Shown in pieces: positions 1 to 64,000 of a stretch of 64,000 bases of DNA. The DNA lies in the NCBI GenBank assembly GCA_001821435.1, contig MHLP01000007.1, forward strand, positions 1,620 to 65,619, in the 5' to 3' direction. Below the pieces are notes generated by a model. It was not told the origin of the DNA. It saw only the letters and a program-made list of their open reading frames with translations, and searched no databases. The translations under genes were made by a program, and so were the position numbers. The stretch is from Candidatus Lloydbacteria bacterium RIFCSPLOWO2_01_FULL_50_20 (lineage in GTDB: Bacteria; Patescibacteriota; Minisyncoccia; Phycocordibacterales; UBA6899). Positions within the stretch are counted from its first letter, which is position 1; each line of letters begins with the position of its first letter.

Positions 1-187
1 AGTGCGATAGAAAATGGCGCTGGCAACGATGCCACTCCAGAAGACATTTTGCCAGTCAACTGATCGGCCGGTCTCACATACTCTTTTCTCAACCCACTCT
101 GGCGGACAGACTGGTGCGGAATAATTCCACCAGTCATACGGTTCTAACGGAACTTGGCATCTTCCCATTGATTTCTCCGCATGTTGC

Positions 188-220
188 GGCTACCTGACCC
201 GTGTCAGGTAGCCGCAAATA
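188..220. repeat. Perfect 13-bp stem hairpin (gcggctacctgac ccgt gtcaggtagccgc) with no T-run; function unknown
   Basis: Inverted repeat read directly in the sequence. Confidence 0.4.
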
Positions 221-373
221 CGGAGGAAAGGCTTCTGGCTATACCTTACATCTTCCGGTCATTCAGTCAACGCGCATGGGAGATGAAAGGTTAATAGTCT
301 ATCGTCGACAATATTTTCTAGTCCTGTTAGCGTTCCCAAGATGTTAAATTCCTCATGAGTTATTCATTGCCGC

Positions 374-760
374 ATGTGGTATAATATTATATATAATTTT
401 TTTATATTGAAACAATCATCACCTCAGGTATATGCAACAGAACGTTTAAAAGCGGGCTTGAGTCCTGATGCGATCAAGCGGGATCTCCTTGCTGTCGGCT
501 GGTCGGAAGAGGAGGCGAATACGGCCATCGTCGGAGGGCTTATCGCTCTCGGGGTCCCTGTTCCGCCGAATGGAACGCGGACAGGCCACGGCAGACTCTC
601 TTCGACCGTTGAAGTAGTGCTCAATTTTTTCTCTTTTATCGCTCTTGGTGTTGCGAAATTTCCTATTCCTGTGACAAACGAAGGTTTTATAAAAACCACT
701 AATTTATCCCTTTCTCCATTTGTGATCTTATCGCTTCGATTTGCTCATCGGTCAATATGA
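374..760 (+). pseudogene. N-terminal fragment (about 87 aa, then divergent) duplicating the start of the 2607..3824 membrane protein; likely a gene remnant
   Basis: About 245 nt (approx. 410-653) is about 95% identical to 2630-2875, including the promoter-like tgtggtata upstream; the reading frame diverges after the repeat. Confidence 0.45.
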
Positions 761-962
761 GCTCACCGTTTTCGTTAACTTCAGCCCCCTCACGCATGAG
801 TGCCTTAGCCACTTCTCCTTGGTTATATTTTGTTAATCGAGCGATCTTTCCGACCGCTTCTGCGATGCGCTCGGCGTGTTCTTGTGGGTTGCGTTCAGTA
901 AGTTCATCGCGTATTTCTGCCTCGCTCCTTATTAAACCTTCTGCTGATTCATGTGATCCCAT
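699..962 (-). CDS. Hypothetical small acidic protein
   Basis: 87-aa ORF with no recognisable motif; lies inside the AT-rich segment between the duplicated copies. Confidence 0.3.
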   Translation of the reverse strand: MGSHESAEGLIRSEAEIRDELTERNPQEHAERIAEAVGKIARLTKYNQGEVAKALMREGAEVNENGELILTDEQIEAIRSQMEKGIN

Positions 963-1170
963 GATAGTTGGTTATTAATATACGATTCATTATTGACTAA
1001 TGTCTAAATTTTGTCAAAACAGGCGGAGAGTTAAGCCTCACGCGATTGACGACCCGATTAAAAAATTTATTGCGCCCCGCTATACCATGCGGTCTCTTGC
1101 CACAGGGTGGTTGATTGAGTTATTATTAAAATGGCGCCATTATTTAAAAAACTACATAAAACATAATCAT

Positions 1171-1830
1171 ATGAGTAGAGAAAGTGTAAATGCACAAAAG
1201 ACTTTTCCTGAGTTCACGTCAGTAAATATTAATGAAAACGAAAGAGCAAAATTGATTAATGGAATTCTTGAAGGAAAGAAAGTCGAGGTCCTTTCACAAG
1301 AAGAAGTGGCTAAAATTTTAAAAGCTGTTTCTGAAAAAGTTACAGGAACTGTTGATACCGCGTCGCTTGAAGAGCGAATGGCTGGTAAAATTAGTACTGA
1401 TTGGGATCTTGAGCAACATGAGGTAAAAAAAGATGAATCACATAGGGGCACCTTTTCAAGCCCCAATAATGGTGTATTTTCTTGGGTTGATGAGTCGGGC
1501 GATGTGTGGGTTGCGTCTTCGTCTTCATCCGTTTATGAGTTGGCTCGCAAGAGTGGGTTGAGGGAAGCTGAGTATGGCGTGCCTCATTCAAATGACGAAG
1601 GTGAATGGATGGCACACCATAGTAAATTTAGACAAGCAGAAACACTCCGGCAATTGGAGCACGATCTCGCTGAAGCAAAAGATGAGATTACGAAATCAAC
1701 TATTGAGAAGGAAATCCAAAAAATTAACAGTGGTTTCTACAACGACGAAAATTACAGAGCCGCAATCGAACAACGTACTAGAAAACCTGAAGCGGACCAG
1801 GCAGATACAGTGGAAGCACCCAAAATCTGA
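1171..1830 (+). CDS. Hypothetical protein (charged, coiled-coil-like C-terminus)
   Basis: ORF in an AT-rich segment; internal Met at 1171 chosen as the plausible start; no recognisable domain. Confidence 0.35.
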   Translation: MSRESVNAQKTFPEFTSVNINENERAKLINGILEGKKVEVLSQEEVAKILKAVSEKVTGTVDTASLEERMAGKISTDWDLEQHEVKKDESHRGTFSSPNNGVFSWVDESGDVWVASSSSSVYELARKSGLREAEYGVPHSNDEGEWMAHHSKFRQAETLRQLEHDLAEAKDEITKSTIEKEIQKINSGFYNDENYRAAIEQRTRKPEADQADTVEAPKI

Positions 1831-1959
1831 CGCCTATGGTAGTAGAGTTGGAATACACATTACCAGGTTACTTTTAGACCAAAAAAAAGTTCTAACGTCG
1901 TCTATAAAAGTGTACCACAAGGTTTATCCACAACCTCACTCAGTCGGCTTTGCTCGCGC

Positions 1960-2265
1960 ATGTACGATATGAAAATGGGGACAACGATTGCGGAAGGTAA
2001 CTTTGAATGGCTGGGGGTTACTGAAATTATAGACAAAAAAAAGAATGCACTTTACCGGGCAAATTCGACCACGTTGGTCCTGGTCGTAATGTTTCTGATT
2101 GTCTACCTCATACTGCCATCGGTAACAGAGGTGCCAGCGTCATCTTCGCCGATGCTGGTGTTGTTATTTGGTGCTTTGATTTCTGTAATATGGGGTGTTT
2201 CCTTTGCATTTGGTTACGCCGGATTGAGCTACGTTTCCACATATGGGATCCGACCGGACAGATAA
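1960..2265 (+). CDS. Hypothetical small membrane protein (two TM segments)
   Basis: Hydrophobic stretches LVLVVMFLIVYLILP and LVLLFGALISVIWGVSFAFGY. Confidence 0.3.
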   Translation: MYDMKMGTTIAEGNFEWLGVTEIIDKKKNALYRANSTTLVLVVMFLIVYLILPSVTEVPASSSPMLVLLFGALISVIWGVSFAFGYAGLSYVSTYGIRPDR

Positions 2266-2588
2266 CGCCGAACACAGATATAGCACTACGTAGCATGGTT
2301 TGGAAATTTCGACCATCTCGCTTGAAAGAGACTCTTGCGGGCGACTTGGCCTTTGGGAGATTGGCTGTGTCTGAATGGGGATTGAAGGGAGTCGTCGGCG
2401 TGCCGTGGCATGACATAAAGTCGATGTCCTTGATCAATTCACAAACAGTTTCGTTGCTAAGAGCAGAGAGATTTTTTCATGTGCCTGTTGCAAAAAGGAA
2501 AGTTGTTCTTCACTTTAATACGAACGACGATTGTCAGCAGTTCGTCCAAGCGGTAAAGGGGAGATTGCTCAGCATATCGGAATCTTAA
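2190..2588 (+). CDS. Hypothetical protein
   Basis: 132-aa ORF in a different frame from, and overlapping, the previous ORF; no motif. Confidence 0.25.
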   Translation: MGCFLCIWLRRIELRFHIWDPTGQITPNTDIALRSMVWKFRPSRLKETLAGDLAFGRLAVSEWGLKGVVGVPWHDIKSMSLINSQTVSLLRAERFFHVPVAKRKVVLHFNTNDDCQQFVQAVKGRLLSISES

Positions 2589-2606
2589 CTATCTGCTTGC
2601 CTCAAT

Positions 2607-3824
2607 TTGTGGTATACTACCAATATTATGGAACAATCATCACCTCAGGTATATGCAACAGAACGTTTAAAAGCGGGCTTGAGTCCTGATGCGATCAAGC
2701 AGAATCTCCTTGCTGTCGGCTGGTCGGAAGAGGAGGCGAATACGGCCATCGTCGGAGGGCTTATCGCTCTCGGGGTCCCTGTTCCGCCGAACGGCGCGCG
2801 GACGGGCCACGGCAGACTCTCTTCGACCGTTGAAGTAGTGCTCAATTTCTTCTCATTTATCGCTCTTGGTGTTGTGGCGTTCGCGCTGGTGACGCTTTAT
2901 TACCAGATCATCAATTATTATTTTCCGGATCCGCTCATCATTCGTTACGGAGGCTCGGATGTCTCTTCGGAGGCAATCCATTATGCCATTGCTGCACTGA
3001 TCATCACTTTCCCGATCTATGTACTTGCCGTGCGGCTTTGGTTCAAGCGCTTTCGCGAAGATCTGGAAAAGGTGGAGACCAAGCTTACCAAGTGGCTTAC
3101 GTATCTCATACTGCTCGTCTCGGCGATCACCATTGTCGGTGACCTTATCGCGGCCGTATTTTTTCTCCTTCAAGGCGAAGTCACTCCGCGATTTTTCTTA
3201 AAGGCATTAGTTATCCTGATACTTGCGGGGATGATCTTCGGTTTCTATTTCTTAGAACGAAAAAAGATCCAATATCGCAGAGATATCCCGCGCCGCACAT
3301 TCCAGACCCTCGGATGGGTCGCGCTGGGGATCGTCCTTGTCGCGATCGTGCTCGGTTTTATTGTCGGCGGATCGCCCAGCACCGCGCGAAAGAGCGGTTT
3401 TGATACGCAGCGTGCAGATGATCTTCGAACGATAGCAAGCTGTGTCGCGAATTTCGGGATCAATCAAAAACGGCTCCCCGATACCCTTGGAGAGCTGTCG
3501 AAGAGCGGGCAATATGCATATTGTCTCTCGGGAATGGCAGATCCTGAAACGGGAATGCCGTATGAATATCGCATTGTCGTGCCTTCGGTTGTTGTCGGAG
3601 GAGTGCGCCAGGGAGAATTTGAGCTCTGTGCCGAGTTCTCGCTTCAGTCAGAAAGTGTCCCGATCGAGAAAAATGGCTATGGTTTTCCTCCAGACAAATG
3701 GAGCGAACATGGGTCGGGCAGAAACTGTGACACGGAAACGGCAAATTTGGAACGCTATCTTGATGCTCCTCTGCCGGGTGAAAGCGCAGTTCCCGCTCCA
3801 GCCATACAGTCGAGATACTATTAA
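2607..3824 (+). CDS. Multi-pass membrane protein: cytoplasmic N-terminal domain, about four TM helices, large C-terminal extracytoplasmic Cys-containing domain
   Basis: 405-aa ORF; TM segments after residue 85; the N-terminus is duplicated at 374.. Confidence 0.6.
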   Translation: MWYTTNIMEQSSPQVYATERLKAGLSPDAIKQNLLAVGWSEEEANTAIVGGLIALGVPVPPNGARTGHGRLSSTVEVVLNFFSFIALGVVAFALVTLYYQIINYYFPDPLIIRYGGSDVSSEAIHYAIAALIITFPIYVLAVRLWFKRFREDLEKVETKLTKWLTYLILLVSAITIVGDLIAAVFFLLQGEVTPRFFLKALVILILAGMIFGFYFLERKKIQYRRDIPRRTFQTLGWVALGIVLVAIVLGFIVGGSPSTARKSGFDTQRADDLRTIASCVANFGINQKRLPDTLGELSKSGQYAYCLSGMADPETGMPYEYRIVVPSVVVGGVRQGEFELCAEFSLQSESVPIEKNGYGFPPDKWSEHGSGRNCDTETANLERYLDAPLPGESAVPAPAIQSRYY

Positions 3825-3889
3825 TGTCTTATCCACATGCAGGGAGCCTGTGTTATACTTGTTCGACATTAATAAATAATCTCATCGTC

Positions 3890-4138
3890 ATGAAACCAGT
3901 TGCAATTTATACGACCGAAACCTGCGGATATTGCCGGCTTGCAAAGGAATTTTTTCAGAAAAACAACATCCAGTATCAGGAATTCAACGTCGGAACGGAT
4001 CTTGAAAAACGCAAAGAGATGATCGAGAAAAGCGGACAAATGGGGGTTCCGGTCATCGTGGTGGGGGATGATATGATCGTCGGATTCAACAAGCCGAAGC
4101 TCGAGGGACTCCTCAATATCCCCGCGGCGGTTGCATAG
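3890..4138 (+). CDS. Glutaredoxin-like protein (NrdH/Grx family)
   Basis: CGYC active-site motif in MKPVAIYTTETCGYCRLAKEFF; about 82 aa; thioredoxin-fold pattern with GVPVIVVGD. Confidence 0.75.
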   Translation: MKPVAIYTTETCGYCRLAKEFFQKNNIQYQEFNVGTDLEKRKEMIEKSGQMGVPVIVVGDDMIVGFNKPKLEGLLNIPAAVA

Positions 4139-4233
4139 GCAGAGAAGAAAATCCGTGACGACGAATGTCACCTCCTTTCCTACGTGTGGATAAAATAACC
4201 ACATACTAGTGTATATGTGCTATATTATATAAT

Positions 4234-4872
4234 ATGCGGAGATTATCCGATGAGCGACACAAGCATCTCGTTACTTTGCGAATGAGTGGCAAAAGTATTC
4301 CCGAAATCTCAAAAGAAACCGGAGTTGCAAAAACCACCGTTCTTCGCCACATAAAGGGTGTTCAAGTTCCACATAAATTTCAAACAATCCTTAGAGAAAA
4401 ACAAGGGGGGTCAAAAGATCGTGCTAAAGCCCTTCGAGTAAACATAACAGCGGAAACAGAGAAATTGGTGGGAAGTATTTCCAACCGAGATTACCTTTTC
4501 CTGCTCGTTGGATTGTATTGGGGTGAAGGCACCAAGATGGATTTCTCTGTAATTAACTCAGACCCGCTTCTTATACAAACCTTCATCCATTGCTTGAAAA
4601 CCCTAAATATAGCGAATGATCGGCTCGCTATTTCTCTGAGAGTGCATAGGGGAATTTCTATACCAGAAGCAAAAAGGTTCTGGGCTCGGACAACGGGTTT
4701 ACCGAAACAAATAATAGAGCGAGTTGAAATTATAGATGGAAAGAAGAAGGGGAAACTTCCGCACGGCATGTGTCGAGTGCGGGTGAGGTCAGGAATACGC
4801 GATCGCCTACTCATTCAAAGTGCCATAGATTTTATTGGAAAAGAATGTAATAAAGGAATAGTATCCCAATAA
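4234..4872 (+). CDS. Free-standing LAGLIDADG-like homing endonuclease (single motif) with an N-terminal HTH-like region
   Basis: Motif LLVGLYWGEGTK resembles LAGLIDADG; lower GC than the flanks; stop codon directly abuts tRNA-Arg. Confidence 0.5.
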   Translation: MRRLSDERHKHLVTLRMSGKSIPEISKETGVAKTTVLRHIKGVQVPHKFQTILREKQGGSKDRAKALRVNITAETEKLVGSISNRDYLFLLVGLYWGEGTKMDFSVINSDPLLIQTFIHCLKTLNIANDRLAISLRVHRGISIPEAKRFWARTTGLPKQIIERVEIIDGKKKGKLPHGMCRVRVRSGIRDRLLIQSAIDFIGKECNKGIVSQ

Positions 4873-4947
4873 GCCGCCGTAGTTCAATGGATAGAACGAG
4901 GGACTCCTAAGCCCTAGATGCAGGTTCGATTCCTGCCGGTGGCACCA
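4873..4947 (+). tRNA. tRNA-Arg (anticodon CCT), CCA encoded
   Basis: Hand-folded cloverleaf: acceptor GCCGCCG/CGGTGGC, T-loop GGTTCGATTCC, anticodon loop cuCCUaa. Confidence 0.8.
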
Positions 4948-5132
4948 AAACAGAACTCAACGGCTTTTTCAAAGCCAGAAGGTGGGACGCGCTCCGCGCG
5001 TGGCACATCATTTGTTTTGAAAATAGGTTCGAGCTTGGTACAATAAACACACCAGTGGCGGGGTCGGGACGGGTGCGATTCCACTTGGCGCGACAATTTT
5101 TGATTCACTGCTCGAGATGATACAATGAAAAT

Positions 5133-5420
5133 ATGGAGCCCAATGAACAAAGAAAGATCGACGAGCTGCTTAAGCTTGAAAAGGAAAACAACAGCATGCT
5201 GCGCCGCATGCGGCGGAGCATGGTCTGGAGTCAGATCTTCACCGCCTTTTACTGGCTCGTGATACTTGGTGCGCTCGGTTGGTCATATTATTATTTGCAA
5301 CCTTATATTACGCAGTATTGGAACGCCTATCAGTCGGCAATAAAAACGCTGCATGAAATAGGGGAGCAAGGGAAAACCTTGCCGGCGAATCTTCAGGAAG
5401 TTCTTGATAAAGTTCGCTAG
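5133..5420 (+). CDS. Hypothetical small membrane protein
   Basis: 95-aa ORF with one TM segment (VWSQIFTAFYWLVILGALGW). Confidence 0.35.
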   Translation: MEPNEQRKIDELLKLEKENNSMLRRMRRSMVWSQIFTAFYWLVILGALGWSYYYLQPYITQYWNAYQSAIKTLHEIGEQGKTLPANLQEVLDKVR

Positions 5421-5443
5421 TGTGTTATTCTTGAAAAACTCCG

Positions 5444-5471
5444 ATTTCTGCTCGGGTAGCTGTTTTGGCAG
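5444..5471 (+). repeat. Diverged partial copy of the tRNA-Phe 5' region (leader plus nt 1-12, followed by GTTTTGGCAG) about 60 nt upstream of the gene
   Basis: tttctgctcgggtagct is identical to 5521-5537; the continuation gttttggcag differs from the genic cagttggtag; the same derived motif occurs upstream of tRNA-Lys. Confidence 0.6.
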
Positions 5472-5525
5472 ATAACGTTAGATGGTTACAAGGGTATTAT
5501 GTATGTGAAAAAGTTCGAAGTTTCT

Positions 5526-5598
5526 GCTCGGGTAGCTCAGTTGGTAGAGCGTCCGCCTGAAGAGCGGTAGGTCACCAGTTCGACCCTGGTCCCGAGCA
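5526..5598 (+). tRNA. tRNA-Phe (anticodon GAA), no CCA encoded
   Basis: Acceptor GCTCGGG/CCCGAGC, D-arm AGCTCAGTTGGTAGAGC, anticodon loop cuGAAga, T-loop GTTCGACCC. Confidence 0.8.
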
Positions 5599-5806
5599 CT
5601 TGTTAATGTTGAGCTACCCGAGTTTTAAGGAAGCTCAGTTAGCAAGCGAGGTCTCGCGAAGACACGAGACACCAGGCTCGCTTTTTGGTTAAGGAGCGTC
5701 CCGCCGGACGCACAATAGCACAACTCGCTTTCTCCGCTTCGCTTCGAAAACGATCTCCAATAAGCCGATCACCGAAGACGGCGAACCGGGTCGGCTTATT
5801 GGGGAA

Positions 5807-6385
5807 TTAATTATGAGTGATCGATTTCACTTTCAATTCCTGGGTTTTTGTCGTATCAACGCGGGGGAGTCTGATGACCAAGAGACCATACTTTTCAACG
5901 GCTTCAGCGCCATCGGTATCGATCTCGAAAGGAAGCTCAATGTTTCGCGAGAATTCTCCCCAGTAAAGCTCCCGCATTCTGTACCGTTCTTCTTGAACGC
6001 CCTTAGGTGCGACACGCTTTCCTTCGATAGTGACCATATCGCGCGTGATCGTGATATGCAGATTCTCCGGAGTAACACCCGCGATCATGCTTTGTATGAT
6101 AAGCTCATTGTCCTCTTCATACATATCGATCGCCAGCCCGGGCTCTTCATCGCCGTCTTCTTCTTCGTACGATGTTTCTTCCTCATCGATTTCCTCGTGT
6201 TCATTTTCAGTATCTCGAGCGTATCCATGATCTTCGCTCTCTTCTTCAGTATCATCTACACGCGGTGACCAAGGTTTCTCGCTCAGGATGTGCGCCGCCG
6301 AACTTCCTTTCATTGCCGAAGTTGTGTCTCCGATTGTCTGCGTACCGGTCAATCGCTCAAGAAATGATTGTTTTCGCTCTTTCAT
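5807..6385 (-). CDS. Hsp20/alpha-crystallin family small heat-shock protein with an acidic N-terminal extension
   Basis: C-terminal alpha-crystallin domain pattern (ELIIQSMIAGVTPENLHITI ... GLLVIRLPRV). Confidence 0.7.
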   Translation of the reverse strand: MKERKQSFLERLTGTQTIGDTTSAMKGSSAAHILSEKPWSPRVDDTEEESEDHGYARDTENEHEEIDEEETSYEEEDGDEEPGLAIDMYEEDNELIIQSMIAGVTPENLHITITRDMVTIEGKRVAPKGVQEERYRMRELYWGEFSRNIELPFEIDTDGAEAVEKYGLLVIRLPRVDTTKTQELKVKSITHN

Positions 6386-7167
6386 AACGAAATATTTTTA
6401 GGCGGAATACTGATAACAATGCCCGTGTGGGGATGCTCGACATGGCTTCGCAACGCCAAACGTTTGATCTTTTCACAGATCAGCAATATTCCAATAATAA
6501 GGATCCAGAGCACGATGAAGACCTCATACAGGAGGGTGCCTTCACTTGCAATTATAGAAAAGTTAAAGAGTGTGTGCAATGCAAAGGCGCCCAGTAACGC
6601 AACGCATACTGCGGTCAAACGGACAGTTCTCCTCTGGTAGAATGTAAGGGCAAAGGCAATGCCCACCAGCCCGCTTGCGGCGACATGGAGGAGCGTCGCG
6701 CCGATAAACCTCAGATTGCTCAGGGTGATCGCTGAGAGCGTATCGCCCTGCCCGAGCGGGTTGAAGAGGAACATGGCATTTTCAAGCGCCGCAAAGCCCA
6801 GCGCTATCGTTATAAAATAGATGACCGCATCGATCGGTTCATCAAAGTATTTCGTTCTTAATGCAACGACATAGATCCCGACAAACTTCAGCAATTCTTC
6901 AGTGACGGCCCAAAGGAAAAGGATACGGTAATCTCCGTCCGCCAGATGATAGGTGTTCCGTGCCAGATCGTAGACAGAACTTTCAAGCGGAAAGGCGAGG
7001 GCAGCCGCGATCATACCGACAAGAAAGGAGAGTATCAAAAGCCCACGCGGTTCCGGATGAAGTCTGTCTTCTTTGAGCCAGAACCAGAGCCAGAATGTCG
7101 CAGGAAGTATTCCTCCGAGGAGTGCGAGGAAAAGCGCTCCAGGCGTCATCAAAAGATCAATAGTCAT
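6382..7167 (-). CDS. CPBP/PrsW-family intramembrane metalloprotease-like membrane protein
   Basis: Multi-TM protein with EExxK (TEELLKF), LLHVAASG and HTLFNF (HxxxN) motifs typical of CAAX/PrsW proteases. Confidence 0.5.
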   Translation of the reverse strand: MTIDLLMTPGALFLALLGGILPATFWLWFWLKEDRLHPEPRGLLILSFLVGMIAAALAFPLESSVYDLARNTYHLADGDYRILFLWAVTEELLKFVGIYVVALRTKYFDEPIDAVIYFITIALGFAALENAMFLFNPLGQGDTLSAITLSNLRFIGATLLHVAASGLVGIAFALTFYQRRTVRLTAVCVALLGAFALHTLFNFSIIASEGTLLYEVFIVLWILIIGILLICEKIKRLALRSHVEHPHTGIVISIPPKNISL

Positions 7168-9361
7168 ATGGGGTCACGATAAGCGGCCGCTTTCTGTCGG
7201 GAAGCGATTGCCAGATCTCTTCAGTGATGAACGGCATGAAGGGGTGAAGAAGCACCAGACTCTTTTCGAGCAGCATGAAAAGCATATATTGCGCGGAAAG
7301 TTTATCAGCGGGATCTTCTCCGGTGAAGCGCGGTTTGCATTCTTCGAGGATCTTGTCGGCAAATGTGTGCCAGACATAGTGATAGATCTTTTCTCCGGCA
7401 ATATAAAAACGATACGCCTCGATGTCCTCGGTGATATCTTTTGCGATAGCGGTGAGCTCATCGAGGATCGCACGGTCTTTTTCCCCAAGCGCGGGCGGCT
7501 TACTGAGGTCGGTGCCTTCGATGGCTGTCAGAACAAAGCGTGAGATATTCCAAAGCTTATTCGCAAAATATTTATACGCCTTTACCTTATCCTCGGAGAT
7601 GCGGGTGTCGGTTCCCGGCGTGTTGCCGATGATGAGGGCCATACGTCCGGCATCCGCACCGAACTTTTTCGCGATGTCGATGGGATCTATACCGTTACCG
7701 AGCGATTTAGACATTTTTCTTCCATGCGCGTCGCGTACGGTGCCGTGAAGATAGACGGTGCGGAAAGGAATAGTACCGAGCGCGTATCCGGTCATGAGTA
7801 TCATGCGAGCAACCCAGAAAAAGAGGATCTCATAGCCTGTTTCGAGTACCGTTGTGAGGTGGTACGTCTCCAGATCTTTCGTCTTCTCCGGCCAGCCGAG
7901 CGTGGAGAATGTCCAGAGCCCCGAAGAGAACCATGTGTCGAGCGTATCGGGATCCTGATCCCAGCCTTCGCCGTCCGGCGCCTCGACACCCGCATACACC
8001 TCATCGTTTTGGCCTGCCGTGAGCTTCGTCGAACGGTACCATACAGGAATACGGTGTCCGTACCAGATCTGCCGTGAAATGCACCAATCGCGCAGGTTAT
8101 CTATCCAGTGAAAATAGGTTTTTTCAAAATGTTCAGGAATGATCGTTGTCGCACGGCTCTCGACCACCTTGCGCATGATCTCTTTCAGTGTTGTCTTTGA
8201 CCCTGATGCTATCCCCGGAATAGCGGAATAGGGGAGAGTGAATTCTTTGTTGACCGCAACAAACCACTGTTTCATGATCTGCGGTTCAATAAGTCCGCCC
8301 GTTCGTTCGGCTGTGGCCACGTTGTGTGTGTAGGCTTCTTCTTTGACGACGAGACCTTTTGCGCGCATTTTTTCCACAATTAGTGCACGAGCTTCGCTAA
8401 TTTTTTTCCCGGCAAATTCACCCGCTATCGAAAGTAGCCTCCCATAAGTATCAATGATCTGCTCCTTGTCGAGGTTATGCCGTTCTGCAATCTCAAAGTC
8501 GACCATACTATGCCACGGTGTGATCGTCATAACCCCTGTTCCGAACGCCATGTCGATGGCAGGGTCTTTTACCACTGTTGCAGTAATGGGGCCGTTGATC
8601 CATTCAAGTTCAAACTTTTCGCCATTTTTATATTTTGTATAGCGCTTGTCATCAGGATGCATGACAACGTACTTATCACCGAATTTCGTTTCCGGGCGGG
8701 CGGTGGCAATTTCAAACGGACCATACTTAAAAGTGTAAAATGTTGTTCCTTCTTCTTTGTAAACAATTTCATCGTCCGATATCGTTGTCTGACCCTTCGG
8801 ATCCCAGTTCACGATCCGCTGTCCCCGATAGACAAGACCGTCGTCATACATTTTTTTGAACATTGTCCGTACGGCCTTTGTGCGCACCTCGTCGAGCGTG
8901 AACGCTTCCCGCGACCAGTCACAAGAGGCGCCGGTCACCTTTATCTGTTCAACGATGGTGTCGTGGCTTTCTTTTGCGAATCGTTCGATCCGGCGCAGTA
9001 ATTCGTCGCGTCCGATATCGTGACGCGATCTTTTCTCTTTTTTATAGATGTCTTTCTCGACTTTTGCCTGAGTTGCTATGGCGGCATGGTCTGTTCCCGG
9101 AAGCCATAATGTCCGCTTTCCGCTCATGCGCGCAAAACGTATGAGAATGTCTTCGATGGTGATCATGAGCGCGTGGCCCATATGAAGCACCCCGGTCACA
9201 TTGGGCGGCGGCATGACGATCAAATAAGGCTCAGCATCGGCTTTCGTATACCCCTTTTTAACGCAAATATCCGGATCAAAGACGCCGAGATCGAGCCACA
9301 GCTGATAGATACGCCCCTCGGTTTCTTCGGGGTTATACGGAGACAGAAATTTAGGGTCCAT
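7157..9361 (-). CDS. valS: Valyl-tRNA synthetase (short form, 734 aa)
   Basis: PPPNVTGVLHMGHA (HIGH) and KMSKSLGN (KMSKS) class I motifs with ValRS-type surrounding sequence. Confidence 0.85.
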   Translation of the reverse strand: MDPKFLSPYNPEETEGRIYQLWLDLGVFDPDICVKKGYTKADAEPYLIVMPPPNVTGVLHMGHALMITIEDILIRFARMSGKRTLWLPGTDHAAIATQAKVEKDIYKKEKRSRHDIGRDELLRRIERFAKESHDTIVEQIKVTGASCDWSREAFTLDEVRTKAVRTMFKKMYDDGLVYRGQRIVNWDPKGQTTISDDEIVYKEEGTTFYTFKYGPFEIATARPETKFGDKYVVMHPDDKRYTKYKNGEKFELEWINGPITATVVKDPAIDMAFGTGVMTITPWHSMVDFEIAERHNLDKEQIIDTYGRLLSIAGEFAGKKISEARALIVEKMRAKGLVVKEEAYTHNVATAERTGGLIEPQIMKQWFVAVNKEFTLPYSAIPGIASGSKTTLKEIMRKVVESRATTIIPEHFEKTYFHWIDNLRDWCISRQIWYGHRIPVWYRSTKLTAGQNDEVYAGVEAPDGEGWDQDPDTLDTWFSSGLWTFSTLGWPEKTKDLETYHLTTVLETGYEILFFWVARMILMTGYALGTIPFRTVYLHGTVRDAHGRKMSKSLGNGIDPIDIAKKFGADAGRMALIIGNTPGTDTRISEDKVKAYKYFANKLWNISRFVLTAIEGTDLSKPPALGEKDRAILDELTAIAKDITEDIEAYRFYIAGEKIYHYVWHTFADKILEECKPRFTGEDPADKLSAQYMLFMLLEKSLVLLHPFMPFITEEIWQSLPDRKRPLIVTPYDY

Positions 9362-9737
9362 CGAATAAATTATAGCATGCAGGTTTGCCTATCTTTTTAT
9401 GGAGAATGCGCAGGAGAAAGAGTGATAAATTTCCCTGAAGACTTTCTTTGCATGCTCGCATTACGTCGGGATATTTCTCAAGGACAACATTAAGGACATT
9501 TCATAATGTCCTTAATGTTCAGAATTTTTTCATTACCACATAATACCCATTTTTATATTTGAAATATTTTATCTTTGAGAGAATTTTTTTCACGGGTATT
9601 CATTATCACCTCATCACACTCTTTTATAATGAGCGTGCGCAAAAAAAAGATCACCATTCTTATTTTTTTAGGATATCTTTGCGGCCGTTTTTAAATTCCT
9701 TATATTTTTCTTTTGTTGCGGATTACACGCATTTCAC

Positions 9738-10616
9738 TTGGAATTTTTAACGAAAAATTTCCCTAAACTTATGATCATAAATTCACCCATACGAAATGTG
9801 GGCTACAAACGAAAATTGCCTTTTTTTATTCTCGCATGTTTTGCTGTTTTGTCGGGATTCATCTCCGCCCACTTTCTATTCACGGTTGAAGCAACCACCA
9901 GTTTTCCCATAAACAGTTCGTTTGAAAATACCGCTTCTTTGGAAGATGATGCGATAGGAGGGGTTAATGATATTGTCCTTGAGACAGAAGGGGATAACTC
10001 TGTGGATAACTTGGGCATTAATGAGTCTTTTTGTCGGCAGGCGTGACTACCGAAGCGGTCTCTCAGCAACGATATTCTCTCTCAAGGACAAAGCCGCAAA
10101 ATTTATCACAAAAAATGGAGAACCAGGAGGAGAAACAGGAACCGGCTGGCACGGAGAAACTTTTTGCAGCAGAGCCGGTAACTACCGATTCGCTTGATCT
10201 TTTTACTCTTATCAATAATTCAACGACGACGATCATCGGGAACATTCAAAGCGGCGATATGACCGGAACAGGAACGAAACTCTTGAATTTGCTTGCCACC
10301 CCCTCCGATCATTGGAGAGGCTGCCCCCTTAGACGACACGATGGGGAAGAATGTTTCCGCTTCTTTTCTCGAGTCCGACCATCCGACTGCTGTCACTTTT
10401 ACCGCAAAAGTAAAAGAAGGGCTCAGTATGCTCGGTTCCGCAGTAAACCCGCGAAGACTTTCCTCTCTCGACGGGTGGGTCATCTACATTATCTTTCGGG
10501 TAGTCCTTGCCGTAGCTCTCGGACTGTTTCACAAACGTCGATGCAGCAATCTCACCGTCGAGGAAGAAGCAATCAGGGAACAAATAACCAAAACAAAGAG
10601 GTATCCACGAATATAA
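9738..10616 (+). pseudogene. Possible disrupted gene for a secreted/surface protein split over three frames (9738-10046, 10031-10663, 10293-10616)
   Basis: N-terminal signal/TM segment, then successive overlapping ORFs in different frames, the last with a C-terminal TM plus basic tail; none individually convincing. Confidence 0.25.
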
Positions 10617-10677
10617 AACATGCCGCCAGGAAAATATGCCCCACGCCCGCGAGAGATGGATAGACAGGCGGCGTGTT

Positions 10678-11886
10678 TCACTCCAGCCGCCAATTTCCGT
10701 CGGCACGGATGTCCGCGATGTCCGTCGTTCCGGAGCTATAGCGGAGCGCTCCTCCGACGGCGATCATGAGCGCGTTATCGGTGGAGAGCGCATGATCAGG
10801 AATATACAAAGAAATTCCCGGAAGTTTCTCGGCAACAGCTTCCGCGAGCATTTTTCGCAGACGTTTATTTGCGGAGACGCCTCCTCCGAGTACGATGGTC
10901 TTTGCGCCGGTCACTTCTGCCGCACGCACTGTTTTTGCGATAAGCACTTCAATGCATGCTTCCTCGAATTCCCGCGCGATGTCCGCCTTTTGCGTCTCGG
11001 CGAGCAGTCCGATCTTTTTTATAAGATACAGCACCGCAGTTTTGAGTCCCGCAAAAGAGAAATCATGATCACTGGACTGAAGCATCGGACGAGGGAGAGC
11101 AAACTTGCCGGGTGTTCCTGTCTCACCTAGGCGCGATATTTCGGGGCCTCCGGGGTAAGGAAGACCAAGCATGCGTGCCACCTTGTCGAAAGCTTCACCC
11201 ACCGCATCGTCCCGTGTTTCGCCGATCACTTCGTATGCACCCCAGTCATGCATAAGCACAAGCTCCGTATGTCCGCCGGAAACCAAGAGTCCGAGTAGGG
11301 GGAATGTTGCCGGCGCAAATTTATACCGGACATCTTCTCGCTCATTCCGCTTTTTTTCGCGCGAAGATGTCTCCGGAGCGATCCTCGTCAGAAGCGGTGA
11401 GAGTAGGTGACCCTCCATGTGGTTGACGGGTATAACGGGAATTTTCCATATTAATGACAGCGCTTTGGCGAAATTGAGACCAACCCAAAGCGCAGGCTCA
11501 AGTCCCGGTCCTCGGGTCACCGCTATCGCATCAAAGGGCGGACGGTCGACGTGCGGGATCTCCGTAATGAATTGTGCGAATAATTCCGGCTCATGATCGA
11601 GAATATCCCGGAAATCTTTTCTGAGCGGACTTTCGATGACATGCCGGCTTGTTTTTTTATAGAATCCCGCATCTTGTAATGTTTTGATGAACAGCGGAAC
11701 GAGCGAGCGTGCATGTTCCCGTTTTGCCAGCATAGGGAATACTCCGCCGTACTCTTTGTGTACGGCGATCTGCGAAAGCGTGTTATCGGCGAGGACGCGA
11801 AAAGTGACCGATGGAAGAGTGCCGTCAGTTTCAATGATGGAGAGCGCAGTCTCGTCGCAAGATGTCTCTATGCTCAATATGAACAT
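10678..11886 (-). CDS. tsaD: tRNA N6-adenosine threonylcarbamoyltransferase TsaD (Kae1/Gcp family), with an insertion
   Basis: N-terminal MFILSIETSCDETALSI signature; HxxH-type metal motif (NHMEGHLLS); 402 aa. Confidence 0.85.
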   Translation of the reverse strand: MFILSIETSCDETALSIIETDGTLPSVTFRVLADNTLSQIAVHKEYGGVFPMLAKREHARSLVPLFIKTLQDAGFYKKTSRHVIESPLRKDFRDILDHEPELFAQFITEIPHVDRPPFDAIAVTRGPGLEPALWVGLNFAKALSLIWKIPVIPVNHMEGHLLSPLLTRIAPETSSREKKRNEREDVRYKFAPATFPLLGLLVSGGHTELVLMHDWGAYEVIGETRDDAVGEAFDKVARMLGLPYPGGPEISRLGETGTPGKFALPRPMLQSSDHDFSFAGLKTAVLYLIKKIGLLAETQKADIAREFEEACIEVLIAKTVRAAEVTGAKTIVLGGGVSANKRLRKMLAEAVAEKLPGISLYIPDHALSTDNALMIAVGGALRYSSGTTDIADIRADGNWRLE

Positions 11887-12219
11887 GATCGCCGTCGGAG
11901 GAGCGCTCCGCTATTTCGGCAGTTACCATTAGAGCATAATTGCGAATAAATAGACAATTTACCGTGAAACACGCGAATGGAAACCAACGGTTCATTCAAT
12001 CATCATCTTCCTTGTGTTATAGTCTGAAAGTATTTGGCCGCTTAGACTGCAGATCGGGAATACGCATGAGAAAGAAAATCGTGTTTTCTTTCTCACCTGG
12101 AACGACGCCATCGCGTCCGGATACAGACCATGCAAAAAATGCAAACCTGTGCCATAGCTACGTTTGAACCGTAACTATTTCAGTTACGTTTTTATGCTTA
12201 AGTTTTGACTCGATGCGGC

Positions 12220-12305
12220 GGAGGAGGTGAGATTCGAACTCACGGTCCCCTTACGAGGACACTGCATTTCGAGTGCAGCGCACTAGACCACTATGCGACT
12301 CCTCC
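12220..12305 (-). tRNA. tRNA-Ser (anticodon CGA), class II long variable arm, no CCA encoded
   Basis: Reverse-complement fold: acceptor GGAGGAG/CTCCTCC, anticodon loop cuCGAaa, variable arm TCCTCGTAAGGGGACC, T-loop GTTCGAATC. Confidence 0.8.
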
Positions 12306-13193
12306 AAGAAAACGTTCCAAACGCTCGGAGTGTTTGAGATTACTCGTTCCAATTTCTTTGAAATATCTTACAATATTTTCTCTTTTCCGCAAATAGATCG
12401 ATCGATGTGTGCCAACTCCGCCAGTTGGATTATAATCTAGTGCCAGCAATATCTCGATGATATCTTTCCTTAGAGATTCGGAGGCACTGCTGAAGAGTAG
12501 TCCAATTCCTTGATAGCGTCGACCCTTTATTACACGAAAATCTTGGTACACCGATCCGTCCGTATCGAAAAGTCCCCGCAGAAAGCTTTTTTTGTAATTT
12601 TTATTTTGTGTTATCCACAGGGGAATATGCAGATTGCCAGCCAACTTATTTCCTTTGGGCATTCCCTTTTTGTGTAAAAAATTCACAAGATTTTTTGCGG
12701 TCACTACCACGGTAAGCGCATTCTGCCCCTTCTTTTTTCTGATGCGAGCGCGAAGACCAAAAAGGAGATAGATCATTTTTTGCACAAACTCCGCATGTTC
12801 ACTATCCGTTTTAGAATTAGTCGTTACACTCATCCAATATGTAGCGAGATGTCCATCGCCAATAAGGATGCCAAGGAATTCAGCGAGCAATCGTGAGTTT
12901 CTCGGGCGACGAATTTGAGTGAGCTGTTTGAATTGGGTTTTTCTTAAGTGATGAGTCCGTAGGGAATTTAATCCTCCCTTGCGCCGTCCTTCTTCTGTGC
13001 CAGGATTTCCATATAAACGAATGCGCGAATATCCACCCTCACTTGCAATATGCCTCAAGCGTGTTGCGCGAAATTCATTCATAAATTTCATGCTATATTT
13101 CGAGTAGCAATTTGTCAACCGGTCTACAGCAGGAAACTTGTTTTTTGTGCCGCATGATGTTAGTATCACAACCATCAGGCCCATCGTCTTCAT
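12291..13193 (-). CDS. Double-motif LAGLIDADG homing endonuclease (free-standing)
   Basis: Two LAGLIDADG motifs: LLAEFLGILIGDGHL and FLRGLFDTDGSVY; AT-rich; the stop codon overlaps the 5' end of tRNA-Ser and the start lies about 36 nt from tRNA-Glu. Confidence 0.8.
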   Translation of the reverse strand: MKTMGLMVVILTSCGTKNKFPAVDRLTNCYSKYSMKFMNEFRATRLRHIASEGGYSRIRLYGNPGTEEGRRKGGLNSLRTHHLRKTQFKQLTQIRRPRNSRLLAEFLGILIGDGHLATYWMSVTTNSKTDSEHAEFVQKMIYLLFGLRARIRKKKGQNALTVVVTAKNLVNFLHKKGMPKGNKLAGNLHIPLWITQNKNYKKSFLRGLFDTDGSVYQDFRVIKGRRYQGIGLLFSSASESLRKDIIEILLALDYNPTGGVGTHRSIYLRKRENIVRYFKEIGTSNLKHSERLERFLGGVA

Positions 13194-13228
13194 GGCGTAA
13201 ATGGAGGCTGAATGCCAGTTTTTAGACT

Positions 13229-13300
13229 GGCCCTATCGTCTAATGGTTAGGACGGCGCCCTTTCACGGCGTAAATCGGGGTTCGACTCCCCGTGGGGTCA
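13229..13300 (+). tRNA. tRNA-Glu (anticodon TTC)
   Basis: Acceptor GGCCCTA/TGGGGTC with two G-U pairs, anticodon loop cuUUCac, T-loop GGTTCGACTCC; resembles E. coli tRNA-Glu. Confidence 0.75.
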
Positions 13301-13348
13301 CCTAAAGCAACAAAACGGCTCGCAAGAGCCTGGAATCCGTTTCTACAT

Positions 13349-14962
13349 TTATATTCCTGTTTTTTCAGACAGTCTAAGTTCGGAAAAGATTATTCGAGCG
13401 ATCCGATCTTTTTCCAGACCATTTGCCGAACGGTAATATGTAGCACCGGTTTTCAGCAGTTCGGAAAGTTTTACGACATCCTTGATCGTCTCGCTCATTG
13501 AACCGTCAGACGCCTCCTCAGCGGCACGTAACCCCTCGAGCTCAAGACTAATACGCGCCTCTTCGGCCACGATTGCCTCCGCACTATAGGCACCCGTGCG
13601 TAGGAGCAGAAGCCTGTTTGCGGTCAGATATGCGAGGTCCTCGCGGAGTTTTTTCTCAAGACGCTCTGCGTTATCGAGGTCGTTGAGCCGCTTCGTTTCC
13701 AAGACGGCGATGCCCGTGCTCGCGCGTGTCTCTATATATTCGAGCTCCGCATCGGTAAAAGACAGCGCATCTATAAGAGTACCGATCTTTTCGCCGATGA
13801 ATGCGAGGGTGAAGCTCTTGGTCGAATTCGAGCATCCCGGTGCGCATCGCGCCCCGTAGTAAATCATTCCTTTCTGCTCATAGGGGGTGTAGACACGTCC
13901 GCAAAGTACACAGCGAATCATTCCTCGCAATGGATGTTCGAGAACTTCGGCGTAGTGGGCGCTGATCTTCTTGCGTCGCAGCTGTAGCTGGACTCTGCCG
14001 AACACTTCATCAGTGACAAGAGCCTCATGGCTGATGCTTTGCAGCAGAACGCCATCATTCCCAGGCACCTTGCCCGCATAGAATGGGTTGGTCAGGATCT
14101 TATGGATCGAGTTGAAGGTAGGAATCCGCGGCACGGGGTCGATCTTGAGCCGGATATCGTCCTCTTCCTCAGCGAGGATCTCCTCATCGGTTCGCCGCCG
14201 ACGCATCGGCGGCATCGTCAACCCCCGTGCAATCGCCCTTCGCGCCAAGTCGGCTAAGGTCCACTGTCCTGTTGCGGCGAGTTCAAAGAGCTCTTTAATG
14301 ATCGGCGCGCGTACGGGGTCAATGGGTTTGTGCGCCATGTCGCCCGTGTTGAGATATCCGACCGGTGCGCGATGTGTGCAGATACCTCGTGCACGATTGC
14401 TGCGCATCGTTAGGGTAACCTTCTCGCGCGTGACCCGCGAGTGGTGCTCGGCAAACATACCATCGATATCCATATGCAGCTCGCCCGCGCTCGTCTTGTC
14501 GTAGTGCGCAAGCGTGAAGCGGATATCGATGCCGGCCTTCATAAGCTTGCGGAGTATTGTGTCGTCTCCTTTGTTTCTGCTCGCCCGATCCCAGCAGAGG
14601 AAAATGACACCCTTGAAATAGCCTTTGCTCAGCAACTGCACAAGTCGGTGGAACTTCGGCCGCTCCACCCGATAACGTACGGTATTGTTGTAGCCGAACG
14701 TGAGTCTGAGGTCTTCCTTGAAACCCGAATGTCTTTCCGAAATGATCCCGTCGGTCGCGAAGCTCTGGAGCGTGATCGGCGCGATCGCAAGGTGCTCGCG
14801 GTATGCAAAGCGGGCATTCTCGGACTTCTGATATTTGATCGAATTCTTCTGGTTGGCTGTGTCGTCCGTGCTCTTGCGGTTGTATATGAGAAAGTTGTTG
14901 CGGTACTTGCCGCTCTGGATCTCTTTCAGTACCTGCTTTTCATGTTCTGCACTCCTCGTCAT
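13349..14962 (-). CDS. Large serine recombinase/integrase (resolvase catalytic domain, recombinase domain, zinc ribbon, coiled-coil)
   Basis: N-terminal catalytic region YNRKSTDD (Ser nucleophile); zinc-ribbon CVLCGRVYTP...CAPGC; 537 aa; 3' end lies 48 nt from tRNA-Glu. Confidence 0.8.
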   Translation of the reverse strand: MTRSAEHEKQVLKEIQSGKYRNNFLIYNRKSTDDTANQKNSIKYQKSENARFAYREHLAIAPITLQSFATDGIISERHSGFKEDLRLTFGYNNTVRYRVERPKFHRLVQLLSKGYFKGVIFLCWDRASRNKGDDTILRKLMKAGIDIRFTLAHYDKTSAGELHMDIDGMFAEHHSRVTREKVTLTMRSNRARGICTHRAPVGYLNTGDMAHKPIDPVRAPIIKELFELAATGQWTLADLARRAIARGLTMPPMRRRRTDEEILAEEEDDIRLKIDPVPRIPTFNSIHKILTNPFYAGKVPGNDGVLLQSISHEALVTDEVFGRVQLQLRRKKISAHYAEVLEHPLRGMIRCVLCGRVYTPYEQKGMIYYGARCAPGCSNSTKSFTLAFIGEKIGTLIDALSFTDAELEYIETRASTGIAVLETKRLNDLDNAERLEKKLREDLAYLTANRLLLLRTGAYSAEAIVAEEARISLELEGLRAAEEASDGSMSETIKDVVKLSELLKTGATYYRSANGLEKDRIARIIFSELRLSEKTGI

Positions 14963-15104
14963 GCTCGGTTGTCGGTTTTATGATCTCGCCATTGATAATC
15001 GTGTATCCCTCCGATAACAGACGGTCGTGTACGCTGCGGAGCGCTTCGCCCAACTCAACGAGCGATGCGATGGTGTCATCGCTAAACGTCTGTTCCTCGG
15101 GACA

Positions 15105-15165
15105 CAAAGAGGGGCAACGAGAAGAGTCAGTGTTGCTACACAAAGACCCTCGTTGCCCCTCTTTG
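15105..15165. repeat. Perfect 17-bp inverted repeat (caaagaggggcaacgag / ctcgttgcccctctttg) with a 27-nt spacer, 140 nt upstream of the recombinase start
   Basis: Read directly; the spacer contains a cacaaaga direct repeat; candidate recombination site or regulatory hairpin. Confidence 0.6.
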
Positions 15166-15475
15166 GGTACAAGCTTGTTCTGCTCTTTTTGATCTTCGTG
15201 TAGCTCCTTCATAGTACAAAATGTGTCGCGCCCCGCAAGTCACTCCCTGGGGATCGACCGTCAGCCCAGCGTAGTCAAAGGAGACCGGTAATCCAAAGAC
15301 GCTGAAACGTGACTGGCAAGTCGCTCGCCGCTTGTTGGCCCAGCTCCGTCCAGACTTCCGATGTCAAATGTTTCGGCCTTAGGACTCGAGTCGCGACACG
15401 CGTTGCGCATGTTGTGAAGTAGGTACACCAGGGCAATCGTTATACGATTAGGGGCATATTCATAACCCCTCTCGT

Positions 15476-18400
15476 ATGGAGGAACATCGAGGGCTCTTTT
15501 TATTTATCAGCACACAGCGGCGTCAGAGTGCGCATCTGGTCGCACTCATCGTGGTCAGCATAACTTTGCTCATTCCCACGATCGCGTTCGCAGCAAACAA
15601 CGACCCATTTCGCAGTGGTCGTGAAGCAGTCAACCCCAAGCAGTCGGCTGGTGTAGGTCAATCGACCGGTGCCATGACCTACAGCTACCCCCTCGTCATT
15701 CCTCCGGGGCGAAATGGCGTACAACCCAACCTCTCCCTTAACTATTCGAGCGATGACAAACGCCCAGACAGTATTTTTGGATACGGCTGGTCGATGACGC
15801 TTCCATATATAGAACGTGTCAACAAACTGGGAACCAATAATTTATATAACCAAGATACTGCACACACCTTCTTCACCTCGTCGATTTCAGGGGAATTATT
15901 GCCGGTGGTTAATTCCACACCGATTGGCGGAAGTTTTCTGGGGATGATCCTGGGCGCTTCACCACTTGCGCTTCTTGAAACCTCCGAAGAATCAAATACC
16001 ACCCAAACGCAGAGCGAGCCGACTGAACAAAGTGCCAGCCCAGCGCCTGATCCAACGATTGTGAGCGATGAGATTGCTCAGTCATTCCATACATTTGCCG
16101 ACACGTTCTCGACTGCTTTTGTCTATCACCCAAACGAAGAAGGAGAGTGGAACAGTGCTCGCGAGCGAGGTACTCATGATGCAAAATTAGGCATCCCAGG
16201 ATTTCCCGTGGCCGGCAAGTCTCTGTCGCTCGTAAGCGTAATACCCAACCCCCTCACCCCCGCCCTCGAAAACCTTCCGGCAACGGAACGCGCCACCCTC
16301 AAGGGCGAAGCCATCGCGCAAATAGGCAGCATCCCTAAGACGCTCCACGGTGATTATTGGATCGAGGTCACCGCCATGAACCCCATCGAGGGCGGCGTCG
16401 AATTGTTCGCCCGCGCCTGGGATACAAATGACGATCCGATCGGCTTCGGCCAAGACGGTACTGTCGAGACCGAACGGTTCCGCATCTTTAACCCTCCTAT
16501 CCTGGTTGACGATCCCAATGGAACTATCGTCCGCACTTGGACCGATGAAATAACCAACGAAGTAAAGACTCGCACATTGCGAGAAGACCCCGTTCAAGCG
16601 ATCACCGAAACGCTTTTACACACCATCAGTCTCGTCGGAAGAGAAGACACGCAAATAAACGCCGGAAGCGTCGGAAACACAACTGATATTTTTTATCCCA
16701 GTACCGACGGTCGTGCGTACCGCATCCCCGCATCTGAAACATTTGCCACGATTCGCGCGGGTGCGGGTCAAGGTTCTCCCACTGGAGAGACGTCTGCTGC
16801 CGCCGTGACGCTTCAAGCATCGGGAACCAGTAATCAGTACAACGTGCTCACTCGCGGATTCTTTCTGTTTGACACATCTCCAATAGGCACTGACAGCATT
16901 TCATCTTCCACGCTCTCTCTTGTGGCTTCCAATACTTCTTTCTTCGACGACTTCACCGATAGTGTGGGAGTGGTTGCCGCAACCACGGCGTCAGATAGTG
17001 ACGTCGCCAACTCTGACTTTGAAGGAACAGTGGGGAATACGACAAGGTGGGCAACCGACAGAACAATTGCCAGTCTTGCCCATGACGATGCGACCTATAA
17101 CAGTTGGACATTGAATGCGACGGGGATTGCCGGGATCAACAAGACAGGGATCACCAAGATCGGCCTCAAGTCCGCCCTTGACATTGATAACACCGCACCG
17201 ACATGGGGAAGCGAGCTTGCATCGAATGTCATATTCTATTTTGCAGACAATGAAGGAGCAGGAACAACCGCTGACCCAAAATTAGTTGTTGTGCATTCCG
17301 CAGTTCCACAGGGCCCCACTAGCCTTCTGCTTGACGATCTGACCAATCCCTCGAATATCGCCACGAGCTCCCCGTACTTCTCGGCGATCCACGCGAACGC
17401 TTCCACCACCGCCTTAGCTACCAGCTACCAGATCCAAGTGGACACCGCCGGCACCTTCACCGCTCCCTATTGGGATTCCGGGAAGCGCACCCTCTCCTCC
17501 TCCACTCCGGCAGGCATGCGCTCACCAAACATCTACGCCACCAGCACCTTCGCACTCGATGGCACCACCTACTATTGGCGTCTCCGCTTTTACGATCAGA
17601 TGGGGGGAGTGGGGGACTATTCCACCGCGACGTCGACATTCAGGATGCGTTCGGCATCGACGGTGCTCCAAGACCTGAATTACACCTACGACGCGGTCGG
17701 GAACATCATCACCATCCAGGATTATTCCGGCAACAACGCTGCTGCCTCGACCACGTACACCTATGACAATCTCTATCGCTTAACGAGGGCGAGCAGCACG
17801 GATGCCGTCCTCACCAACTGGCTCCAGACGTATGCGTATGATGACCTCGGGAACATCACAAGCAAGAGCGATGTGGGGAGTTACACCTACGCGGGTACCG
17901 GCTGGGCCAATCCGCATGCGCCGACGACGGTGAATGGGGTGACGTATGGCTATGACGCAGCGGGGAATCTCACAAGTGCGGGAGCTGCCAGCTACTTCTG
18001 GAATTATCGCAACCGACTGACGGACACCAACGTCAATTCCACCACTACCCATTATCAATACGACCACCTTGATCAACGTGTTCAACAAGACGTGAAGATC
18101 GGAGCCTCCGCGACTTCAAGCACAATTTATTGGAGTAAACTTTTTGAGACCAAGGGGGCGACCACGACTTTGTATGTGTTTCTGCCCAATGGTGAACTCT
18201 TGGCGACGGTGGAGGGGAATGGGAGTGCGACCTCGACGTACATCGCACATACCGATCATCAGGGTTCGACTAATGTGATGAGTGATAAGAATGGAAATCT
18301 TGCACAACTTGCCACGTATTATCCGTTTGGGGGGAAGAGGAATAATGAACTTTCATCAAATGGGTTCCAAGAAAAGAGAGGATTCATAGGTCAATATGAA

Positions 18401-19255
18401 GATGCCGTCGTCCAACTCTCGTACCTAAATGCGAGATATTACGATATCACCCGAGGCCAATTTGCAAGTGAAGACCCACTAGTACAGAAGATCGGCCTTG
18501 ACCTCAAGGAAGTACAGCGGCTTCTTCTTGATCCACAGTTACAGAATTACTATTCTTATGCTCGCAATAATCCGATCAATTTAAGTGATCCGAGTGGAGA
18601 GGCAACCATCGGTCAGTTACTATCGCAGATCAGCGCGCTACTCACACAATTAAGTGCGGCTATAACGAAGCAATACTCTAGTACTGTGTCATCTGTTTCG
18701 AGCACCCTGCAAACAGTGAGTGCGGCAAGTACACAACAGGTATCGAAGGCAGTGAATACTGTTTACAACTTTCATGGTGGCGCAGGATTAACATTTGGCG
18801 GTGAGACTTCAGTTGGCGTACGGTCAGGAGGTGCTGGTGCTGGCGTCACTGCGCAACAATCCTACTCCTTTGGGGTTTTTAAGGACAAGGGATTCAAGTT
18901 CAGTATCGGCGGTTTTAAGAGTTACGGAAACGCATTTGCGGCAGGAGATACTGAAGTCACTTCTGCGGAATTGAATATGTGTCCTGTACTCACGGAACGA
19001 CCAGTTATATTTGGGCTTTCATACGGTGTTGGTGTCGGTGGCTTTGTTGCGCCTAACGCTGGCAGTGTTAATGATTTGTTGGGAACATCAAATTCAGTTT
19101 CTTATAATGCTCCATTTGGTAGCTTTCAATATTCCTTGGGAGAACAGCCGACGTATGCCTTGACCTACGGGCCACACCTATCAGGCGTAACCCCAGGCGC
19201 CTCGTACACTCAACTCCCTGTATCCAATGAACATTGGTTTAGTACTAGCCCTTAA
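15476..19255 (+). CDS. Secreted RHS/YD-repeat polymorphic toxin, 1259 aa: signal peptide, N-terminal and middle domains, a short YD-repeat block, an RHS repeat-associated core, and a Gly-rich C-terminal domain of unknown function
   Basis: YD repeats (YTYDAVGN, YAYDDLGN, YGYDAAGN); core ATYYPFGGKR and NARYYDITRGQFASEDP; canonical boundary YSYARNNPINLSDPSGE before the C-terminal domain (about aa 1046-1259). Confidence 0.8.
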   Translation: MEEHRGLFLFISTQRRQSAHLVALIVVSITLLIPTIAFAANNDPFRSGREAVNPKQSAGVGQSTGAMTYSYPLVIPPGRNGVQPNLSLNYSSDDKRPDSIFGYGWSMTLPYIERVNKLGTNNLYNQDTAHTFFTSSISGELLPVVNSTPIGGSFLGMILGASPLALLETSEESNTTQTQSEPTEQSASPAPDPTIVSDEIAQSFHTFADTFSTAFVYHPNEEGEWNSARERGTHDAKLGIPGFPVAGKSLSLVSVIPNPLTPALENLPATERATLKGEAIAQIGSIPKTLHGDYWIEVTAMNPIEGGVELFARAWDTNDDPIGFGQDGTVETERFRIFNPPILVDDPNGTIVRTWTDEITNEVKTRTLREDPVQAITETLLHTISLVGREDTQINAGSVGNTTDIFYPSTDGRAYRIPASETFATIRAGAGQGSPTGETSAAAVTLQASGTSNQYNVLTRGFFLFDTSPIGTDSISSSTLSLVASNTSFFDDFTDSVGVVAATTASDSDVANSDFEGTVGNTTRWATDRTIASLAHDDATYNSWTLNATGIAGINKTGITKIGLKSALDIDNTAPTWGSELASNVIFYFADNEGAGTTADPKLVVVHSAVPQGPTSLLLDDLTNPSNIATSSPYFSAIHANASTTALATSYQIQVDTAGTFTAPYWDSGKRTLSSSTPAGMRSPNIYATSTFALDGTTYYWRLRFYDQMGGVGDYSTATSTFRMRSASTVLQDLNYTYDAVGNIITIQDYSGNNAAASTTYTYDNLYRLTRASSTDAVLTNWLQTYAYDDLGNITSKSDVGSYTYAGTGWANPHAPTTVNGVTYGYDAAGNLTSAGAASYFWNYRNRLTDTNVNSTTTHYQYDHLDQRVQQDVKIGASATSSTIYWSKLFETKGATTTLYVFLPNGELLATVEGNGSATSTYIAHTDHQGSTNVMSDKNGNLAQLATYYPFGGKRNNELSSNGFQEKRGFIGQYEDAVVQLSYLNARYYDITRGQFASEDPLVQKIGLDLKEVQRLLLDPQLQNYYSYARNNPINLSDPSGEATIGQLLSQISALLTQLSAAITKQYSSTVSSVSSTLQTVSAASTQQVSKAVNTVYNFHGGAGLTFGGETSVGVRSGGAGAGVTAQQSYSFGVFKDKGFKFSIGGFKSYGNAFAAGDTEVTSAELNMCPVLTERPVIFGLSYGVGVGGFVAPNAGSVNDLLGTSNSVSYNAPFGSFQYSLGEQPTYALTYGPHLSGVTPGASYTQLPVSNEHWFSTSP

Positions 19256-19304
19256 ATATCAAGGGAGATAAAAACTTTATTCATTTAATTCTGAACTGAA
19301 AAAC

Positions 19305-19670
19305 ATGTTAGAAAATATTATGATTGCTTGCTTTTTCCTTGCCGGATTTGATTATCTATTTTTTGGTAAAGTGCTAATTACTTACCAGTTCACCGAAACC
19401 GAATTGAGGGTGATCTTATTAAAATTATTTCCACTACACATTATTCCCCTCAAAATAGTGGAGAAAGTTGAAAAGATTTCATACCCCAAAATGTTTGCGG
19501 GAATGGCAATTTATGTCAGCGCATTTCGTTCACGCGCATTTGGTGGCGGTGTTCTCATTAGAACAAGTACCAAGCATGGTAATGAAGTCGTTGTGACCCC
19601 CCCCCGTGTTGACGAATTCATTTCGGAAGTTAAGAGACGCGTGAGAGAAAAAACCAGAAGAGAAATATAA
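19305..19670 (+). CDS. Candidate immunity protein (small membrane-anchored protein immediately downstream of the toxin C-terminal domain)
   Basis: Position immediately 3' of the RHS C-terminal domain; AT-rich; N-terminal TM segment (IMIACFFLAGFDYLFFGKVLI). Confidence 0.45.
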   Translation: MLENIMIACFFLAGFDYLFFGKVLITYQFTETELRVILLKLFPLHIIPLKIVEKVEKISYPKMFAGMAIYVSAFRSRAFGGGVLIRTSTKHGNEVVVTPPRVDEFISEVKRRVREKTRREI

Positions 19671-19746
19671 CGCCCCCATGCTCCGCATCGCTGAAAAATT
19701 CCCACTCACCGAATCTCTTTGGAGCCGCTATCGCTCGCAACGAAAC

Positions 19747-19775
19747 GGGGACAGCCACCATTAATTGACTGATGG
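19747..19775. repeat. REP-like element (ggggacagccaccattaattgactgatgg)
   Basis: Shares the GGGGACAG core with the REPs flanking the RAYT gene at 48.5-49.3 kb; near-identical copy at 20070..20093. Confidence 0.55.
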
Positions 19776-19836
19776 TGTGGGGCAGAAATGGGGATAAGTC
19801 CGTTATTTAAATAAAATATGTGGTATTATATTCCCC

Positions 19837-20091
19837 ATGCCCAGACAAGCCAGAGTCGCCGTGGGGGATGTGGTCTATCATGTGATTAACCGCGCCAACG
19901 GCCGCGTGCGGATATTCCACTCCGACAAAGACTACCAACATTTTGAATCACTGCTTGAGGAAGCAAAAGAACTCACTGGTATGCGTATCCTCGCGTACGT
20001 GATCATGCCGAATCACTGGCATCTCGTGCTCTATCCAAGTCAAGACACTGATCTTTCTGGGGGGAAAATGGGGACAGCCACAATTGACTGA
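19837..20091 (+). pseudogene. Truncated HUH Y1 transposase (RAYT/IS200-like), N-terminal 84 aa only, lacking the catalytic Tyr
   Basis: Aligns with 48600..49232 (VYHVINRANGR..., HUH motif MPNHWHLVLYP) but stops before the YQGRY region; flanked by REP-like copies. Confidence 0.65.
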
Positions 20092-20093
20092 CC
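20070..20093. repeat. REP-like element (ggggacagccacaattgactgacc)
   Basis: Direct near-copy of 19747..19775. Confidence 0.55.
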
Positions 20094-20127
20094 TCTAAAA
20101 TAACGAGGTGAGGTTCCCAGAACCTGA

Positions 20128-20685
20128 TCACGGTCGATGAATCTCCTTAAGCAAGTCGGCAAGAACATCGCAGAACTGGTACCCGGTTTCGGGCGGCTTT
20201 CCGGTCGCCGCATCCACCGGCTTTCGGAGACTAGGCGGAAGTTCGATGTGATACGACGTCCACCTAGCGTCAGAAATCGTGACCGCCTTGCTCGCTTTGA
20301 ACTTCAATGTATCGTATTCACCACGAATCGCCAGCTTCTTGAGATCGTCTGCAGAAGAAGCAAACGCTCCCTCGAGCTTTCCAGCAAGTGCTTGAGAGAA
20401 CTTGTCGTTCACCGCGCTACCGGAGGAGATTTCCACCACATCGGAACCCGCTTTCTTTCCGCCGTGTCCGTGGATCTCCACTAACAGTCTCGGCTTCCAT
20501 TGGGCTATCTGTTCGGTGTAGTCGGTATCAGCGCGCTTGTTGACGTCGACGCGGTAGTTGCAGGCTATGACGCTGCAGCAGTCCAACCGTTCGGCAAGGT
20601 AGCGCCCGAGAAATCCGGCATTTTCGTCTGCGTCTTCATGTTCCGGACACGGCAGTTTCGGTGTGACCCTCCCCCCGAATTTCAT
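20128..20685 (-). CDS. Hypothetical protein (possible hydrolase; contains HGHGG)
   Basis: 185-aa ORF with no confidently recognised family; bracketed by REP-like elements. Confidence 0.35.
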   Translation of the reverse strand: MKFGGRVTPKLPCPEHEDADENAGFLGRYLAERLDCCSVIACNYRVDVNKRADTDYTEQIAQWKPRLLVEIHGHGGKKAGSDVVEISSGSAVNDKFSQALAGKLEGAFASSADDLKKLAIRGEYDTLKFKASKAVTISDARWTSYHIELPPSLRKPVDAATGKPPETGYQFCDVLADLLKEIHRP

Positions 20686-20733
20686 ACACCAATCTTGTAA
20701 TTATTCGTTAGAATAGTTGCATATGACGGTAAT

Positions 20734-20877
20734 GGGGACAGTCACGATTAAATAGCAAAGAGTATGGTCTAATATTTCCATTAATTCTCTTGCAATATGT
20801 TACGATAGCGGATAGCGAATGCGGTCGCACGCGAATAATTATGACACGTGTTTATGAAATCAATCGTGACTGTCCCC
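20734..20877. repeat. Pair of perfect 16-nt inverted REP-like repeats (ggggacagtcacgatt ... aatcgtgactgtcccc) enclosing about 112 nt (BIME/MITE-like)
   Basis: Read directly; same GGGGACAG core as the RAYT-flanking REPs. Confidence 0.6.
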
Positions 20878-22414
20878 ATTCTCCATTCTCCTCATTCTCC
20901 CGATGTTTTGCGGCGAGCGCTGCGGCGACGGTCCATGCCTGGATCTCCTGAGGAGGCTGCTCGATACGGTTCTTTACGCCACGTGATTCATCCCAGATGT
21001 CCACAATCCGTTCGTTCAATGTTGGTTCGGCATCGTCACCGCCTTGAGCAAATTCAGGAAACTTATTGAACTTACTGACGACCGCGAACATGCGCTCTTC
21101 GAGGTCGTCGGCCGCGGCAATATGCCCGTGTTTTCTTAGGCCGCATGCGATCATATATGAATCCCACAGCCACACGCTTCCATTGTGATATGCACCGGGC
21201 CGGAAACGGGGCTCATTTTTCGCAAGCGTCCGTATTCCGCTCGCAGAGAGCATAAGGGGAGACAAGAGTGTAGTGACGATCGCGGATCTTTTTTTGACGG
21301 TATCCAGGTCGTCGCCGATGAGCATGTCCGAAGAAAGCAGATGCCCCATGTTCGAGGTACGGATCGCAAGCTGACGGGGATTCCCTTGGCTGTCCCGGTC
21401 TGTTCCGAGGGCAAAAAAACTTTCTCCATTCTTCTCTTCGACCCACATTTCACTGAACACAGATGATCGCAATTTTTCCGCCCGCGATAGGAGGTCATCG
21501 GCGACCGAGGCGGCAAAACGTTCATCCCTCGGCATTTTTTCAAAGATCTTCCGATACAATTTACTTGCCGAGAGAAGCGCGTCATACGCATAACCTTGCA
21601 CCTCGACGGAAGCGATACCCCGCGCATGGTTCGCTATTGCACCGTCCGCGTGGAAATAGGAGTCGTTGGAGTCTTTCCATGCTTGGTTCAAAATGCCGTT
21701 CGGATTTGCGCGGCAAAATTCGACGAATCCTTGCGGGTTCGCGTCCATGCGTTTTTTGATCCAGTTCACTGCGCCGACAAGCGCGTCAAGAATTGTCCTC
21801 CTCTCTCCGTCTTTGTTCGTGAATATCCGTCCCAATATGCACCTGTTTTCTTGAGCGATGTATTCCGTGATCAGTTTCACGAAGAGCGGCGTCGTGTCGA
21901 CTGAGCCGTAATAGGGGAATTCCCAGCCGCGCTCCTCACGCAAAAATTTTCCGATCGCGGACCGATGATCGCGATATTCATGAAGGATGCGGCCAGGTTC
22001 TTCTTCGGCGTGAGACTCGTATCTCGTCCCCTGAAACTTCGCGAGCCGTATAATCGTCATCCGGGCAAGCAGAGGAAATTGCGGAAGAAGAAATGAAGAG
22101 ACGACAAGCGAGTCTCTTCCAAAAAATGCCGAAAAGAGATTTAGTTCCTCGACATCCTCGTTGGCTTCGGTGGCAAGTGCCGCGAAAGGCGGGCCGTGTT
22201 TTCCTATTTCACCGGGAGTCTTTGCGTGCGTCAGACGCATCAACTCCGTGAGTGCATCCGGTCGTTTTGTTGGTGTAACGATCAAAGGTTTTTCGACTGC
22301 GATGACCCGTTCGTTCGGAAGCAGGTAGGGGATAAGATCGGCAACTGCTTTCGTCAGATCGGTTTCTTCGGTAGCTGGTGTTTCATTCATGTTGCCGTGA
22401 GTTGATTGCGTCAA
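20852..22414 (-). CDS. Glycoside hydrolase with an (alpha/alpha)6-barrel, glycogen debranching enzyme/amylo-alpha-1,6-glucosidase-like
   Basis: 520 aa; GDE C-terminal-like motifs (NGSVWLWD, GYAYDA, acidic residues); family assignment from memory. Confidence 0.5.
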   Translation of the reverse strand: MTQSTHGNMNETPATEETDLTKAVADLIPYLLPNERVIAVEKPLIVTPTKRPDALTELMRLTHAKTPGEIGKHGPPFAALATEANEDVEELNLFSAFFGRDSLVVSSFLLPQFPLLARMTIIRLAKFQGTRYESHAEEEPGRILHEYRDHRSAIGKFLREERGWEFPYYGSVDTTPLFVKLITEYIAQENRCILGRIFTNKDGERRTILDALVGAVNWIKKRMDANPQGFVEFCRANPNGILNQAWKDSNDSYFHADGAIANHARGIASVEVQGYAYDALLSASKLYRKIFEKMPRDERFAASVADDLLSRAEKLRSSVFSEMWVEEKNGESFFALGTDRDSQGNPRQLAIRTSNMGHLLSSDMLIGDDLDTVKKRSAIVTTLLSPLMLSASGIRTLAKNEPRFRPGAYHNGSVWLWDSYMIACGLRKHGHIAAADDLEERMFAVVSKFNKFPEFAQGGDDAEPTLNERIVDIWDESRGVKNRIEQPPQEIQAWTVAAALAAKHRENEENGEWGQSRLIS

Positions 22415-22454
22415 ATATATCTACAATTTATTACAATTAAAGGATTTTTTCAAT

Positions 22455-22481
22455 AAAAACACCAGCGGAATCAACCGCTGG
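22455..22481 (-). terminator. Rho-independent terminator (hairpin ccagcgg ttgatt ccgctgg followed by a T-run on the minus strand)
   Basis: Stem-loop plus tgttttt immediately after the 22505 ORF end. Confidence 0.55.
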
Positions 22482-22504
22482 CGTGGAGAAGAACGAGATC
22501 GTAA

Positions 22505-22906
22505 CTATGAGCGCGACCCTCCGGGGTGTGACAGCTTGCCCTGAGTGAAATGTTTTTCCGTCTTTTGGCCGTGAACTGAAAGGCGGTTGAACAGCTCATT
22601 GAGACCGACCTCTTTCCCGAGCAACTCCGGGTAAGTAAAAACGTAGTCCACGAATGCGTGATATGGAGTTGGAGGAAGCATTTTGAGAGAGAAACGTTCG
22701 GTTCCGTAAATTTCCCGTATCTGCTCCATTGCTTCGGAAAGTTCCGGGAAAAATGATCCGGCTACGCGCCTTTTTGAACCTGCATACGCGCATACCCGCA
22801 GCTCCTTTTCCTCCAGGTTTTCATTGAGCATTGCCAGGAGATCTTTGAACAGGGCATGTCTGGTCGGCTTGGGAGTGTATGCGCCGTACAAAATAGCGAG
22901 GATCAT
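22505..22906 (-). CDS. Hypothetical protein, possibly the C-terminal part of a gene split with 22903..23136
   Basis: 133-aa ORF directly abutting the upstream 77-aa ORF in another frame. Confidence 0.3.
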   Translation of the reverse strand: MILAILYGAYTPKPTRHALFKDLLAMLNENLEEKELRVCAYAGSKRRVAGSFFPELSEAMEQIREIYGTERFSLKMLPPTPYHAFVDYVFTYPELLGKEVGLNELFNRLSVHGQKTEKHFTQGKLSHPGGSRS

Positions 22907-23136
22907 AAAGCAGCGCGGAATGAGATCGGGGTACCGTTTTTTGCCCGTGCGATGAGTGAAACATGCTCGTTATGTTTCAAAAAACCCGCGATTACGTGCC
23001 ACATAGCCATGGTGAAGTCATCCCTTGAGAGCTCCATGCGGCCGATGCGCCCGTATATGTCGTCACTCCATTGGTCCAGCCTTTCCGAGCCTGCAGTCAT
23101 GTCATCCGCCGTCATTTTTCCTCCAGCATTGGGCAT
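22903..23136 (-). CDS. Hypothetical protein, possibly the N-terminal part of a split gene
   Basis: 77-aa ORF ending exactly where the 22906 ORF begins. Confidence 0.25.
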   Translation of the reverse strand: MPNAGGKMTADDMTAGSERLDQWSDDIYGRIGRMELSRDDFTMAMWHVIAGFLKHNEHVSLIARAKNGTPISFRAAL

Positions 23137-23263
23137 TGAAAGAAAATACTAAAATCACACTACATTTCAATTTTTAGTATGTCAAGTTCTTTTGCAAAAA
23201 AAGAGGTCGTGAGCGCAAAAAGTACGGCATGCATTCGATAAAAAAATGCGTTATTTGAGGGGC

Positions 23264-23497
23264 CTATTTTAAACCGCCATTCCGCGGAAGCCACTCAATA
23301 AGTTTCTTTCGATGCAGATCGAGTGACCAGAAGTCGCCGTGCTTAAAAAGCCCCGCATGAGCTTCGCGGAATTTATTCAATAGAAGCATGGTCGCACGGG
23401 GAAATGTTGCGGGCATATTTTGATTATAGGATCTCAAAAAATCCGAGATCGATATCTGTTTTTCGTACTCCTTGATCTCGGTCTTGTTGTTTTTCAT
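23264..23497 (-). CDS. Hypothetical small protein
   Basis: 77-aa ORF, no motif. Confidence 0.3.
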   Translation of the reverse strand: MKNNKTEIKEYEKQISISDFLRSYNQNMPATFPRATMLLLNKFREAHAGLFKHGDFWSLDLHRKKLIEWLPRNGGLK

Positions 23498-23697
23498 GAG
23501 CTAAATAGTACCATAAATCATGAAAAAATGCAATGCGAATGCGTATACCCGCCTTATCAGATATTCATGCGTTGGATAGTACAGGGCTCTCGACTACCGT
23601 CGCGGGTGGTTTTCGATTTACTCGAACGAAGTTCTCGTAAATAACGAAAACCCTTTCGAGCCCCGCCGAAGCACAAGCAGCTGTGCTTCTACTGCTG

Positions 23698-23770
23698 TGG
23701 ACGGTACAGGGCTCGAACCTGTGACCCCAGCAATGTGAATGCTGTGCTCTACCAACTGAGCTAACCGTCC
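23698..23770 (-). tRNA. tRNA-Val (anticodon CAC)
   Basis: Reverse-complement fold: acceptor GGACGGT/ACCGTCC, D-arm GCTCAGTTGGTAGAGC, anticodon loop uuCACau, T-loop GGTTCGAGCCC. Confidence 0.8.
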
Positions 23771-23900
23771 TTGTGGTGATCAAAATATACCTAACGGATG
23801 AATGCCATGCTCCCCGCCCGTACCGAACGGCACGTTCGGGCGGGTAACCAACTGCTTGCCCCGGTAGCAAGTCTTCTTTGCTACCGGGGAGCACATCGTC
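23771..23900. ncRNA. Candidate structured RNA adjacent to tRNA-Val: nested helices closed by a 7-bp acceptor-like stem (gctcccc/ggggagc), a 12-bp hairpin (ccccggtagcaa/ttgctaccgggg) and an 8-bp hairpin (cccgcccg/cgggcggg)
   Basis: Complementarity read directly; no ORF; identity unknown. Confidence 0.35.
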
Positions 23901-24075
23901 CGTTATTCCAAAAATACTAACACAAAGAAATGGTGGGCGGTAGAGAAAGGAATTTGTTGCAGCCGCGAGCTTTTTTGTGAAAAAAAATTTGACATTTCTT
24001 TAAAATTTGCGATAGTTCCGTAAGTCAATTTCTGCTCTTTCACAAAGGGGAACTATCATCACTACCAAAACACCG

Positions 24076-24516
24076 ATGGATGGTACGATGTGGTATCTTG
24101 GACTGTATACGCCGATCACCGATCCCGCAGAGCTTGAGAAAGATTTTGGCGCCTTTTTGGTTGGCGCAGGTTTCCAGATCGTTTCGGGTCTTCTGAAGCC
24201 GTTTCAGCCTCAAGGCTACAGCTCATACAAAAAGCTTTCCGTAGATGCTTTTCTACTGAGCGAGAGTCATTCTTCCATGCATACATTTCCTGAAGAGGAT
24301 CGTACATATGTCGATTTGTTGAGCTGTGTGAAAGCTCAACTTGAACGATTCCATGAACTCATCAGGCCATGGGAGGGAACAGTAGTATTTGTGGTGGAAC
24401 AGCCGTCGATCATCATGCCGCCCAAAGGCATGAAAAAAGTGGGCGCTATTTCGCGTGAGCTTCGCGCCTTCCGTTCCGCTGCACTACGGGCACAAAAAAT
24501 GAAAGACCGACAATGA
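24076..24516 (+). CDS. speH: S-adenosylmethionine decarboxylase proenzyme (pyruvoyl-dependent, SpeH/SpeD type)
   Basis: Self-processing region FLLSESHSSMHTFPEE matches the AdoMetDC ES|H cleavage motif. Confidence 0.75.
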   Translation: MDGTMWYLGLYTPITDPAELEKDFGAFLVGAGFQIVSGLLKPFQPQGYSSYKKLSVDAFLLSESHSSMHTFPEEDRTYVDLLSCVKAQLERFHELIRPWEGTVVFVVEQPSIIMPPKGMKKVGAISRELRAFRSAALRAQKMKDRQ

Positions 24517-25397
24517 TGAACACATTTCGTTTGCGGAAGAGCAGAAAAAAGAAATTTCGGGAAAGTTTGTACACCGATATCTCGCTTGGCCTCACGTGTG
24601 AGGCCATCGTTCCGGAATTCCGGACGCCATTCGGGCAGAAACTTGCGCTCTATCGTCACGACAAGCTCGGACACATCCTTGTGCTCGACGGCAACATTCA
24701 GTGGATGGAAAAGGATGAGGCGATCTACCATGAAACGATGGCGCATTGGCCGATGCATTCGGTCGCAGAGCCCCAGCGCGTGCTTATCGTCGGCGGCGGC
24801 GATCTCGGTGTTGCACGCGAGCTCGTCAAATATCCGATGCTCGAAGAGATCGATGTTGTTGATATCGATCCATGTGTGCGCGAAGTAACGCTCATGTATG
24901 TTCCGCACATTGCAGGACACGCGGCGACCGATCCTCGTGTGAACAAATACGATGTCGACGCCGCGCGTTTCATCAAAGAGGCGGTGAGCAGCCATTACGA
25001 TATCGTGGTCCTCGACACGACGGACGAAGTCAATGTCGCGACACCGCTTTTCGGAGAGAAATTTCAATCCGAAGTGTATCGTGTGCTCACAAAAGGCGGG
25101 GTCATGGTGCGCGTTGCCGGATCGGTGTTTCTCCAAGAAGATGAGGTGAAAAAAACACTTGAACTTGTGAGAAGCATTTTTAGCCGGATTTCGACCGGAA
25201 TGCTTACACTCCCGACAATGATGTATCTCGGATGCTTTTTTGGGATCGTAGTCGCGGTAAAAGAGGGGATATGGAGCTCGATCCCTACGCGGAGGATCAG
25301 CGTCAGCGGACTTCTGCCGCTTTCCTGGTACGACGCGCGCTGGCACGCTTTTGTTGCGGAGCGGCCACCCTACATCCAGAAAACATTTTTCAGCTGA
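24513..25397 (+). CDS. speE: Spermidine synthase / polyamine aminopropyltransferase
   Basis: VLIVGGGDLGVARELVKY Rossmann motif plus the DVVDIDP and VVLDTTD spermidine synthase pattern; operonic with speH (ATGA overlap). Confidence 0.8.
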   Translation: MMNTFRLRKSRKKKFRESLYTDISLGLTCEAIVPEFRTPFGQKLALYRHDKLGHILVLDGNIQWMEKDEAIYHETMAHWPMHSVAEPQRVLIVGGGDLGVARELVKYPMLEEIDVVDIDPCVREVTLMYVPHIAGHAATDPRVNKYDVDAARFIKEAVSSHYDIVVLDTTDEVNVATPLFGEKFQSEVYRVLTKGGVMVRVAGSVFLQEDEVKKTLELVRSIFSRISTGMLTLPTMMYLGCFFGIVVAVKEGIWSSIPTRRISVSGLLPLSWYDARWHAFVAERPPYIQKTFFS

Positions 25398-25607
25398 TTG
25401 AGAGGAGCCGGTATACCGGCTCTTTTTTTGTTTTTTCAAATAGTGGAAGCCAAGCAGGATGCGTTGGTCACGAATGTTGAGTAAAAAATCCGCCGAAGCG
25501 TTCATCGATAAATTTACTCCAGTTACAGACGCTGACCGGCAACTGGCCTAAAGAATATCTGGGGAATAAAAAATAATAGATAATTAAAAACACGCTTTGG
25601 TCACGGC

Positions 25608-26140
25608 GTGTTTTTAATTGCACCATTTACAGAACATGATTATTTAAGTATAATCACTTCTACAAAATCAGCCAAACAGCCGGGTCGTCCTTTTTTTGGC
25701 GAAATGATGGACAGGATAGAAAAAGGAGAGGCAAGCGGCATTTTGTGCTGGAAAATAGATCGGTTGTCCCGGACGAAATGTATGTGCGTAAAGAAACGGA
25801 ACTTCTGGAGAAGAAAAGAGATCTGAAGCGATTGCTTGACGGGGATGATAAGCGGGTAGATGACTGGCTCGTTCGGCTTGAAAGTACTCTCACTTTTGCG
25901 GAGAGGGCGAGAGAGGAGTTCAAAAATGGTGACATTGCCAAGAGAAGGCAAATTCTGACAGCACTTGGAACCGAGCATATCCTTAAAGACAGGGCAATTC
26001 ACATTCAAACGGAAAAACCACTCCTTGTGCTTCAAGAAGTGGTTTCCGTGAACAATCAACTGATGGATTCGTTAGAACCTCCCAAGGGTGTTGAAAACAA
26101 TGGGCGGATGAAACAAATCTATGCTGAAAGTTCATCAATG
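25608..26140 (+). pseudogene. Degraded serine recombinase remnant (catalytic-domain fragment plus C-terminal region in another frame) abutting the tRNA-Val(GAC) 3' end
   Basis: GRPFFGEMMDRIEKGEASGILCWKIDRLSR matches the resolvase-domain core (..LvvwKlDRLgR); the N-terminal Ser region is missing; frameshift into the 25745.. ORF. Confidence 0.55.
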
Positions 26141-26213
26141 TGGGCGGTAGAGGAGTCGAACCTCTGACATCCACTACGTCAAAGTGGCGCTCTACCAACT
26201 GAGCTAACCGCCC
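26141..26213 (-). tRNA. tRNA-Val (anticodon GAC)
   Basis: Reverse-complement fold: acceptor GGGCGGT/ACCGCCC, anticodon loop uuGACgu, T-loop GGTTCGACTCC. Confidence 0.8.
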
Positions 26214-26353
26214 ATAATGTCGGATATTAGCATACCTACTCTTGTTCAACAATAATCTGCGGTTTGCCATATGCATATTCAATGATGCTTGCATTATTTC
26301 GCCAACTCTGTAACTTAAAAATAGACGCGGTTTTACATTGAAAAGGAAACCTC

Positions 26354-27760
26354 ATGAACGCGATTCTGAGGACAATATGTTTGGTGCTTTTCGTCATATT
26401 CGGTACCGCTTCGAGCTGGGCCTCCTCTTCTGACGATGCCAAAGAGGAAGCCCGCGCATCGCGGTCGAATATTACGGTAGACTTCGAGGGCTCGGCAGAG
26501 GACAGGAAAGAATTAGCTAAGTTCTTAAATTTGGTATTCGTTCTCTGCAAAGAAATTTATCCCAAACTGACATTTAAAGACTGCATGAACAACGTCAAAG
26601 AAGGGGTCGGGAACTCTTTTGATCCGCATACCGGATTTCTTAACGCGGAAAAAACTCGGGAACTGTTAGCGGATATGCGCGGGAGATTCGGAGGAATAGG
26701 GATCGAGATTTTCAAACCGGCCACGGGAACATCGTATGTTGACATTGTTAATGTGCTTTCCGATACACCTGCAAAAAAAGCAGGACTTGCTTCCGGGGAT
26801 GTCATCGTCCGAATCGGTACAGTTCCGACGACATCGCTGAAGGGGACGCAGAAAGCGGTAGAACTCATCAGGGGTGATCCGGGCACGACGGTCGAACTGA
26901 CGATCGAACGCAAGGGTGTCCCTCAACCGATCGTGGTTACTCTTGTACGTGAAGAGATCAAGATCGTTCAGATCGAAGCGAAACTGCTCCGCTCAAACGG
27001 AAAAACGTATGCCTTGCTCACCACAAGGATGTTCAATGAGTATTTTGCGAAAGAAATGAAGCAAAAATACCTTGAACTCAAGTGGGAGTCCGGCGACAAA
27101 CTTTCGGGACTCATCATCAGCCTGGAAAATAATCCCGGAGGCCGTCTTGACGAGGTCTACAACGCCGTCGATCTTTTTATGGATGCGGAAACTTTTTTGC
27201 TGCAACGCACGAATGAGGGTACGGTAAGATATGAACCTGGTCTTCTCCAGCGAATGAAAACTCCCGGTGATATTTCCCGCGGTCTCCCGATCCTTGTGGT
27301 GGTGAACGGCGGAAGCGCGTCCGCGTCGGAGATCTTTGCCGGCGCACTGAAGCATTTCGGCCGGGCGGTCATCGCCGGCACCGAAACGACTTTCGGGAAA
27401 TGTTCAGTTCAGTCGCTCATGAGTCTTCCTGGTGAGGAAATGGCAAAGGCCACTACCGCCGAATGCCTGATCGGAGCAATGAATGATTGGGTTCCCATAC
27501 AATGTGTTGGTGTCACCCCGGATATTTTGTTCGCCTATCCCGGCATCAAGTCACGCAAGGGTCCTAAGGAGTGTGAGTTGAGCGGACGGCTCAGTTCCGG
27601 AGGTCCGATGAAGGACGCACCAAAACACCCTCCGATCAAAGAGGTGAAGCCGGGACTTCATCGTGCTGCGGAAGAAATGCTGGAGACATTCAAGCTCCAC
27701 CGTCTGCCGAAACTCAAGGAAGAAGAAACACGTATCAAGTTGCTCGAGAAATTAGAGTAA
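26354..27760 (+). CDS. ctpA: Carboxyl-terminal processing peptidase, S41 family (CtpA/Prc-like) with a PDZ domain and signal peptide
   Basis: GGIGIEI, PDZ-like segment (GDVIVRIGTVP), and S41 catalytic region VVVNGGSASASEIFAGAL. Confidence 0.8.
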   Translation: MNAILRTICLVLFVIFGTASSWASSSDDAKEEARASRSNITVDFEGSAEDRKELAKFLNLVFVLCKEIYPKLTFKDCMNNVKEGVGNSFDPHTGFLNAEKTRELLADMRGRFGGIGIEIFKPATGTSYVDIVNVLSDTPAKKAGLASGDVIVRIGTVPTTSLKGTQKAVELIRGDPGTTVELTIERKGVPQPIVVTLVREEIKIVQIEAKLLRSNGKTYALLTTRMFNEYFAKEMKQKYLELKWESGDKLSGLIISLENNPGGRLDEVYNAVDLFMDAETFLLQRTNEGTVRYEPGLLQRMKTPGDISRGLPILVVVNGGSASASEIFAGALKHFGRAVIAGTETTFGKCSVQSLMSLPGEEMAKATTAECLIGAMNDWVPIQCVGVTPDILFAYPGIKSRKGPKECELSGRLSSGGPMKDAPKHPPIKEVKPGLHRAAEEMLETFKLHRLPKLKEEETRIKLLEKLE

Positions 27761-28100
27761 AACATGCCACCTGTTTATCCCTGTCCTTACCTGCCTGCCG
27801 ACAGGCGTCCGTGGCATTCTGGCTCACACCAGTAAGTACAGCTACCCGCTTCGGCGGGTAGTTTTTAAATACCAGGAAACCCCGCACGGAGAGGGCGTCG
27901 GACGATGAACATAGCCCGTCGCGAGTGCGGGGATGAATGGAACCTTAGACCGGTTCGCGCTTCGCGAATCCGGCAATTACGCATGCGGAGCATGTGCCAA
28001 GAGAGGAAACCCCGGACAGAGCATAGCGGAGTCCGGGGAGGAGGTCATTTATTGGAAACATCAGATGGGCGACCTGTTTTATGAACGGAAAAGCGGCGAG

Positions 28101-29024
28101 CTAGCGCGCGTGCACATGCATGTAGATATCTTCAAGCGCACGGACGGCATCGCCGGCAGCGATATTGTTCTGATGATAGAGACCATCGGTGCAGTCTCCG
28201 GCAGCCCAGATCCCGTGTGTTTTTGTCTGCTGACTTCTGGGGTCGGTTATGATCTGCCCGATTTTATTGAGCTCTACGATATCTTTCACATACCCCGTGG
28301 AAGGCACAAGGCCGATCTCGACGAAGATCCCCTCACAGGGAATCTCCTTGTTTTGTCCATCGGCAAGGTCTTTATAAACGATCCCGGTGACGAATTTGTC
28401 GCCCCTCACTTCGACAAGTTCCGTATTTGTTATCCCGCGCATTTTCCCATTTGCGAGCACTTTTTGCACCGTTACCGGGTCTGCCCTGTATTCCGGTCCG
28501 CGTTGAAGAAGCGTGACGCTCTTGGCATACGCCAAAAGTTGTGCCGCAGTCTCAAAACCGGCATTACCTCCGCCGCCGACGACGACCTCTTTGCCGGCGA
28601 ACATCGGTCCATCGCAGGATGCGCAATAAGTGATGCCTTTGTTTTCGAATTCCGCCGCACCGGGGATCTCGAGTTTCCGCCGCGTGCTTCCCGAAGCGAT
28701 AAGTACGGTTTTCGTTTCGTATGTTCCTCCGGTACCGGTAGTAACAGCGAAACCTTTCCCACGGTGCGCGATATTCGTCACTTTTTCAGACTCTTTGATG
28801 TCGACGATCTCGTCTTTGTATGCCTCAAGATGTTGGCGTAGAGTTTTGGCGAGCTCAGCTCCTGAGATCACTATCGTCCCGATCCAGTTTTGTATTCCTT
28901 CAGAAACAGTCGACTGCCCGCCCCATTCATAAGCGATAAGAAGAGTTTTCAGACGTTTTCGCGCGGCATAAACCCCAGCGGCAACACCGGCCGGACCGCC
29001 ACCAATGATAACAAGGTCGTACAT
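28101..29024 (-). CDS. trxB: Thioredoxin-disulfide reductase
   Basis: FAD motif IIGGGPAG, redox-active CASCDG, NADPH motif VVGGGGNAG. Confidence 0.85.
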   Translation of the reverse strand: MYDLVIIGGGPAGVAAGVYAARKRLKTLLIAYEWGGQSTVSEGIQNWIGTIVISGAELAKTLRQHLEAYKDEIVDIKESEKVTNIAHRGKGFAVTTGTGGTYETKTVLIASGSTRRKLEIPGAAEFENKGITYCASCDGPMFAGKEVVVGGGGNAGFETAAQLLAYAKSVTLLQRGPEYRADPVTVQKVLANGKMRGITNTELVEVRGDKFVTGIVYKDLADGQNKEIPCEGIFVEIGLVPSTGYVKDIVELNKIGQIITDPRSQQTKTHGIWAAGDCTDGLYHQNNIAAGDAVRALEDIYMHVHAR

Positions 29025-29141
29025 AATTTTATACTATATTTGCATTAAGAATATCACAGTTCCTCATAGGACTTACGCAAATGGATGAAATTCGAGTCGC
29101 AGAGGCTCCGCAACGATGAAGTTCGCCATTGGCGTATGTCC

Positions 29142-30365
29142 TTAGCGTAACTTCGAGCGGCGAAGGAAGGACGGAATCACCCCCAGATCGTCATCTTCTT
29201 TTTCTTTGGGATCGCCATCATCGCGGTTGCCATCAAGAGCACGCGTTTTTTCGTCCGGCATGGTATTAAAGATCGCACGTGATGTGCCGGCCTTGTCTTT
29301 GCGGACGGCGTCTACCAACTTCTCTTCCGGCTCCGCGAAAAGTGTTTCATCGCTTCTTTCGCGTCTCAATGTTTCATTTGAACGCTCGCGCATGCCGTTG
29401 CCTTTTCGTCCTTCTTCCGGAAATCCAGATGCGATCACCGTGATCTTGAGCTCGCCCTTCCGGAGTTTCGGATCGATGATCGCGCCGAAAATGACTCGTG
29501 CGTTTGCGTCGACAGATTCCGTGATGACCTTCGCAGCTTCTTGGACTTCGTTCATGGTGAGGTCTTCTCCGCCGGCGATCGCAAAAAGCACGCCGCGGGC
29601 GCCATTGATCGAAATGTCGAGGAGTGGGGAGTTGATCGCCATGTGCGCCGCTTCCACCGCGCGGTTCTCTCCCGATGCGACCCCGACGCCCATAAGCGCC
29701 GTTCCCGCATCCGCCAAGACTGCGCGAATATCGGCAAAGTCGACATTAATGAGTCCGGGAGTCGTAATAAGGTCGGAAATCCCCTCGACCGCCTGGCGCA
29801 AAACCTCATCACACTGGGCAAAGGCGGAAAGGAGCGTCGTGTCTTTTGCGCTGTTCAAGAGTTTGTCATTCGGAATGATGATGAGTGCATCTACTTCTTC
29901 TTCCAGCGCTTCAAGTCCTTTCTCCGCAAGAAGCATGCGTTGCGCGCCCTCAAAAAAGAACGGCTTCGTCACCACGGCGATCGTGAGCGCCCCAAGCTCT
30001 CTCGCGGTCTTTGCGATGATGGGCGATGCGCCGGTACCGGTGCCGCCCCCCATGCCGCTGGCGATGAAAACCATGTCGGCCCCCTTCAGCGCTTCCTGAA
30101 TTTCTTCTTTCGTTTCTTCTGCAGCCCGGCGTCCCAGCTCAGGATTCATTCCCGTGCCGAGTCCTTTGGTAAGATTTTTTCCGATATGGATCTTTTTCGA
30201 GGCGAGCGAATTATGAAGGTCTTGCGCATCGGTATTGGCAACGATGAATTCAACACCAGTCACCTTTGAGCGGACCATGTGGTTGATCGCATTGCGTCCC
30301 GATCCGCCAGGACCAACAACCTTGATCCGTGCGAAGGCTTCGATCTGCGGATTCACTTTTGGCAT
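29142..30365 (-). CDS. ftsZ: Cell division GTPase FtsZ
   Basis: Tubulin signature [13 protein letters not shown]; N-terminal [17 protein letters not shown]. Confidence 0.9.
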
Positions 30366-30633
30366 AATAAAAAAAGTTTAGCGACACCGTCCTTAAGCGA
30401 CCAAAATCTCTTCGAGCATGGCGACTTAGAGATTTGGAAGTACTCCTGTGGTGCGGTATCCGAGACCCTCACTGGAACGATCCGGCCTTTCCGGAATTCG
30501 AGTTTAGTTCTCTTCTCAAATAATAACGAGAGTATAACAAAAAAGATTTGCAAAGCAAAGTAAAAGAGAAATGTGAGGCATTCCGATTCCGCAGGGAACT
30601 TGTCGCGATAGAACGGCTTAATAGAGGGCTTGT

Positions 30634-31845
30634 TTAAGGCATGAGCTGTTTGACCAAATGGGCAAAAGATTCTTTGATTCGTCCGAAGATATGATCGCCG
30701 CCGACAAGCGCGCTGCGGTCGTTCGTCACCCCCCATATCGCAAGTCCGTACGCGACGAACCATGAGGTGTCTTTGATCTGTTTTTTATTTTTTGCATTTG
30801 CGTTGAAATCCAAATTAATGAACGGAACTTTCGAAGGAAGGCGCATTATGCCACGCGCAAAATCTTCGAGTGTTTCGATGCCGGATCCTCCGCCGGTCAA
30901 AATGATCCCCGCAGGCAGTAGCTCGTGTTTTCCGATCTTCTTCAGATGCGCGATGACCAGACTGAACATATCTTCGAGACGGGAGACGATGATGTCGTTC
31001 AGTTTCTTTTTTGGAAATTGCTGTCCGCCGCGTCCGAGTTTGACGAGTTCCGCTTCTTCGAGGGGGATCTTGAGGCCGAGTGCAATGTCGTTCGTGATAT
31101 CGGTCGAACCGATCGGAAAGACTTCCAGTGAGATCGGGATCCCTTCTTCATAGACGACGATGGAAAGCGTTTCCGCTCCGATATTCGCGAGCACACAGCC
31201 CGCCATCTTTTGCGCTTTCGTGAGTGCGACGAATGAAGCTGCGATAGGGGAGGCGCATGCATCGACGGGTTCGACGCCGGCTTCTTCGACGGCGCGGATC
31301 ATGTCATTCAAGTGCTGATCAAGGCACGAAACGATGAGGCATTTCGTTTCCAGCTTGAGTCCGCGCATGCCTTCGGGTCGCCCGTATACTTTTTTTCCGT
31401 CGATCGTATATTCGATCGGAATGGTATGCAGTATTTTTTTATTGGCGGGATTCGGGAGATTTTGTTCAGAAGTACGGAGGGCGCGATCGACATCATTCCC
31501 GCCGATCTCGGAATCAGCACGGGAGATGATCGCTGCCCCGGTCGTTCCTGCTCCCTCAAGACCAACGCCGCCCACCGAGAGATACGCCTCGCGAATATGC
31601 ACTCCCGCAATTTTTTCCGCTTCGTCTACCGCCGCTCGGACGCCCTTCACCGCATCGGCGATGTTGATGATATAGCCGTGTCTTAGTCCGCGCGATTCGG
31701 CTTTCCCCATGCCGATGATGCGCGGAAGCCCTGCGCCCGGCGTGTATTCCGTGATCACCACACGAACAGTGTGCGTGCCGATATCGATCCCGGTTATGAT
31801 GCGCTTGTTTGCCATAAAGGGGAACGCATGCTCCGTTCCACTCAT
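30634..31845 (-). CDS. ftsA: Cell division protein FtsA (actin-like ATPase)
   Basis: Actin-fold phosphate motifs (GIDIGTHTVRVV; DIGAETLSIVVYEEG); located directly upstream of ftsZ. Confidence 0.85.
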   Translation of the reverse strand: MSGTEHAFPFMANKRIITGIDIGTHTVRVVITEYTPGAGLPRIIGMGKAESRGLRHGYIINIADAVKGVRAAVDEAEKIAGVHIREAYLSVGGVGLEGAGTTGAAIISRADSEIGGNDVDRALRTSEQNLPNPANKKILHTIPIEYTIDGKKVYGRPEGMRGLKLETKCLIVSCLDQHLNDMIRAVEEAGVEPVDACASPIAASFVALTKAQKMAGCVLANIGAETLSIVVYEEGIPISLEVFPIGSTDITNDIALGLKIPLEEAELVKLGRGGQQFPKKKLNDIIVSRLEDMFSLVIAHLKKIGKHELLPAGIILTGGGSGIETLEDFARGIMRLPSKVPFINLDFNANAKNKKQIKDTSWFVAYGLAIWGVTNDRSALVGGDHIFGRIKESFAHLVKQLMP

Positions 31846-31860
31846 GCAACAGATCTGCCG

Positions 31861-32277
31861 TTATGGCCGGGAGCTATTTTTGATGTGAAACTTCGCGAGC
31901 AATTGTTGTTCCTGTCTCTCCATTGTACCGCCATGACGGTATCCTTTCAAATGCAAAAGCGAGTGGATAAAGAGGAGTGCGGTAAAAAAACGGAAAGATT
32001 CATTCCGCGACCGGCATTCCCGTTTTGCCTGCCGGAGATTGAGCACGATCTCCCCGCTCTGTTTCTCGAGCGGAAACGAGAGGACATTAGGAACATAGGA
32101 CTTTTTGCGATAGGTCCGGTTGAGTTTTTGGGAATAGGCATCCCCGGCAATGACCAGGGAGAGGACGTACTTCTTTCCGAGCACTCGCCCTTTCATGCGC
32201 AAAAAAGGAAGGACGGGCATCCTCCCCTTTGTGAGTCGTGTGATCGCGAATCCTGATGTCTTATCGGCGACGGCCAT
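31861..32277 (-). CDS. ybeY: rRNA maturation endoribonuclease YbeY
   Basis: HSLLHLKGYRH zinc-binding motif (HxxxHLxGYxH). Confidence 0.75.
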   Translation of the reverse strand: MAVADKTSGFAITRLTKGRMPVLPFLRMKGRVLGKKYVLSLVIAGDAYSQKLNRTYRKKSYVPNVLSFPLEKQSGEIVLNLRQAKRECRSRNESFRFFTALLFIHSLLHLKGYRHGGTMERQEQQLLAKFHIKNSSRP

Positions 32278-32518
32278 TGCTTCCGGGAACTTTTTCCACG
32301 ATCTTCCCCAGTTTCTTCAGCCGTTCATAGGCCTTGCGTTTGTCTATGGAGACCAGAGCGCGGCGCTTTGTTTTGAGTTTGGACAGTTTTCGGCTGAAAT
32401 ACCGCTCTTCTCTGACTTTCATGAGTGCCTTTGTTCCCTGAACGCGCTTCGTAAAACGGCGGATAAGCGCCGCTCCGGATTCATTCCCCTGTTTTTTCAC
32501 TTCGGCGATGATTTTCAT
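32261..32518 (-). CDS. rpsU: 30S ribosomal protein bS21
   Basis: Basic 85-aa protein with an S21-like pattern (ALIRRFTKRV ... REERYFSRKLSKLKTKRR). Confidence 0.6.
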   Translation of the reverse strand: MKIIAEVKKQGNESGAALIRRFTKRVQGTKALMKVREERYFSRKLSKLKTKRRALVSIDKRKAYERLKKLGKIVEKVPGSNGRRR

Positions 32519-32571
32519 GATGTGCGTCCAAATCTAGCACAGGGTATTCTCGATTGCAACCAAGAATATAA

Positions 32572-32597
32572 AAAACGGCCACTGTGGCCGTTATCAT
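32572..32597 (-). terminator. Rho-independent terminator on the minus strand (cggccacagtggccg plus T6) closing the upstream non-coding region
   Basis: GC hairpin followed by TTTTTT, read on the minus strand. Confidence 0.6.
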
Positions 32598-33367
32598 CGT
32601 CTTTTGGTCGGTTCCCGGCGACGAGCGTTTTGAGGGCATCACTTTCGCGCCGCCACACACCACGCCGCCGGGATTCCCGCGCACCCTGCATCGAATTAAG
32701 TAGCCCCTGCAGGGGAGAGCCATTTCGAGCAACTCCAGTGGCGGCTGTGACTATACGCGGCGGCGATTTCCGGAAAACACCGCCATTTGCCGCAATTGCG
32801 GAGTGCTCGGGTTTGCACGTGGCCACGCTGGTCCCGCCTACGCGGGGAGTATTGCGAGGCCAACGGCGCAACGGGCATCTTTACAATCGAAACGGTCTAG
32901 CCCGGTTCAACCGATCCTTTGAAAGTGTAGTAGATTCACAAAAATTGTCAAGCTTCATAAAATGGCTAAAATTAAGGAGAAAAACTTATACAAAAAATAC
33001 ATAAGGCAGTCTTGTGGACTATCATAGGACTCTCTTGTGTATTTTAGGCGGGCATACAACCGCGTGCTCTGCACGGGCCTGGAACCGCAGTTTACGCCTA
33101 CGGCTTTGCGTGGCGCAAACTCAGCAACGTCTTCGTTGCTGCCACAGCTAACCTTCGAGCTCTAGAACTACGATCAAACCGCGGACTCCTGTCCGCGGTG
33201 ATTGACTTTTCACTCGCATTTTCCTCTCAAGCGAAGGTTTTCCTCTTTTGAAAAACATTGCGGAGGCCAACGGGCCGAGCATAGGAATTCGCCAGCCCTT
33301 CGGCAGTGAGCTCAGGGCCGAACTGCAGGCGAATATCCGCGTTTTTCAAAAGAAAAAAACCAGAGCG
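32598..33367 (-). ncRNA. Candidate structured non-coding RNA locus (about 770 nt, GC-rich, no plausible ORF) between hisS and rpsU; identity undetermined
   Basis: Only Arg-rich antisense-like ORFs present; numerous GC-rich helices (tagcccctgcaggggagagc; ccgcggactcctgtccgcgg); terminated by the 32572 hairpin. Confidence 0.35.
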
Positions 33368-34759
33368 CTATTTTATGTTCTTTATATAGTCCGCGAGTTT
33401 TGCCACTTTCACCGTGTCCTGCGAGCGGGTGAGCATGTTGCGGACGATGACCGTTCCGTCGAGCGCTTCTTTTTGTCCAAAAATGATCGCATAGGGGATC
33501 TCGAGTTTCTCGGCGGTTCCCAACTGCCCCGAAAGCGAGTCTCTATTCAATGAGTGCGCGACCGGAATACGCGCGCTTCTTAATACCTCGATGATCTCGA
33601 GCGACTTCAGCTTCGCTTCAAAACCCAGCTGAATAAAATAGATCTTCGGTTTTTTGACGATGCGCGGCGTGACCGCCTTGTAGTTTTGCGACATGAGCAC
33701 GCGGTCCACTCCGATCGATGCGCCAACGGCGGGCACATCCTTCTTGCTTCCGAGACGTTTGGCAAGATAGTCATAGCGTCCTCCGCCAGCCAGCGCAAGC
33801 GGTGCGTTTGCCGCCGCTTCCCGCTCGTCTTTTGCGGTTCTCTTTCCCTTTTCTTCGACGGTCTCTTCAAGCTGCGTCGTATTTTCAGCGGGAGCATCCG
33901 GGATCTTGGCGTCGGGCACCTCGACGATCTCAAAAACGGTATGCGTATAATAATCGAGCCCGCGGACAAGATAGGGGTTAATGCGGTAATTCAGCTTGAG
34001 TGCGTCGAGGTATTCCAGTACTTCTTTGAAATGTGCTTTCGATGCGAGAGAAAGATGGGCGATCGATTGCGGAGCTTTTTCCTTATACGGCTGACATTCC
34101 GGATTCTTGCAATCAAGGAGGCGAAGCGGATTGGTTTTGATGCGCTCTCTGCAGTTCGCACAGAGATGGTTGATGTGTTTGCGGTAGTATTGGGTCAGTT
34201 CGCGGAGGTATGGCACGCGCGAATCTTTGTCGCCGATGGAATTCACGTCGATCACGATATTTTTGAGTCCAACGTCGGAGAGTATCATCGCCGTAAGGTA
34301 GATCACCATGGCGTCCGAGACCGATTTCGGCGAACCGATCATTTCGATGCCGAATTGTCTGAACTCGCGATAGCGCCCGCGCTGCGGATTATCATGCCTG
34401 AAGAACGATCCGTAATAATAGAGTTTGATCGGCTGCGGCTGTGACTGCATGCCGTGCTCAAGATACGCGCGCATGGCGGGGGCGGTTCCTTCCGGACGGA
34501 GCGCGAGTTTGTCGCCGCCTTTGGTCTTCAGCGTATACATTTCTTTTCCGACAAGATCGGTATCTTCGCTATTCGTCGAAAGAAAGACATCTTCGCGCTC
34601 AAGCATGGGAAGCTCTATCGGCTGAAAACCGTAATAGAGTGCGACTTCAGAGGCTTTTTCAAAAAATCCCTGATATTTGTGATGCTCATTTCCCACAATA
34701 TCCCGCATGCCCTTTGGCGCTGTCGGAACATCTTTACGCGCTGCCCCCTTTTTTGCCAT
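33368..34759 (-). CDS. hisS: Histidyl-tRNA synthetase
   Basis: Class II motifs including GRYREFRQFGIE and the HisRS-type N-terminus KGMRDIV. Confidence 0.85.
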   Translation of the reverse strand: MAKKGAARKDVPTAPKGMRDIVGNEHHKYQGFFEKASEVALYYGFQPIELPMLEREDVFLSTNSEDTDLVGKEMYTLKTKGGDKLALRPEGTAPAMRAYLEHGMQSQPQPIKLYYYGSFFRHDNPQRGRYREFRQFGIEMIGSPKSVSDAMVIYLTAMILSDVGLKNIVIDVNSIGDKDSRVPYLRELTQYYRKHINHLCANCRERIKTNPLRLLDCKNPECQPYKEKAPQSIAHLSLASKAHFKEVLEYLDALKLNYRINPYLVRGLDYYTHTVFEIVEVPDAKIPDAPAENTTQLEETVEEKGKRTAKDEREAAANAPLALAGGGRYDYLAKRLGSKKDVPAVGASIGVDRVLMSQNYKAVTPRIVKKPKIYFIQLGFEAKLKSLEIIEVLRSARIPVAHSLNRDSLSGQLGTAEKLEIPYAIIFGQKEALDGTVIVRNMLTRSQDTVKVAKLADYIKNIK

Positions 34760-34794
34760 AGAAATTTTTTTTTGCGCCCGATTACCATTGATAA

Positions 34795-35454
34795 TTATTC
34801 TCCGCGAGCGCTCGCTTCCGCAGGCTCTCCGGTGTCGAGATCGAATTCCGAGAGTGCGCCCGGATACAGGCCGACTTTGCTGATCGGGAACAGGCGCAAC
34901 AACGCTTTGCCATCCATCATATTTTTTGGCACCGGACCCCAGACACGGGAATCCGAGCTCTGGGCGCGGTTATCGCCCATGACAAAATATTGTCCGTCCT
35001 CAAGCGTTCGGGATAAATTTTCCTGCTTGGGACTTTTCACATAAGGCTCGGAAAGCGTAAGCGGAGCGGTATGCCCGGGGCCGGTGATCGTCACTACGCC
35101 GTCGACGATCGTTAAGGTTTCTCCCGGAAGTCCTATCACGCGCTTAATGAAATATTTCGAAGTGTCGAGAGGGTAACGCAGGATCACCACGTCGCCGCGC
35201 TGATAATTGTCCTGATATTTCGCGAGTTCGTTCACGATAAGATACTCGCCGTTGTGAAAAGTGGGATACATGGAATTTCCCGAAACAACGAAAGGCTGCG
35301 CGATGAAGGTCCGGATGGGGATGATGATGAGTGCGGCGATCAGCGCATAGCGGAGGGTTTCCCAGACCACGCTCCATATACTGCCCCCACTCATTTCTCC
35401 CCCCTGCCCTGAGCCTGTCGAAGGGTTCTTTTCTGGCTGATTTTCAGTCTCCAT
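34795..35454 (-). CDS. lepB: Signal peptidase I (S26)
   Basis: Box motifs VVSGNSMYPTF (Ser), GDVVILRYP, KRVIGLPGE, GDNRAQSSDSR. Confidence 0.85.
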   Translation of the reverse strand: METENQPEKNPSTGSGQGGEMSGGSIWSVVWETLRYALIAALIIIPIRTFIAQPFVVSGNSMYPTFHNGEYLIVNELAKYQDNYQRGDVVILRYPLDTSKYFIKRVIGLPGETLTIVDGVVTITGPGHTAPLTLSEPYVKSPKQENLSRTLEDGQYFVMGDNRAQSSDSRVWGPVPKNMMDGKALLRLFPISKVGLYPGALSEFDLDTGEPAEASARGE

Positions 35455-35651
35455 CCCGTTAGAGGTTATTCGTGTTAATAAGGATTGTCATGCAAGTTTT
35501 CGCCATAGTGAGAATATCATACCTGCGCATCACCTTCCGTCCGGAAGTGCATGGCACTTCCTACCTCTAATGGGATCCAGTTGCGCCCATCATACGTGAA
35601 AAAATCCCTTGACGCAAGCGGTATTTTATGAGGATACGAGATGAAAATTTT

Positions 35652-37040
35652 TTAAAATCCGTAAGTGGACGGCGCGAGGAGAATAAAATTCACCAGTATG
35701 AGCAGTCCGACGAACGCCGCGAGCGTAAGCGCAAGCATCCTGTCGCCGGAAACCCGTGCGATGCAGTTCACGATGCGCGGCGCGATGCGAGGGAAGAGCA
35801 GAAAGAGAAAGATAAGTGAAGTGAAATAATGATAGAGGAACATCGGACGATGAATGAGAAAAAAGGGAAGATAATTCATGAGGTAGCCGAGAAGAAGAAT
35901 GGATTCGTTGCGGTCGATCGGAAAACGACGGTCGCGAAAGTAATGGGCGGCGATCCAGATGAGTTCAAAGATGAGCGCAAAGAATGTCACGATCCACAGA
36001 AGGGAGTTTCCGGTGAGGATGATGAACTTGTTCCCTTCGGAATTCTTCCAGACCGCGATCACACTCCGTGCGGGCGGCCACGCAAGAGGGCCGGGCGCGC
36101 TGGTGATCCCTTTGGTGATCTCGGGGTCGCGGTTTGTCTCAAGCATGACGCGATGATGGGCGAAGAAAAATGACGCGATCGATCCCGGGCGGTGTTCCCC
36201 TGGAAACTCGAGCTCAGTGACGATGGGAACGTCGTAAGTTTTAAGTACAGGGTCCGTTTTTCCGCCCCCAGGGAAAGAAAAAAGAAAAACAGTGAATATG
36301 GCGGTATAAACAATGGCAACAATTATCCCGGAGATAAAGATCTCGCGGTACATTTTTGCAAGAAGATAAGCGATGAAGACGACGCCGACAACACCGAGCG
36401 CCGTCCATTTGATCGAAACGGCAAGTCCGAGTGCGAGCGCGGCGGTGATAACTAGCGCGTATCTTTTCCACCCGGCAGTTTTTTTTGTCGCGGCAAAAGC
36501 GGCCAGGAATCCGGAGAATACACAGACGAGAAGGATCGTGTCGGGAAGCATCGTGCGGGAATAGAAGACCAGTGCATTATCGAATACGACAAAAAGCGCG
36601 GGAATCATTGCTATGCGCGGAATGTAGCCTAGGGTTCGCGCGAGAGCGTACACGAGCGGCACGAGCAGTATGCCGAAGAGTGCTACGAAGAAACGGAGTG
36701 CGACATACGGAAAATCCTGAAAGGACTGATTGATCGCTATCGGGATCGTCGAAACCTCGAAAGGGAAAAAACTTGCGACCTCGGCAAAGAGCATGCGTGC
36801 GAGCGGAGGGTGAATATCGAAGAAAGGCGCACCCGCAATGATGTTGATGGCAAAATTCGCATGGAGCACTTCATCGAAAAGTGTCTGGTTTGGATGACTC
36901 AAAAAAGGAACACGAAGAAGTACCGCAAGCATAATGATAAAAAGAACGATACCGGTGTCCTTTACCGTGTGCGCCAGGAACCACGCACGGACCGTATTTG
37001 CGAACCGAATGACCGGCTCAAATGTACTCCGGAGGTGCAT
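35652..37040 (-). CDS. GT39/PMT-family protein O-mannosyltransferase-like integral membrane glycosyltransferase
   Basis: FDEVLHANFA ... FFDIHPPLARMLFA matches the PMT DE and HPPL(G/A)K signature; about 11 TM helices. Confidence 0.65.
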   Translation of the reverse strand: MHLRSTFEPVIRFANTVRAWFLAHTVKDTGIVLFIIMLAVLLRVPFLSHPNQTLFDEVLHANFAINIIAGAPFFDIHPPLARMLFAEVASFFPFEVSTIPIAINQSFQDFPYVALRFFVALFGILLVPLVYALARTLGYIPRIAMIPALFVVFDNALVFYSRTMLPDTILLVCVFSGFLAAFAATKKTAGWKRYALVITAALALGLAVSIKWTALGVVGVVFIAYLLAKMYREIFISGIIVAIVYTAIFTVFLFSFPGGGKTDPVLKTYDVPIVTELEFPGEHRPGSIASFFFAHHRVMLETNRDPEITKGITSAPGPLAWPPARSVIAVWKNSEGNKFIILTGNSLLWIVTFFALIFELIWIAAHYFRDRRFPIDRNESILLLGYLMNYLPFFLIHRPMFLYHYFTSLIFLFLLFPRIAPRIVNCIARVSGDRMLALTLAAFVGLLILVNFILLAPSTYGF

Positions 37041-37473
37041 TGTTTTCTTTCCGGTAAGATTCGTGAAAAAGAAAAAATTTAAAGATCACGAATGTCACCG
37101 TTGAAAGGAGGAAGATCGTTGTCGCGATGACCAGAAGATAATATTGGAGCCCGACCGCCTCGGTGACGTATTTGACGATCACGGCTTGGAAGAGCGTGAG
37201 GATGACACTATAGGCGATGAAGCCGATCAGGCGTGAAAAATGACGCGAAGTGGTTTTGAATGTGACCAGCGTATGCAGGGTGAAATTATAGAGGAGATTG
37301 AACGTTGCGCCGATAAGATATGCCTTGAAATATCCCGGAAGTCCGAATACGAACGTCGTAAAAAACCACGTAAGAGATAGATTGATCGCGACACCCGAAA
37401 CGCCAGTCATGAAAAAATGAAAATATTTATGCCGGAACAATATTGATTGCGCAAGCGCGATAAGTTTTTTCAT
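37018..37473 (-). CDS. GtrA-family membrane protein
   Basis: 151 aa, four TM helices, GtrA-like pattern; overlaps the GT39 gene start. Confidence 0.55.
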   Translation of the reverse strand: MKKLIALAQSILFRHKYFHFFMTGVSGVAINLSLTWFFTTFVFGLPGYFKAYLIGATFNLLYNFTLHTLVTFKTTSRHFSRLIGFIAYSVILTLFQAVIVKYVTEAVGLQYYLLVIATTIFLLSTVTFVIFKFFLFHESYRKENNAPPEYI

Positions 37474-37712
37474 AGATTATTTTTTTGTCCGCCATTTTCC
37501 CGTGCTATACTGGATATCATCCTGACGGAAAGGACGCTCGAACGGATTCTATGATAACAGAAAACTCTATTGGTGTCAGGGTATTATGGTGAGTCTCATG
37601 AGCAGTCGCGGACACGTGAAGAATAACTATTTATAAATGCAACAGTTGAATATTATGAACGATAATCGAGCAGGATGCAGGGTGTTTTTGCCTGCGTCCT
37701 ATTTTTAGCTGA

Positions 37713-38450
37713 ATGAAATTTACACTGGTCATCCCTGCGTTCAACGAAGTTTCGGTGATCGTCCCCACGCTCACCGGCCTTTGCGACGGTTTTCGTTTTT
37801 TTTATGATATCGATTGGACGATTCTCGTTGTCGACAACGGTTCTACTGATGGGACGAGGGAAGCCGTTCTTGACTTCGGAAATAAGAACGTCAAATTGCT
37901 CCGCGTCGAGGAGAAAGGAAAGGGGAATGCCATAAGGAGAGCATTCGCAAAAACAGACGCTGATATCTTCGGATTCACCGACGCCGATTTTCCCATCGCG
38001 CCGGTGGATATCATTTCGGCCGCTCAACTCATCATGAACAATGCAGCTGATGTGGTCGTCGGCTCACGTCTTCTTCCTCAGAGCAAAAGTATCGGGAGAG
38101 AATGGTGGCGCACATGGAGTTCGCATGTGTTCAACTTGCTGGCGCGGGCGATCGTCGGTGTGGCCGTCAGCGATACGCAGTGTCCGCTCAAGTTGATGAA
38201 CGCAAAGGGGCTTACGGTCATGCTTGCGACGAGAGAGCCCACTTGGTTTTTTGATGTCGAATTTTTTGCGCTTTTGAGTGGTGTGGGACTGTCGGTCCTT
38301 GAAATTCCCGTTACATGGAACGAGCACCGCTATCCGAAAAGAAAAAGCAAACTGAAACTTGCCGACAGTTTTCGCGCCGTACGGGCGATGTTCCGCATCC
38401 GCTCAATGATCCCGGCTCAGCTTTCACTGCTCCAGTCTATAAAAAGATAA
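37713..38450 (+). CDS. GT2 polyprenyl-phosphate glycosyltransferase (Dpm1/GtrB-like)
   Basis: VIPAFNE ... VVDNGSTDGT ... TDADF GT-A fold motifs (DxD). Confidence 0.75.
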   Translation: MKFTLVIPAFNEVSVIVPTLTGLCDGFRFFYDIDWTILVVDNGSTDGTREAVLDFGNKNVKLLRVEEKGKGNAIRRAFAKTDADIFGFTDADFPIAPVDIISAAQLIMNNAADVVVGSRLLPQSKSIGREWWRTWSSHVFNLLARAIVGVAVSDTQCPLKLMNAKGLTVMLATREPTWFFDVEFFALLSGVGLSVLEIPVTWNEHRYPKRKSKLKLADSFRAVRAMFRIRSMIPAQLSLLQSIKR

Positions 38451-38502
38451 TTTACTGCGTTATACTAGGGGGATGACCCCGTAGTGAGCTCTCAGTTTGA
38501 TT

Positions 38503-38773
38503 ATGTTCTCTACTTATCTTCTGCAAAGTACGAAAAATGATAAATTGTATATCGGATACACCACTGACCTCAAGACAAAGACTGCAAGAACATAATCACG
38601 GATTGAATTTTTCGACCAAACCGTACCGACCATGGAAAGTTATCTATGACGAGGCATGTTGTAACCAAGAGGACGCGAAACGAAGAGAAGTGTATCTCAA
38701 AACTACGCAGGGCAGGGGAATGATCAAGCGAAGGTTAAGTAAATATCTTTATGAAAATAGGTCGAAAAATTAA
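38503..38773 (+). pseudogene. GIY-YIG nuclease family gene interrupted by a 1-nt frameshift in an A-run near 38577
   Basis: Frame 1 (38503-38595) reads YLLQSTKNDKLYIGYTTDLK, the GIY-YIG motif. Frame 2 (38537-38773) continues RLQEHNHGL...PWKVIYDE. Removing one A from acaaag restores DLKTRLQEHNHG. Confidence 0.6.
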
Positions 38774-38875
38774 TCAAACTGAAGATCTACTACGGCTAGC
38801 GAGGAGCGTGTGTAAAATTCTTATTTTACACGACGTCCGAGCGACGACGTGGAGAAGTCTTAACTTACTACGGGG

Positions 38876-39466
38876 ATGAAATTTATTATCGTCGGTCTGG
38901 GAAATCCCGGAGGGGAATATGGCGGAACGCGCCACAATACGGGCCGCATCGTCCTTGAAGAATTTCGTGTAGCGCATGATCTCCCCGATTGGGAGATGAA
39001 AAAGCCGTACAATGCGCTGGTGTCGAAAGGCGATGTCACCGGCGGCGAAGTACTTCTCATCGAGCCGGAAACGATGATGAATAATTCCGGGAAGTCTCTC
39101 TCCTTGCTGGTGAAGAGCAAAAAACAAGCCGAACAGCTTGTCGTCATCTATGACGATCTCGATCTCCCGCTTGGTAAGTGGAAATTTTCGTTCGATCGCG
39201 GATCGGGCGGACATCGGGGAATCGAGTCGATCGCGCGTTCCATCAAGACGAAAGCGTTCGTTCGGGTTCGCGTCGGGATCTCCCCCACATCGCTCTTCGG
39301 CAAAATGAAAAAACCGAAAGGAGAAGATGCGGTGGTGAAATTCATTCTCGGAAAATTCACGAATAGTGAGCTTGTCGAACTACGGAAGATGAGCAAAGAA
39401 ATTTCCCAAGCGCTTGAAACGCTCGTAAGAGATGGTCTGGACAAAGCAATGGGCGAGTTTAATTGA
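38876..39466 (+). CDS. pth: Peptidyl-tRNA hydrolase
   Basis: MKFIIVGLGNPGGEYGGTRHNTG N-terminal signature. Confidence 0.85.
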   Translation: MKFIIVGLGNPGGEYGGTRHNTGRIVLEEFRVAHDLPDWEMKKPYNALVSKGDVTGGEVLLIEPETMMNNSGKSLSLLVKSKKQAEQLVVIYDDLDLPLGKWKFSFDRGSGGHRGIESIARSIKTKAFVRVRVGISPTSLFGKMKKPKGEDAVVKFILGKFTNSELVELRKMSKEISQALETLVRDGLDKAMGEFN

Positions 39467-39663
39467 GCCCAAGGTCCGGCCTTAAGGCAACTTCCCAAGT
39501 CCGGACCTTGGGCGGGCAATATAAAAATGGGCTCCCGTTGAGAGCTCGTTTGTTGACCTGCGCACCCAGCTTCGTCGTGACCCCTTTTTCCAGGCATCCG
39601 TCATCGGTTTTCGGAAAAGCAAAAGAAAAAACGCACAAGATTTCTGTGCGTTGTACGATTGTA

Positions 39664-40176
39664 TTAATAGATTTTATTCACCTGGGTCAATCGGAAAGTA
39701 AGTTCTTGTTTCGCGTCGAGGCATTCTCGATTGATCCATTTTTCGAGGGTATACCCATGAGGCGGCTTATAGAACGTCAAGAGTTTACCCGGCCCCTTGT
39801 TGATCGTGACCACATAATAGGGTTCTTGTTTTCCTGCGCGAACACTTTCGACAATACAATTGACTATCGCCACCCCGACACAGTCTTGCTTGATAAATCT
39901 GAACATTTTGCGGTATCTTTTGCCAAAAACCTTGCGGTATTCGACATTGACCTGCTCTAGAAAATGTCCTTGCTGAGAAAAAAAGAAGCATGCGGTCTCG
40001 GGATCAGCAAACAAATTATAGAATATCTCTTTACCTGGTACGAGATTCATAAGGTTATGATCGAGTCGCTGAACCTTCGCATCAGTGGGGTACCAATGTT
40101 CCGGAGCGAGATCTTTTAGTTTCTCAAGCCAGGGAAATTCCTCAATCAGCGCAGAAACGTGAAACACACTCATCAT
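39664..40176 (-). CDS. Hypothetical protein
   Basis: 170-aa ORF, no motif recognised. Confidence 0.35.
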   Translation of the reverse strand: MMSVFHVSALIEEFPWLEKLKDLAPEHWYPTDAKVQRLDHNLMNLVPGKEIFYNLFADPETACFFFSQQGHFLEQVNVEYRKVFGKRYRKMFRFIKQDCVGVAIVNCIVESVRAGKQEPYYVVTINKGPGKLLTFYKPPHGYTLEKWINRECLDAKQELTFRLTQVNKIY

Positions 40177-40384
40177 TTTCCTTTTGCGGCTTCCTGCCGC
40201 GTTAAGGGTTTAGAAAACTCTCCGATCCGATTCATCCCGAACCTTCTCAAAGAGTGGTTCCGCATCCCGCGGAATCCGCACTTAATGCAATCACAAAAGC
40301 TTTTTATGTCAAGAAAAAACCCTTGCGCTTTTTTGCTCTCTAAGATAGACAGAACAAAGAGGTACTTCCTATTCAGGAGAAGGC

Positions 40385-41032
40385 GTGATGACGAAAGGAA
40401 AGACGATGGACATTCTTCGAAGAGTTTCGATGGGTCCCGAGGACGAGCGTCAAGAGGTGCTTCGGAGGCACGGAGTATTCTTTCTTGATGCCGAAGAGGT
40501 CAATCGAGATGAGGCAGGTTGTTTTTATCGGGATATTTTTTTCCTGGTCGCATCAGGCTGGGCTAAGGAAAAACCGATGTGGGTGGTTCTCAATAGTCCG
40601 GGCGGCCACGCGGATCAGGGTTTTGCGATACACGACACCATACGCCTTCTTATTGCCGCGGGATACACTGTAAACACTTGTGTATTGGGTGAGGCGGCAT
40701 CGGTCGCGATGATGATTCTCATGGCCGGCACGCGGCGTTATGCATCCCCGAATACGCAATTCCTTCTCCACCAGGTGAGCGAAGAGTACATCTTCCTTCG
40801 GGTGGAGACCACCGAAGCGGAAGAACGTTCCAACGAGATGAAGCGGATCAACCACGTGTACTTGAGCGCGATCGCCGAGCGTAGTGGTATGGCGCTCTCT
40901 GACCTTACCACGCAGGTGAGGAAAAAAGATTTTTGGCTTGGCGCTGAAGAGGCACTAAAGTACGGCCAACACGGCCTGATTGACGAGATCTGCACGACCT
41001 TCCCGTTCATGGATGCTTTGCAAAAGAGCTGA
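40385..41032 (+). CDS. clpP: ATP-dependent Clp protease proteolytic subunit
   Basis: VVLNSPGG ... AIHDTIRL ... GEAASVAMM (Ser) ... LLHQVS (His) ... DFWLGAEEALKYG. Confidence 0.75.
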   Translation: MMTKGKTMDILRRVSMGPEDERQEVLRRHGVFFLDAEEVNRDEAGCFYRDIFFLVASGWAKEKPMWVVLNSPGGHADQGFAIHDTIRLLIAAGYTVNTCVLGEAASVAMMILMAGTRRYASPNTQFLLHQVSEEYIFLRVETTEAEERSNEMKRINHVYLSAIAERSGMALSDLTTQVRKKDFWLGAEEALKYGQHGLIDEICTTFPFMDALQKS

Positions 41033-41045
41033 TGCATCAACAAAT

Positions 41046-41072
41046 AAAAACTCCACCTCGAAGGGTGGTTTT
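41046..41072 (+). terminator. Rho-independent terminator after clpP (ccacctcgaagggtgg plus T7)
   Basis: Hairpin plus T-run read directly. Confidence 0.6.
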
Positions 41073-41073
41073 T

Positions 41074-41301
41074 TTATTCCTTTTTGTCTGCTATGTCTTT
41101 TTTTTCGCTCAGTTTTTTGAGCATCGTCGGGACATGAAAAAGTGTTCCGCAATTATCGCAGTAACACGTTTGCGGTACTTTCCACACTGGTTCCCCTCCG
41201 ATCATCGGCGAGACATTCCGTGTTTTCGTTTTGAGTATGACACTGCCGATCAGGCAGTGGCTGCAGCATTCGAGTTTTTGGGTTTCAACTCCAAGCGACA
41301 T
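41074..41301 (-). CDS. Possible small zinc-ribbon protein
   Basis: 75 aa with CCSHC and CYCDNCG cysteine pairs; low complexity otherwise. Confidence 0.25.
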   Translation of the reverse strand: MSLGVETQKLECCSHCLIGSVILKTKTRNVSPMIGGEPVWKVPQTCYCDNCGTLFHVPTMLKKLSEKKDIADKKE

Positions 41302-41415
41302 TCCGACTCCTATATATTGAACAAAATCCAGAACTTACTCTATCACAAGCGCACACAACACACATCACTCGCGTATGCCGGAAATGACAACGTGGTTTTT
41401 GTCTCCTTGTGCGAA

Positions 41416-42585
41416 CTACACTTTCTTTTCGACGTTGAATGACAATGTCATTCTCTGCTCCTTCGGCTCAAAGAGCGTGATGGTGAAGGGGTAAGTCTTG
41501 CCGAGCTCAAGGGCGGAACGCAGCTTCTCTTCGGTGCCGAATTCAGAAATATGTACGAGTCCCGCAACGCCCTCCTCGATCGACGCAAGCGCGCCGTATT
41601 TGTTGAACTTGATGACGACGCCGCGAACCGTATCGCCCTTCTTATATTTCTTTTCCGCGCCTTTCCACGGGTTCTCTTTCAAGACCTTCACGGAGAGCGA
41701 AACTTTGTTCTCTTTGATCTCGATGATCTGCGCTTTCACCTTGTCGCCCACCTTAAAGAGCTTGCGCGGATCATCGACGAGCCCCCAGTCCATTTCGGAG
41801 ATGTGGATCAATCCTTCGAGTCCTTCTTCGATCTTCATGAATGCGCCGAAGTCCACCACGCCGGTGATCTCGCCGTCAACGATCGCTCCCAACTGGTATT
41901 TCGCGACGATCTCTTCCTTCTCTTTCTGATTGTGCTCTTTCTCGGAGAAGATCAGTTTTCCTTCTTTGGGAACTGCGGTGATCATCACGACGGAAAGTTT
42001 CTCGCCGATCAGTTTCTTGAGTTCATCGAGGATCTTGTCTTTGTCGCCGTCGGAAACGCGTGGATAATGATCGCCGGAAAGCTGCGAAGCCGGCAAGAAT
42101 CCGGAAATGCCCTGCCAGTCAAGAATAAGTCCGCCCTTGTTCGCGTCTTTGACGGGAAGTTCGACGATGGTTTTCTTTTTGACCAGATCTTCCGCATCGG
42201 CCCAGATGAGCGACTGACGCGCTTCTTTAAGCGACAGTTCGATGTACCCGTCTTCATTTTCCGCGTCGACGACCTTTGCGGTCACCTTGTCACCCACGTT
42301 CATGTGCCGGATCAGATCGCGCGCATTCTGATATTCGCGTCCGAAGATAAGTCCGATACCGAAAGGCGCCATGTCTATATACACGGCTTTTTTGTCTACT
42401 TTGATGACTGCGCCCTCGACGAGCTCTCCGGGTTCGGGAACTTTCCCGATCTCAGCCATGTATTTCGCCATCACGTGATCAGGGGAGGGAATGTGCTCTC
42501 CGCCGACAATGATGATCTCTTCCTCGGTTGTTTTTGTTGTCATAATGAAAATCGAAAATATGCCGCATGCGTTTCTTTTCCCCAC
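41416..42585 (-). CDS. rpsA: 30S ribosomal protein S1 (four S1 domains)
   Basis: Repeated S1-domain pattern (GELVEGAVIKV..., GDKVTAKVVD..., GAIVDGEITGV..., GDTVRGVVIKF...). Confidence 0.8.
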   Translation of the reverse strand: MGKRNACGIFSIFIMTTKTTEEEIIIVGGEHIPSPDHVMAKYMAEIGKVPEPGELVEGAVIKVDKKAVYIDMAPFGIGLIFGREYQNARDLIRHMNVGDKVTAKVVDAENEDGYIELSLKEARQSLIWADAEDLVKKKTIVELPVKDANKGGLILDWQGISGFLPASQLSGDHYPRVSDGDKDKILDELKKLIGEKLSVVMITAVPKEGKLIFSEKEHNQKEKEEIVAKYQLGAIVDGEITGVVDFGAFMKIEEGLEGLIHISEMDWGLVDDPRKLFKVGDKVKAQIIEIKENKVSLSVKVLKENPWKGAEKKYKKGDTVRGVVIKFNKYGALASIEEGVAGLVHISEFGTEEKLRSALELGKTYPFTITLFEPKEQRMTLSFNVEKKV

Positions 42586-42831
42586 TTATTGAGGAAATAA
42601 AAAACTGCCGCAGGGCAGACTTTCATGTTGTCTGACCTCTAGGGGCCGTATGTCACCGCGACGAGTGCTACCATTTTTCTAAGAGAAATACCTCTAAGAA
42701 AAGTTAGTCGTACGGACACAAACGGGTTAGCCCTAATGGCATGGATAATATTCAATTGTCCTGAAAAGATTAACAGAAAGCGTCTTTCGGCGCAAGGCGA
42801 CGCATAATTACGTAGGTCGAATACAATACAT

Positions 42832-42880
42832 AGGTCGGACTTATGCGCTGCGCATAAGTCCGACCTATGTATTTTTTAAA
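42832..42880. repeat. Palindromic element, about 45 nt (cataggtcggacttatgcgc TG cgcataagtccgacctatg) followed by a T-run
   Basis: Perfect inverted repeat read directly; second copy at 43204. Confidence 0.6.
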
Positions 42881-43203
42881 TGACTGATGCATCTCATTTC
42901 CTGAAAAAAGAGAAGCCCCCGCGCTGTGCACGGGGGGTGTTTCGATTGGCCAGTGAGGCGGTTTCCACGATGAAGCACTGTGGGGGTTGCCGCCTTGTTA
43001 AAGGCCTGGCCGCCGGCGAGCAGCAGCTAGTCGTTCAATAAGATTTGTGCGACCGCGATGGTTTTCACCGATAGGCCTCCTCTCCTAGTTTGTTGTGGGA
43101 AAACAAATGTACAAAGAATCACGAATTTGACCACAATCAGCTCAGCCATTTCCGTGCTTCTTTAGCTTACACGAAGCAGAATTTCTGTCAAGCATGTGCG
43201 GTA

Positions 43204-43250
43204 CATAGGTCGGACTTATGCACGGCGCATAAGTCCGACCTATGTACCGC
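43204..43250. repeat. Second copy of the palindromic element (acataggtcggacttatgc acgg cgcataagtccgacctatgt)
   Basis: Near-identical arms to 42832..42880. Confidence 0.6.
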
Positions 43251-43299
43251 TACCTATGTATTTTGGTATTTTGCCACGCAAATAAAAACGGCCTCCGAC

Positions 43300-44100
43300 G
43301 AGGCCGTTGGGCTATGGACGCTGGTGTTGTTCGAGGGACGCAAAGCCGGATTTTGTACGCAGGCTAGCAACTACGTGCGCACTGGTCGGTGGTCCCAACG
43401 GAAGAACATTCTCTCGTCGATCGCCTGGTCGGCGGACTGCCGACCTTCTTGTTGGTCCTATCGCGTTACCAATTGAATGGAGTCCGCAGGACTTTGCGTT
43501 TGTACGCAGTGGACCGTTTGATATACGGTCTGGGCCGCCCCGAGCGGCCGTTCAGTCGACAAATGGCGTCATTGTGCGCTTATCTCCTTTGCCCGGCAGT
43601 GGGCGAGTGCGGCGACGGGTCGGTCGGTTCATTAAGGAGACCCGTGCCTGACAGCTCCGAATTGGAGCGAAACGGTGACACTCCTGGCGAGGCAAGCGCG
43701 GCGGGATCGATTCCTCCTCCGCGCGGCGCTATCCCGCATGTCGATGAGTTGCCACCACCTTAGAGGCGCCCTCGGGCGCGATTATTGGTTTCAGATCGCA
43801 CTACGGCCAGTGCATTGCGTCTCCTGTTCCTGGCGAAAGGCGGCTCACTGGTCCAGCGATGGACCCTGTGGCCAGAGAGCTCCGACGTCTCGGAGCGAAA
43901 CGGTGCGGCTCGGCCGGGCAAGCGCGGCGTGGATGAAACTATTCGCCAGCACGCCGGGCACTCTACTCGATGAAGCCGCTCCAACATTCGCGGCTCGGTT
44001 TACGCTGACGCGGCGGAATTGAACCTACTCTGATCCCCGCGCGCAACCGTGCATCGATGAGCCGCACCACCGTCATTATCAGGTTGTTGGTGGTTTGAGG
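43300..44100. other. GC-rich ORF-poor region with degenerate internal direct repeats (gagcgaaacggtg...gcaagcgcggcg...tcgatgag..gccaccacc at about 43650, 43880 and 44030)
   Basis: Only short overlapping ORFs in all frames; GC clearly above the surroundings; repeated motifs read directly. Confidence 0.4.
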
Positions 44101-44315
44101 CCTTTTCTACGTAAACGGCATCGTTCCTCCTGGCGTATAGGTCCTTATCTATGCGTACAAGTAAGTAAAAGAGCGCGAAAGATTAAAATTCACAATAGCA
44201 TGTCATTAATATACTGTCAATATGCTTTTCATATCTCCAAAATAGCCCAAAAAACATAGTGATTTCAAGCCTTTTCCCGCTTTCTATTTTTGAGAAGACT
44301 TGCTATACTCTACAC

Positions 44316-44987
44316 ATGATCATCACGTACCATGGGGGGTATTTTATTAAGGTCGCGCAAGGGGACACGGTCATTGCGGCCAATCCTTTTGGCAAAAATT
44401 CATCCAGGAAACCTATTCGTTTTGGCACGCGTATCGCACTCGTTTCGATGGATCATCCCGATATGAACGGCGTCGAGAATCTTTCGCACGGCGACAAGAC
44501 TCCTTTCGTGATCTCCGGTCCGGGCGAGTACGAGATCGGCGGGATCGCGATATCCGGATTTCCTTCTCCGAAGCCGGTCGGACCAAAAGGACTCTTGAAT
44601 ACCATCTACACCATCGAACTTGAAAACATCCATCTGTGTATTCTCGGCGCGATGCCCACTGCCGAACTTTCAGCGGAAGTTGTCGAGGGTATCGGGGAAG
44701 TTGATGTGCTTTTTGTTCCTGTGTTGGGCGGCGATGTGCTCTCACCCGCGGAAGCGGAAAAAGTGGCGGTTCTCCTTGATGCAAAACTCGTCATTCCGAT
44801 CGCGTGGGATGAAGGCGGTGACCCGCCTGCGTCCGACTTCGGACGGGCAGGAAAACAGCTGAAACTTTTTTTGAAAGAGGCCGGTGCGGAAGGAACGGCG
44901 GCCATCGAAAAATTGGTCCTCAAGAAAAAAGATCTTGAGGGTAAAGAAGGAGAGGTCATCGTCCTTGAGCCTCTTTCCCGCGCATAA
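44316..44987 (+). CDS. Metallo-beta-lactamase-fold protein
   Basis: MIITYHGGYFIKV ... MDHPD pattern typical of the MBL-fold UlaG/YtkL-like group; call from memory. Confidence 0.45.
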   Translation: MIITYHGGYFIKVAQGDTVIAANPFGKNSSRKPIRFGTRIALVSMDHPDMNGVENLSHGDKTPFVISGPGEYEIGGIAISGFPSPKPVGPKGLLNTIYTIELENIHLCILGAMPTAELSAEVVEGIGEVDVLFVPVLGGDVLSPAEAEKVAVLLDAKLVIPIAWDEGGDPPASDFGRAGKQLKLFLKEAGAEGTAAIEKLVLKKKDLEGKEGEVIVLEPLSRA

Positions 44988-44993
44988 ACGGTT

Positions 44994-45512
44994 ATGAACA
45001 TCCTCGATCATCTCGACAAATTACGCGCGAAACCTGTTCATGTGCGACAGCGCATCGCACTCTTCTCGACGTTCATCCTTTCTTTTTTGGTCGCCAGCGT
45101 GTGGTGGGCGACATGGAATACCGAGAGTCAGCCGGAAACCCTGTCTTCGAGCAGCGCATCCTCGATCATTTCGCCATGGGGTGTCGTCACTGACATGATT
45201 TCGGATGCGAAAAAAGATACGATGGCTGCTGTTGGGCAGTTGACGGGTCAGTTGCAGCGGGCGGCGGAAGATAACATAGAATATGACCCGACGCTTGAGG
45301 GGGAGAGCGGAGCGGAAACAAGTGAAGATTCGAGAAACGAAGCGTTTGCCCCCTACGACCTCGACGCCTCTTCGTCGGAAGTCTCCGGTGAAAGCACGCC
45401 GAGCGATGCCTCCTCAGGGGGTAACAGCGGTGAGATGATCCGGACGCGGCCAGGAACGTATCAGACGGCTGTTCCGTCAGAATTAGTTCCCAAGACCGAT
45501 GTGGTAGAGTAG
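44994..45512 (+). CDS. Hypothetical membrane-anchored acidic Ser-rich protein
   Basis: N-terminal TM segment ([19 protein letters not shown]), low-complexity acidic tail. Confidence 0.4.
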
Positions 45513-45526
45513 ATTTTTCAGCGATC

Positions 45527-48007
45527 ATGGCGAAAAACAAAGAACACAAAAAAGAAGAAGCAGCCGTCCCTGTCCCGCGTCCGACCGGCGTCATTCCGGC
45601 TAACATCGTGACGGAAATGCGCGAGAGCTACCTCGACTATGCCATGTCGGTCATCGTTGCGCGCGCGCTTCCCGATGTGCGGGACGGATTGAAACCGGTC
45701 CACCGCCGTATTCTCTATGCGATGCAGGAGGCGGGGCTCACTGCTTCCGCCCGGTTCAAAAAATCCGCGACGATCGTCGGTGACGTGCTTGGAAAATATC
45801 ATCCGCACGGGGATTCATCTGTTTATGACGCGATGGTCAAAATGGCTCAGGTTTTTTCAATGCGTTATCCGCTCGTCATCGGACAGGGAAACTTCGGTTC
45901 GATCGACGGGGATTCCGCTGCCGCTTATCGCTACACCGAAGCGAAAATGTCGCGCATCGCGGGCGAAGTGCTACAGGATCTCGAAAAAAATACGGTTGAG
46001 TGGGTGCCCAACTACGACGGCTCGCGCAAAGAGCCGACTGTTCTTCCCTCGGTTGTTCCCAATCTGCTCCTGAACGGCACGCTCGGTATCGCAGTCGGCA
46101 TGGCGACGAATATTCCTCCGCATAATTTGCGCGAGGTCGTCGACGCGCTCATGCACCTGATCGAGGATCCCAATGTGACAAGCGAAGACTTGCTCCAGTT
46201 TGTACAGGGACCGGACTTTCCGACGGGCGGCATCGCTTACAATAAGAGCGATATCCGTCATGCGTATGCTTCGGGGCGCGGCGGCGTCATCTGCCGCGGC
46301 GAAGCGGAGATCGTCGAGCCGAAAGCCGGGCATTCTGAGATCATCATCACGAGCATTCCGTACCGCGTGAACAAGGCCGACCTCTTGACCAAGATCGCGG
46401 AGCTCGTGCGCGAGAAAAAGATCGAAGGCATCAAAGACTTGCGCGATGAATCAGCAAAAGGCGATATCCGCATCGCGGTCTATCTCGGTTCGGGAGTTCC
46501 TCCGCAAAAGGTGCTTAATTATCTCTATCGACACACCGAGCTTGAGAGCGCGTATCACTACAACATGGTCGCGTTGGTCGACGGCGTTCCGCAGACGCTT
46601 TCGCTCAAGTCGCTCCTCGAGGAATTCATCAAACACCGCAAAACGGTCGTGAAGCGCCGTACCGAGTTCGAATTGAACAAAGCCAAAGACCGCGAGCATA
46701 TTCTGATCGGCCTCAAAAAAGCGCTCGATCATATCGATGCGATCATCAAAACTATCAAGGCGTCAAAAGATACGGCCGAGGCGCAGGTGAACCTGATGAA
46801 ACAGTTCAAGTTCTCCGATCGGCAAGCGGCTGCAATTTTGGAAATGAAACTCTCGCGCTTGGCAGGTCTTGAGCGCAAGAAAGTCGAGGATGAACTGAAA
46901 GTCGTACAGGCGCTCATCACAGAACTCGAGAGCGTACTTGGGAGCGTCAAAAAGATGATCGCCGTCATCAAGCAGGAATTACTCGCGGTCCGAGAGAAGT
47001 ACGGCGATGATCGTCGCACCAAGATCGTGAAGGGCGGCGTACAGACCATCTCTGTCGAAGATACGATCCCCGAGCGGGAAACTATCCTTGTTTTTACCGC
47101 GGGCGGCTATATCAAGCGCACCGATCCGTCGGAGTACCGTGTCCAGCGCAGGGGCGGAGTCGGCGTTGTCGATCTCGATACGAAAGAAGAAGATTTCGTG
47201 ACCATTTTTCTTTCCTGTTCGACGCACGAGGATATTCTCTTCTTCACTGACAAAGGCAAAGCGTATCAGATCAAAGCATACGAACTGCCGGAGGGGAGAC
47301 GTGCGACCAAGGGCAAGTCCATCCAAAATTATCTCGCGCTCGGCTCCGATGAACACGTGACCTCCATGCTTGCGATGCCGCGCGAGGTGAAAGAGGTCGC
47401 CAAGCTTTCGCTCCTCATGGTGACGGAGAAAGGCGTCGTGAAGAAAACTGCCGCAGATGCGTTCAAAGATGTGCGACGCTCGGGCTTGCTCGCAATTAAA
47501 CTCCATCCGAAAGACAAACTGCTCGCCGCACGCTTCGTTGAAGACAAAGACGACGTATCGCTGGTGACCTCGAAAGGCCAGTCGATCCGTTTCAAACAAA
47601 GCGACGTTCGCGAAATGGGACGCAACGCGGGGGGCGTGCGCGGCATGAAACTGCGCGCCGACGATCACATCGTGACGGCAGATGTTGTTCGCCATGTCTA
47701 TAGCAAACCGCTCTTGATCGTCATCAGCGAACAGGGTTACGGCAAAATGACGGATATGTCGGAATACAAGACGCAGGGGCGCGGCGGCTCAGGCATCAAG
47801 ACTGCGAATGTCACACCCAAGACCGGAAAAGTCGTTGCGGGCATGGTGCTCCCGGACCGCGAGGGGGAAATTGTCGCTATTTCAAAACAGAGTCAGGTTA
47901 TTCGTGTTTCTTTGAAAGAGATCGCGCTTTCGGGGCGTTCGACACAGGGTTCTCGAATTATGAGGCTTCGTCCAGGTGATAGTATAGCATCGTTAACAGC
48001 TCTGTAA
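45527..48007 (+). CDS. gyrA: DNA gyrase subunit A
   Basis: [29 protein letters not shown] with the active-site Tyr region; C-terminal beta-pinwheel repeats. Confidence 0.9.
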
Positions 48008-48032
48008 CTCTTCTCCTGTTGCTTGCCTCAAT

Positions 48033-48518
48033 ATGAATGAACATGAGAGATTTATGATGAAAGCGATAGAAGCTGCGCATGAGTCAGGGCACAGGAGCGA
48101 TTATCCTATCGGGACAGTCATCGTTAAAGATGGAGAGATAATTTCGAGTGGATACGAAACACTCAAATCGGCAAACGATCCTGTGAATGGCCACGCAGAA
48201 ATTGACGCTATTCGCAAAGCAACCCGGGAAATTTTGAAACAACCTTATCTTGAAGGTTGCACCCTTTACTCCACACACGAGCCTTGCCCGATGTGCGCCA
48301 CGGCCGCTTTTTGGTCAAAAATAAAAACTATTGTTTTTTCGGTTTCTCGGGAGGATATGATCGAACAAATGCCGAAAAGGGCATCCGGCAAGTTTTCGTG
48401 GAGACAGGTGGACATCTCATGCAAGGATGTTCTCGATCATGGCAGCGGGCATATGGTTGAACTTATTCCGAGCGTACTTCGCGAAGAAGGAATAAAACTT
48501 TTTGATTATACCGCTTAG
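48033..48518 (+). CDS. tadA: tRNA-specific adenosine deaminase / CMP-dCMP-type deaminase
   Basis: HAEIDAI and HEPCPMC zinc-binding motifs. Confidence 0.75.
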   Translation: MNEHERFMMKAIEAAHESGHRSDYPIGTVIVKDGEIISSGYETLKSANDPVNGHAEIDAIRKATREILKQPYLEGCTLYSTHEPCPMCATAAFWSKIKTIVFSVSREDMIEQMPKRASGKFSWRQVDISCKDVLDHGSGHMVELIPSVLREEGIKLFDYTA

Positions 48519-48540
48519 TTAAAAACGGTTTTAGGGTTTA

Positions 48541-48567
48541 GGGGACAGGTTTAGGGGACAGTCCCTC
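48541..48567. repeat. REP-like doublet upstream of the RAYT gene (ggggacagg ttta ggggacagtccc)
   Basis: Read directly; inverted counterpart at 49256..49285. Confidence 0.65.
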
Positions 48568-48599
48568 GAATAAGTAATTTATTGTGTTATAGTATTTTC

Positions 48600-49232
48600 A
48601 TGCCACGGCAACCACGCATCGCATTGGGGGGATATGTCTACCACGTGCTTAATCGTGCCAACGGCAGGGCGCGTATATTTCACACACCGGAAGCGTATAG
48701 GGAGTTTGAGCAGTTACTTTGTGAGGCGAATGAGCAATTTCACATGCGCATCCTTGCTTATACCCTTATGCCCAACCACTGGCATCTACTCCTTTATCCG
48801 CGAGAAGACACGGATATGCCCGACTTTGTGCGCTGGCTCTCTACGACGCACGCGGCAAAATTCCGCAACAAAACCAAGACAGTCGGCGAAGGCCATCTCT
48901 ACCAAGGGAGATACAAATCTTTTGTCATGGACACTGATACACATCTCCTCACTGTTTTGAAATACATTGAACGCAATCCAGTGCGGGCAAAACTTGTTGT
49001 ACATCCTGAGGATTGGGAATGGGGAAGTGCATACCGCAGAATATGCGGGACAAAAAAGGCACAAGCGTTACTTGCGGTCTCGCCAACGCCACTCCCGCAT
49101 CATTATCGTGCGTGGATCAACGGTGCGGAAAAATCTGAAGAACTCGATGAACTTCGCAAATCCGTCAATAAGGGTATCCCGTTTGGGGCGGAAGAATTTC
49201 TCTACCGTTTTGATCGAGGCAAGAAAAAATAA
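48600..49232 (+). CDS. HUH Y1 transposase, REP-associated tyrosine transposase (RAYT)/IS200-like TnpA, full length
   Basis: HUH motif LMPNHWHLLLYP, catalytic Tyr region LYQGRYKSF; flanked on both sides by inverted GGGGACAG REP doublets. Confidence 0.8.
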   Translation: MPRQPRIALGGYVYHVLNRANGRARIFHTPEAYREFEQLLCEANEQFHMRILAYTLMPNHWHLLLYPREDTDMPDFVRWLSTTHAAKFRNKTKTVGEGHLYQGRYKSFVMDTDTHLLTVLKYIERNPVRAKLVVHPEDWEWGSAYRRICGTKKAQALLAVSPTPLPHHYRAWINGAEKSEELDELRKSVNKGIPFGAEEFLYRFDRGKKK

Positions 49233-49255
49233 TAACATGTTTGTAAACTTTTTGG

Positions 49256-49285
49256 AGGGACTGTCCCCCAATTCCTGTCCCCCAA
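49256..49285. repeat. REP-like doublet downstream of the RAYT gene, inverted relative to 48541..48567 (gggactgtccccc aattcc tgtccccc)
   Basis: Its reverse complement, gggggacagg aatt gggggacagtccc, matches the upstream doublet. Confidence 0.65.
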
Positions 49286-49319
49286 TTCCAATTCTAATTC
49301 CCAGGTCAATACGGGTTTT

Positions 49320-49544
49320 ATGCTCGAAGTCATCAAAGAAAGCAAATTTAAGGCGACATTGCTTTCCGTGCGGTCTCAGGTTAATGAATTCGTGAGTGCG
49401 CTTGCAAGCTACGGCCTTGGACTTGCTATCGGCTATTTTTCATACCGGACGGGATTCGTTCTTTTGGCGGTAGGTTATCTTCTCTTGGCATTTCCTATTT
49501 ACTTTTTTATCCTTCGCGGTGGGCGATCTCCGGGCAGGCGATAA
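49320..49544 (+). CDS. Hypothetical small membrane protein
   Basis: 74 aa, two hydrophobic helices. Confidence 0.3.
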   Translation: MLEVIKESKFKATLLSVRSQVNEFVSALASYGLGLAIGYFSYRTGFVLLAVGYLLLAFPIYFFILRGGRSPGRR

Positions 49545-49605
49545 GATTTGCGCTTGTGCAAATAAAAAAACGGCGGATGAGCGTCCCGTCGTTTTGTTTT
49601 GCGTA

Positions 49606-49779
49606 TTATTCTTTCTTTTCGTCTTTTTCCCACACCACGAGTGTGAGACAGAATGCTCCGATCGTCAGCATTGTTGCCCCCAGTCCGTTCAGTATGCCGT
49701 GTGAACGGAACAGATAGGCGAGTCCGATGATGCCCGCCCAGATCGCAACAGTGGCGACGGCTTTCCCGATCTCTTTCAT
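49606..49779 (-). CDS. Unlisted small membrane protein (57 aa, below the ORF-track cutoff): MKEIGKAVATVAIWAGIIGLAYLFRSHGILNGLGATMLTIGAFCLTLVVWEKDEKKE
   Basis: Hand translation of the minus strand; two TM helices; terminator-like hairpin downstream. Confidence 0.3.
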   Translation of the reverse strand: MKEIGKAVATVAIWAGIIGLAYLFRSHGILNGLGATMLTIGAFCLTLVVWEKDEKKE

Positions 49780-49807
49780 TGTTGTCTTTCTCTGTCGGTT
49801 CTAACCG

Positions 49808-50050
49808 TTAGATCTTTACTTCGAGCTTTTTCATGAGTTCGGTAACGGCGCTTTGTATCGCCATCACCGGGTCGGTGCGCAGGAACACGCGGGGTTTTCT
49901 GGTCGTGTCGCTGGCGAAACGTGCGGATACTCGGTGAAAACCGCCTTCCTCGGACGACAGGGTGAGTGTAATGACGATGCCGCATTTTACCGCACTCTCG
50001 ATCGCCGCGTTGATGGCGAACTGTTTCGTACCTTCCATGATGCTCTCCAA
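49808..50050 (-). CDS. Hypothetical small protein
   Basis: 80-aa ORF, no confident motif. Confidence 0.3.
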   Translation of the reverse strand: MESIMEGTKQFAINAAIESAVKCGIVITLTLSSEEGGFHRVSARFASDTTRKPRVFLRTDPVMAIQSAVTELMKKLEVKI

Positions 50051-50192
50051 ATGATTATGAACGGGCCTTTCTCTTACTTTTGTCTACCATAGTCCCGCAG
50101 CCTGTAAAGGGTGCTGTAGTGAAGAGGGCATTACGAGACAACTGGGGATTCTGCGGTTCTCGCTTTAGAGCTCATGGTGCTATACTGAAAGC

Positions 50193-50759
50193 ATGTTTTC
50201 CGTTCCCGAAAAAAACGTCGAGGAGCTGCACCTTGCTCCCAATCAGACCGTTGCCGATTTCGGCACCGGAAGCGGCGCGTATGCTATCGCGGCGGCAAAA
50301 GCGATGCGTGGCACGGGAAAAGTCTATGCCGTCGATGTCCAGAAAGGCATTCTCACGCGGCTCGAAAATACCTGCAAAGAATATGGTCTGGGGAACATCT
50401 CCTTTATCTGGGGCGACCTGGAAAAGCCGGAGGGGACGCGGTTGCGCAATGATTCTTGCGATGCGGTGATCCTCTCGAATGTCCTCTCGCAGGCCTCTGA
50501 TAAAAAGGCGGTCATAGACGAAGTCAGGCGTGTCCTGCATCCGGGCGGAATATTGCTGCTCATAGACTGGACTGCATCATTCAATAATATGGGCCCCGTG
50601 AAGGAGCAGGTATTTCCGGAAGCGGAAAGTCGGAAACTCACCGAAGGATCCGGATTTCTTTTCGACCGCTCGATCAACGCGGGGAATTACCATTATGGGC
50701 TCGTCATGAGAAAAGTGATCTCCGCGGCTGCAAAAAAAGAAGAACACATTCACGCATAA
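50193..50759 (+). CDS. Class I SAM-dependent methyltransferase
   Basis: Motif I VADFGTGSGAYAI; motif post-I KVYAVDV; LHPGGILLLIDW. Confidence 0.75.
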   Translation: MFSVPEKNVEELHLAPNQTVADFGTGSGAYAIAAAKAMRGTGKVYAVDVQKGILTRLENTCKEYGLGNISFIWGDLEKPEGTRLRNDSCDAVILSNVLSQASDKKAVIDEVRRVLHPGGILLLIDWTASFNNMGPVKEQVFPEAESRKLTEGSGFLFDRSINAGNYHYGLVMRKVISAAAKKEEHIHA

Positions 50760-50769
50760 GCATATCCAT

Positions 50770-52098
50770 ATGAAATTTCAAACCATACTCCTTGCGATCT
50801 TCGGTGTCGTAGCGGTTGTCGCAGTCGTTATATTTTCGGTCGTTCCGGTAAAAAATAGTTCAAAGAACCAGGGAACGGTCGGTGCGGTGGGCGGCGTGAC
50901 GATCTGGGGAACTTTCCCGTCGACGAGAGAGCTGCTCAAGGTCTTCGAGATATTCAATGCCGGATATAAAGACAGTTTTGCGGTGAATTATGAATTTCAC
51001 GATCCCGCCGTTTTTGACAATGACATTGTCGAGGCGCTTGCCTCGGGGCGCGGTCCCGATATTCTTCTTCTTCCCGACGATCTCGTGCTTCGCCATTCCG
51101 ACAAGATCGAGCTTATTTCGTATCAATCCGTACCGCAGGTCGTCTTTCAGTCGAATTTCATTCAGGCGGCGGAGATCTACATGCGCGACAAAGGGCTGAT
51201 CGCGCTTCCGTTCGCGATCGATCCGATGGTCATGTATTGGAATCGCGATCTGTTCAACAACGCCTCACTTACCGAACCGCCGCGTTACTGGGACGAGCTC
51301 TTGACGATGACGCCGAAATTGACGAAACGCGATCCGCAGACTTCCGATATCGTACAGAGCGCTGTCTCGTTCGGAGAATACGAGAATGTGCTTTTTGCAA
51401 AGGATATTCTTGCCATGCTTTTCCTTCAGGTGGGGAACCCGCTGGTAGCCGTTCAGGATGGAAAACCCTACTCGAAGATCGTTACATCGAACGGGAAGGA
51501 AAATGTTCCTGCGCAGAATATCGTCTCTGCGTTCCGCTTCTACATGGACTTTTCGAACCCCCAAAAGCCGAATTATACCTGGGGACGCGCGCGCCAAAAC
51601 TCGCGCGACGAATTCATCAACGGGAATCTCGCGATCTATTTCGATTATGCGAGCGCATACAAGCCTATCCAGGAGAAAAATCCGCATCTGAATTTCGCCG
51701 TTGCGCAGGTACCGCTTCCGCGCGGCACTAACGCGGAGATCACCTTCACCAAAGTGTACGGGCTCTCGGTGCTTAAATCTTCGCGGAACAAACAGACGGC
51801 TTTTGTTGCCGTACAGCACCTGCTCACAGATCCGTTGCCGGAAAGAAGTTTTGCGTCCGCTTTCGATCTTCCCCCCGTTATCCGGTCTTATCTGGCTCAG
51901 CCACCGACAGACTCAGCGCTTGCGGTATTCTATGATGCGGCGATCCGCGGCAGAACGTGGCTCGATCCGAAGCCTGAAGTGAGCAACAAGGCGTTCCGGA
52001 GAATGGTCGAGTCGGTTGCCTCCGGGCGGAATGACGTGAGCATTGCGATCGCCATACTTCACGGGGATATGGTTGCCGCACTCGCCCCATATCAATAA
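50770..52098 (+). CDS. Membrane-anchored extracellular solute-binding-protein-like protein (SBP family 1-like), no cognate permease nearby
   Basis: N-terminal TM/signal anchor; 442 aa with a periplasmic-binding-protein-like pattern; family call from memory, medium-low certainty. Confidence 0.4.
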   Translation: MKFQTILLAIFGVVAVVAVVIFSVVPVKNSSKNQGTVGAVGGVTIWGTFPSTRELLKVFEIFNAGYKDSFAVNYEFHDPAVFDNDIVEALASGRGPDILLLPDDLVLRHSDKIELISYQSVPQVVFQSNFIQAAEIYMRDKGLIALPFAIDPMVMYWNRDLFNNASLTEPPRYWDELLTMTPKLTKRDPQTSDIVQSAVSFGEYENVLFAKDILAMLFLQVGNPLVAVQDGKPYSKIVTSNGKENVPAQNIVSAFRFYMDFSNPQKPNYTWGRARQNSRDEFINGNLAIYFDYASAYKPIQEKNPHLNFAVAQVPLPRGTNAEITFTKVYGLSVLKSSRNKQTAFVAVQHLLTDPLPERSFASAFDLPPVIRSYLAQPPTDSALAVFYDAAIRGRTWLDPKPEVSNKAFRRMVESVASGRNDVSIAIAILHGDMVAALAPYQ

Positions 52099-52107
52099 TC
52101 TTTTGCC

Positions 52108-52527
52108 ATGAAAAAAAATTTACATTTCATTCTCCCGATGATCTTCATGCTTATGGTGTTCTCACTTCCTCTTGTTGTATCTGCGCAAGGACAATGGAGA
52201 GGCATTGTCGTGTGTGGTAATACGAGCGGCGGAAATCAAGGCCTTGATAGTCAGCCGTGTACTTTTAATGACATCATCAATCAGGTAAAAGTAGTGATCG
52301 ACTTCGCGCTTTTCAAGATCGCCGCCCCGCTTGCCGCCGTCATGTTCGCCTACGCGGGATTTCTCTATGTGACCAACCGCGGAAATGAATCGCAGATCAA
52401 GCAGGCACACGAGATCTTCTGGAACGTCTTCATCGGTCTGGTCATCGCGCTTGCCGCATGGCTCACCATGAATTTCATCCTTACTTTTTTCCTCGGTCAA
52501 GACTCGGCGTTCAATTTCTTAAGATGA
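52108..52527 (+). CDS. Pilin-like paralog 1 (VirB2/TrbC-like, T4SS-pilin-like): signal peptide ending VVSA|Q then two hydrophobic helices
   Basis: Signal peptide with A-Q junction; shared two-helix architecture with the eight following paralogs. Confidence 0.5.
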   Translation: MKKNLHFILPMIFMLMVFSLPLVVSAQGQWRGIVVCGNTSGGNQGLDSQPCTFNDIINQVKVVIDFALFKIAAPLAAVMFAYAGFLYVTNRGNESQIKQAHEIFWNVFIGLVIALAAWLTMNFILTFFLGQDSAFNFLR

Positions 52528-52568
52528 CCTTTTGCTCATACACTATCTTTCGCAGTAGTATTTGCTCT

Positions 52569-52931
52569 ATGTCCAAACAAAGTTTTTTTTCAAATGTTTC
52601 AGCGTTCATCCTCTTGTTTAGCGGTTGGGCCGTTGTTGCTCATGCGCAGACGTCAATGTACCAAAATCCGATTACCTACGGCGGTATTCGGACGATACCC
52701 GATCTTCTTATTGCCATCGTCGATCTGGTCTTTTTGATCGCCGTTCCCATTATCGTTATCTTTATCATCTATTCAGGATTTCTTTTTGTGACTTCAGGAG
52801 ACAATGAAGCCAATATCAAGAAAGCGAAGACGGTGTTCATGTGGACGGTTGTCGGGGCGCTCGTATTGCTCGGCGCCAAGGCGATCTCCGCGGCGATACA
52901 GAGTACTATTTTAAGTCTTGGCGCGACATGA
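52569..52931 (+). CDS. Pilin-like paralog 2 (signal peptide ending AHA|Q)
   Basis: Start refined to MSKQSFF at 52569; same two-helix architecture. Confidence 0.5.
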   Translation: MSKQSFFSNVSAFILLFSGWAVVAHAQTSMYQNPITYGGIRTIPDLLIAIVDLVFLIAVPIIVIFIIYSGFLFVTSGDNEANIKKAKTVFMWTVVGALVLLGAKAISAAIQSTILSLGAT

Positions 52932-53299
52932 TCATTAATACAATAAAAAAATATCGCGTACTTCCATTTGTCGCCTCGACCGTGGTTTTGCTTTTTCCCG
53001 CAATTGTTTTTGCACAGCTCCCGCAGCCGACGGTGACGCTTTCCAATCCCGCTCCCGGTGCGGGATCAACACTTCAGGATTTCGTTTATCTGCTTATTGA
53101 GATCATCCAGTGGGTGGCGCTTCCCATCTTGGCTCTCTGTATCATCCATGCTGGATTTATCCTTGTTTCCGCCGGCGGCAATGAAGAAAAGATCACCAAG
53201 GGGAAGCTCTGGGTCATCTGGACCTTGGTCGGAGCGGCGATCATTCTCGGTTCTCGCGTCGTTGCCAATATCATTTTTGGTACGGCAAGCGTATTTTAA
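52928..53299 (+). CDS. Pilin-like paralog 3 (signal peptide ending VFA|Q)
   Basis: Start MIINTIKK at 52928 (ATGA overlap with paralog 2); same architecture. Confidence 0.5.
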   Translation: MIINTIKKYRVLPFVASTVVLLFPAIVFAQLPQPTVTLSNPAPGAGSTLQDFVYLLIEIIQWVALPILALCIIHAGFILVSAGGNEEKITKGKLWVIWTLVGAAIILGSRVVANIIFGTASVF

Positions 53300-53305
53300 C
53301 CATAT

Positions 53306-53674
53306 ATGATCTCACGATATAAAAAATTTCGGCAAATACTCCTCACGATCGCGGCTCTTTTCATGCCCGTTATCGCGTTTGCACAGGCGCCGACAAATTT
53401 CAGGGAGTTTGCCTCGCTTGTTGTCAGAATGCTCCAGAGCGTTATTGCCGTTCTTTTCGTGTCGCTTGCCGTCGGCCTCGTGTTTGGCGTGGTGTTGTTC
53501 TTGGCGAATGCCGATAACGAAAAAAAGCGCATGGAGATCAAGGGATATCTGCTTTGGGGTGTTATCGGTATCATCGTGGTTATGGGTATCTGGGGTATTC
53601 TTGAGACACTCAGTGTCAGTGTCTTCGGTCCCGGTGCTGTCGGCATTCCGCAGTTGAGGCCTCCCGCATTATGA
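53306..53674 (+). CDS. Pilin-like paralog 4 (signal peptide ending AFA|Q)
   Basis: Same architecture; conserved GxxLWGxIG segment. Confidence 0.5.
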   Translation: MISRYKKFRQILLTIAALFMPVIAFAQAPTNFREFASLVVRMLQSVIAVLFVSLAVGLVFGVVLFLANADNEKKRMEIKGYLLWGVIGIIVVMGIWGILETLSVSVFGPGAVGIPQLRPPAL

Positions 53675-54042
53675 AATACAGACATCTTACCTTGATCCAG
53701 TCGGGCGCCCTGTTTTTCGCTTTCCCGTTTATCGGCTCTGCGCAGGTGAATGACGTTTTTGGGCTTGCGACGCTGGCCTATAACATCCTCGTACGGCTCG
53801 GTTCGCTCTTCTGGATATTAGCAGTGATGCTTTTTGTGTGGGGGATCGTCAAATTCATCGGCAATGCCGGCGACTCGGCTGCGCATGCAGAGGGAAAGAA
53901 ATTCATTGTCTGGGGACTCATTGCTTTTGTGGTGCTGACGTCACTTTGGGGCATTGTGAACTTGGTTCTCTCAGACACATTCAACATCACCCCGGGAGGA
54001 CAGGTGCAATATGTCGATAAAACCGGCAATATCGTCAATTAG
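53671..54042 (+). CDS. Pilin-like paralog 5 (signal peptide ending GSA|Q)
   Basis: Same architecture; ATGA overlap with paralog 4. Confidence 0.5.
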   Translation: MKYRHLTLIQSGALFFAFPFIGSAQVNDVFGLATLAYNILVRLGSLFWILAVMLFVWGIVKFIGNAGDSAAHAEGKKFIVWGLIAFVVLTSLWGIVNLVLSDTFNITPGGQVQYVDKTGNIVN

Positions 54043-54288
54043 CCGATTTTTTGCTGGTCACAGTCTTACTATTGGTGATTAGAAAAATGGCCTTAAATAA
54101 GGATTTTTTTGTGTTCATGCCAATTAGTTTACATGGCGGCCTAGTTGAGATCAACAAAAAGTCCGTTTTTGAGTAATCCACAGAGCCTTGCGAATAATCA
54201 TTGCCCCAATTCAACAAGTGGGCTATTATAAATTTATTGTTTTATAGGAGGTTGTTTGCAATTTTATTAACTTATTTTTCATTTAAAT

Positions 54289-54642
54289 ATGAAGAAAATT
54301 ATTACTGGTGCTCTGTTTCTCGGCCCGATGACGGCTTTCGCGCAGGGAACACCTCTCCTGAATACGGTAAATCAGATCAGTCAGATCGTGGGTCTTTTGA
54401 TCCCACTCCTTCTGGCGGTTGCGGTTCTTCTCTTTTTCTGGGGATTGGTCAAGTTCATTGCCAATGCTTCTGACGAGGCGGCAAAAGAGTCAGGCAAAAC
54501 CCTGATGATCTGGGGTATGATCGCCATCTTCGTCATGGTCGCTTTCTGGGGGATCATCGGTTATGTTCAGCAGTCGCTTGGTGTCACGGGTAGCGTTACG
54601 ACCACCGCACCGCCTGTCGTGAATGTTGTCCCTGCATCCTAA
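54289..54642 (+). CDS. Pilin-like paralog 6 (signal peptide ending AFA|Q; C-terminal tail ...TTAPPVVNVVPAS)
   Basis: LFFWGLVKFIANASDEAAKESGKTLMIWGMIAIFVMVAFWGIIGYVQ core; own AT-rich promoter region upstream. Confidence 0.55.
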   Translation: MKKIITGALFLGPMTAFAQGTPLLNTVNQISQIVGLLIPLLLAVAVLLFFWGLVKFIANASDEAAKESGKTLMIWGMIAIFVMVAFWGIIGYVQQSLGVTGSVTTTAPPVVNVVPAS

Positions 54643-54653
54643 TTTATCTGAAC

Positions 54654-54953
54654 ATGTTTACTCCTTTTGGAAACACGCTGAGTATCATCAGTTACTATGT
54701 CAGCTTATTGGTTCCGCTCCTTCTGGCGGTTGCGATTGTACTCTTTTTCTGGGGACTGGTCAAGTTTATCGCCAATGCTTCTGACGAGGCGGCAAGGGAA
54801 TCCGGCAAAAATCTGATGATCTGGGGTATGATCGCCATCTTCGTCATGGTCGCCTTCTGGAGTATCATCGGCTACGTTCAGTCATCGCTTGGCGTCAGCG
54901 GGAATATCAATACCGGTTCTGCTCCGACAGTGAGCATTGTGCCGATGACGTAA
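54654..54953 (+). CDS. Pilin-like paralog 7 (no signal peptide; about 90% identical core to paralog 6; tail ...GSAPTVSIVPMT)
   Basis: LFFWGLVKFIANASDEAARESGKNLMIWGMIAIFVMVAFWSIIGYVQ. Confidence 0.5.
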   Translation: MFTPFGNTLSIISYYVSLLVPLLLAVAIVLFFWGLVKFIANASDEAARESGKNLMIWGMIAIFVMVAFWSIIGYVQSSLGVSGNINTGSAPTVSIVPMT

Positions 54954-55107
54954 TTACCGTTATTGCCGATATACAAAAATCCGTCCGTTAGGGGCGGATT
55001 TTTGCTTGTCCGAATAGAGAACCGTTGTCATTCTTTAATTCTTTTAAGAGGAGTTTTCCCCCTATGTTTTTTGTTCGGCAATACTTTCTTGCTATACTGC
55101 ATACATA

Positions 55108-55422
55108 ATGAATATATTACTTCCGAACATCGCGCATGCGCAGACTAGGCCGCCCGACTCCGTTCTTGTTTTGGTGGGAAAAATCTCCACAGAGATATTG
55201 AATCCGATCATCGCCATTATGTTTTCGCTTGCGCTGGCGTATTTTATCTATGGCGTTGCGGCCTACCTCTGGAATCCCGAAAATGAAGAAGCGCGGACAA
55301 CGGGAAAAAGAGGAATGCTCTGGGGTGTGATCGGCATGTTTATCATGGTTTCGGTCTTCGGCATTATGCAGTTTCTTATCAGATCCATCGGTGCCGATCC
55401 TAATCTGATGAAGTATGTCTAA
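55108..55422 (+). CDS. Pilin-like paralog 8 (signal-like N-terminus ending AHA|Q)
   Basis: Same two-helix architecture (MLWGVIGMFIMVSVFGIMQF). Confidence 0.45.
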   Translation: MNILLPNIAHAQTRPPDSVLVLVGKISTEILNPIIAIMFSLALAYFIYGVAAYLWNPENEEARTTGKRGMLWGVIGMFIMVSVFGIMQFLIRSIGADPNLMKYV

Positions 55423-55717
55423 CGGAATACTCGGAGTCATTGATATTGTCATCGCCCTCATATCTGCGATCATACCTGTCTTAGTCGGTTTTGCGGTTGT
55501 GGTTTTTTTCTGGGGAGTGGTCAAGTTTATCGCTCATTCCGGCGATGAAAAGGCTCTTCAGGAAGGGAAACAGCTGATGATCTGGGGAATGATCGGCATC
55601 TTCGTTATTGTTGCGCTCTGGTCTGTGGTCGGCTATATACAGATGTCACTTGGCCTCAATCTTGTAACTCCTTCGCGAACGGCACCGTCCGCACCGACGG
55701 TCATTCCCGCGATCTGA
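55415..55717 (+). CDS. Pilin-like paralog 9 (no signal peptide; tail ...TAPSAPTVIPAI)
   Basis: VVFFWGVVKFIAHSGDEKALQEGKQLMIWGMIGIFVIVALWSVVGYIQ closely parallels paralogs 6 and 7. Confidence 0.5.
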   Translation: MSNGILGVIDIVIALISAIIPVLVGFAVVVFFWGVVKFIAHSGDEKALQEGKQLMIWGMIGIFVIVALWSVVGYIQMSLGLNLVTPSRTAPSAPTVIPAI

Positions 55718-55844
55718 GGCCCCACTCACCCTCGTTTTTCCGATAAAAAAACCCTGTAGTAGGCCGCTTCCGAGCGGACTTACTACAGGGTTTTGCACTT
55801 TTGTTCGAGGGTGAACCCTCGATGGTGCTAATGTACAATTTGAG

Positions 55845-57155
55845 TCATCTTTTCCGAAAGAATCGCAGCATTATCTTCGGGATCGGCGGCGAACTCCATA
55901 TCCCAAAGTTATCACGATTGGGGAGGCTGTTCGGGCCGTAGAGATACGCAGTGAATGCCGTACCCCACGTGTCGACCTCCAGATAATAGTAACCGGAGAT
56001 CTTTCCGCCGCGGTCTTTCCAATCACCCACGCAGGTCTTTGACGCCCGCTTGTGGGAGACATATCCGCATGACCCCGGGGTACTTTTGAGTTCGATGTCG
56101 AGATCGGCGAATGCTTCCCCAAAACCGAGCGTCAAGTTTGCCGCATCAGTCACTTCTCGTCTTGGCTTTGGCAGGATATGGATCCTTTTTCCGTTCCACG
56201 CTCCTTGCGGAACGACGTACTGCGGATTCGCCGCAACATACTCCACCCACCAATTTTCTCCGAGATCCTTCGACGTCAAATTTGGTTCCCTCGGTACTCC
56301 CGGTGGGATGAGCGGATCCTTTGGTCCGCCCAATGTTTGTCCGGAGAGTGGCAGTTTCTTTCCGGTCAATTCTTCCCATGCTCCTTCGGGAGCCATGAAC
56401 ACATAGTAGGCACCGACAAGTAGGGTAGACAGGAACGCAAGCCGGAACAGCAGCATGGTTGTTGTCGTAAGACCAGGATATGCCGCTTTCTCTTTTCCGC
56501 CGTTCCTTATTTTGGATGCCATCCTCGCCCTTGCGACGAAAAGATAGAGCACCCATAATACTGCCGAGATCCACACCAGGTTCGGCGTGGTGATCAGTTT
56601 TGGACTGTACCACCACATCGCCCCAAGCATTGTCACCAACAATATCCATGTAACGGGATACGTCAGTGAATCAAGGAAAACATCTCCGAGGGTGTGGTTG
56701 GGCACCGTCTTGGTGATCGTACCTTGTGTCAGTGCTGCCGGACCCGACGACGGTGTTACAGATGTTACTGTCGGCCTTTTCCTGCGTGGAAGCTTCCTGA
56801 GAAGAATGACGCCTGCGATGAACATGATGAGCAACAGTGTCACCGCAAAGCTCCACAGAATGATTTTTGCAAGACTGCCGACGGTGTTTCCGGAAAAGAA
56901 GTAGGACAACAAGAGCAGTGAGATCATCAAAAGACCGAACACGATCCCTGCCCTATAACGTTTCATTCTTATTCCCTTTTCCTTTCGGAAGATACGCAGG
57001 GCGGACATGGTGACGCCTGCAAGATACTTCATTGTCCCCGCAAGCGCCTTCTGGAACTTCACCAAACGTTGTTTAACGTTGAGTTTTCGGAGCATTCTTT
57101 TTGATCTCCTCAAGGATCTGCGCATTAATGGGGTCGACCTGCTGATCTCCCCCAA
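55845..57155 (-). CDS. Hypothetical polytopic membrane protein with a C-terminal extracytoplasmic domain
   Basis: 436-aa ORF, several TM helices, Cys/Trp/Tyr-rich C-terminal region; no motif. Confidence 0.4.
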   Translation of the reverse strand: MGEISRSTPLMRRSLRRSKRMLRKLNVKQRLVKFQKALAGTMKYLAGVTMSALRIFRKEKGIRMKRYRAGIVFGLLMISLLLLSYFFSGNTVGSLAKIILWSFAVTLLLIMFIAGVILLRKLPRRKRPTVTSVTPSSGPAALTQGTITKTVPNHTLGDVFLDSLTYPVTWILLVTMLGAMWWYSPKLITTPNLVWISAVLWVLYLFVARARMASKIRNGGKEKAAYPGLTTTTMLLFRLAFLSTLLVGAYYVFMAPEGAWEELTGKKLPLSGQTLGGPKDPLIPPGVPREPNLTSKDLGENWWVEYVAANPQYVVPQGAWNGKRIHILPKPRREVTDAANLTLGFGEAFADLDIELKSTPGSCGYVSHKRASKTCVGDWKDRGGKISGYYYLEVDTWGTAFTAYLYGPNSLPNRDNFGIWSSPPIPKIMLRFFRKR

Positions 57156-58305
57156 CTTGCATGATGACTGTACCCGCCTCTTTTGCGACGTTGACTTGCG
57201 TTTGCTGGTCGATAAGTTTGAGGCCTAATGCACCTTGTGCACGTGCCTCTTTTGCCAATTCGCGCATATAACCCGCTTCAGCAGTGGCATCAGCGGCTCG
57301 GAGAGTTTTTCTCTTATCGGCTTCGGCACCAGCTTCGATTCTTACCACTTCGGCCTTACGGTCAGCAGTGTACTTCAACGTCCGCGACTTATCGGCTTCC
57401 GGGTCGGACATCTCCATTGTTTCGATGAGTACGCGAGAAACTCGAACACCGAAAAGTTTTTCGGTACCCGGGCCTTCGTCGATCTGGGTACTCACTTTGG
57501 CGAGGTCAACATTGAGCAGTTCGCGAAGTTCTGAGCCCTCCTCTACATCTTTCCCCAGTTCTCCAAGGAGTGTATCGAAGTCTCTCGCTCTCACGAAATT
57601 TCTTCCGCGGACTTGTATCGCAGCGATGGACTGCTGAAGCCACTTAATATCACCAAATGCGGATTTCCAGGGATTGATGATCTGGAAAGTCACTTTTCCG
57701 CGAAGAGTTGCCTTGACGTTTTCCTGTCTACCTGTGTCCGTATCGGTGATAGTGATGGAGTATGTCTGTTCGGAAAGCAGGAAATAGTCAGAGTTATCGG
57801 TGACGCCGATAACCTTGAGGTGACCGTCACTGCTCATCAACTCCTTGGTCCGTGCAAATTCGTATATGTAGATGTGTTCATTGAACGGATTGAAGAATCG
57901 ATACCCCGAATGACGATAGATGTAAGCGTCAATGCTTCCCATTTCCTCTTGAGGCGGCGCTTCGTTTTGTTGGAGTGGAACAATTTCATATTTATCTGGA
58001 GCTGTTGCACCCCCGCGCTGCTTGAATTGCTCACTATTGAGCAAACCAGACACTACTTTCCCGCCCCTCATTTTGAATTTGAATTTGTTCGGTCCGACCT
58101 TGGTCGTGGCTGCGAACTTGGCGGGATCATTCGGGTCATTTTCAAAGAATCTTGCAAGAATGGGAAGCCAGATCGAGACGGTAGCATGTGCGACCAAAAC
58201 GATCGCCAGCAACATTCCCATCAGCATTCCGAGTGCGATAAGCATAATGCGCTCCTTCTGTGATTTGCCGCATATTACAACGAATTTCTGAAAAAACTGT
58301 AACAA
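57073..58305 (-). CDS. SPFH/band 7 domain protein (stomatin/flotillin/HflK-like)
   Basis: N-terminal TM anchor; SPFH-like core; long Ala/Glu-rich coiled-coil C-terminus. Confidence 0.55.
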   Translation of the reverse strand: MLQFFQKFVVICGKSQKERIMLIALGMLMGMLLAIVLVAHATVSIWLPILARFFENDPNDPAKFAATTKVGPNKFKFKMRGGKVVSGLLNSEQFKQRGGATAPDKYEIVPLQQNEAPPQEEMGSIDAYIYRHSGYRFFNPFNEHIYIYEFARTKELMSSDGHLKVIGVTDNSDYFLLSEQTYSITITDTDTGRQENVKATLRGKVTFQIINPWKSAFGDIKWLQQSIAAIQVRGRNFVRARDFDTLLGELGKDVEEGSELRELLNVDLAKVSTQIDEGPGTEKLFGVRVSRVLIETMEMSDPEADKSRTLKYTADRKAEVVRIEAGAEADKRKTLRAADATAEAGYMRELAKEARAQGALGLKLIDQQTQVNVAKEAGTVIMQVGGDQQVDPINAQILEEIKKNAPKTQR

Positions 58306-58347
58306 AAAACACAGGAAAAGTCAAGGTTTCCCAAGTGTGAGTTTGTT

Positions 58348-58432
58348 TGGTGGGCAGGAGAGGACTCGAACCTCCATGGGTTACCCCGTTGCGTCCTAAG
58401 CGCAGTGCGTCTACCAATTTCGCCACCTGCCC
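58348..58432 (-). tRNA. tRNA-Leu (anticodon TAG), long variable arm, CCA encoded
   Basis: Reverse-complement fold: acceptor GGGCAGG/CCTGCCC, anticodon loop cuUAGga, variable arm GGGGTAACCC, T-loop GGTTCGAGTCC. Confidence 0.8.
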
Positions 58433-58521
58433 TTTTATTACTACGCTATGAATGGTATCCAAGTTTTTCGTCTTGCGCAAAGAAAAACACCGCAGCGGAG
58501 TTCCGTGCGGCGTCGGGTGTG

Positions 58522-58911
58522 CTAAAGTTCGAGCTCGTACTCCCAGTGCTCAATGGGGTTGCTCAAGCCGGACAAGCGAAAACATTGTGGAGTTTTGACG
58601 TCTGCGAAAGCCCTCAGAAAGACACCCTGTGCTGTTTCGGAATCTTCCTTGACTGAGTTCGCCATTGATTCGCTGCGGTAGGGTCGTCCTCCGATTATCA
58701 CTTTTCTCCAACGGCCCTTTTCATATACCTCTGCCATGGGGAAATAATAGTTGAAACGACCGATCAACTCGCTGACCCTTACTTGAACCACCTCGAAATC
58801 AGCGTAGTAATTCACGCCGAGTTTTTCGGCGATCTTCTGCAGTGTGTCTTCTGCTTCTGCTACAGGCACTGTCTCGGCAGTATTTCGCAGGCTTTTTCTT
58901 GCTGAGGCCAT
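58522..58911 (-). CDS. Hypothetical protein
   Basis: 129-aa ORF, no motif. Confidence 0.35.
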   Translation of the reverse strand: MASARKSLRNTAETVPVAEAEDTLQKIAEKLGVNYYADFEVVQVRVSELIGRFNYYFPMAEVYEKGRWRKVIIGGRPYRSESMANSVKEDSETAQGVFLRAFADVKTPQCFRLSGLSNPIEHWEYELEL

Positions 58912-59016
58912 ACTTGCTCCTTGGTTGGATTCTCTGAAACAAAACTACGAAATTTTTAGTTTGGTGTCAAGTATACGTATATCGTATATAGACTCAACAA
59001 AGCAGTAGTGCAATTT

Positions 59017-59512
59017 CTACTTTACTATCGATTGTCCCTTTGCAGATGCGTATTTAATGACCCCAACAATAAGCGAAATGACTCCAAATGATTGAAAAAA
59101 CCCAAACAGAAAAGTGGTTGTTATCATTGTGATTGATCTCGTGTCATAAGAAGCAGTGGGCATATTAGAACCGCCTACAAGTGAGTAAACAATAGATTGA
59201 ACAACGATCGGAATTAAAGATAAATGCAACGCCGCGCCACATTATACGTTTTGCGAGTTTTGTGTGCCGAGTAGCAATGTCCGAAGCCTGAGTGGCCCCG
59301 ATACTATTATTATCACTGTATATTAAACCAGTTGCGGTCAAAGCTCCTCCGACAGGAACAGTAAACATCATTAAAAATAAATAAAATAACCCCAAGCCTG
59401 CACCTGCACCTGCTGCAGCATCGTTATTAAACAGAGATGCAGTTAAGCCAAATAATATCGGAAGAACAGCAAATATCAGACCAACTATCCAAACCCAAAT
59501 TTTTCTATTCAT
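59017..59512 (-). CDS. Hypothetical membrane protein, possibly split by a frameshift (ORFs 59165..59512 and 59017..59229 overlap)
   Basis: Two overlapping hydrophobic ORFs in different frames. Confidence 0.25.
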
Positions 59513-59575
59513 AAATTATACAACAAAGAACTTATGTTAATTTCTAGACATCGTTATTATAACGTTTTGTGATTG

Positions 59576-59648
59576 TGCCCCCGGGAGGATTCGAACCTCC
59601 GACCGTCTCGTTAAGAGCGAGCTGCTCTACCAACTGAGCTACGAAGGC
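59576..59648 (-). tRNA. tRNA-Lys (anticodon CTT)
   Basis: Reverse-complement fold: acceptor GCCTTCG/CGGGGGC with two G-U pairs, anticodon loop cuCUUaa, T-loop GGTTCGAATCC. Confidence 0.75.
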
Positions 59649-59661
59649 ATTGTTAAGCTAA

Positions 59662-59693
59662 CGACCTGCCAAAACAGCTACGAAGGCAGGCAC
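59662..59693 (-). repeat. Diverged partial copy of the tRNA-Lys 5' region (nt 1-12 then GTTTTGGCAG) about 35 nt upstream of the gene, embedded in a cctgcc...ggcagg hairpin
   Basis: Minus-strand cctgccttcgtagctgttttggcagg versus the gene gccttcgtagctcagttggtag; the same derived GTTTTGGCAG occurs upstream of tRNA-Phe. Confidence 0.6.
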
Positions 59694-59743
59694 ATTAATT
59701 GTGTTTGTATTCTAGCAAATAAAGCTTGAAATGCAATCAAATT

Positions 59744-60139
59744 TTAGACCGTTCCGTCGTATGTCGACGTCTTTTCGGTTTCCCACGGAAAGATCACCCA
59801 ACATTTCTTCTCGCGAACAAAAAAGTGCGGCGCATGTTTTGCCGCTTTATTGTAGAAAATGCTGGCGACGTGATGATGTTCTCCGATCGATGCGAGCAGA
59901 CGCTCGATGGTGTTACCTTCATCGATGATGTCGTCAAGAATGAGCGTATCCCTCGTGATATCGTCGCGATTTAAGACAAGCGGAATGTCGAGAAGATGTG
60001 AAAGTTTTACGCCTGCGACTAGGCCGCCACGGGGAATGCCATAGATGTTTTTGACATGCCGACTTTTTGCCCATGCGGCGATCTTTTTACAGTCCTTTTC
60101 AAATTCTTCCCACGTATATTTTTCCTTTTTCATGTTCAT
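59744..60139 (-). CDS. Type I phosphoribosyltransferase domain protein (purine PRTase-like)
   Basis: PRPP-binding motif LILDDIIDEGNT. Confidence 0.7.
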   Translation of the reverse strand: MNMKKEKYTWEEFEKDCKKIAAWAKSRHVKNIYGIPRGGLVAGVKLSHLLDIPLVLNRDDITRDTLILDDIIDEGNTIERLLASIGEHHHVASIFYNKAAKHAPHFFVREKKCWVIFPWETEKTSTYDGTV

Positions 60140-60145
60140 GATCTA

Positions 60146-60727
60146 TTAAGCGATCTTGAGCAAGGACTCTAGTACCACGGGAAGTTCCGTTATGCCGTCG
60201 TTGCCACCCTTGAAGTGTCCCATGCGTTCTTTTAAGACGATCTCTGAACCGAGTTTGTCACGAAAATCGTCCTGATTATCGAGGGGCACGTAAGGATCGT
60301 TGTCGGAGAATATCGCGATACTTTTGGGAAGATGCGCTCTTACGCTATTGAGGTCGAGCGGCGTGTCGAGCCAATGCTGCTCAGTTTCTCGTACGTCCGG
60401 TTCATTCTCAAGTCCGGTAAGGTGTTTGAAAAATCCGGCGACAAATACAGCACCGCCAACCTTCGCCGCCTCAGGAAGCGTTGCAAGATATCGTGCAATA
60501 GCCTGGCATCCCATGCTATGCCCGACGAGATATGTTTGTTCATCGGGAGTTCCGATCACTTCTTGAAGTTTCGGTATCCATTTTTCTATGCGCGGGTTAT
60601 CGGCGTCGGGAAGCGCTGGAATGTGTACCTCAAAACCTCTTGCCTCAAGTGCTTGTGTAAGCCAAGGGAACCATCCCTCCTTGGGGCTTCCTTCCCATCC
60701 GTGGGCAATAATTACTCTTTTTTTCAT
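60146..60727 (-). CDS. Alpha/beta hydrolase, YdeN/RBBP9-like serine hydrolase
   Basis: GHSMG nucleophile elbow; about 190 aa; the Asp/His catalytic triad partners were not individually identified. Confidence 0.6.
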   Translation of the reverse strand: MKKRVIIAHGWEGSPKEGWFPWLTQALEARGFEVHIPALPDADNPRIEKWIPKLQEVIGTPDEQTYLVGHSMGCQAIARYLATLPEAAKVGGAVFVAGFFKHLTGLENEPDVRETEQHWLDTPLDLNSVRAHLPKSIAIFSDNDPYVPLDNQDDFRDKLGSEIVLKERMGHFKGGNDGITELPVVLESLLKIA

Positions 60728-61003
60728 ATGGAAGAATTTTGTTTGTTAAGTTCCCCGTGGAAGTTCTTATTCATAGTGCAGTATTCTTGAATTAGTCCGA
60801 ACCGCTTTCGCCGCCTGCGGCGGCGAGGAAGTCCCCCCGCGAAAAATCCGAAAGGCGGCGGAGCCGCACCGCTGACAATTTCAAGTTTTTCTTTGGCGGC
60901 ATTCAATTCAGAATTCGCAAAGCGAATACAAATAGATTATATGAAAAATAATGAGATAAATCAACAAAATGAAAAGCCACTTTTTCAAGGGAAAGTGGCA
61001 AAC

Positions 61004-61426
61004 CTAACGGAACATGTTGTCGATTGTGAACGCGAGCCAGAGAGAGCCGACGAGCCAACCAAGTGTCAAGAGCTTCTTGACGACTGTCGGCAGAGGAATA
61101 CTCACTTTGCTGAATCTCTCCACGATGACGACAACCGCGTTCATCATGAAAAAGATTGTGGAGCCGTACTCGAAGTTTCTCTTGCCGAAGTATACGAGCC
61201 AGATAAATCCGTCATGCCACAGACCCGTGACAAGAAAGATTACCAGTATCGTCGGCAAGACAGCGATCCGAGTTCCCGTCTTGCGGCGAATCCACCGCAG
61301 AAGCAGGAAGTACATGTAGTGAATCGCCGGATTCCACTTGCTCCAGAAATCAGCGACTGTGTTGGCCTCCCAGAATCTTCCGGGAAACCACATCGTGTTG
61401 GGTTTACCCGAAAGTCTACTCATCAT
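61004..61426 (-). pseudogene. C-terminal fragment of an MBOAT-family (AlgI/DltB-like) membrane O-acyltransferase
   Basis: DFWSKWNPAIHYMYF and VTGLWHDGFIWLV match the conserved MBOAT C-terminal region with its His; about 340 N-terminal residues are absent. Confidence 0.5.
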
Positions 61427-61706
61427 CTTTTCTCCTTTAAGGTACAGTTCTCTACGGCACTATTAGCCAGAGATTGTCAGTTTCTTGCGATTCTGGAAAT
61501 ATTACCAATATAGCATATATGAGCTTGAAAGTCAAGCTCAATAGAAAAAGCCCCTATTCTAGGCTTTTTCTAGGTTTCAGTATTGGATTAAAAAATTTTC
61601 TTCCCCCAAAATGCGAAACCGCCAATTCGTTTCTTCCCCCAAAATTGAATACAAATTAGTCGCCGAGCGAAGCGAGGCGAACCTTTCAAACTTGCAATTT
61701 CCTACG

Positions 61707-61793
61707 TGGTGCCCGGGGTCGGAATCGAACCGACACGTCCTTTCGGACAATTGATTTTAAGTCAATCCTGTCTACCAGTTTCAGCACCCGGGC
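61707..61793 (-). tRNA. tRNA-Leu (anticodon TAA), long variable arm, CCA encoded
   Basis: Reverse-complement fold: acceptor GCCCGGG/CCCGGGC, anticodon arm ATTGA-cuUAAaa-TCAAT, variable arm GTCCGAAAGGACGT, T-loop GGTTCGATTCC. Confidence 0.8.
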
Positions 61794-61804
61794 TTGAATT
61801 GTCA

Positions 61805-62281
61805 CTAGCCCCTCTTTTTATTTCTACCACGATGTGTGGGTTGCAGGCTATGGCAATTTGGGCAAAGTATTCTTAAGTTAGTAATCCTATTATCATAACG
61901 GTCGCCGTTGATGTGGTCGAGCTCAAGTGGGAGCCGTCCATCAGGGGAAATTGTCGCCCAACTGCACTGCTCACATTTTGGCTCCTTTCTTCCTTCAGCG
62001 AACAGCCTCTTTTTTAGTTTATAACTTTGGAAGTTGTTATTTTTCGTAAGTATTTGCGTAAGGGAGTAAACCGGTTCGCGGGGGATCTTCCTGCCCTTGT
62101 TTGCTCCTACACTTAAAAAGTGATCAGTATTTATGTGACACTCCTTGATATGTCTCTTTATTTGTTCATAATTTCCCCCTGCTTCCACAAGCCCAAGTCG
62201 ATGTAAAACCTGACGCCTATTGGTTGAAAGATGTACGGCATCACGCAAACTCGCCTCATCCCATTTTTTGTGCCGTGACAT
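61805..62281 (-). CDS. Free-standing HNH homing-endonuclease-like protein
   Basis: HNH motif LELDHINGDRYDNRITNLRILCPNCH plus an upstream CxxC (CEQC); AT-rich; wedged between tRNA-Leu(TAA) and tRNA-Cys. Confidence 0.75.
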   Translation of the reverse strand: MSRHKKWDEASLRDAVHLSTNRRQVLHRLGLVEAGGNYEQIKRHIKECHINTDHFLSVGANKGRKIPREPVYSLTQILTKNNNFQSYKLKKRLFAEGRKEPKCEQCSWATISPDGRLPLELDHINGDRYDNRITNLRILCPNCHSLQPTHRGRNKKRG

Positions 62282-62381
62282 ATTGGTGGGATATCACATA
62301 CTCAGTCATAGATGTCTCTACCATTGCACTTTTGAAACTTTTCTTATACCAAAAAACGTGTTATATTCTTTCTGTTTCAAT

Positions 62382-62453
62382 GGCGTGGTGGCGAAGTGGC
62401 AACGCAGCAGTCTGCAAAACTGTTATGCGCGGGTTCGATTCCCGCCCACGCCT
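62382..62453 (+). tRNA. tRNA-Cys (anticodon GCA), discriminator U
   Basis: Acceptor GGCGTGG/CCACGCC, anticodon loop cuGCAaa, T-loop GGTTCGATTCC. Confidence 0.75.
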
Positions 62454-62470
62454 CAGTATTGTTGCTTTTA

Positions 62471-62797
62471 TTATTCCGTTTCCAGCAGCTCCTCGATGCG
62501 CTGGCGATTTTGTTCACCGAGGTCCGGCAAGAAGGTGACCTGCGGAAGCACACGCATCCGTGAATGCTTCTTCAAATATTCCTTGAATTCAGGTCGAAGA
62601 CGATTGGCAAACAGAACGGCGGTATGCTCGCTGTTCTTTGGAAGTACGGAGAGAAGGATATTCGCGCGCTTAAGATCCGGAGAAAGGATTACATTTGTCA
62701 CCGTAATCAGCGAAGTACGATTCGAATGACGGTTCAGGAATTCTCCGGCAAGATCTTTCAAATGGAAAAGTAGTTTTTCCTCTTTATGTATCGTCAT
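62471..62797 (-). CDS. rbfA: Ribosome-binding factor A
   Basis: ITVTNVILSPDLKRANILLSV matches the RbfA KH-like signature; immediately downstream of infB. Confidence 0.75.
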   Translation of the reverse strand: MTIHKEEKLLFHLKDLAGEFLNRHSNRTSLITVTNVILSPDLKRANILLSVLPKNSEHTAVLFANRLRPEFKEYLKKHSRMRVLPQVTFLPDLGEQNRQRIEELLETE

Positions 62798-62798
62798 A

Positions 62799-64000
62799 TC
62801 ATTGCCTGCTTACCACGGTATACGGAATGAGGACGTCTCTTTCAGCAATGGTGATCTTCGACTCGACCTGCAGTCCGCATTCGTTGCCTTCGTCGACTTC
62901 CGGGACCTTGATCTTTTGCGCCTGAAGTTCAATTATCCTTCCTTCACCGACCTCCGTATCTCGGCGCATGATCTTGAATTTTGCTCCGCTCGCGATCTTT
63001 CCTCTTGTGACGCGTCCGCCGATCACCTGCCGTTCTTTTTGCTGGCTGAAAAATCGTATCACGCGCAACTGGCCTAATTCTTCGACGACCTCGATATGGG
63101 GCGCGCGATGGAGCATTTCTTCCGCAAGCCACTCGGTAAGTTTGTAGATAATATCAAAATCGTAGATCGCTATATTGTTCCGTGAAGCAAGATCTGCGGC
63201 GAGCGCGTCGGTCTTCGTATGGAAACCGATGACGAGCGGATCCGTCGCACCGAGCGCCACCTTGATATCCGACTCCGATATTGCGCCGACCCCGCACTGA
63301 ATGAGCTTTATGTGTACGCGCTCGTGGGTAAGTTTTTTGAGTTCGTGTTCGACCGCTTCGAGCGTTCCCGCGACATCTGTTTTAAGAATAATAGGTATGA
63401 TGACCGTGCCTTCGGGAAGCGTTTCCTCTTTCGGTTTGATCGGATGAGTTTTCGCTTTTACCAGCGCCTGTTCGGCATCTTTTTTCTTCGCGTAGGAGGT
63501 AACGATCGCTCCGACTTCAGGCATTTTGCTCCAGCCGGTAAGAAGGATGGGGGATGAAAACGTCGCCGTTTCGATAGCGTTGCCCGTAAAATTTTGCATC
63601 ATCCGCCCGGGAACAAGTGCGTCTTCGGCAACTGCGAACATACTGCGTGTCAGCGCCCCATCGGTCAGTACCACTGTCGCGGTGATGCCCCTTTTCGGGT
63701 CCATGTGCGATTCAATGACGACGCCTTCTCCGGGCTTTTTCGGATCACCGGTAAGCTCGGCAAGTTCCGCAACGAGAAGCATCATGTCGAGCAGTTCGCT
63801 CACTCCCGTTCCTTCTTTTGCGGAGATCGCGACGGAGGGTATATCGCCGCCGTAGCCCTCGACGTAGATCCCCGCTTCGGCGAGGGTTTGTTTGGTGCGG
63901 TCGATGTTCGCGTTCGGTTTATCGATCTTATTGATCGCAACGATATAGGGGATCTCCGTTTCCATGATCGACTTATATGCTTCGATCGTTTGCGCCTTAA
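62799..64000 (-). CDS. infB: Translation initiation factor IF-2, C-terminal portion; the gene continues beyond the window end
   Basis: G-domain NKxD motif AINKIDKP and IF-2 C-terminal domains; the ORF is open at the window edge. Confidence 0.85.
   Translation of the reverse strand, partial: KAQTIEAYKSIMETEIPYIVAINKIDKPNANIDRTKQTLAEAGIYVEGYGGDIPSVAISAKEGTGVSELLDMMLLVAELAELTGDPKKPGEGVVIESHMDPKRGITATVVLTDGALTRSMFAVAEDALVPGRMMQNFTGNAIETATFSSPILLTGWSKMPEVGAIVTSYAKKKDAEQALVKAKTHPIKPKEETLPEGTVIIPIILKTDVAGTLEAVEHELKKLTHERVHIKLIQCGVGAISESDIKVALGATDPLVIGFHTKTDALAADLASRNNIAIYDFDIIYKLTEWLAEEMLHRAPHIEVVEELGQLRVIRFFSQQKERQVIGGRVTRGKIASGAKFKIMRRDTEVGEGRIIELQAQKIKVPEVDEGNECGLQVESKITIAERDVLIPYTVVSRQ

Follow-up and report, generated by a model that had tools for sequence, protein, structure and literature searches.

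The window analysed, a 64-kb stretch of DNA from Candidatus Lloydbacteria (CPR/Patescibacteria; a tiny-genome groundwater organism), contains an RHS toxin gene, ORF 15476..19255 (+), which encodes a protein of 1259 aa. An ORF of 121 aa (19305..19670, +) starts 49 nt downstream of it. Both ORFs have the coordinates and lengths given in the original prediction, and all three RHS-core motifs named there (ATYYPFGGKR, NARYYDITRGQFASEDP and YSYARNNPINLSDPSGE) are present in the 1259-aa translation. The features of the locus are as follows, with residue numbers referring to the 1259-aa protein.

13229-13302, tRNA-Glu, adjoining the serine recombinase gene
13349..14962 (-), large serine recombinase with Pfam Resolvase and Recombinase domains
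15476..15592 (+), Sec-type signal peptide, residues 1-39, with predicted cleavage between AFA and AN, read from the sequence
15662..15859 (+), N-terminal piece of an SpvB/TcB-type domain, residues 63-128 (PF03534 SpvB, E 4e-9)
16265..17302 (+), ~345-aa phage-tail-like module, residues 264-609 (similarity to protein P0020)
17318..17632 (+), Ig/FN3-like domain, residues 615-719 (PF25788 Ig_Rha78A_N)
17678..18316 (+), YD/RHS-repeat strip, residues ~735-947, ~9 hairpins (PF05593, TIGR01643)
18317..18601 (+), RHS core, predicted aspartyl autoprotease plug, residues 948-1042 (TIGR03696)
18602..18766 (+), Ser/Thr/Gln/Ala-rich linker, predicted helical, residues 1043-1097 (AF2 model, low confidence)
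18767..19255 (+), Gly/Ser-rich tip domain, predicted all-beta, residues 1098-1259 and stop codon (rare-family searches, AF2)
19305..19670 (+), 121-aa immunity-like ORF with an N-terminal hydrophobic helix and a possible bacterial PH-like domain
18374..19670 (+), recently exchanged cassette comprising the last ~76 aa of the core, the tip and the 121-aa ORF (comparison with contig L001, GC-content)

The serine recombinase is a possible island integrase. One relative (P0005) directly adjoins a 538-aa serine recombinase, a mobile-element context; the two recombinases are only 21% identical. A search for att-like repeats found none.

Architecture of the 1259-aa protein

The predicted signal peptide is supported by a strong N-terminal hydrophobic segment (KD19 maximum 2.64, residues ~17-42), and relatives P0002-P0004 keep a hydrophobic leader followed by A(T/A)NNDPF(R/H)SGREA. 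The region of ~700 aa between the signal peptide and the YD repeats, described earlier as unassigned, proved to be partly assignable to the SpvB, phage-tail-like and Ig-like segments, and about half of it is a module common to a CPR-phage tail protein. The SpvB match covers only profile positions 3-66 of 287, and no profile matches to FG-GAP/VCBS propeller or TcdB mid domains were found in the protein. The Ig-like match has an E-value of 3e-6 and a score of 27.8 bits (cut-off 27.4).

The module at residues 264-609 is 39% identical (E 2e-59) to residues 7-345 of P0020, whose gene immediately follows a tape-measure-sized and an SPP1_Dit gene on a 51-kb phage-like contig. Judged from sequence, P0020 is a CPR-phage tail-tip protein that has this module in common with the Lloydbacteria toxin, and the module is presumed to bind cell surfaces. 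It has no Pfam or PHROG family and was found in 22 loci, nearly all in CPR genomes, mostly within proteins of 2200-3150 aa, some of which possess full SpvB, FG-GAP and TcdB-mid domains. Such a distribution, together with an SpvB domain reduced to 64 of 287 profile positions, would suit a gene in decay, derived from a full-size CPR RHS toxin (2200-3100 aa) and now non-functional and lacking most of the shell. This explanation is very improbable, since all 1259 codons form one uninterrupted frame, selection is strongly purifying (pN/pS 0.13-0.14; JC-corrected omega 0.08) and the short architecture recurs. It is found in the diverged relatives P0002 (1124 aa) and P0003 (1313 aa), with 39-49% identity, and in an even shorter form, with a signal peptide, in Saccharibacteria RHS proteins of 523 and 534 aa. 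The distant relatives P0008 and P0011-P0019 have the full SpvB/FG-GAP/TcdB-mid architecture.

The YD repeats were matched by PF05593 (RHS_repeat) in four stretches within residues 721-1042 (E 2e-11) and by TIGR01643 (18.4 bits, cut-off 15.8); a Pfam profile search found no further YD repeats in the N-terminal 730 aa. The block is indeed unusually short (~210 aa), although the earlier count of about six repeats gives way to ~9 hairpins by eye, or four Pfam repeats. Detection of the RHS core by profile had been set beforehand as a test that could refute the prediction, and TIGR03696 (Rhs_assc_core) detected it at residues 948-1041 (E 2.3e-15, 56.9 bits with a cut-off of 32.5, profile positions 1-75 of 76), immediately before the variable tip. 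Both Asp-Pro motifs of the core are present, SEDP with D1000 and DPSGE with D1038. Two such motifs define the protease in RHS autocleavage, where the Asp of the second motif (DPxGL) is catalytic (PMC8636562), and the core at residues 948-1042 is predicted to be an aspartyl autoprotease. The YD strip and the 95-aa core are together shorter than the ~800 or more aa needed to close a barrel around the tip. The strip is too short for a cocoon; at about a quarter of the canonical Rhs shell, it is probably a scaffold for the autoprotease and not a closed capsule.

The tip and the downstream ORF as an exchangeable cassette

In fourteen relatives the same boundary motif is followed by an unrelated tail of 158-229 aa, one of these being a barnase-type RNase, and relatives with the common N-terminus and core, whose unrelated tails measure 165-229 aa, have different small downstream ORFs. 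The combination of one RHS core with alternative tails and partner ORFs in other genomes, proposed as a check of the original prediction, was thus found. Nearly all toxin tips of this lineage lack an assignment, eight of the nine sibling tips scanned having no Pfam family. The Saccharibacteria RHS-HNH protein of 523 aa has a YD/core block 65% identical (E 2e-122) to residues ~770-1042, and its neighbour bears a colicin/pyocin-DNase tail with a DUF2750 partner. Nuclease tips of this kind must reach the cytoplasm, hence the short-RHS chassis is not restricted to surface-acting tips.

In a comparison with the orthologous contig L001, identity at third codon positions rises from 0.31 upstream of toxin residue ~966 to 0.67 downstream (Fisher p 7e-8, for a changepoint chosen post hoc). 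The pS value is 0.76 for the upstream core, 0.40 for the tip and 0.30 for the 121-aa ORF, and similarity to L001 ends right after the stop codon of this ORF. The GC-content drops from ~0.55 to 0.39-0.47 across 18374..19670; it is 0.39-0.40 at positions 19000-19750, as against 0.52-0.58 in the body of the RHS gene. The end of the core, the tip and the 121-aa ORF form an exchangeable cassette with sharp ends. The unrelated tails of the relatives and this exchanged cassette argue for a bona fide polymorphic toxin/immunity pair, a reading of the sequences that we consider highly probable. Orphan core, tail or immunity modules were not found elsewhere in the window by tblastn; orphan modules, for which a downstream search had been proposed, do occur in the related loci L021 and L012.

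The 121-aa ORF is coding and under purifying selection. Its orthologue in L001 also has 121 aa, with no indels, and pN/pS is 0.20 in frame versus 0.83 and 0.79 off frame; a non-coding ORF, named earlier as a refuting outcome, is thereby rejected, and the original reading withstood each of the refuting conditions proposed with it. The ORF is represented by only two clusters among 5.8e9 proteins. It is AT-rich, as described, but its N-terminal helix is only moderately hydrophobic (KD 1.85, residues 7-25). Right after this helix, residues 26-112 gave a sub-threshold match to positions 2-73 of 74 of the bPH_4 profile (PF06713; E 0.011, 16.2 bits, cut-off 22.9). The AF2 model is unusable (pLDDT 40) and no PDB match was found. 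A search for a ribosome-binding site and a promoter of the ORF gave nothing convincing, with site counts at chance level. The ORF is immunity-like: a putative cognate immunity gene that is co-inherited with the tip.

Family, fold and possible action of the tip

The tail beyond DPSGE comprises 217 aa (1043-1259), which corrects the earlier figure of 214 aa. It has no match in Pfam, NCBIfam, PADLOC or PHROG even at an E-value of 10, none in PDB, and none to profiles of Ntox/Tox domains, pore-forming colicins, Tox-WTIP or enzyme families. The earlier statement that it cannot be assigned to a known family holds in these profile searches for toxic and non-toxic domains alike. An exhaustive phmmer search of 1.84e9 representative proteins yielded five matches, and an HMM of the tip family added two members, the RHS tail of L021 and a fragment in L012, an orphan inside an RHS array. 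The family is also found behind the RHS cores of P0041 and L021 (2578 aa). These sequence matches indicate a real, very rare, new family, RHS-borne in three lineages.

The AF2 model of the tail has helices at tail residues 3-24 and 30-56, of low confidence; in L021 a similar S/T/Q-rich stretch is placed after the beta-domain, not before it. The tip itself is modelled with ~9 strands (pLDDT 52, pTM 0.48) and is predicted, with low confidence, to be all-beta. A Foldseek search with the tail model gave nothing significant in PDB or BFVD, and because of this and the low confidence of the model, a barrel fold is tentative. With the low-confidence tip model, Foldseek placed VapB at rank 38 (E 0.94). 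Assignment of the tip to the Vap/COG5400 beta-barrels by sequence was rejected (hhalign probability 0.12% and 0.09%).

If the beta-domain were a ligand-binding barrel (avidin/Vap-like), the protein could serve an epibiotic CPR cell as a surface adhesin or for attachment to its host, with the 121-aa ORF an unrelated small membrane protein. This is quite improbable. The tail lies exactly at the variable position past the autoprotease boundary, where relatives carry nucleases and immunity genes; the tail and the ORF are inherited together, in a cassette whose ends are sharp and whose GC-content is foreign; orphan copies are located in RHS toxin arrays; and homology to Vap is unsupported at a probability of 0.1%.

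A second alternative is that the tip is a cytoplasm-acting enzyme of unrecognised fold (e.g., a nuclease, NADase or ADP-ribosyltransferase), bound directly by the 121-aa protein, whose hydrophobic N-terminus would be incidental. Most characterised RHS tips are enzymes, the sibling CPR short-RHS proteins bear HNH, colicin-DNase and barnase-type tips, and the fold assignment of the tip is weak. Against this stand the composition of the tip (17.5% Gly, 12% Ser, few charged residues), the absence of a match to any enzyme family and the conservation pattern: in the seven family members the only invariant residues are G, G, A and G, with His, Asp, Glu, Lys, Arg, Cys and Ser all absent from the invariant positions. 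Further, the partner ORFs of family members, wherever sequence or annotation can be examined, are small hydrophobic or predicted membrane proteins. An enzymatic tip is therefore unlikely, albeit less so than an adhesin. The partner ORFs have no detectable homology to one another, which is unusual for cognate immunity proteins of homologous toxins.

The tip is under constraint relative to its orthologue (pN/pS 0.13), and the tail has no hydrophobic segment of transmembrane grade (KD maximum 1.32). Our best guess, at somewhat less than even odds, is a membrane-perturbing, non-enzymatic tip. The membrane-acting effector hinted at in the original prediction has gained circumstantial support and is still something that we infer.

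Relation to known RHS systems and proposed function

WapA proteins exceed 2000 aa, with long YD arrays and repeats that bind the cell wall, and the tips known from them are enzymes, for example tRNases. The Lloydbacteria protein resembles these toxins of monoderm bacteria (Bacillus subtilis WapA/WapI; Streptococcus suis, PMC12704120) in having a signal peptide in place of a T6SS/T7SS adaptor, RHS repeats, a core bounded by DPxG, a polymorphic toxin at the C-terminus and, immediately downstream, an immunity gene, here putative. It differs in its size (1259 aa), its ~210-aa YD strip, its phage-tail-derived module and its non-enzymatic-looking tip. The TcdB/TcaC class of polymorphic toxins combines a signal peptide, SpvB, a beta-propeller and RHS (Zhang et al. 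2012, PMC3482391). Together with Tc-toxin TcB/TcC, this class has the same order of signal peptide, SpvB-type N-terminus (PF03534), RHS repeats and core autoprotease. Unlike Tc toxins, the Lloydbacteria protein retains only the small SpvB piece, lacks the propeller and TcdB mid domains and has a shell far too short for the cocoon that defines them.

T6SS Rhs effectors such as Photorhabdus laumondii Rhs1 (PMC8636562) likewise carry an aspartyl-protease plug at the C-terminus, containing two Asp-Pro motifs, release a polymorphic tip and exchange core-end/tip/immunity cassettes; tip release in the Lloydbacteria protein is predicted. In Rhs1 the shell strip runs from residue 420 to 1262 (~840 aa), with the toxin enclosed in it (PMC8636562), whereas the present strip is about a quarter of that length, and coupling through PAAR, prePAAR or VgrG is absent. 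The Asp motifs are spaced by 33 residues, versus 17 in Rhs1, and P1 is Glu instead of Leu. Apart from having no sequence relationship to the tip, the Rhodococcus equi Vap/COG5400 beta-barrels (PDB 4cv7, 5aeo, 5uc0) are not RHS-borne and lack immunity partners. Pairs of a non-catalytic tip and a small immunity protein embedded in the membrane, as predicted here, are known from pore-forming colicins, CdiA-CT of E. coli EC93 and Tox-WTIP (Zhang et al. 2012). Those tips are helical and hydrophobic, unlike the predicted all-beta Lloydbacteria tip, which has no Pfam match to any of the three and lacks the two transmembrane helices of Tox-WTIP. The type of system is well known; the unfamiliar parts are the short chassis and the Gly-rich tip.

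The whole locus is best explained as a Sec-exported RHS toxin with its immunity gene, built on a miniaturised chassis and bearing a membrane-acting tip. We assign this reading a probability of about 0.65, a blend of the greater confidence in the cassette and the lesser confidence in a membrane-acting tip. After export, the phage-tail-like module and the Ig domain would bind the target cell surface. The aspartyl protease of the RHS core would cut after DPSGE (residue 1042) and free the tip. The Gly-rich beta tip, with no catalytic residues, would then damage the target cytoplasmic membrane from outside, and the membrane-anchored 121-aa protein would shield the producer's own membrane.

More speculatively, and with rather low probability, the protein may represent a cocoon-less "mini-RHS" chassis of CPR epibionts. 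Its phage-tail receptor-binding module would target the surface of hosts or rivals, the ~300-aa YD/core block would be only a self-cleaving release device, and a new class of Gly-rich beta-barrels would insert into the target membrane from outside, possibly permeabilising hosts for nutrients, while small membrane immunity proteins of diverse kinds would counter it.

CPR/Patescibacteria are ubiquitous epibionts, most of them uncultured, whose means of attacking or exploiting other cells are poorly characterised. The locus shows that polymorphic-toxin logic of the classical kind is present in them, with cassette exchange and, in relatives, orphan modules, and that an RHS core can be borne by a chassis much too short for the toxin-enclosing cocoon that is regarded as defining RHS function. 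Should the short YD/core block be a release module only, the understanding of RHS proteins would change; if the Gly-rich tip is a beta-type membrane toxin, a new class of effectors would be added.

An RHS toxin with a short YD/core block

Both open reading frames named in the original prediction were confirmed in the window, and the motifs quoted for the larger one were all found in its translation. The features of the region are the following.

Features of the toxin region (window positions)
12217-12305, tRNA-Ser
12291-13193 (-), 300-aa free-standing LAGLIDADG-type homing-endonuclease-like ORF (PF14528, E 6e-14), its 3' end overlapping tRNA-Ser
13229-13302, tRNA-Glu
13349-14962 (-), large serine recombinase, divergently oriented
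15476-19255 (+), RHS toxin, 1259 aa
19305-19670 (+), small downstream ORF, 121 aa
19743-19769, 20066-20092, 20730-20756 and 20860-20884, AATGGGGACAGyCAC repeat copies
19837-20091, truncated Y1/REP-associated tyrosine transposase-like ORF, 84 aa

The toxin is 100% identical to the deposited "hypothetical protein A2942_01090" (Candidatus Lloydbacteria, RIFCSPLOWO2_01_FULL), whose source is a CPR (Patescibacteria)/Parcubacteria genome from metagenomic data. The predicted signal peptide corresponds to a strongly hydrophobic N-terminal leader ending in AFA, followed by AN, which is kept in relatives. The RHS core is recognised by NCBIfam TIGR03696 (residues 948-1041, E 2.3e-15, well over the cut-off), and Pfam RHS_repeat matches four stretches within residues 721-1042. 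The C-terminal tail, or tip, is present after the core boundary, with a length of 217 aa past DPSGE and not the predicted 214 aa. The N-terminal region of about 700 aa, described earlier as unassigned, is assignable in part: a piece at residues 63-128 matches only positions 3-66 of the 287 in the SpvB/TcB N-terminal profile, residues 264-609 form a module shared with a phage-like contig, and an Ig-like domain occupies residues 615-719. The earlier observation is confirmed with these minor corrections.

A search with the full-length protein returned 36 relatives. In 14 of them the same N.Y.YA..NP.....DPxG boundary is followed by mutually unrelated tails of 158-229 aa, and small ORFs abut the toxin stop codon at the loci of the siblings, so that the same core does occur with alternative tips in other genomes. 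Eight of the nine sibling tails scanned against Pfam have no family; the ninth is a barnase-type ribonuclease. No orphan modules were found in the window.

The Saccharibacteria contig CAYRXD010000005 (5232-9930) carries an array of two RHS proteins, 523 and 534 aa long, that bear signal peptides; their YD/core block is 65% identical to that of the window toxin (E 2e-122). One tail is an HNH domain (E 4.5e-7), the other a colicin/pyocin DNase (E 2.4e-4), and a DUF2750 partner (E 2.3e-22) comes next. With such tails on so similar a block, the short YD/core block is validated as a carrier of genuine toxin domains. These mini-RHS toxins (~525 aa) are the shortest complete RHS toxins among those examined.

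A second arrangement is found on Patescibacteria contig JAZJYZ010000001 (locus L021), where a full-size RHS toxin of 2578 aa and its partner ORF precede an orphan RHS-core/tail fragment, which is followed by a partner of its own. In the region 12987-15876, the orphan fragment, 468 aa long with a Gly-zipper-like tail, lies after the toxin and its 172-aa two-TM partner. The fragment's 152-aa ORF combines two TM helices with a weak match to bPH_4 (E 0.09), and is a second TM and PH-like candidate immunity protein. Gly-zipper-like tails without a Pfam family also recur in five relatives (P0002, P0005, P0006, P0009 and P0011), with the pattern …C.GP..A..G.G.G..G… followed by …LP…G.LP.FGT.AF..G.HT…; they probably make up a further family of membrane-active tips in CPR RHS toxins, likewise uncharacterised.

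The YD strip of the window toxin comprises ~210 aa, together with a 95-aa core. In the structure of Rhs1, a Photorhabdus laumondii T6SS effector, the shell strip runs from residue 420 to residue 1262, with the protease plug closing it (PMC8636562). By this comparison of lengths, a closed cocoon is very unlikely in the window toxin, and we infer that its YD/core block serves only as autoprotease and scaffold. The two Asp motifs (D1000 and D1038) are kept, although their spacing is wider than in Rhs1 and Glu stands in the Leu position.

The tip domain and its membrane-type partners

The tip had no match in Pfam, NCBIfam, PADLOC or PHROGs even at E 10, nor among PDB sequences, and Foldseek searches of its model against PDB and BFVD gave nothing significant. 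No close relatives of the tail were found in genome and metagenome contigs with the single-protein tail query. A word-indexed protein search with the 217-aa tail missed even its own 100%-identical parent, probably owing to low-complexity words, while an exhaustive HMMER search recovered an orthologous fragment with 89% identity, P0038 (phmmer E 1e-116); therefore, word-index negatives on Gly/Ser-rich queries are unreliable. The exhaustive phmmer search of 1.84 billion representatives gave five matches: this orthologue, three marginal ones (E 3e-5 to 6e-4) and P0042 (E 9.7e-4), which was set aside as probably due to chance, its similarity covering only a short Gly-rich stretch in a repetitive protein. 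In the fragment P0041, one of the marginal matches, a homologous Gly-rich domain follows the fragment's own RHS core boundary. A family HMM built from these sequences scored 19.8 bits against the tail of the full-size L021 toxin, over the entire beta-domain, and 24.7 bits against a truncated orphan copy in the Saccharibacteria array. The Gly-rich tail of relative P0012 looks alike by eye, but gave a BLASTP E of 2.6 and no match to the HMM. The tip therefore represents a genuine but very rare family, RHS-borne in three independent lineages.

The 121-aa ORF matched only itself and its orthologue among 5.8 billion proteins, and had no match among PDB sequences. Its N-terminal helix is moderately hydrophobic (KD 1.85), a full-length match to bPH_4 stays sub-threshold (E 0.011), and the AF2 model is unusable (pLDDT 40). 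There is no homology to the TM and weak-bPH ORF of the L021 orphan cassette. The partners of other tip-family members are likewise without homology to the 121-aa ORF or to each other.

Partners of other members of the tip family
P0041: 120-aa DUF5684 protein, overlapping the P0041 stop codon
L021 toxin: protein of 172 aa, strongly hydrophobic in two segments, starting 2 nt past the toxin
Orphan tip copy of the Saccharibacteria array: hydrophobic ORF of ~109 aa, after the copy
P0040: DUF3592 two-TM protein, about 650 nt away
P0039: 104-aa ORF, 3 nt after P0039; outside the membrane-type tally

DUF5684 proteins are presumably membrane proteins, and all partners whose sequence or annotation was examined are small hydrophobic or membrane-type proteins. 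The main argument for membrane-directed action of the tip is this recurrence of membrane-type partners, together with a tip lacking catalytic residues; both suggest it circumstantially. The earlier hint of a membrane-acting effector has thus gained circumstantial support, and the mechanism of the tip itself is something we infer.

Exchange of the tip cassette and the phage-shared module

On the 1.7-kb contig of P0038 (L001), the 121-aa ORF also lies directly downstream. The two copies have the same length and no indels, and pN/pS is 0.20 in the ORF's own frame vs 0.83 and 0.79 in the other two (JC-corrected omega 0.165); the toxin tail gives 0.13. Such purifying selection agrees with the predicted coding status: the small ORF is a real gene, and it is part of a cassette. 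Synonymous divergence is uneven: pS reaches saturation in the upstream core (0.76) and drops to 0.40 over the tail and 0.30 over the ORF. A changepoint in third codon positions falls at toxin residue ~966 (window nt ~18374), with third-position identity of 0.31 before and 0.67 after it (Fisher p 7e-8, for a breakpoint chosen post hoc), and the two contigs are unrelated past the stop codon of the small ORF. Taken together, 18374-19670, which runs from the last part of the core through the tip to the ORF, behaves in this comparison as a recently exchanged cassette, one breakpoint of which lies inside conserved core-coding sequence. The pattern is that of classical rhs tip replacement. The GC-content falls from ~0.55 in the gene body to 0.45-0.47 in the tail and 0.39-0.40 in the small ORF. 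Promoter and terminator scans gave chance-level results only.

Over residues 264-609 the toxin shares 39% identity (E 2e-59) with the N-terminus of P0020, an 872-aa protein encoded at 10001-12619 of a 51-kb phage-like contig (Logan SRR15237804). A tape-measure-sized gene and a Dit gene directly precede the P0020 gene. This slot is the usual position of the tail-tip or receptor-binding protein. The module, which belongs to no Pfam or PHROG family, is common to the toxin and P0020, so CPR phages and CPR RHS toxins share it; it is probably a receptor-binding module. A scan of species-representative genomes found it at 22 loci, almost all in CPR (Paceibacterota, Saccharibacteria, Kaiserbacteria, Sungbacteria, Peribacteria) with a few outlier MAGs; most encode proteins of 2200-3150 aa, and six have a recognisable RHS boundary and tail. 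The CPR-typical module is also present at L014, L017, L019 and L022, in MAGs labelled Brocadia, Planctomycetota and Nanoarchaeota, which may be due to contamination during binning, to phage sequence or to genuine transfer.

In the window toxin the module lies N-terminal to the YD repeats. In P0007, P0010 and P0012 it separates the last YD repeats from the core "HTDHLG" motif, in P0008 it interrupts a full SpvB/FG-GAP/TcdB-mid architecture, and in most CPR genomes (L008-L029) it sits deep inside the 2200-3150-aa proteins. Given such differing positions, it is a mobile domain insertion within RHS proteins.

Genomic neighbourhood and proposed mode of action

The gene pair is flanked by housekeeping genes on both sides (a class I tRNA synthetase, TsaD and tRNAs upstream; a GDE-like glycosidase, tRNA-Val and an S41 peptidase downstream), with tRNA-Glu and the serine recombinase immediately upstream. 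The homing-endonuclease-like ORF sits between tRNA-Ser and tRNA-Glu. The gene of relative P0005 likewise adjoins a serine recombinase (3249-4865) in a mobile-element-like neighbourhood (L005) with DUF932, PD-(D/E)XK and OLD-TOPRIM genes. At only 21% identity between the two recombinases, a shared mobile element is not established. The search for an att-like duplication of the 3' end of tRNA-Glu was negative. An island is a plausible reading of the toxin region.

Just downstream of the cassette, the truncated transposase-like ORF (PF01797, E 9e-9; NF047646, E 1e-7, profile positions 3-73 of 146) is flanked by the repeat copies in what looks like a decayed REP/RAYT-type element. The repeat, AATGGGGACAG(C/T)CAC..ATT, is ~19-27 nt long and occurs in direct and inverted copies, one pair being perfect (19/19); copies also surround a 185-aa ORF without a family.

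The evidence best supports a WapA-like RHS polymorphic toxin that is exported by Sec and paired with cognate immunity; its family-level identity is secure. The protein would derive from the SpvB-RHS ("TcdB/TcaC") class of Zhang et al. 2012 (PMC3482391), with propeller and shell stripped away; the phage-tail module would retarget it, and the new tip would arm it. The tip's action would probably be non-enzymatic and membrane-directed, a mechanism to which we give somewhat less than an even chance. A 2487-aa RHS toxin with an immunity gene has been mentioned in passing for a Saccharibacteria genome (PMC6031116); the literature search found no description of the tip family or of the short chassis. 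The polymorphic toxin/immunity cassette is real, well formed and of a type already known. Three features make it unusual: the miniature YD/core chassis, the apparently phage-tail-derived module, and the rare, non-catalytic-looking tip with membrane partners.

What the first reader, a model, noticed from the sequence alone, without database searches (positions are those of the whole stretch)
32519..33367. An 850-nt GC-rich non-coding gap between hisS and rpsU with its own terminator, a candidate large structured RNA
No credible ORF exists here. The plus-strand 284-aa ORF overlaps the region but is Arg-rich and antisense-like. The region is rich in perfect GC helices: tagcccctgcaggggagagc, ccgcggactcctgtccgcgg and ccgggattcccgcgcaccc. 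On the minus strand it ends in a classic intrinsic terminator (cggccacagtggccg plus T6) just upstream of the rpsU promoter. I could not match RNase P, tmRNA, SRP or 6S consensus by eye, so its identity is open.
Basis: partly seen in the sequence, partly recalled or inferred. Interest (0 to 1): 0.5.

Follow-up and report, generated by a model that had tools for sequence, protein, structure and literature searches.

The report
New structured RNA gene beside rpsU
The 850-base gap is not one giant RNA: half of it is a poorly conserved run of hairpins after hisS, and the other half is a roughly 350-base non-coding RNA gene with its own promoter and terminator that recurs in related Lloydbacteria (CPR bacteria) and matches no known RNA family.

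Summary
The gap (32519-33367) is real, holds no credible gene, and ends on the minus strand in a true intrinsic terminator. It is composite, not a single 850-nt RNA. In most Parcubacteria hisS and rpsU lie 17-150 nt apart, so about 800 nt here are lineage-specific.

Part A (33367 to about 32990) is a hairpin-rich, poorly conserved stretch after hisS. It ends in a long hairpin plus U-run that probably terminates hisS.

Part B (about 32917 to 32568, minus strand) is an independent RNA gene:
- It has a conserved TTGACA-17-TACACT promoter.
- It has a multi-helix core with two proposed pseudoknots.

Eight other distinct Lloydbacteria sequences carry homologues of B at the same place, 350-640 nt long. 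Conserved blocks are separated by variable insertions, helices keep pairing through compensatory changes, and there is no conserved reading frame.

Rfam 15, ARAGORN, Pfam, and phage and plasmid BLAST gave nothing. RNase P, tmRNA, SRP and 6S are not supported.

Verdict: a probable new family of structured non-coding RNA with a narrow, patchy distribution and no known function. Transcription is untested.

The parts
33236..33361 (-). 126-nt near-perfect hairpin immediately after the hisS stop codon. The outer 21-bp stem is GGUUUUUUUCUUUUGAAAAAC / GUUUUUCAAAAGAGGAAAACC and encloses a 24-nt palindrome.
   Evidence: Inverted repeats I1 and I2. The same element follows hisS in L008 and L184 with compensatory stem changes. 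Its core is 80% identical over 51 nt to a stretch inside fmt of L167.
33046..33235 (-). Run of short local hairpins, including CCGCGGACAGGAGUCCGCGG at 33199-33178. This is a poorly conserved spacer, probably a 3' UTR of hisS.
   Evidence: Fold z-score -6.3 on the minus strand and -8.1 on the plus strand. No blastn match in any relative. L184 lacks this stretch and L171 has unrelated sequence there.
32991..33045 (-). Long imperfect hairpin (23-nt arms) followed by UAUUUUUUG. Probable terminator of hisS transcription.
   Evidence: Inverted repeat I3. Equivalent long hairpins plus T-runs lie just upstream of the RNA promoter in L171 and L184. Inferred, not tested.
32957..32967 (-). Conserved AGCCAUUUUAU box upstream of the -35 hexamer. 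Possibly an UP element or a binding site.
   Evidence: Identical in the window, L171 and L184.
32924..32951 (-). Promoter of the RNA gene: TTGACA (32951-32946), a 16-nt spacer in the window, and TACACT (32929-32924).
   Evidence: Promoter scan. The same motif sits in front of every full-length family member (L171, L175, L180, L183, L184; TTGACA..TATAGT/TATACT in L005 and L092).
32568..32917 (-). The structured RNA gene, about 350 nt, from the inferred start (AAGGAUCGG...) to the end of the terminator U-run.
   Evidence: Homologues in 8 other distinct sequences. Covariance models score 141 and 89 bits here and give no convincing hit in about 1.07 Mb of other Parcubacteria loci (best stray match 15 bits, E 0.29, in L040). 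No conserved frame. The start site is inferred from the -10 hexamer.
32872..32913 (-). 5' domain with a proposed H-type pseudoknot. Ha is CGGUU (32913-32909) / GACCG (32897-32893). Hb is CGGGCU (32904-32899) / UGCCCG (32877-32872).
   Evidence: Coordinates. Ha varies on both sides at all 5 pairs (for example GCUGA/UCAGC in L175). Hb becomes CUGGC/GCCAG in L184.
32821..32861 (-). Variable hairpin V1. Its length and sequence differ in every member.
32726..32809 (-). Central domain of three nested helices. M1 is CGAGCACUCCG / UGGAGUUGCUCG. M2 is GCGGC / GCCGC. M3 is a hairpin, GGCGGUG-UUUUCCGGAAAU-CGCCGCC, with a conserved loop.
   Evidence: Present in the unconstrained MFE fold and the RNAalifold consensus. 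All 7 pairs of M3 change on both sides. Model R2.
32683..32721 (-). 3' pseudoknot. X is GCUCU / GGGGC. It is interleaved with S1, CCCUGCA (32714-32708) / UGCAGGG (32690-32684).
   Evidence: X was predicted independently by RNAalifold on the MAFFT alignment. S1 is in the MFE folds. X becomes UGUGC/GCGCA in L180 and L182, and S1 becomes CCCUGUU/AACAGGG in L171.
32605..32683 (-). Helix S3 (U-G-G-CGG / CCG-A-CCA) encloses the long helix S2 (CCCGGCGGCG 32672-32663 / CGUCGCCGGG 32623-32614), which has a variable tip.
Evidence: The inner S2 pairs and one S3 pair covary.
32570..32592 (-). Intrinsic terminator AACGGCCACAGUGGCCGUU plus U6.
   Evidence: Every family member ends in a different GC-rich hairpin plus U-run at this place.
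32531..32559 (-). rpsU promoter TTGCAA-17-TAGATT. It is not part of the RNA.
   Evidence: Conserved in all relatives, including L001, whose 65-nt gap holds little else.

Best explanation
Most of the interval (about 800 nt) is a lineage-specific insertion into the normally short hisS-rpsU spacer, and it holds two unrelated things.

(A) From 33367 to about 32990 on the minus strand lies a poorly conserved string of palindromic hairpins. It is probably transcribed as the 3' end of the hisS message and closed by a long hairpin plus U-run.

(B) From about 32917 to 32568 on the minus strand lies a stand-alone gene for a roughly 350-nt structured non-coding RNA. A near-consensus sigma-70-type promoter (TTGACA-17-TACACT) drives it. 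The transcript folds into:
- a 5' pseudoknot;
- a variable hairpin;
- a three-tier central stem with a conserved UUUCCGGAAA loop;
- a 3' pseudoknot;
- a long helix clamped by a closing stem.

An intrinsic terminator releases the transcript. rpsU is then expressed from its own promoter just downstream.

The conserved core, with expansion segments at fixed sites (members run 350-640 nt), is the pattern of an RNA whose three-dimensional fold is under selection. I infer that it acts in trans as a folded RNA, most likely as a protein-binding scaffold or a small catalytic or recognition core, rather than by antisense pairing.

Shown: non-coding nature, homologues, promoter and terminator conservation, and base-pair compensation. 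Inferred: transcription, the start site, the pseudoknots and any function.
For: The spacer is normally short and this one is an insertion.
- The hisS-rpsU gap is 17-150 nt in most of about 150 Parcubacteria loci, and 65 nt in the nearest species representative L001 (HisS 86% identical).

Part B has homologues at the same site.
- Homologues lie between hisS (where the contig reaches it) and rpsU in L171-174, L175, L180, L183, L184, L182 (partial), L005 and L092.
- blastn identity is 70-82% in blocks.
- In front of every full-length member is TTGACA, a spacer of about 17 nt, and a -10 hexamer (TAcACT or TATAGT/TATACT).
- Behind every member is a different hairpin plus U-run, then the rpsU promoter.

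The structure is supported.
- The unconstrained MFE fold of the window sequence already contains M1-M3, S1 and S2.
- RNAalifold on plain MAFFT alignments independently recovers X, S2 and S3 (6 pairs with double changes) and M1-M3.
- On a hand-curated helix alignment of 9 sequences, 96% of cells pair and 23 of 50 pairs change on both sides. None of 500 shuffles reach these values. Slid controls give 26-40% pairing and 2-4 such pairs.
- The strands sit at consistent positions in every sequence.

The models are specific.
- R1 and R2 score 52-141 bits on members. Neither gives a convincing hit in about 1.07 Mb of other Parcubacteria hisS neighbourhoods: the best stray match is 15 bits, E 0.29, in L040, and R2 finds nothing.

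It is not coding.
- tblastx matches fall in all six frames, with stop codons and frame switches.
- There are no Pfam hits and no protein homologues.
Against: - No expression data exist, so the promoter and start site are consensus-based inferences.
- Only 9 distinct sequences are known, all from one subclade. The quantitative covariation test used strands I picked by eye, which favours pairing. The automatic alignments show fewer double changes (2 of 26 pairs, 6 of 19).
- The folding energy of part B is only modestly better than shuffles (z -2.3) and is equal on both strands.
- The RNA is missing at this locus in several close relatives: L001, L003, L176-179, L181 and L188. It is therefore dispensable, relocated or mobile.
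- The spacer is an insertion hot spot that elsewhere holds toxin-antitoxin pairs, so a selfish or decaying element is not excluded.
- The proposed function has no direct support.
Confidence: 0.72

Rival explanations
1. Part B is a cis-acting leader of the rpsU-ybeY operon. In this reading it is a long 5' untranslated region whose terminator is an attenuator controlled by ribosomal protein S21 or another ligand.
For: All nine members lie directly upstream of rpsU and point the same way, even where other genes have been inserted between hisS and the RNA (L092, L180). The element ends in a terminator just before rpsU. Autoregulatory ribosomal-protein leaders are common (established knowledge).
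Against: - A separate rpsU promoter (TTGCA-17-TAGATT) lies between the terminator and rpsU. It is equally conserved in relatives that lack the element.
- Close relatives, including one whose RpsU is 93% identical to the window's, do without it.
- A length of 350-640 nt with expansion segments is far larger than known ribosomal-protein leaders.
- I found no obvious alternative pairing that would disrupt the terminator, but I did not test this systematically.
Confidence: 0.12
2. The whole gap, part B included, is a decaying remnant of inserted mobile DNA (palindromic elements or a degraded cassette) with no function of its own.
For: - The spacer is an insertion hot spot with unrelated contents in different relatives.
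- Part A is made of near-perfect palindromes that fold equally well on both strands.
- One hairpin has a relative inside the fmt gene of a distant species.
- The element has a patchy distribution.
Against: - Across species whose HisS is only about 80% identical to the window's (for example L005 and L092), the promoter hexamers, the terminator position and the helix pairing are all kept, while loop and insertion sequences have diverged freely.
- Neutral decay would not preserve pairing through double substitutions.
- There are no repeats of part B elsewhere in the window or in the loci.
Confidence: 0.08
3. Part B is a strongly diverged version of a universal RNA: RNase P RNA, tmRNA, SRP RNA or 6S RNA. 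Rfam models are known to miss some CPR RNase P RNAs at default cut-offs.
For: The size (350-640 nt), the pseudoknots and the expansion segments resemble RNase P RNA or tmRNA. Lui et al. 2021 (PMC8172020) report that 10 of 35 complete CPR genomes needed score thresholds below the noise cut-off to find RNase P RNA.
Against: - No hit to any RNase P, tmRNA, SRP or 6S model appears even at E<=10 on a 371-nt query.
- ARAGORN finds no tmRNA.
- The RNase P CR-I motif GAGGAAAGUCCGGGC has no match within 3 mismatches in the element, and no ACAGAA (CR-V) is present by inspection.
- Both pseudoknots are local, unlike the long-range P4.
- There is no tRNA-like 3' end and no tag reading frame.
- The gene is absent at this locus from close relatives.
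Confidence: 0.04
4. The gap encodes a small or unusual protein that ORF finders and databases miss.
For: Stop-free stretches of 100-185 codons exist on both strands. Gene callers annotated ORFs over the element in L180 and L183.
Against: - Those ORFs have no Pfam hit and differ in strand and frame between species.
- tblastx similarity switches frame and crosses stop codons.
- Insertions between conserved blocks are not multiples of three.
- No homologue was found among 5.8 billion proteins.
Confidence: 0.02

Closest known systems
Orphan large structured bacterial ncRNAs (OLE, ROOL, GOLLD, raiA, HEARO)
   Same: - It is a stand-alone non-coding gene several hundred nucleotides long.
- It sits in a GC-enriched, long intergenic region.
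- It has a conserved multi-helix core with pseudoknots and variable expansion segments.
- Its phylogenetic range is narrow and its function cannot be read from sequence.
   Different: - It has no sequence or structure match to any of these families (Rfam 15).
- It has a different set of helices.
- It is known so far only from a subclade of Candidatus Lloydbacteria.
- It always lies next to rpsU.
- It has no associated protein gene.
Diverged RNase P RNAs of CPR bacteria (Lui et al. 2021, PMC8172020)
   Same: Both come from CPR hosts, are of similar size, show expansion or loss of peripheral helices and escape default Rfam thresholds.
   Different: - The universal CR-I and CR-V sequences and the long-range P4 pairing are absent.
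- It is dispensable at this locus in close relatives.
Ribosomal-protein autoregulatory leaders
   Same: It lies directly upstream of, and in the same orientation as, a ribosomal protein gene, and it ends in a terminator.
   Different: - It is 5-10 times larger.
- It is separated from rpsU by an independent conserved promoter.
- It is absent from many relatives with nearly identical rpsU.
Rickettsia palindromic elements and MITE-like repeats (applies to part A only)
   Same: The 126-nt hairpin after hisS is a near-perfect palindrome. A related copy appears in frame inside a protein gene (fmt) of another species.
   Different: Only three or four copies have been seen. No copy-number evidence from a whole genome is available, and no target-site duplication was identified.

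Membership tests
RNase P RNA (bacterial type A/B) | Match to the covariance models RF00010 and RF00011 | tested here: not met
   No hit at gathering score or at E<=10 on 1301-nt and 371-nt queries, nor in the L005 and L092 homologues. Hits scoring below roughly 12 bits would not have been listed.
RNase P RNA (bacterial type A/B) | Universal CR-I (GAGGAAAGUCC) and CR-V (ACAGAA..) sequences that form the long-range P4 helix | tested here: not met
   CR-I has no match within 3 mismatches inside 32568-32917. No ACAGAA is present by inspection. The proposed pseudoknots are local.
RNase P RNA (bacterial type A/B) | Cleaves pre-tRNA 5' leaders, and no other rnpB gene is in the genome | not testable with these tools
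   The whole genome could not be scanned.
tmRNA | tRNA-like domain formed by the 5' and 3' ends, plus a tag reading frame | tested here: not met
   ARAGORN finds none in 31000-35000. There is no Rfam tmRNA hit. The 3' end is an intrinsic terminator, not a CCA-ending acceptor.
SRP RNA and 6S RNA | Match to Rfam models. For SRP: helix 8 with a GNRA loop and symmetric loop. For 6S: a long rod with a central bubble. | tested here: not met
   No hits. The fold is multi-branched, not a rod.
Known large ncRNAs (OLE, GOLLD, ROOL, HEARO, raiA and the rest of Rfam 15) | Match to the family covariance model | tested here: not met
   None of the 4227 families gives a hit above noise in the window element or in the L005 and L092 homologues.
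Ribosomal-protein leader or riboswitch (cis-regulatory) | Lies within the 5' UTR of the regulated gene, with no promoter between the element and the gene | tested here: not met
   A conserved TTGCA-17-TAGATT promoter lies between the terminator and rpsU, and it is also present in relatives that lack the element. These are consensus matches only; transcription starts were not measured.
Ribosomal-protein leader or riboswitch (cis-regulatory) | Alternative terminator and antiterminator pairing | not tested
   No systematic search for mutually exclusive structures was made.
Structured non-coding RNA gene (generic) | Conserved across species with base pairs kept through compensatory substitutions | tested here: met
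   23 of 50 pairs change on both sides and 96% of cells pair, against 26-40% in slid controls, on a hand-curated alignment. RNAalifold on MAFFT alignments gives partial independent support. The sample is small (9 sequences).
Structured non-coding RNA gene (generic) | Own promoter and terminator, and no conserved ORF | tested here: met
Structured non-coding RNA gene (generic) | A discrete transcript is detected | not testable with these tools
   No RNA-seq data were available.
MITE/REP-like repeat | Multiple dispersed copies in the genome | tested here: not met
   There is no second copy of any part of the gap in the 64-kb window and none of part B in any other locus. Only 6% of the genome was visible. 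The first hairpin of part A does recur in other species.

The most novel reading that the evidence does not exclude
Part B is the founding member of a new class of large, doubly pseudoknotted, trans-acting RNA specific to CPR bacteria. Its conserved core would carry out a catalytic or ribonucleoprotein function, with a standing comparable to OLE, ROOL or raiA. If broader searches find it at other loci, it could be a housekeeping RNA that has escaped annotation in these minimal genomes.
Probability: 0.3. Interest if true: 0.8.

Novelty: new variant of a known kind. Interest (0 to 1): 0.58.

Why it matters
CPR/Patescibacteria genomes are about 1 Mb and tightly packed, so a 350-640-nt non-coding gene with a strong promoter is costly and unlikely to be kept without a use. 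Very few lineage-specific structured RNAs are known from this huge uncultivated radiation. Annotation pipelines either leave this locus blank or place spurious ORFs on it, as in L180 and L183.

If confirmed, this would be a new RNA family with two pseudoknots and defined expansion sites. It would be a tractable target for structure determination and for identifying a protein partner or catalytic activity. It would also be a useful correction to CPR gene calls.

The result also shows that the hisS-rpsU spacer is an insertion hot spot in Parcubacteria.

Tried and rejected
- Rfam at gathering and at E<=10 on the window, on the trimmed element and on the L005 and L092 homologues gave only noise.
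- ARAGORN found nothing.
- BLAST of the gap against phage and plasmid collections gave no match.
- Pfam on all ORFs of 40 aa or more gave nothing above cut-off.
- tblastn of the proteins found in other relatives' gaps (membrane protein, others) against the window gap gave no remnant, so the gap is not a pseudogene of those.
- Exact-protein look-up of HisS failed. The RpsU look-up only returned identical copies of the same population, which are useless for covariation.
- A metagenome scan with HisS gave no relative between 84% and 100% identity.
- A protein search with the antisense ORF over part B, meant to fish out spurious ORFs from other genomes, found nothing.
- Viral-contig scans with two conserved motifs gave only chance 16-mers that the covariance model rejects. 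The hairpin motif was also absent from viral contigs.
- The plus-strand promoter-like sites at 32935-32972 are not conserved in L171 by inspection, so a divergent plus-strand transcript is unsupported.
- mafft-qinsi and mafft-xinsi were unavailable. The covariance-model realignment inherited MAFFT's errors, so I curated the helix strands by hand.
- Literature searches found no description of this RNA.

Full report
**What is at the coordinates.** The interval 32519-33367 lies between rpsU (32261-32518) and hisS (33368-34759), both on the minus strand.
- None of the ORFs in it has a Pfam match or a protein homologue.
- Only 32600-32900 is GC-rich (0.61 against about 0.50). The centre is AT-rich and carries a near-consensus minus-strand promoter, TTGACA (32951-32946) and TACACT (32929-32924).
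- Rfam 15 finds only tRNAs in the window and nothing in the gap, even at E<=10. ARAGORN finds no tmRNA.

**Origin and context.**
- HisS places the window in Candidatus Lloydbacteria (Parcubacteria, CPR).
- The exact RpsU protein is encoded on contigs of GCA_001821385.1 and on several Rifle-type metagenome contigs, all with an identical 849-nt gap. These gave no variation to work with.
- Across about 150 Parcubacteria loci hisS is followed by rpsU, usually after 17-150 nt.
- The nearest species representative, L001 (HisS 86% identical), has a 65-nt gap that contains essentially only TTGCAA-17-TAGATT. The same motif sits at 32559-32531 in the window.
- About 800 nt of the window's gap are therefore an insertion into a short ancestral spacer.
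- Other relatives hold unrelated insertions there: an RHH/RelE-like pair and a small membrane protein (L009), homologues of that membrane protein (L012, L015), and a ParE-like pair (L187). L188, with the identical RpsU, has a 52-nt gap. The spacer is an insertion hot spot.

**The gap is composite.** Look-ups through RpsU variants 88-95% identical to the window's brought in closer relatives. Alignment with L171 and L175 and blastn show that only the rpsU-proximal part is conserved. That part starts exactly at the promoter.
- Every full-length homologue has TTGACA, a spacer of about 17 nt, a -10 hexamer (TAcACT, or TATAGT/TATACT in L005 and L092), and then an AAGGAUCGG-like start (TAGAAAGG / TAGAUGG in L005 and L092).
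- Every homologue ends in a different GC-rich hairpin plus U-run, followed by the rpsU promoter.
- The homologues are L171-174, L175, L180, L183, L184, L005, L092 and the truncated L182.
- Members are 350 nt (the window, which is the shortest) to about 640 nt (L183). They have large insertions at a few fixed sites between conserved blocks.

The hisS-proximal part (33367 to about 32990) is different.
- It folds far better than shuffles on both strands (z -6.3 and -8.1), as DNA palindromes do.
- Only two pieces recur in relatives. One is the 126-nt hairpin right after the hisS stop, seen in L008 and L184 with compensatory changes. The other is a long hairpin plus U-run just before the RNA promoter, seen in L171 and L184. 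I read the second as the hisS terminator.

**Structure of the RNA (part B).** Coordinates are.
- The unconstrained fold of the window sequence already contains a nested central domain (M1 CGAGCACUCCG/UGGAGUUGCUCG, M2 GCGGC/GCCGC, M3 hairpin with loop UUUUCCGGAAAU). It also contains helix S1 (CCCUGCA/UGCAGGG) and the long helix S2 (CCCGGCGGCG/CGUCGCCGGG).
- Comparison across members adds three elements:
  - helix X (GCUCU/GGGGC), which interleaves with S1 to give an H-type pseudoknot;
  - a clamp S3 around S2;
  - a second, 5' pseudoknot (Ha CGGUU/GACCG with Hb CGGGC/GCCCG).
- Examples of compensation:
  - Ha becomes GCUGA/UCAGC in L175.
  - Hb becomes CUGGC/GCCAG in L184.
  - M3 becomes AGCGGAG/CACCGCU in L184 and GCGUGGG/CCCACGC in L180.
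  - X becomes UGUGC/GCGCA in L180 and L182.
  - S1 becomes CCCUGUU/AACAGGG in L171.
  - The inner S2 pairs differ in almost every lineage.
- RNAalifold on plain MAFFT alignments independently recovers X, S2 and S3 (6 of 19 pairs with double changes) and M1-M3.
- On a helix-only alignment that I curated by hand, 96% of cells pair and 23 of 50 pairs change on both sides. None of 500 shuffles reach these values. Sliding the partners gives 26-40% pairing and 2-4 such pairs.
- The strands sit at consistent offsets in all sequences.
- That alignment is fitted to the structure and the sample is small. I regard the fold as well supported in outline and the two pseudoknots as proposed.

**Specificity and distribution.**
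- Covariance models of the 3' domain (R1) and central domain (R2) score 52-141 bits on members.
- Neither model gives a convincing hit in about 1.07 Mb of other Parcubacteria hisS neighbourhoods. R1's best stray match is 15 bits (E 0.29, L040) and R2 finds nothing. Neither finds anything convincing in viral contigs fished with conserved motifs.
- The RNA is absent at this locus from several close relatives: L001, L003, L176-179, L181 and L188.
- I could not scan whole genomes, so I cannot say whether it has been lost or moved in those.

**Not coding, not a known RNA.**
- tblastx between members hits all six frames, crosses stop codons and switches frame.
- The ORFs that gene callers placed over it in L180 and L183 have no Pfam hit and disagree in strand.
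- A paper on complete CPR genomes reports diverged RNase P RNAs that Rfam misses at default thresholds (PMC8172020), so I took that rival seriously.
- Against it: the element has no CR-I match within 3 mismatches, no ACAGAA, no long-range P4-type pairing and no low-score Rfam hit on a 371-nt query.

**How it most likely works.**
- Shown: this is a non-coding, conserved, base-pair-compensated element bounded by a conserved promoter and a terminator.
- Inferred: it is transcribed as a discrete RNA of about 350 nt starting near 32917. It folds into the multi-domain structure above and acts in trans through that fold, as a protein-binding scaffold or a small catalytic or recognition core. A conserved core with expansion segments is typical of such RNAs.
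- The main rival is a cis-acting leader of rpsU. Its constant position and orientation favour this. The independent rpsU promoter downstream of the terminator disfavours it, since that promoter is also conserved in relatives lacking the element, and so does the element's size.
- Neutral mobile-DNA debris fits part A but not part B.

**Novelty and verdict.**
- I found no description of this RNA in Rfam 15 or in the searchable literature.
- It is best described as a candidate new family within the known kind 'orphan structured bacterial ncRNAs'. Its known range is narrow and patchy.
- Interest is moderate to good. It is a concrete, testable new RNA in a poorly explored radiation, but it has no expression data, few sequences and no functional lead.

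Noticed in passing
window 33236-33361 (minus); L184 1060-1165; L008 5393-5548; L167 5027-5077: A 126-nt near-perfect hairpin directly after the hisS stop recurs after hisS in two other Lloydbacteria, with compensatory stem changes. Its core (TATGCTCGG..GCAATGTTT) is 80% identical over 51 nt to a stretch lying in frame inside the fmt gene of a distant Parcubacterium. This could be a small mobile palindromic element like the Rickettsia palindromic elements.
   Followed up: partly
hisS-rpsU spacers of L009 5393-7367, L012 4214-5981, L015 5390-6380, L187 578-1258, L188 1035-1086: The spacer is an insertion hot spot. It holds toxin-antitoxin pairs (RHH plus RelE-like in L009, ParE-like in L187) and a family of small membrane proteins starting MF..TRI.NG (L009, L012, L015). 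Two contigs encoding the identical RpsU differ by a whole TA cassette (L187 against L188).
   Followed up: partly
L012 4222-4275 and 5827-5935: The 1.8-kb insert in L012 is bounded by inverted repeats of about 110 nt that also match the start of the L009 insert. This suggests a transposon-like cassette.
   Followed up: no
L180 1486-2411; L183 174-695: Public gene calls place ORFs of 73-173 aa with no Pfam hit on top of the RNA homologues, on different strands. They are probably spurious annotations.
   Followed up: partly
L175 1385-1500; L182 150-260: Two family members share an extra conserved domain of about 150 nt (GGGG.GCCAUCGGC.AAAGCAACG.GUGA...) between helix S3 and the terminator. The window's RNA lacks it.
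   Followed up: no
window 32957-32967 (minus): An AGCCAUUUUAU box just upstream of the -35 hexamer of the RNA promoter is identical in the window, L171 and L184. It may be an UP element or a regulator site.
   Followed up: no
L175 1527-1703; L183 760-920: In these two relatives about 150 nt of extra sequence lie between the conserved rpsU promoter motif and the rpsU start codon. Its content was not examined.
   Followed up: no

Follow-up and report, generated by a model that had tools for sequence, protein, structure and literature searches.

What does a GC-rich stretch of bacterial DNA specify when none of its open reading frames (ORFs) looks like a gene? The question arose from 64,000 nt of DNA, hereafter the window, from a member of Candidatus Lloydbacteria (Parcubacteria, CPR) recovered from Rifle aquifer metagenomes. 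Within the window, an intergenic region of 1772 nt (42544-44315) is bounded on one side by an rpsA-like gene with three S1 domains on the minus strand (41416-42543) and on the other by an MBL-fold hydrolase gene (Lactamase_B_3) on the plus strand (44316-44987), which is followed 3′ by a hypothetical gene and then gyrA. The initial annotation had singled out positions 43300-44100 of this region as a block of elevated GC content free of genuine ORFs, and our analysis did agree on both points. GC content measured over 400 nt is 0.603 at 43400-43799 and 0.640 at 43600-43999, that is 0.60-0.64 versus about 0.50 around the block (0.44-0.53 in the flanks). The only ORFs are overlapping ones of 114-128 amino acids on the plus strand, as expected for GC-rich DNA, and of 47 and 75 amino acids on the minus strand, with no credible protein gene among them. 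The position given for the block, between two 45-nt palindromes (42827-42871 and 43202-43246) and the MBL-fold gene, was likewise correct. A structured RNA, a decayed high-GC foreign gene and a template/variable-repeat-like pair had been proposed as explanations. We consider it probable that the block is the body of a gene of ~900 nt on the minus strand for a folded RNA of an undescribed family, with its 5′ half duplicated and with a translation-coupled mini-ORF as its inferred mechanism.

Relatives of the locus were obtained from the contigs of MBL-protein homologues and by one metagenome scan with a conserved motif. The gene order rpsA (minus), MBL (plus), hypothetical gene, gyrA is conserved among them, and at least eight further genomes of Lloydbacteria-like type (Parcubacteria) have the element between rpsA and the MBL gene. 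GC-rich blocks clearly homologous to that of the window were found in L024 (= L038), L030, L031, L041 and L042, and more diverged elements are present in L028 and L037. L033 is a probable member that was missed by the covariance model R1 (see below) and is counted solely on its shared position, its promoter and the similarity of its mini-ORF to that of L028. About nine distinct members were thus found, all from groundwater CPR bacteria, with transcripts of ~340-910 nt (341-909). All of them share this one conserved place, flanked by the MBL-fold hydrolase gene and rpsA, and they come from Candidatus Lloydbacteria and close Parcubacteria relatives. The window-specific pattern GAGCGAAACGGTN{8,30}GCAAGCGCGG gave no match in viral contigs and eight matches in GTDB genomes, all of them chance occurrences in unrelated GC-rich bacteria.

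The comparison across species speaks against a protein-coding origin. In a five-species alignment, variable sites of the core are distributed over the three codon phases at 0.60, 0.65 and 0.59 (p = 0.51), i.e. without 3-nt periodicity, as opposed to 0.33, 0.14 and 0.90 (p = 3e-58) in the adjacent MBL gene. Stop codons interrupt all six frames in every one of five homologues, and the indels between homologues are not multiples of three. None of the ORFs in the window block matched a Pfam family; the ORF at 43675-44022 had no homologue among 5.8 billion clustered proteins, and a search of the ORF at 43389-43763 against 1.84 billion representatives returned only itself and one marginal match (E = 8e-4). 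Vertical inheritance is indicated by the locus of the element, which is shared by the different species. If the block were a frameshifted pseudogene derived from a GC-rich foreign protein gene, the raised GC content and the plus-strand ORFs of 114-128 amino acids would be explained, but this is very improbable given the absence of codon periodicity, the stops in all frames, the indels and the lack of a Pfam match or of any consistent protein homologue in two very large collections. The decayed foreign gene of the initial annotation is therefore not upheld.

Signals for transcription were found at either end of the block, on the minus strand. A consensus scan gave a predicted promoter at 44192-44220 (P1: TTGACA, a 17-nt spacer ending in TGC, and TATTGT, i.e. 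an extended -10), from which transcription is predicted to start at ~44185. An intrinsic terminator found by scanning lies at 43278-43308 (T1: AACGGCCUC-GUCG-GAGGCCGUU followed by a U-run). The predicted transcript, from ~44185 to ~43280, is ~902 nt long with 59% GC. Since a consensus match to a promoter or terminator proves nothing by itself, the relatives were compared at these positions. TTGAC(A/C)-N17(..TGC)-TAnnnT occurs at the equivalent place, beside the MBL gene, in L030, L031, L038, L041, L042, L033, L037 and L028, so that the promoter architecture is kept in nine genomes. Terminators of the homologues occupy the same rpsA-proximal place, with stem sequences that differ and pairing that is kept (e.g. 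GCCCCGC-UUUAU-GCGGGGC-UUUUU in L031). The block is thus most likely the body of an independent, predicted minus-strand transcription unit that would give rise to a GC-rich, highly folded RNA.

Folding energy does not distinguish the two strands, being nearly equal on both (RNAalifold: -92.5 kcal/mol for the plus strand against -92.8 kcal/mol for the sense strand). The strand call rests therefore on the promoter, the terminator, the ORF orientation and the G-U pairs. The shared promoter and terminator, together with a hydrophobic ORF on the same strand in relatives, identify the window minus strand as the sense strand, and conserved G-U pairs would become A-C mismatches if read on the other strand (pair 258/286 is G-U in 7/8 sequences, pair 324/364 in 4/7). 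Since the RNA lies on the minus strand, the repeat motifs quoted in the initial annotation, all of which are present, are the reverse complement of the transcript.

These repeats were found as described, at ~43650 and ~43880 and about 226 nt apart. Exact blocks shared by the copies are AGCTCCGA at 43653 and 43878, GGAGCGAAACGGTG at 43664 and 43892, and GGCAAGCGCGGCG at 43691 and 43917, while TCGATGA occurs at 43741, 43967 and 44055. The spacing from copy to copy is 225, 228, 226 and 226 nt, so the reading frame is not constant. The partial third repeat reported near 44030 corresponds to an internal duplication of ~86 nt within the upstream copy. A nhmmer profile of the 5′ half of the RNA, built exclusively from five other genomes, gave two matches in the window, both on the minus strand (43960-43803, E = 3.6e-12; 43707-43580, E = 2.9e-11). 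Because they were recovered with sequences from other genomes, the window repeats exceed chance. The upstream copy aligns with the homologues along the entire 5′ half, including the hairpin GGUCCAUCGCUGGACC and the mini-ORF. Module duplication recurs elsewhere in the family, L042 having a doubled module of mini-ORF plus two hairpins; L038 carries a 100-nt insertion. The direct repeats of the window most likely represent a lineage-specific tandem duplication of the 5′ half, which appears to be a structural module of the RNA.

A different origin of the repeats, as a template/variable repeat pair of the diversity-generating retroelement (DGR) type or as another DNA-level recombination substrate, would draw on the two to three direct repeats ~226 nt apart and on breaks in independent assemblies at 43723-43739 and 43960. 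We regard its probability as negligible. Two imperfect direct repeats of 100-200 nt close together are indeed a likeness to DGR repeats. However, identity between the two copies is only 58%, their alignment has 27 gap columns, and the 80 mismatches involve all four bases (A 14, C 19, G 21, T 26), so that the adenine-specific differences suggested for checking in the initial annotation are not seen. Mismatches on all four bases together with many indels exclude a DGR-type pair. Furthermore, both copies are non-coding and neither lies inside a protein gene, no target gene is present, and none of the genes called in the 10 kb to either side encodes a reverse transcriptase, the absence of which nearby had been remarked before. 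Regarding recombination, the region is identical in 13 contigs that stem from several samples.

In the family, the 5′ half consists, in order, of a long irregular rod-like hairpin closed by GGUG.../...CACC, a GUUUC linker, a short hairpin of the GCCCCG...CGGGGC type, another hairpin, and a Shine-Dalgarno site with a mini-ORF of 4-6 codons. In the window, the upstream copy (copy 1) extends over 44071-43768 on the minus strand, as supported by nhmmer, homologue alignment, minimum free energy (MFE) folding and the repeats, and covers the blocks noted earlier at ~43880 and ~44030. Its long hairpin domain is closed by GGUGCGGCUC (44068-44059) pairing with GAGCCGCACC (43911-43902), and it further contains the ~86-nt internal duplication, the short hairpin GCUCCGA-GACG-UCGGAGC and the hairpin GGUCCAUCGCUGGACC. 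The downstream copy (copy 2; 43759-43552, minus strand; nhmmer, alignments and MFE fold) is continuous with the 3′ core and covers the block at ~43650. Its hairpin domain (GGUGGCA.CUC ... GAGUGUCACC) is joined by GUUUC as linker to the hairpin GCUCC-AAUUC-GGAGC, and the copy also contains another hairpin as well as a Shine-Dalgarno site and its mini-ORF. When each of the seven instances of the 5′ domain is folded separately by MFE, the same rod and hairpin result from differing helix sequences. The closing helix varies with compensation, from GGUGGCA.CUC / GAGUGUCACC in copy 2 and GGUGCGGCUC / GAGCCGCACC in copy 1 to GGUGA.GGCUC / GAGCCUCACC in L038 and GGUG.CGGCAC / GUGCCGCACC in L041. For this domain we relied on independent MFE folds, as MAFFT misaligned the helix strands for a count of covariation.

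The conserved 3′ core (43608-43412, minus strand) scores 179.6 bits (E = 8.6e-52) with R1, a covariance model of the core built from five members. It contains the hairpins GCCC/GGGC, CGGCCGC-UCG-GCGGCCG and GACCGU-AUAUCAA-ACGGUC, a two-tier hairpin CCUGCG..CCA-UUCAAU-UGG..CGC.AGG, a GUCGGCA..UGCCGAC-like hairpin and the invariant block GGCGAUCGACG. The 3′ tail (43411-43309, minus strand), defined by alignments, consists of a hairpin that differs in every homologue (ACGUAG/CUGCGU in the window), followed by the conserved CAAAAUCCGGCU and CGUCCA(C/U)AGCC. Besides the window, R1 recovers L042 (104 bits), L028 (30 bits, E = 3e-7) and L037 (27 bits, E = 3e-6), and nothing else within the 64-kb window. 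Compensatory changes are seen in 18 of the 83 pairs that make up the RNAalifold prediction for the sense strand. When eight genomes are aligned on R1, 91.4% of the cells pair and both sides change in 20 of 36 pairs, a number reached by none of 500 shuffles, while slid controls pair at 29-40%; this alignment was fitted to R1 and leans toward the structure, although the margin is still large. Long single-stranded blocks are invariant, namely CCAUUCAAUUGGUAACGCGAUAGG, GGCGAUCGACG, AUCAAACGG and CGUCCACAGCC, and point to tertiary contacts or a bound partner and not to a simple attenuator. Candidate long-range pairings exist between CGCGCUUGCC and GGCGAUCGACG and between the 3′ tail and GGCUGU, with bases that are invariant or vary inconsistently. 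Taken together, the conserved promoter and terminator, the syntenic homologues and the covarying helices favour the first of the proposed explanations, a structured RNA, and there is good support for a separate transcription unit with a conserved folded RNA as its predicted product.

We next consider whether this RNA belongs to a described family. A search of the complete 64-kb window with Rfam 15 at gathering thresholds, as had been recommended initially, returned solely tRNAs and no known family for the block. At E <= 10, nothing relevant was found in 42500-44400, including OLE, ROOL, GOLLD, HEARO, raiA, RNase P, tmRNA, group I/II introns, riboswitches and ribosomal-protein leaders, and at E <= 1 no match was found over the element at the loci of eleven relatives. 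RNase P RNA was further examined by its P4 strands GAAAGUCC (CR-I) and ACAGAAnCCGGCUUA (CR-V), since the minus strand carries the similar strings AAAGUCC (43497-43491), GGUAACGC, GACCAGUGC and ACAAAAUCCGGCUUU (43355-43341). This resemblance is coincidental: AAAGUCC is absent from L031, L038, L041 and L030, the strands are far too close together for RNase P at ~140 nt, and there is no model match. A tmRNA was also rejected, as ARAGORN detected none in the window or at the loci of eight relatives and the mini-ORF has its own Shine-Dalgarno site and AUG. A type I toxin-antitoxin system appears unlikely: the window is without a hydrophobic ORF, five members keep the RNA without the ORF, and no convergent promoter was seen.

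After the promoter, the most constant feature of the family is a Shine-Dalgarno motif (G)CAAAGGAGA with, 4-6 nt further on, the AUG of a very short ORF. The combination of Shine-Dalgarno site and an ORF of 4-15 codons is kept in nine members. The encoded peptides, each ending at a stop codon, are MHWPE in L038, MYWPE in L031, (M)TWIE in L030, MHFP in L042, MHHIRDPT in L028, MHSIRSPTK in L033 and MRSHKI in L037; the mini-ORF of L041 begins MHWPS.... The upstream copy of the window has the canonical family form (43825-43801, minus strand), with AGGAGA (43825-43820), a 5-nt spacer and ATG CAC TGG CCG TAG (MHWP and stop, 43815-43801), whose stop codon lies 2 nt ahead of a hairpin. The one in the downstream copy (43589-43552, minus strand), AAGGAGA (43589-43583) with ATG ACG CCA TTT GTC GAC TGA (MTPFVD and stop, 43572-43552), looks like a degenerate version with its long spacing of 10-11 nt and divergent peptide. 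Third codon positions of the mini-ORFs vary (His CAC/CAU; Pro CCG/CCC/CCU), and a comparison of L028 with L033 shows synonymous differences in all of the His, Arg, Pro and Thr codons, which suggests that selection acts on the peptide, even though conservation of AUGCAC.GGCC could come from RNA pairing instead. The Shine-Dalgarno sites are unremarkable in their accessibility (P(unpaired) 0.24-0.65 versus a mean of ~0.4, as a single-sequence estimate).

In nearly all members the stop codon of the mini-ORF lies 1-4 nt before a stable hairpin, so that a translating ribosome would open this hairpin. As a possible mechanism, ribosomes would bind to the Shine-Dalgarno site within the fold, read the four to six codons (MHWP, MHWPE, MYWPE or MHFP, each followed by a stop), and halt against the hairpin after the stop codon, whereby the hairpin would be opened and the downstream fold remodelled. 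The RNA might in this way be a switch that is coupled to translation, or it might have a dual function, instead of being an inert transcript.

Leader-peptide attenuators likewise have a short ORF and its ribosome-binding site ahead of an intrinsic terminator, and the neighbouring gene needs to be considered in this context. The block might be the first of serial attenuators, each with Shine-Dalgarno site, mini-ORF, structure and terminator, that tune rpsA (ribosomal protein S1) by terminator read-through. In every case the element precedes rpsA, which shares its strand and in the window lies 740 nt downstream. The next unit toward rpsA, also on the minus strand, has the same design, with a promoter at 43191-43164, the mini-ORF VKTIAVAQILLND ending at a stop codon, and a terminator at 42936-42916, and a terminator-like hairpin is found ~60 nt before the rpsA start. 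Of antiterminator pairings, no convincing one was identified. However, a conserved promoter (TTGACA-16-TAnnCT) comes after the first terminator and another (TTGCAN-17-TAGTCT) before rpsA, and in relatives that have lost the element the promoter and leader of rpsA are unaltered. The loops and junctions, with their long invariant sequences, furthermore resemble a tertiary fold or a binding site more than a simple attenuator. A composite rpsA leader appears therefore unlikely.

A small protein is associated with the element in some relatives. In L030, L031, L038 and L041 the promoter is followed on the same strand by a hydrophobic (membrane) ORF of 67-73 amino acids with the conserved N-terminus LxFLAGLYLGxG. 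This ORF is the first on the transcript in about half of the relatives, and five members without it keep the RNA. The small membrane protein had no homologue in a word-based search and belongs to no Pfam family, and no trace of it was found in the window with tblastn; the window lineage has apparently lost it. By direct reading, a 5′-proximal Shine-Dalgarno site AGGAGG with a 4-codon ORF, ATG CCG TTT ACG TAG (MPFT and stop; 44131-44107, minus strand), may be the remnant start of the membrane-protein ORF.

The element itself has also been lost. It is reduced to stubs in L022, where the promoter is directly followed by the 3′ tail and terminator, and in L032, where what remains is the promoter with a shortened ORF and the initial bases of the 5′ domain, and nothing is left in L026 and L043. 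Such stubs and absences indicate that the element is ancestral at this locus and was lost repeatedly, and the losses in these four genomes show that it is dispensable. One might accordingly ask whether the block is itself a decaying relic, the rearranged and functionless 3′ leftover of a small membrane-protein operon that is being lost. The missing membrane-protein ORF, the deletions in relatives, the duplications within the window and its one degenerate mini-ORF would all be in line with such a scenario. We find it doubtful, however, because the promoter and terminator are intact, the 3′ core of the window scores as high as any member (179.6 bits), and the upstream copy retains the canonical MHWP mini-ORF. 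Invariant blocks and compensatory changes persist although the flanking MBL protein is merely 70-75% identical among species, and the RNA is kept by the five members that are without the membrane-protein ORF.

The preferred reading, a folded RNA gene with an embedded mini-ORF, invites comparison with large RNAs described from other bacteria. OLE, ROOL and GOLLD are large ornate bacterial RNAs whose functions are unknown or partly known and for which cryo-EM structures are available; they were recently shown to form RNA-only assemblies (PMC12286853). Like these, the Lloydbacteria RNA is 0.5-0.9 kb long, has many covarying helices and invariant loops and junctions, is GC-rich relative to the genome, has its own predicted promoter and terminator, and shows a narrow phylogenetic range. 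Large ornate structured RNAs, a descriptive class and not a homology family, are longer than 500 nt and non-coding, with covarying helices and conserved unpaired nucleotides, and the Lloydbacteria family, with its transcripts of 341-909 nt, is of this kind. It differs in that no covariance-model match to OLE, ROOL or GOLLD is obtained even at E <= 10, in its occurrence in a different phylum (CPR/Parcubacteria), in its conserved Shine-Dalgarno site and mini-ORF, and in the loss of the whole element from close relatives. To our knowledge, no Shine-Dalgarno site with a mini-ORF is known from OLE, ROOL or GOLLD. OLE is co-transcribed with the small membrane-protein gene oapA, and the Lloydbacteria RNA would similarly be co-transcribed with a small membrane-protein gene in several members.

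Other known systems combine RNA structure with a short ORF. The Salmonella mgtA leader with mgtL, tnaC, and the ermCL/cat86 leader peptides pair a sensing RNA domain with a short leader ORF. The Lloydbacteria RNA resembles them in its folded 5′ domain, its Shine-Dalgarno site, a very short ORF with Pro and aromatic codons, a hairpin directly behind the stop codon and, farther along, an intrinsic terminator. In contrast to such leaders, no protein gene follows within the unit and the next units have their own promoters, the ORF has merely 4-6 codons and is followed by ~300 nt of conserved structure, and half of the members carry a membrane-protein ORF ahead of the domain. Dual-function RNAs, for example RNAIII/hld of S. 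aureus and SgrS/SgrT, are likewise long multi-hairpin RNAs carrying a small ORF, whose translation is a prediction in our case, but share no sequence relation with the Lloydbacteria RNA, which would encode a far shorter peptide and has no known base-pairing targets. By the tests that were run, it appears to be a new family within a known kind of element and a member of neither the OLE/ROOL/GOLLD RNAs nor the mgtA/mgtL-type leaders. We found nothing comparable in the literature on non-coding RNAs of CPR bacteria.

Although CPR/Patescibacteria account for a large share of bacterial diversity, they are uncultivated, and hardly any exploration of their non-coding RNAs has taken place. Large structured RNAs whose function is unknown are seldom encountered and have historically opened new biology. 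The significance of the RNA described here is tempered by its narrow distribution and its dispensability. Tentatively, and with less than even confidence, we propose that it represents a new class of large (0.5-0.9 kb) ornate CPR RNA with a translated MHWP-type ORF of 4-5 codons embedded in the fold, for which the ribosome would act as ligand or remodeller. Such a class would evolve by tandem duplication of structural modules, the 5′ half in the window and the mini-ORF module in L042, and in some lineages it may work together with the co-transcribed small membrane protein. The RNA has useful traits in its modular architecture, in natural duplication and deletion variants that mark domain boundaries, and in an embedded, apparently translated mini-ORF. 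These traits would make biochemical study feasible without culturing the host.

Between two palindromes, at positions 42910-43191 of the window, we identified a second small unit on the minus strand with its own promoter (TTGACA-16-TAAGCT, 43191-43164), a mini-ORF that begins with GTG and encodes VKTIAVAQILLND before its stop codon (43068-43027), preceded by the Shine-Dalgarno site AGGAGAGGAGG, and a terminator (42936-42916). Rfam returned no match for this unit. Its block GCGGCAACCCCCACAGUGCUUCAUCGUGGAAACCGC has near-identical counterparts in the relatives' loci L030 and L042, both of which match a 19-nt core exactly, and mini-ORFs similar to that of the unit occur in relatives (VKTSRSSLLSK, VKTPRTTLY and VKTTFRTTQY, each followed by a stop). 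The palindromes, one on each side of the unit (42827-42871 and 43202-43246), are near-perfect, 45 nt long (TACATAGGTCGGACTTATGC...) and the only two copies within the 64-kb window. Relatives carry palindromes at equivalent positions with sequences that differ from those of the window; L022 and L030, for instance, have TACATAAGACTTTCTTATGTA, and L032 and L042 have TACATAGGACTGTCCTATGTA. The window also encodes a Y1 (IS200/RAYT-like) transposase (48582-49232).

Downstream, rpsA has its own conserved promoter (region 42544-42800, minus strand), which reads TTGCGC-17-TAATCT in the window and TTGCAN-17-TAGTCT in relatives. A terminator-like hairpin (CUGCCCUGCGGCAG plus U-run, 42618-42605, minus strand) closes the conserved rpsA leader about 60 nt upstream of the start codon, an arrangement suggesting that S1 is subject to attenuation or autoregulation.

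On the other side of the region, four relatives (L030 1866-2069, L031, L041 and L024 5625-5834) encode a hydrophobic protein of 67-73 aa, flanked by the promoter of the structured RNA unit on one side and the structured RNA itself on the other. It has two predicted membrane helices and the N-terminus LxFLAGLYLGxG; it belongs to no Pfam family and a homologue search found none. At its place the window holds only a Shine-Dalgarno site and the mini-ORF MPFT-stop (44131-44107). Further along, gyrA of L032 (5236-8708) contains an intein (PF14890); that of the window (45527-48007) is without one.

Independently assembled metagenome contigs from the same organism are interrupted at 43723-43739 (L008 runs to 43739, whilst L005 begins at 43723) and at 43960-43976 (L013 ends at 43960, L011 has a run of N across 43961-43976), all within the duplicated domain of the structured RNA. 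These breaks may reflect either poor read coverage over hairpins of high GC content or polymorphism of the duplication. A tandem duplication of a structured-RNA module other than that of the window is found in L042 (2745-3010, minus strand of the locus), where a Shine-Dalgarno site, a mini-ORF and two hairpins are repeated, the mini-ORFs reading, in order, MHFP-stop and MGFLEHFGR-stop. The structured RNA family evidently evolves through module duplication.
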